Under the pieces are notes generated by a model that ran no database searches, was not told the DNA's origin, and worked only from the letters and a program-made list of their open reading frames with translations. A program made the position numbers and the translations under genes. This document shows, piece by piece, positions 1 through 32,611 of a DNA stretch of 32,611 bases; within the stretch, counting starts at the first letter, position 1, and the number at the start of each line of letters is the position of its first letter. The stretch comes from a virus. Taxonomy: Duplodnaviria > Caudoviricetes. The DNA is taken from IMG/VR virus record IMGVR_UViG_3300008255_000314, positions 1 to 32,611 of that record; one strand, written 5' to 3'.

Positions 1-1
1 A

Positions 2-283
2 ACAGGAAATGCTATTGGTCGTGCTGTTGCAAGCGGAGTAGGCCACCCAGTAGCATCAAGGCTTAATAGTTCAGAAGCCTTCTTTGTAAAAAACGGCGCT
101 TTATCAGGCGCGGTTGCAAGTAAGGCAAGCGTTGCAGTCTCAGCAAATCCATTTAAAGTATGCGGCGGTATTTTTAACAACAACACTTCACAATTTAGTT
201 TCGCACATGTTGGAAGCGGCCTTACCGTCGCAGAGTGCGATGATCTGTATCAGCGCATCTTGACATATAGGACAGAATACTAA
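2..283 (+). CDS. C-terminal fragment of a probable tail/virion protein (LamG/ConA-like end), 5'-truncated
   Basis: Open frame from the window edge to TAA at 281-283: ...QFSFAHVGSGLTVAECDDLYQRILTYRTEY*. This ending resembles LamG-like phage tail domains. AT-rich and directly upstream of the lysis genes. Confidence 0.55.
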   Translation, partial: TGNAIGRAVASGVGHPVASRLNSSEAFFVKNGALSGAVASKASVAVSANPFKVCGGIFNNNTSQFSFAHVGSGLTVAECDDLYQRILTYRTEY

Positions 284-361
284 ATAGGAGAATAAAATAA
301 TGGTTGAAAAAAAGCTGACGACACTTGCATTGATTTATTCTTTTGAAGAAGGAGAGTGTAA

Positions 362-598
362 ATGGAAACCTTAGTGATAGAGGTCTTTAAATCTGTTGCA
401 ACGCAAGGGCCTCTTGTCGGCTTCCTTTTCTACCTCTATGTTCAAAACGAAAAGAAGATCGAAGCTAAGGATGCAAAGCTCGGCACGATGACAGATGTAA
501 TCATCGCGATGCACAAGGAGACAATCAATACTGTGGCGCACAATACTGCGTCGAACGATAAGCTGAGGGAGACGATAAATGATCTCAAGTCTAATTGA
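362..598 (+). CDS. putative holin
   Basis: 78 aa with one hydrophobic segment (GPLVGFLFYLYV) followed by a coiled-coil tail. GAAGGAG RBS; first gene of the lysis cassette. Confidence 0.65.
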   Translation: METLVIEVFKSVATQGPLVGFLFYLYVQNEKKIEAKDAKLGTMTDVIIAMHKETINTVAHNTASNDKLRETINDLKSN

Positions 599-599
599 T

Positions 600-743
600 A
601 TGGACATGGTGAAGCTCGTCGCTGATATGAAAGAAGCTGTTTGCATAAACAGCAATTCGTGCGCGATGCTCGTGAACACGATGCAGGCAAATAAAAACGC
701 TCTGGCAAAAACGCTCAAAAATAATAAGAAGGACAGACGATGA
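600..743 (+). CDS. small hypothetical protein in the lysis cassette (47 aa, not in ORF track)
   Basis: MDMVKLVADMKEAVCINSNSCAMLVNTMQANKNALAKTLKNNKKDRR*. Starts 1 nt after the holin stop and overlaps the next start as ATGA. Confidence 0.6.
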   Translation: MDMVKLVADMKEAVCINSNSCAMLVNTMQANKNALAKTLKNNKKDRR

Positions 744-1162
744 CGGAGAAAACAACTGTCGTTTTGCAGCGAGGTAAGCATGGCAAGCACGGATACTTCG
801 GCACGCTGTCGATGAATGGACAGTTCCTATGTTATACGCTGGAAGAGCAATGGCGTAACAACGCCCCGGCGGACTACTATGGCGAGACTGAGAGCTGTAT
901 TCCAGAGGGCGTGTATCGCGTCGTCCGTCATGGATGGGAGCCAGAGGAAAAGGTAAAATTTAAAAAGGTCTGGCGGCTCGAAGACGTAAAGAACAGATCG
1001 GGCATACTGATCCACGCTGGCAACACAACGAAGGAAACTGAGGGCTGTATCCTCGTCGGCATGACCGTTGTGACAGGCGGCATCGGCAAGTCTCAGGACG
1101 CGCTGACAATGCTGCGTCAGAAGCTTCCAAAGTCATTTATGATCGAGGTCAGGAACCCATGA
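740..1162 (+). CDS. DUF5675-family protein, putative endolysin (L,D-transpeptidase-like fold)
   Basis: Motifs CYTLE, SCIPEGVY and ILIHAGNTTKETEGCILVG (His/Cys). Lies between holin and spanins. Confidence 0.8.
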   Translation: MTEKTTVVLQRGKHGKHGYFGTLSMNGQFLCYTLEEQWRNNAPADYYGETESCIPEGVYRVVRHGWEPEEKVKFKKVWRLEDVKNRSGILIHAGNTTKETEGCILVGMTVVTGGIGKSQDALTMLRQKLPKSFMIEVRNP

Positions 1163-1401
1163 TAAATGTGTTTGCGTGGCGCCTTAAAAATCCTAAGATC
1201 GTTGCCGCCATCGTCGCGTTCATCGCCGTCGTCTTTGTCGTATGGTATATCTATGACGAAGGCGGAGACGCCCGCGAGGACAAGATCGTCGTCGAAGCCG
1301 CCAAGACAGAACGAGAGGTTCAGCATGAGAAAGACCGCATCCGCAATAATCGCCCTGACCGTCGTGCTGTCATTGACAGCCTGCGGAGGGGTACGTTCTA
1401 A
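1159..1401 (+). CDS. i-spanin (Rz-like)
   Basis: N-terminal TM helix (IVAAIVAFIAVVFVVWYIY) plus a charged helical domain. ATGA overlap with the endolysin. Confidence 0.7.
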   Translation: MINVFAWRLKNPKIVAAIVAFIAVVFVVWYIYDEGGDAREDKIVVEAAKTEREVQHEKDRIRNNRPDRRAVIDSLRRGTF

Positions 1402-1576
1402 GCCGTCAGCGTCAGCGCTGCCAGATGTCGTCGAGTACACCAAAGACACGCAGACAAAAGCAGCCGACGAGATGGATAGAAATTGCACTGAGATGCCTAT
1501 TGTTTGCGATACTATGCTACCTGATTATAAGGTCATGCGCGACCAAACGCGGGCGGCAAAGAAGGTCTTGAAATAG
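1325..1576 (+). CDS. o-spanin lipoprotein (Rz1-like), overlapping the i-spanin
   Basis: MRKTASAIIALTVVLSLTAC signal peptide with lipobox LTAC. Starts within the i-spanin 3' end in a different frame. Confidence 0.75.
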   Translation: MRKTASAIIALTVVLSLTACGGVRSKPSASALPDVVEYTKDTQTKAADEMDRNCTEMPIVCDTMLPDYKVMRDQTRAAKKVLK

Positions 1577-1652
1577 GGACGCATCTGCGGCAGTATGATG
1601 TCTCGACGACAATGATGTCGTCGACATACAACATGAACCAAGGAGAAAAACT

Positions 1653-1937
1653 ATGGATAAATTAACCGCCCTCGCCATGATCGGCTATGCCGCGTATTGT
1701 GCTGCATCCAACGGCCTCGCCTTCGACGGCTCCCCGCTGAAAACGTGGGGCGAGCTGGACGAGCCGCGTCAGAACAACTGGCGTGCAAACGCAAAGGCTA
1801 TCGAAGATGCTGTGATCGCTGAACAGTCCGGCGCCGTTGAAGCTTCTGGCTTCGAGACGACGTCAGATGCTGTCGGCGTCGCCCCGGAAGACCAAGTTCT
1901 TGTTCAAGATGAAGCGAAGGATCAAGCCGCCGCTTAA
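1653..1937 (+). CDS. hypothetical phage protein (stand-alone transcription unit)
   Basis: 94 aa, AAGGAG RBS, YAAY...GSPLKTWGELDEPRQNNW motif, acidic tail; followed by a terminator. Confidence 0.75.
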   Translation: MDKLTALAMIGYAAYCAASNGLAFDGSPLKTWGELDEPRQNNWRANAKAIEDAVIAEQSGAVEASGFETTSDAVGVAPEDQVLVQDEAKDQAAA

Positions 1938-1957
1938 ACGCGCAAGGCCTGACACAT

Positions 1958-2000
1958 AAAAAAACACCCTCGGTTTACAAAGCCGATGGTGTTTTCTTTT
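1958..2000. terminator. bidirectional intrinsic terminator
   Basis: AAAAAAACACCCTCGGT-ttacaa-AGCCGATGGTGTTTTCTTTT: imperfect hairpin with A and T tracts on both sides, between convergent units. Confidence 0.75.
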
Positions 2001-2033
2001 GTCAGGAGGGCGTATACACCGTCGAGACGAAAC

Positions 2034-2110
2034 TGGAAGCGGGGATGGGATTTGAACCCATGACCTCCTGCGTATGAGGCAGGCGAGCTACCGGTCTGCT
2101 CCACCCCGCA
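2034..2110 (-). tRNA. tRNA-Met(CAT), initiator(fMet)-like body with an atypical anticodon stem
   Basis: 77 nt TGCGGGGTGGAGCAGACCGGTAGCTCGCCTGCCTCATACGCAGGAGGTCATGGGTTCAAATCCCATCCCCGCTTCCA. Full cloverleaf, anticodon CAT at 2076-2074, encoded CCA. Confidence 0.92.
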
Positions 2111-2115
2111 AGGCT

Positions 2116-2394
2116 TTAATCTACCTTCTTTTCCCACCGGCTGCAAGAGGGGTCTTTCAGGCGGATGTCAGTTCCTGATCCGCCGGTCGGCGCACGTTGG
2201 GCAATTTGGCACTTGTAGTACCGATTGGCTGTACCGCCGCGATAATAGGCGTGGCGGCACGTCCTGCACGTCTCGCCCTGCGGGCCGGGCAGATCAGAGG
2301 CGCGGGCCTTTGGATGCGTCCCACGCCTCTGTAATAGCTTCTCCGATGCCTTTGCCGCCTCCGGCAAGTCGATGCCAAAAAGGTCTGGCATCAC
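2116..2394 (-). CDS. hypothetical Cys-rich (probable Zn-binding) protein
   Basis: 92 aa with CRTC...YYKC...DPSC; GTGA overlap with the upstream ORF. Confidence 0.7.
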   Translation of the reverse strand: MMPDLFGIDLPEAAKASEKLLQRRGTHPKARASDLPGPQGETCRTCRHAYYRGGTANRYYKCQIAQRAPTGGSGTDIRLKDPSCSRWEKKVD

Positions 2395-2531
2395 TTGATC
2401 TTCGGCATCATGGACACGGTATGCTCGAACATGCCGGAATAGATGACGTCGCCGCGCATATACCAGCCAAGCGAAAACGCGAAGCAGGCGATAATGCCGA
2501 ATACCAATACAGTCTCAACTTTTTCCATCAT
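2391..2531 (-). CDS. small membrane protein (46 aa, not in ORF track)
   Basis: MMEKVETVLVFGIIACFAFSLGWYMRGDVIYSGMFEHTVSMMPKIK*. Start and stop overlaps on both sides. Confidence 0.6.
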   Translation of the reverse strand: MMEKVETVLVFGIIACFAFSLGWYMRGDVIYSGMFEHTVSMMPKIK

Positions 2532-2821
2532 TAGAAGTCCTTCCTATGTGTGTTGTAAAGGTGCCTTGCATAGCCGCGCAGGACGCGGAGAGCAAGGTCG
2601 GGGTCTTTCCCCATGTAGTTAGACCAGAAGCGTCTCTCCCCTATCTGGTGTTGCTCCCTGTGGTGATCGTTGCACAGGGGGACAACCATGTCGTCTGGCG
2701 GCTTCATGCCCATGCCGCCTCCGCCGCCGGTGCGGATGTGTGCGGGATCGCAAGGGGTGGCAGGGCAGACCATGCACTCCATGTCCCTGACAGCGTCAAG
2801 CCACTTACGATCCCGCAACAT
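2531..2821 (-). CDS. DUF968/HNH-like Zn-binding putative nuclease
   Basis: CMVC..CDPAHIR..GMGMKPPD..VVPLCNDHHREQH signature. Confidence 0.8.
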   Translation of the reverse strand: MLRDRKWLDAVRDMECMVCPATPCDPAHIRTGGGGGMGMKPPDDMVVPLCNDHHREQHQIGERRFWSNYMGKDPDLALRVLRGYARHLYNTHRKDF

Positions 2822-3000
2822 TATAGTCTCCCCTTGATGGCATAGATTATCCTTCTAAAAAGCGTCGCCTCCTGAAACCTTTCGACCTTCATCTCAGCGA
2901 TGTCTCGTTGTGATAATCCCTTTTCTACTGCCTTTGCCAGACCGTAAAAATGCAGCCGCCGGGAAAGAGCATCAACGGCGTCCTTTTCGTCCCGCAACAT
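2821..3000 (-). CDS. hypothetical protein (59 aa, not in ORF track)
   Basis: MLRDEKDAVDALSRRLHFYGLAK...IKGRL*. 1-nt overlaps with both neighbours. Confidence 0.65.
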   Translation of the reverse strand: MLRDEKDAVDALSRRLHFYGLAKAVEKGLSQRDIAEMKVERFQEATLFRRIIYAIKGRL

Positions 3001-3380
3001 CAGAAAGCCTTTCCGCCTTCTGCCTTGCGGTTCTCGATCTTATGGTCTTCGCGGTTTCCGTTGAAGTCCATTTTTTCGATGACGGCACCGCCGATGTCGA
3101 GGCCTAAGTATCCTGCAATGTCGCCGATACGAATGATCGTATCTGCAAGTTCGACCTCGATCATCCTGCGGTGAGGAAGCTTGTCATCCATCAGGTTCTT
3201 CCGGTATCCCTCCATAGCTTCCGAAACCTCGCTGACGATAAGCATCAGCATCTCTCCGACGTTTCGATCTAAAGGTTCTCCGGTTTTTAGGTTCGTGTAC
3301 CAGCCAGCTTTGCGGCTGGCGCCGTGTGCTTTTTGTGACAGAGCTTTCAGTCCGTCAATGATCTGTTGTTCTTGGCTCAT
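3000..3380 (-). CDS. MazG-like nucleotide pyrophosphohydrolase
   Basis: LMLIVSEVSEAMEGYRK...EVELADTIIRIGD...EKMDFN: the all-alpha NTP-PPase motifs. Confidence 0.85.
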   Translation of the reverse strand: MSQEQQIIDGLKALSQKAHGASRKAGWYTNLKTGEPLDRNVGEMLMLIVSEVSEAMEGYRKNLMDDKLPHRRMIEVELADTIIRIGDIAGYLGLDIGGAVIEKMDFNGNREDHKIENRKAEGGKAF

Positions 3381-3393
3381 GTTGGTTTCCTTT

Positions 3394-3816
3394 TTAAAAT
3401 GGTATCTCGTCTTCTGTGAGGTTGCTGGATGCCACTGAACCTCTTTCAGTGCCTTGATCGTCGTCGACGCTGTCGCGGCCTGTTCGTATGATTTTCAGGC
3501 TCCCGTTGTACGGGCGCAGGACGATCTCTGTTGTGTAGGCTTCCTGCCCGTTCTTCTCATACTTGCGGGTTTCCAGCTGGCCTTCGATGTAAACGGTGTC
3601 ACCTTTACTGAGATACTTCTCGATGATGTCGACAAGTGCCTCGTTGATGACGGACACGCGGTGCCACTCAGTTCGTTCTTTGCGCTCGCCGGTGGATTTA
3701 TCCTTCCACTTTTCAGTGGTGGCGACGGACATATTGGCGACGCGTCCGCCGTTCTGGAAGCTCCTGATCTCTGGATCGCGGCCAAGGTTGCCGATAATCT
3801 GTACTTTGTTTAGCAT
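3394..3816 (-). CDS. ssb: single-stranded DNA-binding protein
   Basis: LNKVQIIGNLGRDPE, KERTEWHRV, C-terminal DEIPF; alphaproteobacterial-type TTEIVLRPYNG. Confidence 0.97.
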   Translation of the reverse strand: MLNKVQIIGNLGRDPEIRSFQNGGRVANMSVATTEKWKDKSTGERKERTEWHRVSVINEALVDIIEKYLSKGDTVYIEGQLETRKYEKNGQEAYTTEIVLRPYNGSLKIIRTGRDSVDDDQGTERGSVASSNLTEDEIPF

Positions 3817-3824
3817 GTTGTCTC

Positions 3825-3998
3825 CTATGGTTTGTTGCGTTCGTCTTGGTTGATAGGCTTCACTTGTGCGCGAAACTGCGCGTCAGGGAAGATGATGCTG
3901 ATCGGCCATCGGAACCCTTGCAGCGTGCCGCTTTCGATGCGGACGAAGCAGCGCGGGACGCGAAGCCACGGCAGGCGTGTGTAAAAACGCAGGCTCAT
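3825..3998 (-). CDS. hypothetical protein (57 aa, not in ORF track)
   Basis: MSLRFYTRLPWLRVPRCF...NQDERNKP*. ATGA overlap with the upstream gene; fills the gap before ssb. Confidence 0.5.
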   Translation of the reverse strand: MSLRFYTRLPWLRVPRCFVRIESGTLQGFRWPISIIFPDAQFRAQVKPINQDERNKP

Positions 3999-4210
3999 TT
4001 TATCCTCTTGAGCTGTGCCTTTAATGACACGATCAGTCGTCTGGTTTCAGCTGCCGTCAGCTTTAGTGTAGCCACTGTCGCCGCCGGATGTCTTTCAGAG
4101 AACTTGTCCTTCTTGATATTAAGCACAACGCGACGATGACTTTTGAGGTATGTCTTCTCTACGTCGACAGTCATCATGCTCTCCACCGTTGTTCTTTTTA
4201 CTTCCATCAT
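3995..4210 (-). CDS. hypothetical basic protein
   Basis: Start moved to ATG at 4210 (ATGA overlap with upstream stop); 71 aa. Confidence 0.65.
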   Translation of the reverse strand: MMEVKRTTVESMMTVDVEKTYLKSHRRVVLNIKKDKFSERHPAATVATLKLTAAETRRLIVSLKAQLKRIK

Positions 4211-4650
4211 TGTAGCCTCTCCATAAGCTCTGCGTAGTTGAACTCGGCGCCGATACAATCGTTGATGTAAACGGTCTTGCCCTTGAAGTCGATGACACGT
4301 CCGTCATAAACGATGGCATACTCTCGGATGCCAAGTTCGCCTTTGACGAAAGACACACCTTTTCCTGTCAGGAGCCAGAAGCCGGATGTGCGCTTTGTCT
4401 CGTCATTGTTTTGCATTGGGACGATTAAATCCCAATACGCTGCCTTGGCGATGTCGCCGGTGCCTGTAACGTCGCCCATGAAGTCCTTGACGTGGATGTA
4501 GTCGCTCGCACCGCCTAGCTTGTGCAGACGTAGCAGTGCAAGGGCGACGGTCTTGTGGACGCGTCGTTTATACACCTTTGCAAACCGACCACAGCACGGA
4601 CAGTTCTTCTCTTGTCCGTCCATGATCTCCTGAATGAACTGGGTTTCCAT
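4207..4650 (-). CDS. hypothetical protein, CxxC plus a possible winged helix
   Basis: 147 aa with CPCCGRFAKVYKR and SGFWLLTGKGVSF; recurrent phage-type protein. Confidence 0.75.
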   Translation of the reverse strand: METQFIQEIMDGQEKNCPCCGRFAKVYKRRVHKTVALALLRLHKLGGASDYIHVKDFMGDVTGTGDIAKAAYWDLIVPMQNNDETKRTSGFWLLTGKGVSFVKGELGIREYAIVYDGRVIDFKGKTVYINDCIGAEFNYAELMERLQ

Positions 4651-5200
4651 CAGCGAGGCTGTATCTTATCTGTGAAACCCATTGCCAAAGCATCAGCGCT
4701 GTCATGTTGCGGCTGTTTTTCCAGTACGACATGACCGAACGATGTGCCATCTCTCCTGCACGCGCAGCTATCATACCTTCGATCTGGCCGATTGCTTTGA
4801 TCGCGCTGGAATGACAACCGACGTCTGTCACGCGAGCGACTTCCAAAGCATCCAGCAAGAGCTTTTCGCGTCTGTCGACCTTGTCTTTCAGAAGGCCGAT
4901 CTCTTTACTCTGCCGGTCAGTCAGGTTTCTTTCAGATGCCAGCGCTGTTTCTTTATCGCGAACAGTGGCACGCACAGACCGAAGCTCCCAATCGTGATGG
5001 GATTTAAGGCTGTCTATTTGCGCCTCGTATTCCGCCTTCAAGACAGAGAGGTCATACTCGTGCTGTTCCTTTACCGTCATCTTCTTCGGCTTTTTCTTGC
5101 CGAGGATGCGGACATTATACATCTCGCCATCCATGCCGCGCACTTCGACCTTTTGGTTGCGCTTAAAGGATGCCGGTTTCTTTTCTGTCTCTTTATTCAT
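4568..5200 (-). CDS. coiled-coil hypothetical protein (3' end possibly frameshifted)
   Basis: Start MNKETEKK at 5200 with GGAG RBS; heptad-rich core; see the frameshift finding. Confidence 0.65.
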   Translation of the reverse strand: MNKETEKKPASFKRNQKVEVRGMDGEMYNVRILGKKKPKKMTVKEQHEYDLSVLKAEYEAQIDSLKSHHDWELRSVRATVRDKETALASERNLTDRQSKEIGLLKDKVDRREKLLLDALEVARVTDVGCHSSAIKAIGQIEGMIAARAGEMAHRSVMSYWKNSRNMTALMLWQWVSQIRYSLADGNPVHSGDHGRTREELSVLWSVCKGV

Positions 5201-5216
5201 GGTACTTTTCTCCGAT

Positions 5217-5260
5217 AAAAAAAGGCGGCGGCTGTGCATGGGGGTTAGCACATCCGCCTA
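5217..5260 (-). terminator. intrinsic terminator inside the leftward operon
   Basis: Minus strand GGCGGATGTGC-taacccccat-GCACAGCCGCC-gcc-TTTTTTT, just after the DUF2303 stop. Confidence 0.65.
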
Positions 5261-5264
5261 GTTA

Positions 5265-6233
5265 TTACCCGGTCACATTGCCTTTCAGGGCGAACGTGGA
5301 CACGGACAATGGATTAAGCTCGGTTTCGTTTGCAACCAGCTGACGGATTTCTTCGTGAGCATCTCGCTCTTGAAGTTTGGTCATCAGCTTGTATTTGAAA
5401 CCGACAGAGCCGCCTTGCTTGCGGAAGCGGAAAGCAGCGAGGATGTCTACCGGTTCAAGGCCTTCAAAGATCGAGCAGTTCATCTCTAGCTGCGTCGGGA
5501 TTTTCACTTCCGTCCCTGTCGCAGCGCTAGAGCCTTGCATGTTCTCGACGTATTCCAGCTGCACCTGACCGTTGCTGAGACGACGCTGCGATTTAAAGTG
5601 CGCGTTTGTCGTGATCTTGAGGTCTTGTGCCAGCTCGAACATATCAGCGCCGGTCGGCTTGCGGAACAGGTGCGTGTTTTCCTCGACGAACTCTGCGAAG
5701 TCTTCCTGATCGAAGAGATTGTCGTTATGCTCGCGCAGCTCTGCATAGTCCAGAGAGTATGTCAGATCAAGGATCGCGACATGGCTGTTCCATTGCGGAA
5801 CTTCATAACGCGGCACGTCAGGCTTACCGGCTTCTTGGATGATCTCACCGGCTACGTCGTAGTCGAAAACGCACATGATAGACATGCCGTCAGAGTTCTT
5901 CTTGACGAAGAGCTGCGAGACATGGCCGACCTTGAACTCGTTGACGTACTTGATGAAGCTTTCGGCGTCCGTAAACTTGACCAGCTTGCGGATGCGCGAC
6001 GGCTGCGGCATGTGTACTTCAAGGTCGAGAACCTTCAAGTTATGCGGCACGACGAGGAACGGATGGTTCGTGTCGTACTTGTTGCGGTGCAGATTAGGCG
6101 CTTGGATAGCGGAGATGTATTCGCCGATCTCGTCGATCTTATCCACGTTCAGGACGACAGATGCCGCCTGCTTGACGATCTCTGCCTTCTGTTGCGGTTG
6201 TTGCGGTGTTTGTGAGATTGAAGTGTTACCCAT
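5265..6233 (-). CDS. DUF2303 (YfdQ-like) family protein
   Basis: 322 aa with SFIKYVNEF, FDQEDFAEFVEEN, PTGADMFELAQDL, RLSNGQVQLEY and IFEG..FRFR. Confidence 0.85.
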   Translation of the reverse strand: MGNTSISQTPQQPQQKAEIVKQAASVVLNVDKIDEIGEYISAIQAPNLHRNKYDTNHPFLVVPHNLKVLDLEVHMPQPSRIRKLVKFTDAESFIKYVNEFKVGHVSQLFVKKNSDGMSIMCVFDYDVAGEIIQEAGKPDVPRYEVPQWNSHVAILDLTYSLDYAELREHNDNLFDQEDFAEFVEENTHLFRKPTGADMFELAQDLKITTNAHFKSQRRLSNGQVQLEYVENMQGSSAATGTEVKIPTQLEMNCSIFEGLEPVDILAAFRFRKQGGSVGFKYKLMTKLQERDAHEEIRQLVANETELNPLSVSTFALKGNVTG

Positions 6234-7134
6234 TGTTTTCTTCCCCTTTCAGGAGTTCTGTTTGAGGCTTTTGGTTTTCGGCCTTGAACGTGTCAAGGGT
6301 CGCCTTTTCCGTGGTCGCATCTTTTGCCTTCGGATCAGGTTTTTTGTCGTCAGGCTTCGCATCTGGAAGCATAACGAAAAAGTCTTCGGGGCTACCGACG
6401 CCGTCCTTGATGGACTTGTAGACGGTGCGGAGCTTGACCATCATAGACGCGCTCAGAGCGTCCGGTGTCAGGTTGCGGCCTGTATATTCAGACAGCATGT
6501 CCTTCGTGACCTTGAAGGCCTCGAACGCTTTTACCAGCTGTGCGATGCTTTCAACAGTCACGACCTCGCGCGTTGCTAGCGTCTTCTCACACTGTTCGAC
6601 AGCGGCATCAATGATGTCTCCGGGGATCAGGGCAAGGATGCAGGCACGCACGCGGCGAGCCGCTTGGTTTGCGTTGTTCTCGTAGATGTCGCGCTCGTCC
6701 GTCAGAGGCTTGCGGCCTTGCTTGGTATCGCGCACTTGCTTGACGCTGAACGTGCGCTCTTCCTTGACGTTGCTCTCTTTATCCCAAGCGTAGGCTTGGA
6801 TGATGGAGGTATCGCCGCGGCGTTCCAGCTCTCGCCAGCCGCTTTCGATGTTACCCCATGCACGCTTTACAGCTTCCGCAAGGCGGATGGACGGCCCTGT
6901 GACAGCTGTGCCGCCGCGCTTGTATTCGTAGATCGCAACGTCGGCAAGACCGGGGCGCGTGCAATCCTTGAGGATTTTATCAAGTGCCTCCAATTCGCTG
7001 CGCGGGAACATCTTTGCCACTTTCAAAGAGGCAATGACCTCGCTGACGGCTTTGTTACTTTCGGCAGCGGACAGCGCATTTCCACCTTCATTCAAGGCGA
7101 TCATATTGCCCGGCTGTACTGTCATATCATTCAT
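6226..7134 (-). CDS. putative single-strand annealing protein (recombinase partner of YqaJ)
   Basis: AKMFPRS...YEYKRGGTAVTGPSIRLAEAVKRAWGN...RDIYENNANQAARRVRACILALIP. This family is typically found next to lambda-exonuclease genes. The function is inferred from position. Confidence 0.65.
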   Translation of the reverse strand: MNDMTVQPGNMIALNEGGNALSAAESNKAVSEVIASLKVAKMFPRSELEALDKILKDCTRPGLADVAIYEYKRGGTAVTGPSIRLAEAVKRAWGNIESGWRELERRGDTSIIQAYAWDKESNVKEERTFSVKQVRDTKQGRKPLTDERDIYENNANQAARRVRACILALIPGDIIDAAVEQCEKTLATREVVTVESIAQLVKAFEAFKVTKDMLSEYTGRNLTPDALSASMMVKLRTVYKSIKDGVGSPEDFFVMLPDAKPDDKKPDPKAKDATTEKATLDTFKAENQKPQTELLKGEENNG

Positions 7135-7144
7135 GGTACATCTC

Positions 7145-8035
7145 CTAGATGGACACTTTTTCTGAACCGATCATGACGCGGATGTGTCCGTTGATGTCCG
7201 CTTTGATCGTCGCTGTAATATCGCCACAGCGGATGCGTTCGTATTCGTCTCCGTAACAGTATATCAATTTGTTCTTGATATATGCCTCCTGATCCGTCGA
7301 GACTTTGCGATTGTGCATTACAACCTTGAGCTTTTCAAGTGCGTCGCGCAGATCATCGTCGTCGCTTAGATCAGTTTCCTTTATGACTTTCAGCCTTTTG
7401 CAAAGCTTCCGTATCGTGTCGCCGTCGTCACTAAAGTCCGGCGTCGGCTCTTCGTCGTTTGCGATGGTGAGCCAGAACGCTTTGACAGCGGCCTCGATAA
7501 TACGGATTGTCTCTTCGTCGCGCTCGATAACCATACGGTACAATCTGTTTCCGCCGACAAGGACGATAAGCCAGTTTTCTTTCGCGCCAGTGCAAGCCAT
7601 CTCGTGCTGGCATTGTAGCATGATGTGTAGCGGCGCGTGCGTGATAAGTTCTCCATCGGCTTCCCATTCCATGTTAAATTGCAAGCCGTCAACAGTCTTG
7701 ATCTGCGCGATGCGGTCTGTCGGTTTTTCAACGTCGTCGAAGCCTGACGAGAAGGCATCCGGCGTGCATCCCATCCCTTTAATAAAAGGATGCGTGACGT
7801 AAACCTTTGGCTGATAGAAGTTCATTCCCCATCTATGGTTCGCCCATGCGATAACACCGGCTTCAAGGAACTGTCCTGCCTGCACGCGCGGATCATTGTC
7901 AAGATCGTCCGGCTCGACATTGCCTTTCTTCTCGTGCCACAGTTTATATTTTGTAATATAGCCGTGACCGAAAAGAGCTGCAACGTCTGAGCCGCCGATG
8001 TTTTCCTTGCGGAGCTGATGCCAGATGTCAGTCAT
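7145..8035 (-). CDS. YqaJ-like viral recombinase (lambda-exonuclease family)
   Basis: WHQLRKENIGGSDVAALFG, GQFLE, CTPD, QIKT and QCQHEM motifs. Confidence 0.92.
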   Translation of the reverse strand: MTDIWHQLRKENIGGSDVAALFGHGYITKYKLWHEKKGNVEPDDLDNDPRVQAGQFLEAGVIAWANHRWGMNFYQPKVYVTHPFIKGMGCTPDAFSSGFDDVEKPTDRIAQIKTVDGLQFNMEWEADGELITHAPLHIMLQCQHEMACTGAKENWLIVLVGGNRLYRMVIERDEETIRIIEAAVKAFWLTIANDEEPTPDFSDDGDTIRKLCKRLKVIKETDLSDDDDLRDALEKLKVVMHNRKVSTDQEAYIKNKLIYCYGDEYERIRCGDITATIKADINGHIRVMIGSEKVSI

Positions 8036-8619
8036 TAGAATACCGTCTCGACAACCATTTTCAGGCCGATGGTGCCGTCATCATGGATGATGACTTCCAT
8101 GCCGCGTTGCTTCGCGATGCGGTTGACGGTTGCGAGAGCGCCTTTCAAATCAGCAAGCTCTGCATCGTCGTGCTTGATAGGCACCGGCGCACGGCGCTCT
8201 TGCTTACCTTTTGCAACGCCGATAGTTTTCGGGCCGACAAAGCGAGCCAGCACGTTACCAAGGACGATCTTCTTGCCATCCCAATACGCCTCGTATGTTT
8301 TTCTAGGCATGGCTGGCAAAAGATCAAGGCCGCGCGTGCCTCCTGAAAAAGATGCGTAGCAGCTTTGCTTTTGCTGTTCCGGCGCATTGAACAAAACACC
8401 GTCCTTGTTTTCGACAAGGGCTGCGCTGGAAGCATTACCCTCAAGCTCAAACCTTTTTAATTTAAAAGAAGAAGGAAGTGTAAAGCGGATGCACGTTCCG
8501 TCGCGTGACGTGGTGACGTTAATTTTATATACGCCCGGCTCCGGTGTGATCTTGCTGTTTAATGCCTCGGACAGTCCGTCAAAAGATTTCAGGACGACTG
8601 GCTTACTCTGTTCTTTCAT
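8035..8619 (-). CDS. hypothetical protein, first gene of the leftward operon
   Basis: ATG at 8619 with GAGGT RBS, 194 aa. The N-half beta-hairpins are loosely AbrB-like. No HTH or S24 peptidase domain. Confidence 0.7.
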   Translation of the reverse strand: MKEQSKPVVLKSFDGLSEALNSKITPEPGVYKINVTTSRDGTCIRFTLPSSFKLKRFELEGNASSAALVENKDGVLFNAPEQQKQSCYASFSGGTRGLDLLPAMPRKTYEAYWDGKKIVLGNVLARFVGPKTIGVAKGKQERRAPVPIKHDDAELADLKGALATVNRIAKQRGMEVIIHDDGTIGLKMVVETVF

Positions 8620-8642
8620 TTTATACCTCGGTACGAAGGTTA

Positions 8643-8672
8643 TTGACATGCCTACATCAGGCGTTGTATGAG
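8643..8672 (+). promoter_or_regulatory. putative sigma70 promoter for the cro/replication operon
   Basis: TTGACA (8643-8648), 18-nt spacer, TATGAG (8667-8672), in the divergent intergenic gap. Confidence 0.5.
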
Positions 8673-8711
8673 AGTAATACCAAACCCATGTACCCAAAGC
8701 AAGAGGAAAAA

Positions 8712-8954
8712 ATGACAACAAAGAAAAAAATTATCTTGCGGCCAGCGATGCCCGCAAAACGTATATATGATGAGGTTCAGCAGCATATCGACAAGTCCGG
8801 TATATCCCTGCGCGATCTGTGCAAGGCAGCAAAGATGTCAAGGATGACGCTGTGGCAATGGCGGGAAGAGCTGCACGAGCCGCGCCTTGACAGCCTCGTT
8901 AAGCTTTGCAAGGGTTTAAATAAGGTCGGCATCAAAGCGGAGATTAAATTCTAA
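8712..8954 (+). CDS. Cro-like XRE helix-turn-helix regulator
   Basis: 80 aa, GISLRDLCKAAKMSRMTLWQWREELHEPRLDSLVKL; GAGG RBS. Confidence 0.85.
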   Translation: MTTKKKIILRPAMPAKRIYDEVQQHIDKSGISLRDLCKAAKMSRMTLWQWREELHEPRLDSLVKLCKGLNKVGIKAEIKF

Positions 8955-9388
8955 TGGTAAAGTCATGGCATCAGAACGTAAAAAAAGCGCCTAAGCTCGC
9001 CAGAACGGATGTCGACGGCACCGTATTTGATAGCAAGGGAGAGCTGCACAGGTGGAAAAAGTTGCAGCTCTGGCAGATGGCCGGTGAGATCAGAAACCTA
9101 CGGCGGCAAGTTCCGTTTGATCTGATCCTACCAGACGGCACGCCGGTGCAAACGGCCACCGGAAAGACTATGCAGTACACGGCTGATTTTGTGTACGAGC
9201 AAAAGCAAACCCACAAAACGAACCCTGATATAAATCCAGACCTGACCTACGAGAAGTGGATCGAGGTTGTCGAAGATTTCAAAGGCTTCGTTGGCCGCGT
9301 CGAGGCGCTCCGCATCGCAATATTCGAAGCGATCTATAAAAAGAAAGTCACCCTTAGCGGGCCGAGAAAGAGAGCAAAAAATGGCTAA
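8954..9388 (+). CDS. DUF1064-family PD-(D/E)XK nuclease (resolvase-like)
   Basis: DGTVFDSKGE, LRRQVPFDL, YTADFVY and VVEDFKG. Confidence 0.85.
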   Translation: MVKSWHQNVKKAPKLARTDVDGTVFDSKGELHRWKKLQLWQMAGEIRNLRRQVPFDLILPDGTPVQTATGKTMQYTADFVYEQKQTHKTNPDINPDLTYEKWIEVVEDFKGFVGRVEALRIAIFEAIYKKKVTLSGPRKRAKNG

Positions 9389-10244
9389 GTTTGCCGCGCT
9401 GCCGATATTCACAGATGCGCTTCTGGCAGATACAGGACACCTGACACACGACGAGTTCGGTCGATACATGCGCCTGCTTATCATCACATGGCGGACGCCG
9501 GAGTGCGTCATACCGAATGACCCTGCGTGGTTGTCGAAGAGGCTCGGCCTGTCGCCACTTGAATATGGCGAAAAAATTAAGCCATTGATTTTAGAGTTTT
9601 TTACCCCATGCGACGACGATACGAAGCTTATGCAGAAGCGCCTGCGGAGGGAGTACGAATACGTCATCAGCAAGTCAGAAGCAGGGCGTGTCGCCGCCGA
9701 AAAGCGGTGGGAAAAAGAGAAGGCTATTGAAAACAAACAAAAAACACCCATGCGAAACGGATGCGAAACGGATGCCCCCACACCCACACCCACACCCACA
9801 CCCACACCCACAAGTAATAAGATACCCCCTACCCCCAAGGGGGGATTGATCGAGGTCGCGCCTGCCGGTAAACCTCCGGGCGAGATGGCAGAGTTTCCAG
9901 ACTGGATGGTCAGGGATCATAACCTGATGGAAGGCTTCGCGGCTTTCCTGCAAAACCGCAAGGACATGAAGAAGCCGGTCAAGAGCGCCTATGCCATCGC
10001 GCGGCACATCGGAACCTTGACGCGGCTCAGGGACGCAGGCCATGATCCGCTGGAATGTATCAACAAAGCCATTGAGAGAGGCTGGCAGGCCTTCTACCCA
10101 CCTGACGGCGGCGGGAAGACACAGTTCAGCTCTCAGGCCAGCCAGCGGCCTTCTCATGCCCGCAAAATGCAGGAAGCTGCCGTCGGCGCTGTGATGGACT
10201 ACAACGAACGCAAGAAAGGAACACCCGATGACAGCATTGACTGA
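9381..10244 (+). CDS. replication initiator, DUF1376/YdaU-like N-terminus
   Basis: LPIFTDALLADTGHLTHDEFGRYMRLL..W, QKRLRRE, PT-rich linker, C-terminal AIERGWQAFY helical domain. Confidence 0.85.
   Translation: MAKFAALPIFTDALLADTGHLTHDEFGRYMRLLIITWRTPECVIPNDPAWLSKRLGLSPLEYGEKIKPLILEFFTPCDDDTKLMQKRLRREYEYVISKSEAGRVAAEKRWEKEKAIENKQKTPMRNGCETDAPTPTPTPTPTPTSNKIPPTPKGGLIEVAPAGKPPGEMAEFPDWMVRDHNLMEGFAAFLQNRKDMKKPVKSAYAIARHIGTLTRLRDAGHDPLECINKAIERGWQAFYPPDGGGKTQFSSQASQRPSHARKMQEAAVGAVMDYNERKKGTPDDSID
9750..9812 (+). repeat. direct repeats (ATGCGAAACGG x2 plus partial) and an (ACACCC)n run; candidate replication origin
   Basis: ATGCGAAACGG at 9750-9760 and 9761-9771, ATGC at 9772-9775, then hexamer repeats encoding PTPTPT. 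Preceded by an A-rich stretch. Confidence 0.6.
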
Positions 10245-10902
10245 GTGCCGGCAAGCCCCTCTGGCGCCGGTCGACTACGACATCTTGGACAAAAAGGCCG
10301 AACAAGTCCTCGCTTTCAGGGATCGGATCGTCACCGTTCTGGAATGGACGCGCGACGAGTATGGCGATCCGGTGCAGCGGAAGATAGAAGTGCCAGCCGG
10401 GCCAGAGGTGTTCAAGAAGGGGGAGGTCAGCGACCGGCTCTTCGAGGCACTGACGCGGCCAGTACACCCGACACACCTTGCCGTCCATCTGACCAACCTG
10501 TCCTACCATAAGCCGTGGACACGCGGCAGCGAGGCGTGGCGCGTTGTCGTATCAGACATGATGATCGACCTTGAGGGCGTCAGCGAGTACGCTATCATCA
10601 AGGTCTGCGAGATGTTCAGGCGAGATCACGAGCTGCACTACTTCCCGGACACAGCCGTCCTTGTAAAAAAAGCGCGGGACTTGGACTGGTCGCTTCGAAA
10701 CGTGAATGTTGACAAGCCAAAGCCTATGCCACAAAAAAGGGAAGAGCCACAGCTGCCGGTAAAAAACCACAAAAGCCGAAAACGTGTCGCGCGGATTATG
10801 AAGATCGGTGGACGTCCGCCAGAAAAGTGGACACAATGGGAGAAGAGGTTTATGGATGCAATCAAAAGAAAAGCAGATGGAGAACGAGCCGCGCATAAGT
10901 GA
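10228..10902 (+). CDS. hypothetical protein, possible helicase loader (P-like)
   Basis: Follows and overlaps the initiator; DLEGVSEYAIIKVCEMFRR...YFPDTAVL resembles loader-type domains. Confidence 0.55.
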   Translation: MTALTECRQAPLAPVDYDILDKKAEQVLAFRDRIVTVLEWTRDEYGDPVQRKIEVPAGPEVFKKGEVSDRLFEALTRPVHPTHLAVHLTNLSYHKPWTRGSEAWRVVVSDMMIDLEGVSEYAIIKVCEMFRRDHELHYFPDTAVLVKKARDLDWSLRNVNVDKPKPMPQKREEPQLPVKNHKSRKRVARIMKIGGRPPEKWTQWEKRFMDAIKRKADGERAAHK

Positions 10903-11095
10903 CCATGCCATCGTGCGTTACATGGAGAGGGTTTACGGCCTTGACCTCGACACCCTGCGCCGAGAGATACTGACGCCTGAGCGCGAGCAGATGATCCGCA
11001 TGGGCGCAAAGAAGATCAAGGCGGGCGACTATGTCTTCATCGTCGAGAACAGTGTGATCGTAACAATACTACACAAAAAAAACCCCGACAGTTAA
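10877..11095 (+). CDS. small RelE/BECR-fold-like protein
   Basis: 72 aa, RISDHAIVRYMERV...FIVENSVIVTIL pattern. Confidence 0.65.
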   Translation: MENEPRISDHAIVRYMERVYGLDLDTLRREILTPEREQMIRMGAKKIKAGDYVFIVENSVIVTILHKKNPDS

Positions 11096-11108
11096 GCCGG
11101 GGTTTTTT
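11075..11108. terminator. bidirectional intrinsic terminator
   Basis: AAAAAAAACCCCG-acagttaagc-CGGGGTTTTTT at the junction of convergent genes. Confidence 0.8.
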
Positions 11109-11556
11109 CTATACGGAGATTTTTAATGGGGGTCGGATATGTATATTGATTTGCTGCTTTACAATTTGGGCAGGACGGATGTTGGTATCTGCTGTCTCGC
11201 CACAATTTCAGCACATCTTCTGTTGCTTCAAATTCTTGAAGGCAGTAATTGCAAATATACTTAGGCGCGGCGGGGGTGGTGAATGCGTTCATGACAGCCG
11301 TTACATCTGCATCCTCAAGACTAAAGTGCGGATCAACAGTTGCCATGGTAATTCTTTTGAACGCCTCCAAAGCCTCCCGCCTATCGCCAGCGGGTTGCTC
11401 CTCCGTGGGGCGTGATTGAATGGCGGCTTGTACTGTCTCTATATCCAGCGACTTATCAAAAGATGCGTTTGGATCTTCGTATGGATATCCATGAGAAAGT
11501 CGAGTTAACGCATATAGTGCATTCTCGCGGCACTGGTCGGTGGTGGGGGTGGTCAT
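11092..11556 (-). CDS. hypothetical protein with a C-terminal Zn ribbon
   Basis: 154 aa with CNYC...CPNC; GAAAGGA RBS. Confidence 0.7.
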   Translation of the reverse strand: MTTPTTDQCRENALYALTRLSHGYPYEDPNASFDKSLDIETVQAAIQSRPTEEQPAGDRREALEAFKRITMATVDPHFSLEDADVTAVMNAFTTPAAPKYICNYCLQEFEATEDVLKLWRDSRYQHPSCPNCKAANQYTYPTPIKNLRIEKTPA

Positions 11557-11568
11557 TTGTTTTTCCTT

Positions 11569-12474
11569 TCAATACGCCTCACATGATCCGCTAGATGCGT
11601 TGCAAAATGCGCCAAATCCAGACAGCTTTTCAACCTGCTCCTCTGTCATAGAGGCAGCTATTTTTATATCGTCTTTCCACCATCGTGGCGTTTTGTCTGG
11701 GTTAAGCGCAAATGTGCGACACATTTGCGCTTCCTTGTCTGCCCACCACTTTGCGCGTTCTGGGTAAAACTTAGCGAGATGTATCCTTGCTTCTTCTGAC
11801 TTCCAAAAGCATCCATCACAATTTCCAAGGAGGGTTTTTCCTTTTACGGACTGCAAAGGAAGGTCAAATCCTACTTCTTCCTCCCAAAATTTTGATACAT
11901 CTTCTTTTGTAATTCCGGCATCGTTAAGAGGAAACCACCTGACCCCCCTAACTTTGTGAGCCTTCATCGGGGATTTTCTTACTCGGCGCGGCTCATCGGC
12001 GCGAAAACCTATGGCAGAAATACGTTTATTAATGCCAACGGATTTTAGATACCGATGCGCGGTTTCGACCTTCATTTCGCCGGAGCAAAAGCGCTTTGTC
12101 ATATTCGGAAGGTATCTTTTTCTCTCTATGATCTGGTCAAATGGCTCGGCGTTTCTGCTGGCCGTGTCGAAGTTTACAATGTCAAACTTATCTGTTCCGT
12201 TCGGCCTGTTTCTATATTCAAGCCAAACTATTTTGACGCCCCACCTTTCGCTAACTTCATTAACAAACCACAATGTTTCTTCCATCTCCCTACCTGTATT
12301 TTGAAAAAGCACAACAGCCCTTTTTTCAAAATCACCATTGTTTTCAAGAATACGTTTAAGCATCATGCCGCTTGTTCTGCCGCCAGAAAACTGTATTACC
12401 ACGGGGAGAAGATTTCCTTCTTTGTCGAAAGCCTCTGGAAACTTAAATGGGTGCTTTGGAGAAAATAAATCCAT
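11569..12474 (-). CDS. PAPS-reductase-like PP-loop protein (adenine nucleotide alpha-hydrolase; DndC/CysH superfamily)
   Basis: FSGGRTSG PP-loop, FQNTGRE, RFCSGEMK, IGFRADEPRR and GNCDGCFWK. Visibly more AT-rich than its flanks. Confidence 0.88.
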   Translation of the reverse strand: MDLFSPKHPFKFPEAFDKEGNLLPVVIQFSGGRTSGMMLKRILENNGDFEKRAVVLFQNTGREMEETLWFVNEVSERWGVKIVWLEYRNRPNGTDKFDIVNFDTASRNAEPFDQIIERKRYLPNMTKRFCSGEMKVETAHRYLKSVGINKRISAIGFRADEPRRVRKSPMKAHKVRGVRWFPLNDAGITKEDVSKFWEEEVGFDLPLQSVKGKTLLGNCDGCFWKSEEARIHLAKFYPERAKWWADKEAQMCRTFALNPDKTPRWWKDDIKIAASMTEEQVEKLSGFGAFCNASSGSCEAY

Positions 12475-12477
12475 CCC

Positions 12478-12549
12478 CTAGCCCTCCACAATCTTGAGGT
12501 TGTTCAACTTCAAACACTGAAAAACCCACAGTTTGTATCTGTCAGTCAT
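12478..12549 (-). CDS. possible micro-ORF (23 aa)
   Basis: MTDRYKLWVFQCLKLNNLKIVEG* with AAGGTG RBS; fills the gap between the HTH and PAPS-reductase genes. Confidence 0.35.
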   Translation of the reverse strand: MTDRYKLWVFQCLKLNNLKIVEG

Positions 12550-12560
12550 TTTTTCACCTT

Positions 12561-12722
12561 TCAAATAGAACGAAGGCGCTTTACCGCCATACGGTTGACC
12601 TTGCGCTCGCCGCGCTCCCACTTCTTGATCGCGTCGGCAGAGCAACCAAGGAAGGCGGCGAGCGCCGGGCGTTTTTTAAAGCCCTTGCTGATGCGGAGCT
12701 TTTTGAAGTCTTCACCTTTCAC
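12561..12722 (-). CDS. small XRE-type HTH protein (53 aa, not in ORF track)
   Basis: GTG start; MKGEDFKKLRISKGFKKRPALAAFLGCSADAIKKWERGERKVNRMAVKRLRSI*. GTGA overlap and AGGAGG RBS. Confidence 0.8.
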   Translation of the reverse strand: MKGEDFKKLRISKGFKKRPALAAFLGCSADAIKKWERGERKVNRMAVKRLRSI

Positions 12723-13054
12723 GATGTGCCTCCTACCGGAACAGCGCTTTGGTCATTGACGTAGCGAAGGTTTTTCGCCGCCATCGTCAAGACCTCGTTC
12801 GCCGTCAGCTGACCGAAGTCGCGCAGCGCAAGCTCGGACAGGCTATCGCATAGGGAATTGATAGCCTGCTCGATAGATAGGCGCTGGATGAAGTCGATCT
12901 TCTTTGCTTCGTCATCCGTCTGCGCGGCTTGCAGCTGTTCGATCTCGCTGATGATGCCGCGCAGGACGGCTTTGTGGATCGTCACATGATCGCCCTGCTT
13001 GGCGTCGATCAGCGACTTGATAAGCGCGATGCTTTGGGGTGTGACCATACTCAT
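12719..13054 (-). CDS. hypothetical protein
   Basis: Start at the ATGA overlap (13054); 111 aa, helical. Confidence 0.7.
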   Translation of the reverse strand: MSMVTPQSIALIKSLIDAKQGDHVTIHKAVLRGIISEIEQLQAAQTDDEAKKIDFIQRLSIEQAINSLCDSLSELALRDFGQLTANEVLTMAAKNLRYVNDQSAVPVGGTS

Positions 13055-13260
13055 GTTGCGATGATCCATGCAAAGCAGATGATGGCGACAACCAGAGGCA
13101 CAGGAGATAGGCGCGGTTTGAAGCCGTTAATTCGCATTTGCAGCTTTTGAAGCTCTGATAGTGTGCAGATGCGTATTAGGCCGGCGATCCATAGCAGGGC
13201 GCACGGCACGCCGAAAACCCAAGCGATGATGTTAAAAAAAGTGTCAAAAGGCTCACCCAT
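13051..13260 (-). CDS. two-TM membrane protein
   Basis: MGEPFDTFFNIIAWVFGVPCALLWIAGLI...PVPLVVAIICFAWIIAT; AAGGAG RBS. Confidence 0.7.
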   Translation of the reverse strand: MGEPFDTFFNIIAWVFGVPCALLWIAGLIRICTLSELQKLQMRINGFKPRLSPVPLVVAIICFAWIIAT

Positions 13261-13603
13261 TTTTTTTCTCCTTTGGTTGCAGTACCGCCAGCGGAACATG
13301 AGCGCGAGCTTTGTTCACGGTGTCGATGACTTGTGGTTTGATTTTTTCCATCAGCTTTGACGGACGGACGCTTTCGTCAAAGCCAAGGGCGTTCTCTGAC
13401 GAGACGATGTCCATGTTACCGTCAGGCCTTTTCTGACCGACCTCGATTACGACACGCATGATGAACGCGCGGGGCTTGTCTTTGCCTTTGCGTGCCTCTT
13501 TTTCGATCTCGTCCATGAGTTCCTTGCCGTCAATCGTGATGACCTCGGCGCCGTCTGCGATGGCCTGCATCGCCTGCTCTTCGTTTGTGATGGTCGGTTT
13601 CAT
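13253..13603 (-). CDS. hypothetical protein
   Basis: MKPTITNEEQ start with ATGA overlap; 116 aa. Confidence 0.7.
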   Translation of the reverse strand: MKPTITNEEQAMQAIADGAEVITIDGKELMDEIEKEARKGKDKPRAFIMRVVIEVGQKRPDGNMDIVSSENALGFDESVRPSKLMEKIKPQVIDTVNKARAHVPLAVLQPKEKKNG

Positions 13604-13764
13604 GCTACCTTCTGTATCTCCTGCCATTTTCCATTGACGATGGTGTGCGGCGGGCGTTTGGGGTGGATAAGGACGGCAACGCCGTTGACGATGTTCACAC
13701 GGCTTTGTTTATCGCGGGGCCAGCCGTGCGGAAGTGGTGGCCTTGGTTCGTTGTTGTTGCTCAT
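13600..13764 (-). CDS. hypothetical protein (54 aa)
   Basis: MSNNNEPRPPLPHGWP...WQEIQKVA; stop overlaps the next start. Confidence 0.55.
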   Translation of the reverse strand: MSNNNEPRPPLPHGWPRDKQSRVNIVNGVAVLIHPKRPPHTIVNGKWQEIQKVA

Positions 13765-13882
13765 ATCTCTCGTGCCTCTGGTTGTCCCGCAGCTCGTCCG
13801 TTCTGACGATGGCATCGACGGTCAGCTTTGTGCAGCCTGCGATCATCGACAAGAACAGGACGAGTGCGAGAAGATTTTTCAT
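13709..13882 (-). CDS. small lipoprotein
   Basis: MKNLLALVLFLSMIAGC lipobox; ATGA overlap with the upstream gene. Confidence 0.6.
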   Translation of the reverse strand: MKNLLALVLFLSMIAGCTKLTVDAIVRTDELRDNQRHERYEQQQRTKATTSARLAPR

Positions 13883-14982
13883 CGAACGATTGCCCGATTT
13901 TCTTCGCGGACGAAAGCTCCGCGCAGCTGTTTGCCGGGATTGGCTTTGACCCATGAGTTCAGGGCGATCTGGATGTCGTCGTCCTTGAAGTGCTGACGCA
14001 GGGCTTCGAGGTCGATGATCTCGCGATTGGTCACTGTGCCTACCCACAACGTCTGTACGGTGGCCACAGAGCCTTCCCGACCACGGACGCGAGCAAGGTC
14101 AGCCGCGTCCTTGTTGGCCAGCTTGTCGAGCTTCTCTGCCTGTTTATCTGTGCGGATGGCGGTGTCGATCAGCTTGTTTGCCTCGCGGTTGTCGGCTTTG
14201 GCCTGCTTCGACAGCTCATGCGCGGCATCTTCCGCAGCTTCGGCGTCCTGCTTGGCCGCTTTCAGCTGTTCGCGTTCTTCACTCTTTGCCGCTTTCAGCT
14301 TATCGTTGGCCTCGTCCAGCTGGCGTTTAAGTTCCGCCTGCTTTTCCTTGTCGGCCTTTTCAGCCGCCGCCTTCTCGTCCTTGAGGCGCTGGATTTCAGC
14401 TTCCTGTTCGGCCTTCTTGCGGGCAGCTTCTTCCTCGATGGCTTTGCGGCGAGCTTCGGCCTCGGCATGGGCGCGGGCTTGCTCTTCCTTGGCAATCCGT
14501 TCCTTTTCCTCGGCTTCCTTGCGCTTGCGCTCTCCTTCACGCAAAGCGGCTTCCGCTTCCTCGCGCTTGCGTTGCGCCTCTTCCTCGCGCTTGCGGCGCT
14601 CCTCGTCCTCTTTTTTCTTTTGGTATTCGGACAGAGGGGTTGCAGCTGCATCGACGAGTTTTTTCAGGCGCTCTGTCCAGCTCTTGAACATGCCGTCCAC
14701 CATACGAGAGCCTTGTAGGTAGACCTCTTTCTCCTCGACGCGGGCTGCGTCCAGAGATTTATTTGCGCTCTTCACCTGTTTGATGAAGTCAGCCACCTTG
14801 CCAGCGGTTTCGTCGTCGTTGACCTCGGTCGGGATGCGATCAGCTGCATTGAGCAGACGCTCCGCGAACGAGAAAGTCTCAGGGTATTGCTCGCGCATCT
14901 TCTGCTCGAACACGTCCGCATCGCTCGGCGGATTGTTGCCGCCGATGCCGAGGCGTGTATCGGTATCGTTTAAAATAGACAT
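13879..14982 (-). CDS. long coiled-coil protein, possibly Gam/Gp157-like DNA-end protection
   Basis: 367 aa: N-terminal GIGGNNPP motif, E/K/A/R-rich coil, C-terminal ...IALNSWVKANPGKQLRGAFVREE. The function is inferred. Confidence 0.6.
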   Translation of the reverse strand: MSILNDTDTRLGIGGNNPPSDADVFEQKMREQYPETFSFAERLLNAADRIPTEVNDDETAGKVADFIKQVKSANKSLDAARVEEKEVYLQGSRMVDGMFKSWTERLKKLVDAAATPLSEYQKKKEDEERRKREEEAQRKREEAEAALREGERKRKEAEEKERIAKEEQARAHAEAEARRKAIEEEAARKKAEQEAEIQRLKDEKAAAEKADKEKQAELKRQLDEANDKLKAAKSEEREQLKAAKQDAEAAEDAAHELSKQAKADNREANKLIDTAIRTDKQAEKLDKLANKDAADLARVRGREGSVATVQTLWVGTVTNREIIDLEALRQHFKDDDIQIALNSWVKANPGKQLRGAFVREENRAIVR

Positions 14983-15042
14983 AGGTAGTTCTCCTTGGTA
15001 CGTTGCGCCGAAAACACCCGGCGTGTGGTGGTAGTGAATATA

Positions 15043-15177
15043 TCAAATTGGGTACACTGGATCAATCTTCTTGATGCGTTTCTGTACCTTTTTCTTGCCC
15101 GGCTTCACGCGCTGGCGGAAGACAGGATCAGAGAGCGTCTTGGCAATGCCGTTCTTGTACTTTTTGGGTTTTTTCAT
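15043..15177 (-). CDS. ArfA-like (alternative ribosome-rescue factor A-like) basic peptide, 44 aa, not in ORF track
   Basis: MKKPKKYKNGIAKTLSDPVFRQRVKPGKKKVQKRIKKIDPVYPI*. The core NxIxxxLxDPxFRQRV matches ArfA. ATGA overlap with the upstream gene. Confidence 0.7.
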   Translation of the reverse strand: MKKPKKYKNGIAKTLSDPVFRQRVKPGKKKVQKRIKKIDPVYPI

Positions 15178-15383
15178 TTCTGCCTTTCCCGCGCAATCTG
15201 CATTGCACGTTCGAGGATCAGATCAGCGATGCTGACCTCGATGACCTCCATGCGACGCACCGGCATCATGGCGATGACGTTGCCCATGTCTTCTGCCAGC
15301 TCAGGCGGGCAGCGCTCGATCAGGAACGTCGGCTCACCCTGCGGAGATGTCTTGATGTATCCGTTTTCGATAGCGTTTAGCAT
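15174..15383 (-). CDS. hypothetical protein
   Basis: MLNAIENGY start with GGAGG RBS; 69 aa. Confidence 0.7.
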   Translation of the reverse strand: MLNAIENGYIKTSPQGEPTFLIERCPPELAEDMGNVIAMMPVRRMEVIEVSIADLILERAMQIARERQK

Positions 15384-15384
15384 G

Positions 15385-15726
15385 TCAAACCTCCAAGTCT
15401 TCTTCGACCGGCGCATTAACGCCGATGTCGATGCCGTTCGTGGTGCGCTTGTAGTTCAGCGGTGCGCCGAGAGCGATTGCATCGACGATGGCGTCCTCGA
15501 TCAGGCCGCGGTTGTCTGCACTGACTTCGCCTGACACATTTGAGAGCAGGGCGATAACGCCGATGTAATGCAAGTACAGGGTGTTCATGGTATCGACAGC
15601 GGCACTGTGAGACTTTAGCATGTCGTCACGCTGTCCGACGTCGTTGCCGTGAGCTTCGATATTCCAGAGAGCGTGCTGTTTGAGAAACTCGATGTGGTCT
15701 TTTGGTGTTGTGATGCCTTCGATCAT
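15385..15726 (-). CDS. hypothetical protein
   Basis: 113 aa; ATGA overlap in a packed operon. Confidence 0.7.
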   Translation of the reverse strand: MIEGITTPKDHIEFLKQHALWNIEAHGNDVGQRDDMLKSHSAAVDTMNTLYLHYIGVIALLSNVSGEVSADNRGLIEDAIVDAIALGAPLNYKRTTNGIDIGVNAPVEEDLEV

Positions 15727-15941
15727 TGTTTGCTTTCCTTTTCTATGCGTTGAAGTGTGCGGATAATAGCAGGGATGTCAGTGACTTTACAGCTGATCCG
15801 CGATCTGTCGTAGTCATCGCTGTAAGGGCTTCTGATCTCGAAGCCTTGCTTGTCCTCGTCAAGAACGAACTCGGCCACAATTTCCTGACGGATGACATCG
15901 CGCTCGACAGTCATGGCGAACGGGGGCTGTTTTTTTGCCAT
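15723..15941 (-). CDS. hypothetical protein
   Basis: MAKKQPPFAM start with GGGG RBS; 72 aa. Confidence 0.65.
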   Translation of the reverse strand: MAKKQPPFAMTVERDVIRQEIVAEFVLDEDKQGFEIRSPYSDDYDRSRISCKVTDIPAIIRTLQRIEKESKQ

Positions 15942-15943
15942 GG

Positions 15944-16144
15944 TTATCCCCCGTTCGTCCGACCGTTCCAAGCCTGCTCGGACGATCTATATTCGACGAT
16001 GTCGACCTTGGCCGCAGCCTGATCCCTGATCTCGTTTAGGGATTTAATCAGGTCGATGGCCTCCTGCGCCGTGTAGACCAGCTGCTCGTCAGGGGCGCTC
16101 GATGCTGCGGCGTCCAGAGCCGCCTTGTAAATCTCGTCTGTCAT
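15944..16144 (-). CDS. hypothetical acidic protein
   Basis: 66 aa; AAGGA RBS after the terminator. Confidence 0.65.
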   Translation of the reverse strand: MTDEIYKAALDAAASSAPDEQLVYTAQEAIDLIKSLNEIRDQAAAKVDIVEYRSSEQAWNGRTNGG

Positions 16145-16168
16145 GTCTGTAATCCTTGATTATGGTTG

Positions 16169-16211
16169 AAAAAAGGCGGGGAGCCGGGTGGTACAGGCCC
16201 GGCCCCCCTGC
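16169..16211 (-). terminator. intrinsic terminator after the first early gene
   Basis: Minus strand GGGGGGCCGGG-cctgtacca-CCCGGCTCCCC-gcc-TTTTTT. Confidence 0.75.
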
Positions 16212-16215
16212 GCGT

Positions 16216-17070
16216 TTACTGTTTCAGCTCGGCCATTTTCTCGGCCATCTGCCACAGGGCGCGGTTCAGTTTCGTATCGGCGTCCACAGAGTTCACACCA
16301 CGCAGGCGGCGGCGCTGCCCGTTGGCATTGCGGCCTGACACGCCACCACGAACGAGGTTCTCTTGGATCGTGTTCATGGTGCGCCACAGGTCACGGCGAC
16401 CGTTTACGCCGTCATCCTGATACCGGCGGGCCGACAACAGGTTCTCAGGGGAGACGTCCAGCGTCGTTCCACGCACTTCCAGCGCGGCCTCAGCCATGAT
16501 CTCCTGCTCTTTGGTGTCCAGCGTCAGCCTTTTCCAGTCCTCGATCTGTGCGATGTGCTTAGGGGCATCCTCGATGATCTGGTAGGAACCCTCGATCACC
16601 TGACTGACGATGTCCTCCCGACCGGAGTGGCGCACCTTGATGTCCTGCGTCATGCCGGAAGACACCATCAGGCCGTTCAGGCAGGCCAGACGGAAGATGC
16701 CGAGGCTGATCTGGTAGGACGAGCCGCCGTCATGCGAGTTCAGAAGCACGATCTCCGGCACTTCGGGAGCCGCGGCCAGATCGGTGTTTTGCTGGCGGAA
16801 CTCTTGAAGCGCGTGGTGCGCATCAGCATGACGGAAGCGCAGGATGTGCTTGGTGAAGTCCTGCTTCCCTTCGATACGGGTGCGGGATTGCTTGGCCGAT
16901 ACAGGCTGAAAACCGTTATCAATCAAGCCTTTAACCACGTCGATCGTCGGGATAAAGCGGTAGTTATCGGACATCCGTTCCCACGGCTCCTGTGCGAATA
17001 CGGAAGGGGCTACACGTTGGATGTCTTCGAGGGACAGGATGCGGTCGCGTGCATTTGCGAATGAGCGCAT
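16216..17070 (-). CDS. DUF932/DUF945 family protein (plasmid leading-region type)
   Basis: APSVFA..SDNYRFIPT, FTKHILRFR, IVLLNSHDGGSSYQ..GIFRLACLNGL, DLWRTMNTIQENL and LNRALWQMAE. Confidence 0.92.
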   Translation of the reverse strand: MRSFANARDRILSLEDIQRVAPSVFAQEPWERMSDNYRFIPTIDVVKGLIDNGFQPVSAKQSRTRIEGKQDFTKHILRFRHADAHHALQEFRQQNTDLAAAPEVPEIVLLNSHDGGSSYQISLGIFRLACLNGLMVSSGMTQDIKVRHSGREDIVSQVIEGSYQIIEDAPKHIAQIEDWKRLTLDTKEQEIMAEAALEVRGTTLDVSPENLLSARRYQDDGVNGRRDLWRTMNTIQENLVRGGVSGRNANGQRRRLRGVNSVDADTKLNRALWQMAEKMAELKQ

Positions 17071-17099
17071 TTTGGTTCTCCTTTTGAGGTTACGTTATG

Positions 17100-17113
17100 G
17101 TTTCATGTGAAAC
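17100..17113. promoter_or_regulatory. parS-like palindrome
   Basis: GTTTCATGTGAAAC, a 13/14 match to the chromosomal parS core GTTTCACGTGAAAC. Confidence 0.65.
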
Positions 17114-17129
17114 AATTATTGAAAACAAC

Positions 17130-17138
17130 TGATCCACA
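17130..17138 (+). promoter_or_regulatory. DnaA-box-like site (Caulobacter G-box type)
   Basis: TGATCCACA, one mismatch from TTATCCACA; overlaps the predicted +1 of the early promoter. Confidence 0.4.
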
Positions 17139-17144
17139 ACTCTG

Positions 17145-17185
17145 ATCTTATAGGTACGTTGTCCCTATTACAAGAAAAAAAAGCA
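17145..17185 (-). promoter_or_regulatory. strong sigma70-type early promoter with UP element
   Basis: Minus strand: T tract, TTGTAA (17173-17168), 17-nt spacer, TAAGAT (17150-17145), upstream of DUF932. Confidence 0.7.
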
Positions 17186-17237
17186 TCAAAATCAAATATT
17201 TTGGTGGTATTGGTAGAAAATGAACAAAAACAATCAC

Positions 17238-17266
17238 TTGCACGACGTCTTTTTTTTGGTCATCTT
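17238..17266 (+). promoter_or_regulatory. putative promoter of the packaging/structural operon
   Basis: TTGCAC (17238-17243), 17-nt spacer, CATCTT (17261-17266); A-rich upstream. Confidence 0.5.
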
Positions 17267-17400
17267 GGAACTCAAGGCGCCGAGGGGAAACGGGCTTTTG
17301 CTATCCTTGGTACAGTTAGTGGAAAACCCCTCTCGGCGCCGCCTGATTATCCAAGGGATCGGGCTGTAATGGCTCGGAACCCGTAACAACGGAGAGCGCC

Positions 17401-17724
17401 ATGACGAAGAAGAAACCCACCGAATATTACTCAGCCAAGGTCAAAGAGCAGATCGAAGCCCTCGGTCTGATGTTCGACGAACCGGCATACAAGCGCACCG
17501 TCGCATTGTTTCAAGAGCTGAAAATCACACAAAAGCAGCACGACGCCCTGATCCTCTTGCACGCGCAGGAAGGGGCCAGCCTCTTCAATCCGACAGAGTT
17601 CCCGATCCGCGCACGCATTTTTCTCGCCCTGCACTTCCTCGGCGTCGTAGCCTTGATCGTGAAGGTCGGATCGTTCTTCAAACGCATCGGTCGGCGCATC
17701 AAACGCGCATGGCTTGGCGCATAA
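17401..17724 (+). CDS. hypothetical protein with a C-terminal TM segment
   Basis: 107 aa, GGAG RBS, IFLALHFLGVVALIVKVGSFF followed by a basic tail. Confidence 0.7.
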   Translation: MTKKKPTEYYSAKVKEQIEALGLMFDEPAYKRTVALFQELKITQKQHDALILLHAQEGASLFNPTEFPIRARIFLALHFLGVVALIVKVGSFFKRIGRRIKRAWLGA

Positions 17725-18247
17725 CAAAAACACAAGGAAATCAACGGTGGACGCTCAACAAAATTTCCCGACGCTTCAATGGCTTGAAAAAACGGTGCAT
17801 CTGGCCGAGGTCAGCCCGTTCGAGAAGAACCCGCGCAAGATCACAGACGAGCAGTTCATGAAGCTGAAAGCGTCGCTGATCCGGCTCGGACAGTTCCGTC
17901 CCTTGCTTGTGACGCATGACCTGAAACTCGCTGGCGGGCATCAACGATTGAAGGCGATGCGCGAGCTTGGCTGGACAGAGTGCCGCATCTCCGTGCCGGA
18001 GCGACCGATTACCGACGACGAATACCGGCAGCTTCTTTTGCAGGACAACCACGAGAACGGCGTGTGGGATATGGACGCGCTGGCAAACGATTGGGACTTG
18101 GAAGAGCTGCGGGCTGTCGGCCTGCACGAAGTGATGAACATCCCGCCGATGGACAAGCTCGGCGAGGAAGAGACGCCCGGCAAGAACCAAGTGTGCTGCC
18201 CCGGTTGCGGCGAGGTCTTTCCAGTAAAGGGGAACAGGGCGCAATGA
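17714..18247 (+). CDS. ParB/Srx N-terminal-domain protein with a C-terminal Zn knuckle
   Basis: NPRKI, LKASL..LGQFRPLLV, GGHQRLKA, and CCPGCGEVF. Alternative start GTG at 17747. Confidence 0.88.
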   Translation: MAHNKNTRKSTVDAQQNFPTLQWLEKTVHLAEVSPFEKNPRKITDEQFMKLKASLIRLGQFRPLLVTHDLKLAGGHQRLKAMRELGWTECRISVPERPITDDEYRQLLLQDNHENGVWDMDALANDWDLEELRAVGLHEVMNIPPMDKLGEEETPGKNQVCCPGCGEVFPVKGNRAQ

Positions 18248-18369
18248 GAAAAGAGTTCAACATGCGATCCGCAGCGATCTGGATTATCCAGTGGGGTAGT
18301 GTAATTACCCATGCAGACGGCTTCGTGCGTCACAACTTCCCCTATGTTTTGCGCGAGGTCGGACAATGA
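18244..18369 (+). CDS. small hypothetical protein (41 aa)
   Basis: MRKEFNMRSAAIWIIQW...; ATGA overlaps on both ends. Confidence 0.5.
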   Translation: MRKEFNMRSAAIWIIQWGSVITHADGFVRHNFPYVLREVGQ

Positions 18370-18548
18370 CCCCGATCCGTATAGAGTTTCCGCCGCACGC
18401 GATGATGGTCATGACACAGACCGGCGCTTGTTTTATACCCCCTGAGCCTGTGACGGCAGCTGAGATCGTCGAAAGGGAGAGACATGGACGACAACAACGT
18501 GATCCCGTTTTGCCCGCCGAAGCTGTGCGAGAAGGTGAAAAAGATTGA
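18366..18548 (+). CDS. small hypothetical protein
   Basis: 60 aa; ATGA overlap and GAGGT RBS. Confidence 0.45.
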   Translation: MTPIRIEFPPHAMMVMTQTGACFIPPEPVTAAEIVERERHGRQQRDPVLPAEAVREGEKD

Positions 18549-18702
18549 TAAGTTGGGGCCGAGGGACGTCGAGTTCATCGGTTTCATTACACACGACGAT
18601 CAGGACTATTACATCGAAGACCAGCGCGACATCGCAAGGGTGTTCGCGTTCCTCGTAAAAGAGGGCATCAAGCTAAGAAAGGAGCAAATAGCCGATGACT
18701 GA
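18484..18702 (+). CDS. hypothetical protein
   Basis: MDDNNVIPF start with GGGAG RBS; 72 aa. Confidence 0.65.
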   Translation: MDDNNVIPFCPPKLCEKVKKIDKLGPRDVEFIGFITHDDQDYYIEDQRDIARVFAFLVKEGIKLRKEQIADD

Positions 18703-19138
18703 CGACAAAAAGCAAGACCCGACTGAACGGCTGATCGGCTCCCGCTTTGGTGAAGATGGTGGCGCCGACGCACGCGAAGCGCAGGCAAAGAGCCGTCAGA
18801 AGATGATCGAGAACGCATCCGTGCGTCGCATGGTCAATCGCATCGCATCGCACGAGTTCGACTTCGCCCCTGACGCAAAAGCCATACCTGACCAGATCAA
18901 GGACGTCTTTGGCCGCAAGCTGACAGGCGCACAGATGCTCGCCGCTACACGCTTCGCGCAGGCCATGAAGAACCCGACAGCCATGCAACAGATTGTCGAG
19001 GACATCGACGGCAAGCTGATCGAGAAGAAGGTCGAAGCCAAGGTCGGCTATGCTGAACTTGTCGCCGGATCGCTAGAGCGAGAACGCGAGGAACAGGGGG
19101 CGACGCTTGTCACAGGCAGCGACCAAGAAGAGAGCTGA
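18695..19138 (+). CDS. probable terminase small subunit
   Basis: 147 aa, helical, immediately upstream of and overlapping TerL; AAGGAG RBS. Confidence 0.65.
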   Translation: MTDDKKQDPTERLIGSRFGEDGGADAREAQAKSRQKMIENASVRRMVNRIASHEFDFAPDAKAIPDQIKDVFGRKLTGAQMLAATRFAQAMKNPTAMQQIVEDIDGKLIEKKVEAKVGYAELVAGSLEREREEQGATLVTGSDQEES

Positions 19139-20621
19139 GGATAATCTGATCCGTTGGCGGCAAGACCCTGTCCAGTTCGTTCGCGAAGAGTTCAAGGTCG
19201 AGCCGGACAAGTGGCAGAAGCGCTGCCTGCGTAACTACGCCAACGGCGAGAAATCCAAAGGACGGCGATCAGGCGCCAAGGCCTGCAAAGGGCCGGGCAA
19301 GACCGCTGCGCTGGCATGGATCGCGTGGCACTTCCTTGTGTGCTATCCTTTCCCGAAGATCGCAGCGACATCAATTACCGCGGGCAACTTGCGCGACGGC
19401 CTGTGGGCTGAGATGGCCAAGTGGCAGAAAAAGTCCGACATCTGCAACCAGATGTACACATGGACAATCACGCGCATCTTCCACAACGATTATCCCGAAG
19501 AGTGGTTTATGACCGCCCGCGCATGGTCGAAGAGCGCAAGCCCTGAGCAACAGGCGAACACGCTGGCTGGTCTGCACGCTGATTACATCATGTTCATGAT
19601 CGACGAGTGCGGCGGTATCCCCGACGCTGTTATGGCCGCAGCCGAGGCAGCTCTTGCCAACGCAGGAACCGAGGTCAACCCGCACGCTATCGCAAAGATC
19701 GTCATCATGGGCAACCCGACGCACCTGTCAGGGCCGCTTTACCGCGCGTGTACCAAAGAGAAGAGCCTGTGGGACATGATCGAGATCACCGGCGATCCAG
19801 ACGATCCAGAGCGCAGCCCGCGCATCTCGAAGCAATGGGCGAACGAGCAGATCAAGAAATACGGGCGAGACAACGCGTGGGTATTGGTCAACGTCTTCGG
19901 CAAGTTCCCGCCCGCATCCATGAACGCCCTGATCGGGCCCGACGACATGGAAGCGGCCATGAACAGAGTGATCGACGTCTCCGCATACGAACACGCCCCG
20001 AAAATCCTCGGTGTCGACGTCGCGCGGCAGGGGGACGACAGGACGGTCATCTTCCCGCGGCAAGGCCTCGTCGCCTTCAAGCCGCGCATCCTGCGTATCC
20101 CCGACAGCGTGCAGATTGCCGGTCAGGTGGCCAACGCCATCAAGAAATGGAACCCCGACGCCGTCAACGTGGACAACACCGGCGGATGGGGATCGGGCGT
20201 TATCGACAGCCTTCGGACGTGGGGGTATGCCGTCAACGACGTCCAGTTTGCCGGAAAAGCCAACGATTACGTGTACTTCAACAAGCGGGCAGAGATGAAC
20301 ATGGAAGCCGCGCATTGGGTGAAGAACGGCGGATGCCTGCCCCGCATCGACGAGCTGACCGAGGAAGCTGTGGCGATCACGTACTTCCACAACAAGGATA
20401 AATTGCAGATCGTCGAGAAGGATCAGATCAAGGCAGAACTTGGCCGATCCCCTGACCTTTGGGACGGCCTTGGCCTGACGTTTGCCTTCCCTGTCGCCAA
20501 GCGCAACCCGTATGACGCCGTGCATGGGACGTCGTCGAACGGCTCTGATTATGTCCCCCTGCCCGGCATGGGCAATAACGGTGGCGGAAAAACGGTGGAC
20601 GAATACAACCCTCTCGACTAA
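19107..20621 (+). CDS. terL: terminase large subunit
   Basis: Walker A ACKGPGKT, Walker B FMIDECGG, GNPT coupling motif; nuclease motifs ILGVDVARQGDD and SPDLWD. Confidence 0.95.
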   Translation: MSQAATKKRAEDNLIRWRQDPVQFVREEFKVEPDKWQKRCLRNYANGEKSKGRRSGAKACKGPGKTAALAWIAWHFLVCYPFPKIAATSITAGNLRDGLWAEMAKWQKKSDICNQMYTWTITRIFHNDYPEEWFMTARAWSKSASPEQQANTLAGLHADYIMFMIDECGGIPDAVMAAAEAALANAGTEVNPHAIAKIVIMGNPTHLSGPLYRACTKEKSLWDMIEITGDPDDPERSPRISKQWANEQIKKYGRDNAWVLVNVFGKFPPASMNALIGPDDMEAAMNRVIDVSAYEHAPKILGVDVARQGDDRTVIFPRQGLVAFKPRILRIPDSVQIAGQVANAIKKWNPDAVNVDNTGGWGSGVIDSLRTWGYAVNDVQFAGKANDYVYFNKRAEMNMEAAHWVKNGGCLPRIDELTEEAVAITYFHNKDKLQIVEKDQIKAELGRSPDLWDGLGLTFAFPVAKRNPYDAVHGTSSNGSDYVPLPGMGNNGGGKTVDEYNPLD

Positions 20622-20674
20622 GATGGTGAAGCCAAGGATACGACAAGCCCCTGAATTTATCAGGAGATGTCCCT

Positions 20675-20902
20675 ATGTGCGGCTCTGTTTTTTCTAGCCC
20701 CAAAGCCCCCCCTCCGGTTCAAATCCCTACCGCTGAACCGCCTCCCGCTGTTGTAGACACCGGCGCATCTCAGGCTGTAAACGCAGCGCGTGATGCGCGT
20801 CGTCGTCGTCTTCAAACGGACGAAGCCTCGACGCTGGCAACCGGCGGGCAAGGCCTGACCGACCAGCCTATGACCACAAATAAGCAGTTCTTCGGCCAGT
20901 AA
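20675..20902 (+). CDS. small virion protein preceding the portal (T7 gp7.3-like position)
   Basis: MCG..SSPKAPPP...RRRR..STLATGGQG...FFGQ, typical of podoviral pre-portal proteins. Confidence 0.75.
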   Translation: MCGSVFSSPKAPPPVQIPTAEPPPAVVDTGASQAVNAARDARRRRLQTDEASTLATGGQGLTDQPMTTNKQFFGQ

Positions 20903-20915
20903 GGGAACAACCTTC

Positions 20916-22637
20916 ATGGCCTTGAACGGCAAAACCATGCAGCGGTGGCAGCTGTATAAGTCCGAGAATGTAGCCCTGACCAACGAGTTCACGGCTTACG
21001 AAAGCATTTTCAAGGACATCAGAGATTATCTCGCCCCGCGCACCGCGCGGTTCAACGGCGATCTGGTCAATGACCCGCGCCGTCAGGATGGCAAGATCAT
21101 CAACAGCCAGCCGCGCTTTGCCGTTCGCACCCTTGCATCCGGTATGCAATCAGGCGTCACATCGCCCATGCGTCCGTGGTTCAAGCTCGGCACGCCCGAT
21201 CCAGACCTTCAAAAGTTCCAGCCTGTCAAGGAATGGCTATACATCGTCGAGATGCTGATCCGCGAAGTGCTTGGCCGATCCAACGTGTATGACCGTCTCA
21301 AATCCCTGTACGGCACGACCGGAACCTATGGCACCGGCGCGTTCTTCGTTGATGAAGACGACGACGACATCATGCGGGCATACGACTTTCCGATTGGCAC
21401 GTTCCGCATGGCGACCAGCCACTCGAACCGATGCACCAAGCTATTCCGCGATGTCAGCTTTACGACGTTGCAGATGGTGGAAAAGTTCGGCGACAAAGTC
21501 CCCGACATATGCAAGCGCATGTACGATAACGGCAATTACTACGACCGATACCCTGTCGTTCACATCGTCGAGCCAAACGCTCAGTACATCGAAGGCTCTG
21601 CCCTGTCGGCGCGTAAGAAGTTCGCGTCTGTCTGGTTTGATCCGACGCAGACGGAAGACGCCTCGATCCTGAAATACAGCGGATATGATTACAACCCGAT
21701 GATGGGCGTCCGATGGGACTTGCTCGGCGAAGACACCTACGGCATCGGCTGTGGCGAGCTGTCCCTTGGCGACAACAAACAAATTCAGCTGATGGAAAAG
21801 CGCAAGCTGCAAGGCATCGACAAGAACGTCAACCCCGCTATGGTGGCCGACGCTTCCTTGCGTAACCAGCGCACGTCCATCCTGCCGGGCGACACGACCT
21901 ATGTGAACGGCCTGATCGCCACCGGCAACCAAGGTTATCGCCCTGCATATCAGGTCAATCCGTACATCAACGAGCTGCGCGAAGAGATCGGCAACGTCGC
22001 CGCGCGTATCGACGAGGCCTTCTACAAGAACCTTTTTATGACCGTCATCGAGCTTGGCGATCAGCCGAACATCACAGCGACGCAGATCAACGCCCTGCGC
22101 GAAGAAAAGCTCCTGATGCTCGGCCCTGTCCTTGAACGACTGAACGACGAATTGCTCGATCCGATGATCGACGCAATCTTTTTTATGCTGCAATCGCGCG
22201 GCATGTTGCCACCGGCGCCGAAAGAAATCCAAGGCTCGCCGCTGCGCGTGGAATACATCTCGGTTCTGGCGCAGGCACAGAAGGCAATGGGCATCGGCAA
22301 TATCGAGCGCTACATCGGCTTCGTGATGAACATCAGCGCGATTGATCCGCAGGCACGCTTCAAGCTGAACGCTCTGGAAGCCGTCGACGCATACGCTGAC
22401 GCCGTCGCCGTACCTCCGAAGCTGGTCAACTCGAACGAGATGGTCGCAGACATGGCGTCAAACGAGAAGCAACAACAACAGATGGCACAGATGGCCGCGA
22501 TGGCGCCGGGGCTTGCTGGCGCAGCGAAAGACGTCGCCGAGGCTGGCAATGTCGCCGCGCAGACCGGCGGGATGTCGCCTGAACAAATCCAACAGGTTAT
22601 GTCCGCGATGGGAGCTGATACGGGAGCGACGCCTTGA
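20916..22637 (+). CDS. portal (head-tail connector) protein
   Basis: LASGMQSGVTSPMRPWFKL, TATQINALREEKLLMLGPVLERL and LRVEYISVLAQAQK. Confidence 0.95.
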   Translation: MALNGKTMQRWQLYKSENVALTNEFTAYESIFKDIRDYLAPRTARFNGDLVNDPRRQDGKIINSQPRFAVRTLASGMQSGVTSPMRPWFKLGTPDPDLQKFQPVKEWLYIVEMLIREVLGRSNVYDRLKSLYGTTGTYGTGAFFVDEDDDDIMRAYDFPIGTFRMATSHSNRCTKLFRDVSFTTLQMVEKFGDKVPDICKRMYDNGNYYDRYPVVHIVEPNAQYIEGSALSARKKFASVWFDPTQTEDASILKYSGYDYNPMMGVRWDLLGEDTYGIGCGELSLGDNKQIQLMEKRKLQGIDKNVNPAMVADASLRNQRTSILPGDTTYVNGLIATGNQGYRPAYQVNPYINELREEIGNVAARIDEAFYKNLFMTVIELGDQPNITATQINALREEKLLMLGPVLERLNDELLDPMIDAIFFMLQSRGMLPPAPKEIQGSPLRVEYISVLAQAQKAMGIGNIERYIGFVMNISAIDPQARFKLNALEAVDAYADAVAVPPKLVNSNEMVADMASNEKQQQQMAQMAAMAPGLAGAAKDVAEAGNVAAQTGGMSPEQIQQVMSAMGADTGATP

Positions 22638-23014
22638 GCGATTTTGAAGAAGAGATCAGCGGCATAAAGCATGACGAGCCGCCCTTTCGTGACCGCGACT
22701 TGGAAGCGATGAAGTATGCGCTGGCGTCCAGATCAGGGCGCCGTCTGGTCTATTCTCTCCTCGGAGTGTGCCACTTTGGCCGGTCTGCCTTTGGCGGCAC
22801 AAACGAGGTCACGAACTTCCTGACAGGCAAGCAATCTGTCGGGGAATACATCATGGGGCTTTTGAACATGACCAGTCCAGAAGCCTTTTCTCTCATGGTC
22901 AAAGAAGCAAAAGAGGACGAAGACAATGACCGACGCACAAACGACGACGACACCGGCAGCAACAGCGACGCCGCCTTCGCAAGGCCAGACACCGGCGGCA
23001 ACCAGCCAAGTTGA
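22634..23014 (+). CDS. Bbp19-like head-module protein
   Basis: SGRRLVYSLLGVCHFGRSAF..TNFLTGKQSVG, located between portal and scaffold. Confidence 0.75.
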   Translation: MSDFEEEISGIKHDEPPFRDRDLEAMKYALASRSGRRLVYSLLGVCHFGRSAFGGTNEVTNFLTGKQSVGEYIMGLLNMTSPEAFSLMVKEAKEDEDNDRRTNDDDTGSNSDAAFARPDTGGNQPS

Positions 23015-23672
23015 TCCCAATGCGGCTGTTCAAGCGCCGCCCGCCGCAACGCCTCCCGGTGCCGACGCGCCGAAAGCAGGAGATAAAGCAGCCGATCCAG
23101 CGCAGTTGCTCTTTGAAGAGCCGCCCGCAGAAGGTGACGGCGCCGATCCTAAAGACGGCGAAGAACCCCCCAAGGACGGCGAGGAAGGCGAAGCTGTCGA
23201 GGTAAAACTCGAAGAGCTGACCGTTCCCGAAGATATGCCGATCCCCGACGAGCTGAAAGGCCCGCTGTCGGAATACATCAAGGATCACAAGCTGGACAAG
23301 GACGGCGCTCAAAAATTGACCGACCTTGGTGTAAAAATGCAACAGCATAACCTCGATGTCTGGACAAAGACGAAGAGCGACTGGCGCAAAGAGGTCGAGG
23401 CTGACCCGGTTCTCGGCGGCACAAACCTCAAGGTGACGGTGGCAAAAGCCAACGATGTCATCCGCAAGTTCGCGGGCAGCGAGGAAAATCTGGCCGAACT
23501 CAAGCAAGACCTCGTCCTGCTCGGCCTTGGTAATAAACGCTCGTTCGTTCGCTTCCTGAACAACATCGCACAAGCGACAGGAAACGACACAGCTGGCGGC
23601 TCTTCTGGCGGTTCAGCGCAGCAAGCCGGTGCCGATGCGATGGCGAAACGGATGTACCCGAATATGGCATAA
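22926..23672 (+). CDS. capsid scaffolding protein
   Basis: P/A/E-rich disordered N-terminus, helical core, C-terminal AKRMYPNM; sits before the major capsid gene. Confidence 0.85.
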   Translation: MTDAQTTTTPAATATPPSQGQTPAATSQVDPNAAVQAPPAATPPGADAPKAGDKAADPAQLLFEEPPAEGDGADPKDGEEPPKDGEEGEAVEVKLEELTVPEDMPIPDELKGPLSEYIKDHKLDKDGAQKLTDLGVKMQQHNLDVWTKTKSDWRKEVEADPVLGGTNLKVTVAKANDVIRKFAGSEENLAELKQDLVLLGLGNKRSFVRFLNNIAQATGNDTAGGSSGGSAQQAGADAMAKRMYPNMA

Positions 23673-23673
23673 A

Positions 23674-23748
23674 GTCTGCCCTGTAACAGGGGGCAGACAG
23701 ACAGGGGAAAGAGGTCTTGCAAAATCCGCTTGCAAGGCCTCTTCTTTT
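23674..23748 (+). promoter_or_regulatory. two tandem inverted repeats upstream of the major capsid gene
   Basis: GTCTGCCCTG-taa-CAGGGGGCAGAC, then AAAGAGGTCTTGCAA-aatccgc-TTGCAAGGCCTCTTCTTTT. Confidence 0.6.
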
Positions 23749-23811
23749 CAGGCAGCATGAAACTCACCAAGGACAGCATGAGTTCCGATTAAACCCGGAG
23801 GGATAATACTC

Positions 23812-24834
23812 ATGGCGACCTTGGCAGGCCAAGTCCTTACGCTTCTGGACTACTCGAAGCGACTGGCACCTAGCGGTTCGGTTGAAACCGACATCGTTGA
23901 GTTGCTTTCTCAGCAAAACGACATTCTGACCGACATGCTGTGGCTTGAGGGCAACCTCGAAACCGGCCACCGCACCACGATGCGTACCGGTCTTCCGACG
24001 AATACTTGGCGCAAGCTGAACGTCGGTATCGAAGCATCCAAGTCCACGACCGTACAGGTCGATGAAGCTTGCGGTATGTTGTTCTCGCGCGGCCAGATCG
24101 ACATTGATCTTGCTGCACTGAACGGCAACACCGCCGCCTTCCGTCTGTCCGAGAACGAACCGCACATGGAAAGCATGGCGCAGGAAATGGCAGAGACGCT
24201 GTTCTACGGCGACACTGACACAAACCCTGAACAGTTCCTCGGCCTCTCCCCGCGCTATTCTGACCTGTCCGCAGGCAACGGCGACAACATTCTGGATGCC
24301 GGTGGCACGACAAACCTCGCTTCGATCTGGCTGGTAGCTTGGGGCAAGAAGTCCTGCCACGGTATCTTCCCGAAAGGGCAGAACGCCGGTGTCAAGCACA
24401 AGGTCATTCAAGATAGCACCGGCGACGGCGCCTATGACGTGCAAGACAGTCAAGGCCGCAGTTACCGTGCCTATGTTGACGAATACCACTGGAAGGCAGG
24501 CCTTGCCCTGCGCGACTGGCGCTATGTCGTCCGCATCGCCAACATCGACATTGCAGCTCTGGCCGCGATGACCGGCACGCAAGCAACCACGGCAGCGACC
24601 TTCATCATCAAGCTGATGGTTCGCGCAATGGCCCGCGTCCCGAACTTCAACGGCGTCAAGCCCTGCTTCTACATGAACCGCACGATCCACACCTTGCTGG
24701 AAATCGCGGCGATGGAGAAGACGAGCAACGTCCTGAAAATCGAGGACGGCCTGAACCAGTTCACGACCAAGTTCCGTGGCATCCCGATCCGTCGGATTGA
24801 TGCCTTGCTGGAAACAGAAGGTCGCGTGACTTAA
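23812..24834 (+). CDS. major capsid protein (BPP-1 Bbp17-like HK97 fold)
   Basis: IVELLSQQNDILTD, RTGLPT..WRKLN, GLALRDWRYVVRIANID and FRGIPIRRIDALLETE. Confidence 0.95.
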   Translation: MATLAGQVLTLLDYSKRLAPSGSVETDIVELLSQQNDILTDMLWLEGNLETGHRTTMRTGLPTNTWRKLNVGIEASKSTTVQVDEACGMLFSRGQIDIDLAALNGNTAAFRLSENEPHMESMAQEMAETLFYGDTDTNPEQFLGLSPRYSDLSAGNGDNILDAGGTTNLASIWLVAWGKKSCHGIFPKGQNAGVKHKVIQDSTGDGAYDVQDSQGRSYRAYVDEYHWKAGLALRDWRYVVRIANIDIAALAAMTGTQATTAATFIIKLMVRAMARVPNFNGVKPCFYMNRTIHTLLEIAAMEKTSNVLKIEDGLNQFTTKFRGIPIRRIDALLETEGRVT

Positions 24835-24849
24835 TACACACCCGTAGAA

Positions 24850-24875
24850 GGGGGAGATGGTTCGCTGTCTCCCCC
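24850..24875 (+). other. stable UUCG-loop hairpin after the capsid gene (no U tract)
   Basis: GGGGGAGATGG-TTCG-CTGTCTCCCCC; likely an mRNA-stabilising or partial-termination element. Confidence 0.65.
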
Positions 24876-24919
24876 GCAATTCGGACAACAACGAGTTTAA
24901 AAACCAAGGAGATACGCAC

Positions 24920-25360
24920 ATGATACTCGACGGTCAAAATATGTTTTCGGAAGCTCAGGCGATCACCGCCGCGGCTGTTTCGACCAACGCCATCGACACT
25001 TCACTTGCCCGCGACATCGGCAACGGCGAAAACATTTACATCATGCTTCAATGCGATGTAGCTATGACGGATGTTGACAGCAACAGTACGCTTGCTATCG
25101 CTCTTGTAACAGACAGTGACGAAGCCCTAGGCTCTCCAACTGTTGTTCGTACTCTGGTTACGCTGCCAGCACTGACGGCAGCTGGCACCACGCTGTTCTT
25201 CAAGCTGGAAGCAGAAAATCTTGTCGCGTTCGAACGCTATCTTGGCCTGAGCTATACACCGGCTAACGGCAACCTGACCACAGGTTCGTTCACGGCAGGC
25301 CTCGTTCGCACCATCCAGAAGTCGCAGGAATATCCGGCTTCCGGCTTCTCCGTTTATTAA
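24920..25360 (+). CDS. Bbp16-like capsid cement protein
   Basis: MILDGQNMFSEAQAIT..STNAID..RDIGNGE...RYLGLSY...GSFTAGL; AAGGAG RBS. Confidence 0.88.
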   Translation: MILDGQNMFSEAQAITAAAVSTNAIDTSLARDIGNGENIYIMLQCDVAMTDVDSNSTLAIALVTDSDEALGSPTVVRTLVTLPALTAAGTTLFFKLEAENLVAFERYLGLSYTPANGNLTTGSFTAGLVRTIQKSQEYPASGFSVY

Positions 25361-25375
25361 GCGGGGTAGCGAGCA

Positions 25376-25819
25376 ATGACCAACAAGCTCTTTAAGTACC
25401 GGGCAACCGGCAAAGGCACACTTAGCCGTCCGTATCGCTTCTTCAAGGAAGGCGACATCATCACAAGCCTTGTTCCTCTGGAACACCCGGCTCTCGTGGA
25501 TGCAGCCACCCCGATCAAGCAAAAGTCGGACATCCTTGTGCCTTACATGACCATCAACGGTCGGAAGCAACGCCCGGACTATGCAGACGCAAGGCCGAAG
25601 CACGCAACCGAACTGTCGAACCGAGGCGTGCCGACCATCAGTGACAAGCAATACGAGCGCGGCATGGATGGCGTAAAACGCTTTGAAAAAATCATGGACG
25701 GCGCGGAAGATGCGGCTAAGGCAGCACAAGCGGCACAGCCGACAGTTCCGGCAGTTGATCCCGAAGTCGATAACAAAAACGACGGCGGCGCAGGCACAGG
25801 CAATCAAGACGTGATCTGA
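25376..25819 (+). CDS. hypothetical structural-module protein
   Basis: 147 aa, KYRATGKGTL N-terminus, between cement and tail adaptor. Confidence 0.7.
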   Translation: MTNKLFKYRATGKGTLSRPYRFFKEGDIITSLVPLEHPALVDAATPIKQKSDILVPYMTINGRKQRPDYADARPKHATELSNRGVPTISDKQYERGMDGVKRFEKIMDGAEDAAKAAQAAQPTVPAVDPEVDNKNDGGAGTGNQDVI

Positions 25820-25844
25820 TCGCCGCCTCTTTACGGAGGCAAAC

Positions 25845-26462
25845 GTGTCTGTTTATACCAAGACCACAATTTGTAATATGGCTTTGTCCCATTGCGGCAT
25901 TGGCTCCTTCATCTCCGACATCGACACCGATGACACGAATGAAGCGATCCAGTGCCGTCTTTGGTATGAGCCGTCGCGCGATACCCTGCTTGAGATGATG
26001 CCTTGGAGCTTCGCGCAAGACGAAGTGCAAGCAACGCTTTTGGCTGTCGATCCGAACTATCGCTGGAAGTTCTCATACCTCTATCCGAACGACGTCAAGC
26101 GCATCAACGGCATCATCGACCCGTATAAGCGCCGTCCTGAGCGCATCGAGGACAAGATCGAGTTCGAGGTAAAGCGTGCGCCTTCCGGTAACGGCAAGGT
26201 CATTTACACAGATCAAGAGGACGCCATCTTTGACGTCAACTTTTGGGTGACGGACGAGAGCCAGTACAGCGATGTGTACGCTGTCGGCCAGTCCTTGCTG
26301 ATCGCGACGTATATCTCGAAGCCGCTGCGCGTTAAGGCGTCCATCAAGGTCGACATCGCAAACGACTGGACGACATGGTTGTCCGAAGCGCAAATCCAGC
26401 ACAAGTCTGAACGAGAGGACGGCGCCGAAGCGCCAAGCCAGTTCGAGCAGATCAGGGGGTAA
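25845..26462 (+). CDS. tail tubular protein A / head-tail adaptor
   Basis: ICNMALSHCG, RDTLLEMMPWSFA and YLYPND. Confidence 0.88.
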   Translation: MSVYTKTTICNMALSHCGIGSFISDIDTDDTNEAIQCRLWYEPSRDTLLEMMPWSFAQDEVQATLLAVDPNYRWKFSYLYPNDVKRINGIIDPYKRRPERIEDKIEFEVKRAPSGNGKVIYTDQEDAIFDVNFWVTDESQYSDVYAVGQSLLIATYISKPLRVKASIKVDIANDWTTWLSEAQIQHKSEREDGAEAPSQFEQIRG

Positions 26463-26464
26463 TC

Positions 26465-29425
26465 ATGCGTCGCCTACCTCGTGAATACCCGGCAGAGTTT
26501 ATCAGCCAGCCTTCCTTCGCCGCGGGCGAGGTAGGGCCAGAGCTGTGGGGGCGTGTCGATCAGGAATTTTATTACATCGGTATGCGGACAGTCCGCAACT
26601 GGATCATCCGTCAGTATGGTGGCGCGTCTAACCGCATGGGCTTGCGATACGTCGCAGAAGCCCGCTACCATGACCGTGATTTTCGCCTCGTCAAGTTCCA
26701 GTTCAACGAAGAGCAGACATACGTCATCGAGCTTGGTGACGAATACATGCGTATCATCGCTGACGGCGGGCAGATCATCGAAGCGACGAAGAACATCACA
26801 GGCATCACGCAGGCCTCGACAGGCGTCGTGACATCGGCAGCGCACGGCTTCTCAAACGGTCAGGACGTTTACCTGTCTGGCATTGTCGGCATGATACAAC
26901 TGAATGGCCGGTCTTTCCGCGTGGCAAACGTCACGACAGATACGTTCGAGCTTAACGACTACCTTGGCAACGCCATCGACACAACAGGATATGACGCTTA
27001 TGTGTCCGGCGGCACGGCAAACCGCATCTATACCGTTGCGACGCCTTGGTCACACGAAGATGTTTTCGAGCTTGGCTTTACGCAGAGCAACGATGTCCTG
27101 ACCGTCGTACACCCTGATTACTATCCGCGCGACATCACGCGCACCGGCAACACAGCATGGACTGTTTCTCTGTTCAACAATAAGGCTGGGCCGTTCGCGC
27201 AGGAAAATGCCACATCGACAACCGTGACAGTTGATGATGTCACTGGATCGGTAACGATCACATCTTCCAGCGCAATATTCAACGCAGACATGGTTGGCGA
27301 TCTGTTCTACATCGAGCAGGAACCAAGCGACAGTACACCTACTTGGGAGGCGGCAAAGCTCATACCAGCAAACACAGTTTACCGCGCAGGCACACACTAC
27401 TACCTGTCGATTTATACATCTGTTAGCAGGAACATCAGCGCGATCAGTTCCGCTGCAAACAGTATCATCACGACATCTACGAACCACGGCTTCACAACAG
27501 GAGACATTGTCTTCATTCAAAACGTCGCTGGCATGACAGAGATCAACGGCCTTTACTTCAAGGTCAAAGTCATCGACGCAACGCGCTTCTACCCGATGAA
27601 CGTCGACAATGATACTCTTTACACGAACACCACATCGTTTGGCGCTTATAGATCAGGAGGCACGGCAGACACGGCCAAGAAGACAGGCACGATCAAGCCG
27701 GACTGGACAGAGGGATCGCAGACAGATGGAGCCGATGGTGTCGAGTGGCAGTATCTTCACAGCGGCTTCGGCATCGTCGAGCTGACATCATATACATCGA
27801 CGACAGAGATGGATGGAACTGTTGTAAATCGCATCCCGGACAACGTCGTGTCAAATCCGACGACGATATGGGCAAAGAGCGCGTGGTCAGAGGAGGAAGG
27901 GTACCCATCATCTGCTGTATATCACAAAGGCCGGTTGATTTTTGCTGCGACATCTTTGCAGCCTTCTTTGCTCTGGATGTCTAAGGCAAAGGTGCGGAAC
28001 GACTTCTCAGAAAGTAATCCCATCCTTGATGACGAGGCGATCATCCTGTCCATGAACGCGACGGAGATGAACGCGATCCGTCACCTGTTGCAATTGCAAG
28101 ACCTGATTGTTCTGACATCAGCCGCAGAGTTCCTTGTGAAGGGTGACAGCGATGGCGCATTGCTTGCGTCTATTCCGCCGAACCCGATCATCCAAGGCTA
28201 TACCGGCGCATCAAAGGTGCCGCCTATCGTTATCGGGAACACCGCCATCATGGTGCAGGATGTCGGCTCTTCCGTACACTCGCTCAAGTACCAGTTCGAC
28301 AGCGACAGCTTCGGCGGTATCGACTTGACGGCCAGAAGCCCGCACCTGTTCCGCAATAAGTTCATCCGTGATTGGGCATACCAGCGTCACCCGTTCTCGA
28401 CGGTTTGGGCGTGCATGTCTGACGGAAACCTGAACGGCTTCACGTTCATGGAAGAGCAGCGCGTCTATGCTTGGCATCGCCATGACAGTGACGACGCAAA
28501 GTTTAAGACTGTGGCGACAATCCGGGAAGGCCGCGAGACGTCTGCATACTTTGGTATCGAGAGAGAGATCAACGGAGACACGCGCCGGTACATCGAGGTA
28601 TTCGCATCGAGGTATTTTGACAAAGCGGAAGATGCGTTCTTTGTTGATTGCGGCGTGACGTATGATGGCCGCAATACAGGATCGTCAACGATCACGATCA
28701 CCGGCGGAACGACGTGGCTATCAGAAGACGCGGAAGACCTGACACTGACATGCTCGGCAGGCATATTCACGGCAATAGACGCGACGATGCGTAACCAGAT
28801 TGTCTTCCTGACAACTGACGACGACGGCGTGCCGATCCGCATGGCCTTCGAGATCACGGCCTATACCAGCTCGACAGTAGTGACAGCAATCGCCATCCGC
28901 GACGTGCCGGAGGCATATCGTGGTGTAGCCCGTACAGACTGGAACTTTGCAAAGCGCTGGTTCTGCGGCCTCGACCACATCGAAGGCAAAGATATATCCT
29001 GCCTGTCCGAGGGTAACGTCATTCCAGACCTTTCCATCACGGACGGTTCTGTCACGCTGCCTGAGCCGGGCTACATCAACCACTTTGGCATCGGCTATGT
29101 CGCAGACCTCGAAACGCTTGACCTCGCTGCGCCGCAGGGCAGCACGAAGGGAAAGATGGTCAGCGTCGCCGCGGCACACATCTCCGTGCAGGAGACAAAG
29201 TCACTGAACGTCGGGAATAATGGCTTTGATAAAATCAAGCGTGCGCCTGCCCGCGCGGCTGGCTTAGGGTATGACCCGACGATCCCTGCATCGACAGGCC
29301 TCGTCGACGTCGTCCTGAACACGTCGTACTCCCGACAGGGCCGTCTGTGCATCCGCGAAGAACTCCCTGTTCCTGTCACGGTGAACTGTATTACACTGGA
29401 AATGGAAAGCGGAGATAACGGATGA
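26465..29425 (+). CDS. tail tubular protein B (nozzle) with two inserted E1-FCCH-like domains
   Basis: QPSFAAGEVGP, FQFNEEQTY, GYPSSAVYHKGRL, VYAWHRHD and FFVDCG. Repeats at ~26789-27019 and ~27428-27667. Confidence 0.9.
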   Translation: MRRLPREYPAEFISQPSFAAGEVGPELWGRVDQEFYYIGMRTVRNWIIRQYGGASNRMGLRYVAEARYHDRDFRLVKFQFNEEQTYVIELGDEYMRIIADGGQIIEATKNITGITQASTGVVTSAAHGFSNGQDVYLSGIVGMIQLNGRSFRVANVTTDTFELNDYLGNAIDTTGYDAYVSGGTANRIYTVATPWSHEDVFELGFTQSNDVLTVVHPDYYPRDITRTGNTAWTVSLFNNKAGPFAQENATSTTVTVDDVTGSVTITSSSAIFNADMVGDLFYIEQEPSDSTPTWEAAKLIPANTVYRAGTHYYLSIYTSVSRNISAISSAANSIITTSTNHGFTTGDIVFIQNVAGMTEINGLYFKVKVIDATRFYPMNVDNDTLYTNTTSFGAYRSGGTADTAKKTGTIKPDWTEGSQTDGADGVEWQYLHSGFGIVELTSYTSTTEMDGTVVNRIPDNVVSNPTTIWAKSAWSEEEGYPSSAVYHKGRLIFAATSLQPSLLWMSKAKVRNDFSESNPILDDEAIILSMNATEMNAIRHLLQLQDLIVLTSAAEFLVKGDSDGALLASIPPNPIIQGYTGASKVPPIVIGNTAIMVQDVGSSVHSLKYQFDSDSFGGIDLTARSPHLFRNKFIRDWAYQRHPFSTVWACMSDGNLNGFTFMEEQRVYAWHRHDSDDAKFKTVATIREGRETSAYFGIEREINGDTRRYIEVFASRYFDKAEDAFFVDCGVTYDGRNTGSSTITITGGTTWLSEDAEDLTLTCSAGIFTAIDATMRNQIVFLTTDDDGVPIRMAFEITAYTSSTVVTAIAIRDVPEAYRGVARTDWNFAKRWFCGLDHIEGKDISCLSEGNVIPDLSITDGSVTLPEPGYINHFGIGYVADLETLDLAAPQGSTKGKMVSVAAAHISVQETKSLNVGNNGFDKIKRAPARAAGLGYDPTIPASTGLVDVVLNTSYSRQGRLCIREELPVPVTVNCITLEMESGDNG

Positions 29426-29883
29426 AGGCAGAGATCGTCATAGCGACGCCAGACCATATTGTCGACATCGCAAAAAAGGTAAGGCCGGAAGACCGCGCGG
29501 AGCTTTGGGCTGCGACACTGGCCAAACCAGACGATGCAATGCGTCATGGTCTTGATTATAGCGACAAGGCTTACACTGGCCTGCTTGACGGCGTTGCTGT
29601 CTGTATGTGGGGTGTGGCGCCTGTCTGCTTGCTGAACGGCCTCGGCGCACCGTGGATGGTCGGAACCAGCGATCTCGACCAGCACGCTCTAAAGTTTTTA
29701 CGGGTTTGCCGCGAGCCTTTACTGGAACTTTTTCAAGGCTATGATAAACTTGAAAATTATGTGGACGCCAGAAACACGAAGGCGATCCGATGGTTGAAAT
29801 TTATGGGCTTCAATGTCGAAGAGACAGAGATGCCCTACGGCGCACTAAAGCTGCCGTTCCACCGCTTTTGGAAGGAGGCGTAG
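29422..29883 (+). CDS. GNAT-like internal virion protein A (T7 gp13-like)
   Basis: VRPEDRAEL, PWMVGT and LENYVDARNTKAIRWLKFMGF. Confidence 0.85.
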   Translation: MKAEIVIATPDHIVDIAKKVRPEDRAELWAATLAKPDDAMRHGLDYSDKAYTGLLDGVAVCMWGVAPVCLLNGLGAPWMVGTSDLDQHALKFLRVCREPLLELFQGYDKLENYVDARNTKAIRWLKFMGFNVEETEMPYGALKLPFHRFWKEA

Positions 29884-29884
29884 C

Positions 29885-30415
29885 ATGTGTCATCCAGCTG
29901 TAATGCTCGGCCTGAGCGCGGTCGGCGCTTTTATGCAGTACCAGCAAGGTAAGGCCGAGGGCGAGGCAATCAAAATGGAGGCGCAGAATAACCAGCGCAT
30001 CTCCGAGTTTAACGCGCAACAGAAGGACGTTGCCGCGACGCAATCCATCCGCAAGGGCGCACAGGATGCCAGTGTCGTCCGCGAGAATGTTCGTCGAAGT
30101 AATGCGACGGCGCGTGCGCGTCTGTCGTCAGCTGGCCTTGATGCTGACGTCGGGACACCGGCGTCTCTGATCGACCAGAACGTACAGACAGGCGAGGTTA
30201 ATGCGATGACCGTCATGCGCGATGCAGAGCTGGAAGCAATGGGCTTTAAGAACGCTGCCATCGGCGACAGGTTCCAAGGTGAAGTCGGCGTGCAGAACGC
30301 ACGATATTCCGCGAAGGTCGCAAAGCAAAAAGGTCTGCTTAATGCTGCCGGTACGCTCGTCACCGGCGTCGGAAACTACGGTACAAGCCAAGGTTGGTTT
30401 AAAGGAGCGCAATAA
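29885..30415 (+). CDS. internal virion/ejection protein B (T7 gp14-like)
   Basis: MCHPAVMLGLSAVG N-terminus, ARARLSSAGLDADVGTP; A/Q/G-rich. Confidence 0.8.
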   Translation: MCHPAVMLGLSAVGAFMQYQQGKAEGEAIKMEAQNNQRISEFNAQQKDVAATQSIRKGAQDASVVRENVRRSNATARARLSSAGLDADVGTPASLIDQNVQTGEVNAMTVMRDAELEAMGFKNAAIGDRFQGEVGVQNARYSAKVAKQKGLLNAAGTLVTGVGNYGTSQGWFKGAQ

Positions 30416-32496
30416 TGGCTATTCAAGTTCCTATCATTGAACGCGAGACATCGAAGGGCAGCTTCCGCGCGGTGCAGCTTTCTCAGGTCAACACCCCGAT
30501 GCCTGACTTCTCTGGTCAGACAAAGCTGTTTGATGCTGTCAGCGGCATGGTGCAGCAAGCGAAGCAGCGCGGCGATCTAACACAGGTCACAGCGGCATCG
30601 AAAGCCGCAGATGATTGGGAGGCGATGAACATCTTCTCCGCAGAACAAGGCGCTCTTGCCCGAAAGGGAAAGGATGCCATCGGCCTGCCGAAGTTCCTGA
30701 TGGATAAGTATGACAGCGACATGCAAGCTGTCTTGGATGGACTGTCGAACCAAGAGCAGAAGGATGCTTTCAGCAAAGAGGTTATGCGGCGCCGTGACAC
30801 AGTCCAGCGCACGCTGTTCAACCACGAGCGCACCGAGATGGAAGGCTTCGCTGACGGCGTAACGCGGGCAAAGGTGGACACGTCTACCAATCGCGCTGCG
30901 CTGTACTACAACCAGCCTGACGTCGTCGAGGCATCTATCGAAGCTGCAAAGGCAGCTGCACGCACCCGCGCGGAAGTCAAAGGTCTTGGGCCGGAGGCTG
31001 TCGAAGCTGACCTCGTGGAAATCGAGAGCAAGGCACGCCTCGCCGTTTTGGTTCGCATGGCCGATAACGATCCGAAGGGCGCCATAGATTTTTACAGCAA
31101 CAATACGCCTCGCTTTACCGCGGACGATCTTCTGGCCGCACAACGCCTGATGACCCCGACAAGGCGCAAATACGATGCAACGAACATCGCTCGTCAGGCG
31201 ATGTCTTCTGCCTTCCCGAAGACGGAGCCGAACCAGATCGTTGACTTCGTGATGAACGAGATCGAAGGCGGCGACCAAGTTATCACTGATAACAACGGCG
31301 CACTGGCGAAGTTCGGACTGAACAAAAAAGCAAACCCTGACCTCGACTTCGACACGCTCGACGAAGAGACAGCACGCCAGTATTACCTTGGTGAATATTA
31401 CATCGGCGTCGGAGCTGACGAGCTGCCTGCCGATATGCGACTTGTCGCCTTTGATGCCGCGGTAAACCACGGCGTCCCGAAGGCAAAGGAGATGATCGCT
31501 GCCGCAGACGGAGACGTTCGCAAGCTGATCGAGTTGCGCCGCGCGGAATACAACAGGCTGAACGCCACTGGCAAGAAAAAATATACAGATAGCTACAAAG
31601 GATGGATGAACCGCCTGAGTAAAGTCAGCGCACAGGTCGATGCTCTGCGTGGCGCTGGACTGAACGAGGCCGACATCAAAGCGAAGATCGACAGCATGAC
31701 AGGCGATGTCGATACGGCGCGTGAAGCAAAAGAGCTGATCGACAAACAGATCAAAACTATCGCTGACACACGCAAGGCCAAAGAAGACGAGGCCAGCGAC
31801 GAGGCATGGCGTTACACGAACAACAATCTTCCCGTTCCACCGTCTGTCGAAGCACGCATGAACCCCGAAGAGGTCGCTGCAATGCGTAATCGTGCAAACG
31901 TCGATCCGGTATTCGTCAACAACGTCAAGGCCGCGATCCTGTCTGGTCAGGAGATTGACCTTCGTCAGTATCGCTGGCAGCTTGGCGGTCGCTATGACGA
32001 GCTGGCAGAATTGCAGCAAGACCCATCGAAACGCGCGAACTCCCGCACGGTAAACGACGTTATCACAAACAACATGAAGATACTGATCGGAAAAACGACG
32101 CCGTCCTTGAAGGCGGAATATCAGGTTGTCGATGCCTTCGAGCGTCGAGTGAAGGAAGAGATCGACGTGCTGCAAAGAGCCACCGGTCGGATCGTCGGCC
32201 CTGATGAAGCGCAAAAGATCGTCGACAAGATGATGCTCAAGATGGACAGCGGCAGCATGTGGTCGACGAACCAGTATGCCTTCCAGCTTCCGAAGGGGAA
32301 GTCAGGCGAAGTGCAGGGTATCCCGAACGACTTCGACTACTTCTACAAAGGCAATCCTGTCGCATACGACGACCTCGTCAACTCCCTTATCTCTCGGACA
32401 CGTAAGAGAGGTCTTCCTGTGAACAACGAAAACGTGATAAAACTGTTCAGGGAAAAGTTCACAAATCAGGAGTTGAAACGCCGTGCAAGAGATTGA
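30415..32496 (+). CDS. internal virion/ejection protein with a GH108 lysozyme-like domain
   Basis: 693 aa, helical; central EIEGG..DNNG..KFGL...AFDAAVNHG...KGWMNRL. Confidence 0.8.
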   Translation: MAIQVPIIERETSKGSFRAVQLSQVNTPMPDFSGQTKLFDAVSGMVQQAKQRGDLTQVTAASKAADDWEAMNIFSAEQGALARKGKDAIGLPKFLMDKYDSDMQAVLDGLSNQEQKDAFSKEVMRRRDTVQRTLFNHERTEMEGFADGVTRAKVDTSTNRAALYYNQPDVVEASIEAAKAAARTRAEVKGLGPEAVEADLVEIESKARLAVLVRMADNDPKGAIDFYSNNTPRFTADDLLAAQRLMTPTRRKYDATNIARQAMSSAFPKTEPNQIVDFVMNEIEGGDQVITDNNGALAKFGLNKKANPDLDFDTLDEETARQYYLGEYYIGVGADELPADMRLVAFDAAVNHGVPKAKEMIAAADGDVRKLIELRRAEYNRLNATGKKKYTDSYKGWMNRLSKVSAQVDALRGAGLNEADIKAKIDSMTGDVDTAREAKELIDKQIKTIADTRKAKEDEASDEAWRYTNNNLPVPPSVEARMNPEEVAAMRNRANVDPVFVNNVKAAILSGQEIDLRQYRWQLGGRYDELAELQQDPSKRANSRTVNDVITNNMKILIGKTTPSLKAEYQVVDAFERRVKEEIDVLQRATGRIVGPDEAQKIVDKMMLKMDSGSMWSTNQYAFQLPKGKSGEVQGIPNDFDYFYKGNPVAYDDLVNSLISRTRKRGLPVNNENVIKLFREKFTNQELKRRARD

Positions 32497-32611
32497 TATT
32501 TTCGAGGAAGAAGATCAGGAAGTCGCTCGCCCTTCGGAGATTGATATTTTCGAGGAAGAAGATCAGGAAGTCGCTCGCCCTTCGGAGATTGATATTTTCG
32601 AGGAAGAAGAT
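32483..32611 (+). CDS. N-terminus of the next (probable large ejection) protein, 3'-truncated
   Basis: GTG at 32483 with AGGAG RBS; reads MQ(EIDIFEEEDQEVARPS)n. Confidence 0.55.
   Translation, partial: MQEIDIFEEEDQEVARPSEIDIFEEEDQEVARPSEIDIFEEED
32489..32611 (+). repeat. perfect 48-bp tandem repeat (two full copies plus 27 nt)
   Basis: GAGATTGATATTTTCGAGGAAGAAGATCAGGAAGTCGCTCGCCCTTCG at 32489, 32537 and 32585 (partial). Confidence 0.95.

Follow-up and report, generated by a model that had tools for sequence, protein, structure and literature searches.

A 44-residue phage peptide with remote homology to the ribosome-rescue factor ArfA

The contacts made in Escherichia coli by the rescue factor ArfA (YhdL; PF03889; PDB 5MGP, 5MDV) on the ribosome and on release factor RF2 are known residue by residue. 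Ala18 packs between C1914 and Ile11, Pro23 stacks at A1492/A1493, and Phe25 together with Leu19 and Leu24 binds Trp319, Val198 and Phe217 of RF2, to which residues 27-30 add a strand, while the basic tail (residues 31-48) fills the mRNA channel (PMC8012679, PMC5378476). Contacts with the decoding centre come from Arg26 and Glu30, and binding of ArfA and RF2 to ribosomes takes place at any mRNA length, the check coming later (PMC8874680). ArfA systems work in species-matched combinations (PMC8012679). The N-terminal minidomain stabilises the open form of RF2 in E. coli. E. coli ArfA cut at Asn47 still works; shortening of the tail abolishes activity and lowers affinity for the ribosome (PMC5378476). 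ArfT of Francisella, which has 40 residues and no RNase III site, performs rescue by means of a basic tail of another kind (PMC6299226, PMC8874680).

The idea of a phage ArfA is not new. Annotations exist in GenBank, for Pseudoalteromonas phage J2-1, Citromicrobium phage RXM and Brevundimonas phage Bambus, and in print, where g10 of Citromicrobium phage RXM is annotated as ArfA (PMC8953757) and gp30 of pelagiphage HTVC027P, with the same annotation, is highly expressed both early and late in infection (PMC12753301). In the literature searched, which lay mostly outside subscription journals, no phage ArfA appeared with an experimental test, and the passages of PMC4131195 consulted add nothing on the subject. 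With E. coli ArfA as query, tblastn returned 17 records of a phage collection, three of them bacterial contamination; a short form of the kind described below returned 35, as weak matches. ArfA-like frames with KGKGS and YxR lie unannotated in phages pf16, CRP-212 and RsoM2USA (L059, L062, L063; match at 601) and in Cr30 (L061). Those of CRP-212 and Cr30 pass the PF03889 cut-off, and in CRP-212 a long annotated gene on the same strand contains the frame within its end. The ArfA-like frame of phage Arash (L058) carries the label ribosomal protein L2.

Coding evidence and genome setting

The window analysed here, a stretch of 32,611 nucleotides, is a 73%-complete virus record. On its minus strand, positions 15043-15177 encode 44 residues, MKKPKKYKNGIAKTLSDPVFRQRVKPGKKKVQKRIKKIDPVYPI, followed by a TGA stop; the product, P0002, contains 16 Lys/Arg and has a pI of 10.8. 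The TGA of an upstream 80-aa ORF of no known family (15174-15416, minus) overlaps the P0002 start codon (ATGA coupling), and a Shine-Dalgarno-like GGAAAGG (15183-15189, minus) precedes that ATG by 5 nt. Beginning 60 nt past the stop, a downstream ORF encodes 367 residues (13879-14982, minus), alanine-rich and charged, with no confident family. The earlier note described the 44-aa ORF, its ATGA coupling and its own stop codon as translation and ORF overlap give them; the peptide that it quoted was in the right frame but left off the last seven residues.

P0002 is likely translated, judging from its sequence features. Its frame is the best of six by codon usage, the synonymous codon index against the long genes of the phage is 0.65 (null mean 0.53; 50 of 5000 draws as high), and the frame is intact in two close homologs of 44-45 aa with 80% and 70% identity. 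The gene is also present in the 44.7-kb contig L113, a longer contig of the same phage. No close relatives with DNA context were found in viral contigs, and metagenomes gave only L113 and a marine short form, L114. Four of the eight listed runs gave identical short pieces only, with no sequence variants over or near the ORF.

Small genes running leftward form the block that holds the gene; this block diverges from the rightward packaging and structural genes, which start at about 17.7 kb, and recombination and SSB genes lie further left. From this position we infer that it is part of an early operon. A DUF932 gene (PF06067, E 5e-35; 16216-17070, minus) heads the leftward block, and a protein with a ParB-like N-terminal domain (17714-18247, plus) is encoded directly before the small and large terminase genes. 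A PAPS-reductase-family gene (PF01507, phrog_424; 11569-12474, minus) is AT-rich, unlike its neighbours; genes of this family occur in phage DNA-modification sets. Scans of window ORFs with Pfam and PHROGs showed no toxin, defence or RNA-repair neighbours, and nothing in the window ties P0002 to a host nuclease or toxin. The downstream 367-aa protein has no match in cultured phages (tblastn) or viral contigs, and a weak PHROG exonuclease match only (E 2e-4).

Given that no counterpart of P0002 occurs in the fetched flanks of 31 viral and 21 genomic loci with related terminases, the gene is accessory. Relatives of the terminase are found mostly in alphaproteobacterial-labelled genomes (21 loci, 45-58%) and also in Xanthomonas/Xylella phages (55%), and relatives of the capsid protein (53%) lie on mostly gammaproteobacterial plasmids. 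Together these relatives point to a proteobacterial host.

Homology to ArfA

The ArfA-homologous core, N9-K29 (15091-15153, minus), corresponds to E. coli N14-K34 and holds the equivalents of the helix, Pro23, Phe25, Arg26 and strand 27-30. Its identity to ArfA at 10 of 16 positions, as given in the earlier note, is correct against the MG1655 sequence and extends to 12 of 21 as far as Lys34. A PDB sequence search with P0002 returned six matches at E <= 10, all of them ArfA chains (E 0.07-0.18). A three-sequence profile (P0002 and its two close homologs) placed six ArfA chains on top (E 0.0013-0.0033), with the next non-ArfA protein at E 0.14. Against a profile of 25 bacterial ArfAs (25 of 30 fetched loci; 31 of 301 genomes matched), hhalign gave a probability of 87.8 and an E of 3.3e-6 over 27 columns, confined to residues 3-29, and a probability of 81.0 with a fourth sequence added.

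In a further comparison, none of 5000 composition-preserving shuffles reached the score of P0002 against any of three profiles built without it: the 25 bacterial ArfAs, nine cultured-phage proteins that were themselves found with E. coli ArfA, and both sets together. For the more distant homolog P0011, the shuffles (of 5000) that scored as high numbered 45 with the bacterial profile, 1 with the phage profile and 0 with the combined one. A 24-sequence profile matched ArfA in the PDB at E 9e-6; because this and a 9-sequence profile include P0002, they map its neighbourhood and are no independent tests.

The likeness to ArfA proposed in the earlier note is thus borne out by the PDB profile search, hhalign and the shuffles. 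In the profile check that the note had suggested, the similarity is significant over the core, but PF03889 (cut-off 25.5 bits) matches none of P0002, P0003, P0004 and P0011 and finds nothing at E <= 10 in the genome of the window. DUF7230 (PF23876, cut-off 27 bits) matches neither P0002 nor anything in the record, and the tie between them amounts to a feature look-alike of 0.90 to clusters with 10% DUF7230. P0002 is left unnamed by Pfam, PHROGs and NCBIfam, the last of which is also silent for E. coli ArfA itself, and tblastn finds no match to it in 50,697 records from phages. A match to UBact (E 0.2; 11.8 versus 35 bits) was rejected as a basic-stretch artefact, as were nitrile hydratase matches in the PDB (E 0.013-0.18, 14-15 residues) as short chance matches. 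The AlphaFold model (pLDDT 69.9, pTM 0.29) has one helix, predicted at residues 10-16. Foldseek with this low-confidence model ranked three ArfA chains first (E 0.89-3.6), which we do not count as support.

Within the core, the equivalents of the decoding-centre and RF2 contacts are kept as P18, F20, R21 and QRV 22-24, with Glu30 replaced by Lys; from the established structure of ArfA, the retained residues would contact the decoding centre and RF2. The hydrophobic patch Leu19/Leu24/Phe25, which faces RF2 Trp319, is Thr, Val and Phe in P0002, Ala being usual at position 19 in short forms. The Ile11/Ala18 minidomain is missing, with Lys at both positions, as it is in Pseudomonas-type members of the ArfA family. 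Alignment with E. coli ArfA agrees with the earlier note both on Lys at the position of Ala18 and on the absence of KGKGS.

Of K34-G35-K36-G37-S38 and R41, which do not vary among 25 canonical ArfAs, P0002 retains K34 alone. Its diverged basic tail, K30-I44 (15046-15090, minus), is without KGKGS, [YF]xR and KH and ends at position 49, 24 residues past the Phe25 equivalent, with 7 Lys/Arg in positions 31-48 compared with 8 in E. coli. A basic tail of this length, that of mature ArfA, should be enough to fill the mRNA channel. The evidence supports P0002 as a remote ArfA homolog whose homology in the core ends at Lys34. Given that it misses PF03889 and is without KGKGS, YxR, KH, the Ile11 hairpin and non-stop wiring, it is not a member of the ArfA family in the strict sense.

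Short relatives without KGKGS

At E <= 0.05, a four-sequence profile found matches in 19 of 301 genomes of Alphaproteobacteria. By eye these were mostly noise (long or opposite frames) with five or six short ArfA-like ORFs, and the best of the 19 was over the PF03889 cut-off (27.3 versus 25.5 bits). The 9-sequence profile gave 147 proteins, the best 120 of which belong mostly to a redundant marine 44-aa family; 92 sequences of this family align to P0002 without gaps (median 17/44 identical), and P0002 has their length and end point. A chain of intermediates joins P0002 to PF03889 members, and related short forms are common in alphaproteobacteria and phages, so that P0002 is not unique.

The marine family (L096:1492-1623, P0013-P0115) is abundant and tightly conserved. 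Its proteins end in acidic sequence and its genes carry a stop codon of their own; one member is labelled MarineAlpha6 and some DUF7230. The genomic member L096 lies among housekeeping genes, named from a reading of their translations. JGI annotates part of the short forms in general as DUF7230/PF23876 or as 'stalled ribosome alternative rescue factor ArfA'. No paper naming DUF7230 was found in literature mostly outside subscription journals, nor were assays of any short form found in the literature.

P0002 groups with six of these proteins (P0003, P0004, P0011, P0120, P0124 and P0126) in a subgroup of seven, in which phage origin is established for the window's P0002 only and two of the other six lie on 43-44 kb contigs. 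A quick tree (56 columns, 61 rows), of low power and to be taken as a lead only, has the seven on one branch (SH-aLRT 84) with the marine family alongside (SH-aLRT 88). All seven have Leu20, Pro23, Phe/Tyr25, Arg28 and Val29, conservation is concentrated at positions 14-29, and none has KGKGS, [YF]xR, KH or the Ile11 hairpin. The best local match of the subgroup profile is RXM g10.

Among anchored proteins, [YF]xR is kept in 24/24 canonical ArfAs, all of which have KGKGS, in 8/8 cultured-phage proteins and in 110/112 other short forms (1 of 25, 1 of 9 and 1 of 113, respectively, could not be anchored and are left out of the counts). Loss of [YF]xR therefore appears as the distinctive trait of the subgroup, although two chromosomal forms, L142 and L145, are likewise without it. 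The tails of the subgroup, 24 to about 42 residues past Phe25, are unrelated in sequence. Given that YxR is lost and the tails diverge in length and sequence, the part that senses the channel looks relaxed.

Short forms also differ in how their genes end. An in-frame hairpin with a U-run is present in 10 of 26 bacterial short-form loci, whereas random windows drawn from those loci have one in 38 of 520 cases. The same strict test, which misses the E. coli arfA hairpin that a looser test finds, detects none in ten phage genes, among them that of the window. Each of the ten loci, which by tree are about six independent lineages, was equalled by 0 or 1 shuffle out of 60. Nine of the terminators lie 23-31 codons past Phe25, eight of the genes are without GKGS and six have Lys or Arg at 18. 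These alphaproteobacterial genes (L094, L100, L124, L126, L131, L132, L136, L138, L139 and L140; match at about 1500 of each) are possibly an overlooked back-up rescue factor of Alphaproteobacteria with arfA/brfA-type wiring. Short ArfA-like genes, some with in-frame terminators, were found in 23 of 401 alphaproteobacterial genomes (24-sequence profile, E <= 0.001), as opposed to the 0 of 2,376 Alphaproteobacteria with arfA by nucleotide profiles in the published Table 1 (PMC11633108).

The stop codon of the P0002 gene falls 24 codons past Phe25, where terminator-wired relatives would be cut. There is no terminator in frame and no significant fold (z for RNA structure at the 3' end 0.67, -0.17 and 0.00), in keeping with the escape from the non-stop regulation of ArfA that the earlier note had proposed. 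The gene would thus encode a protein of mature ArfA length ended by a stop codon, outside non-stop control.

Possible functions and comparison with known systems

The reading that we tentatively prefer, while giving it not quite an even chance, is that P0002 acts as a constitutive RF2-recruiting rescue factor of the short, KGKGS-less ArfA type. P0002 would be made along with its operon, outside trans-translation control. When a ribosome has stalled on a broken message, its empty mRNA channel would take up the basic tail of P0002, and the conserved core would recruit host RF2, so that the nascent chain is released. Ribosomes freed in this way would return to the pool, to the benefit of the phage. 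The function is proposed from wiring and likeness, and we presume that P0002 is translated in infection, binds ribosomes, activates RF2 even though it has no Ile11-Ala18 minidomain, and benefits the phage.

P0002 may instead derive from ArfA and no longer serve as an adaptor. It could be a small basic protein that binds nucleic acid or ribosomes in some other role, or the product of an accessory gene in slow decay, the last codons of which an overlapping promoter keeps in place; we regard this as unlikely, though a serious contender. All tail motifs are gone, the protein is under every family cut-off and close relatives are very few. A promoter-like TTGATC-17-TATATT with extended TG (15037-15065, minus) also overlaps the last codons, which encode IDPVYPI, and the stop. 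This match is at chance level, however, with 2 such sites in 3 kb against 1.3 +/- 1.2 expected, and codon usage and the Shine-Dalgarno sequence are intact. The core positions fixed across members with 42-80% identity are those used on the ribosome, and the length and end point shared with the 92 marine short forms also argue against decay or a new role. As a separate observation, IDP(V/L)YPI is identical in the three closest homologs, which constraint at the DNA level (promoter overlap) could explain.

The earlier note had raised a dominant-negative role from Lys at the Ala18 position. Here P0002 would bind non-stop ribosomes and RF2, hold RF2 closed and block host rescue, in the manner of A18T, with which RF2 is bound and no release follows (PMC8012679, PMC5378476). 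That precedent, the missing Ile11 hairpin and the retention of RF2-contact residues when the tail motifs are gone all fit such a mimic, which we nevertheless consider improbable. Ala18 is invariant in the 20/20 proteins that have the Ile11 hairpin and variable in those without it. Lys18 occurs in 106/112 anchored short forms (a highly redundant set), and two proteins of cultured phages that exceed the PF03889 cut-off have it as well. Because loss of GKGS and Lys/Arg18 accompany back-up rescue wiring in the terminator-wired bacterial genes, Lys18 is probably not a lesion of the A18T type; an inhibitor made upon failure of trans-translation would presumably harm the cell, and this part of the argument comes from gene design. 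A phage also needs free ribosomes. The case for a mimic from Lys18 is therefore weakened.

A relaxed-specificity terminator is also improbable, and slightly more so in our estimate. Its RF2-activating core would have no need of an empty channel, and would free ribosomes from intact or stalled host mRNAs and so aid takeover. Selection in the subgroup at positions 14-29, the disappearance of YxR and GKGS and the unrelated tails are compatible with this, as is the binding of ArfA and RF2 to ribosomes independently of mRNA length (PMC8874680). In E. coli, however, shortening of the tail kills activity and lowers affinity with no widening of specificity (PMC5378476), and the tail of P0002 remains basic, with the full length of the mature form. 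Release without discrimination would strike phage mRNAs too, and YxR-less forms exist on chromosomes (L142, L145). In a bolder version, to which we would likewise give little weight, the subgroup shed the channel-sensing motif and kept only the RF2 module, as a channel- and stop-codon-independent RF2 switch by which ribosomes of the host would be stripped or locked as the phage takes over. If this were true, a rescue factor would have been turned into a translation weapon.

An accidental resemblance between ArfA and a lysine-rich peptide, to which the weak single-sequence E (0.07), the best Foldseek E of 0.89 from a low-confidence model and the empty tblastn search of phage records could point, is very improbable and largely refuted by the shuffles (0/5000), by ArfA ranking first in three PDB searches and by the intermediates that connect P0002 to PF03889 members.

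If the constitutive rescue factor that we favour releases peptide, the essential part of ArfA would come down to a core of 16 residues together with a basic tail of any kind, and phages would supply unregulated rescue; if P0002 inhibits, it would be a peptide lead against ribosome rescue. In either case it represents a natural minimal variant of ArfA, without the Ile11-Ala18 minidomain and without KGKGS-YxR, both thought to be central in E. coli. It thereby offers a sharp natural test of which parts of ArfA matter, and it is short enough for synthesis. With the concept of a phage ArfA already published, what is new here is the subgroup variant without YxR.

Of the systems to which P0002 can be compared, ArfT (Francisella) and BrfA (Bacillus) resemble it in being small and basic and in having no true KGKGS, and both depend on release factors. 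P0002, set against ArfT by description, keeps an equivalent of Phe25, which ArfT does not have; no BrfA chains were among its PDB matches in sequence and profile searches. With E. coli ArfA it shares Asn14, Ile16, Leu20, Asp22, Pro23 and Phe25, Arg26-Gln27-Arg28-Val29, Lys33-Lys34, a short helix before Pro23 and a basic tail that reaches past position 47. It differs in having Lys18 and no Ile11 hairpin, KGKGS, Tyr39-x-Arg41 or KH, in being without the RNase III hairpin and the hydrophobic extension, in its own stop and in falling under the Pfam cut-off.

Annotated phage ArfAs are, like P0002, short, phage-borne and ended by their own stop, with an in-frame terminator in 0/9 cultured-phage genes by the strict test. 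Unlike P0002, they have [YF]xR in 8/8 anchored proteins and GKGS in 7/8, and 5/5 of those scanned pass the PF03889 cut-off; this comparison leaves out HTVC027P gp30, and functions in it are by annotation only. The alphaproteobacterial and marine short forms share with P0002 a Lys-rich start, an Asn-x-x-Ala-Lys-x-Leu helix, Lys18, Phe25 and the absence of GKGS. They differ from its subgroup in keeping YxR, with few exceptions, and in that some carry in-frame terminators, whereas Gly15 and Lys30-Pro31 are features of the subgroup's own.
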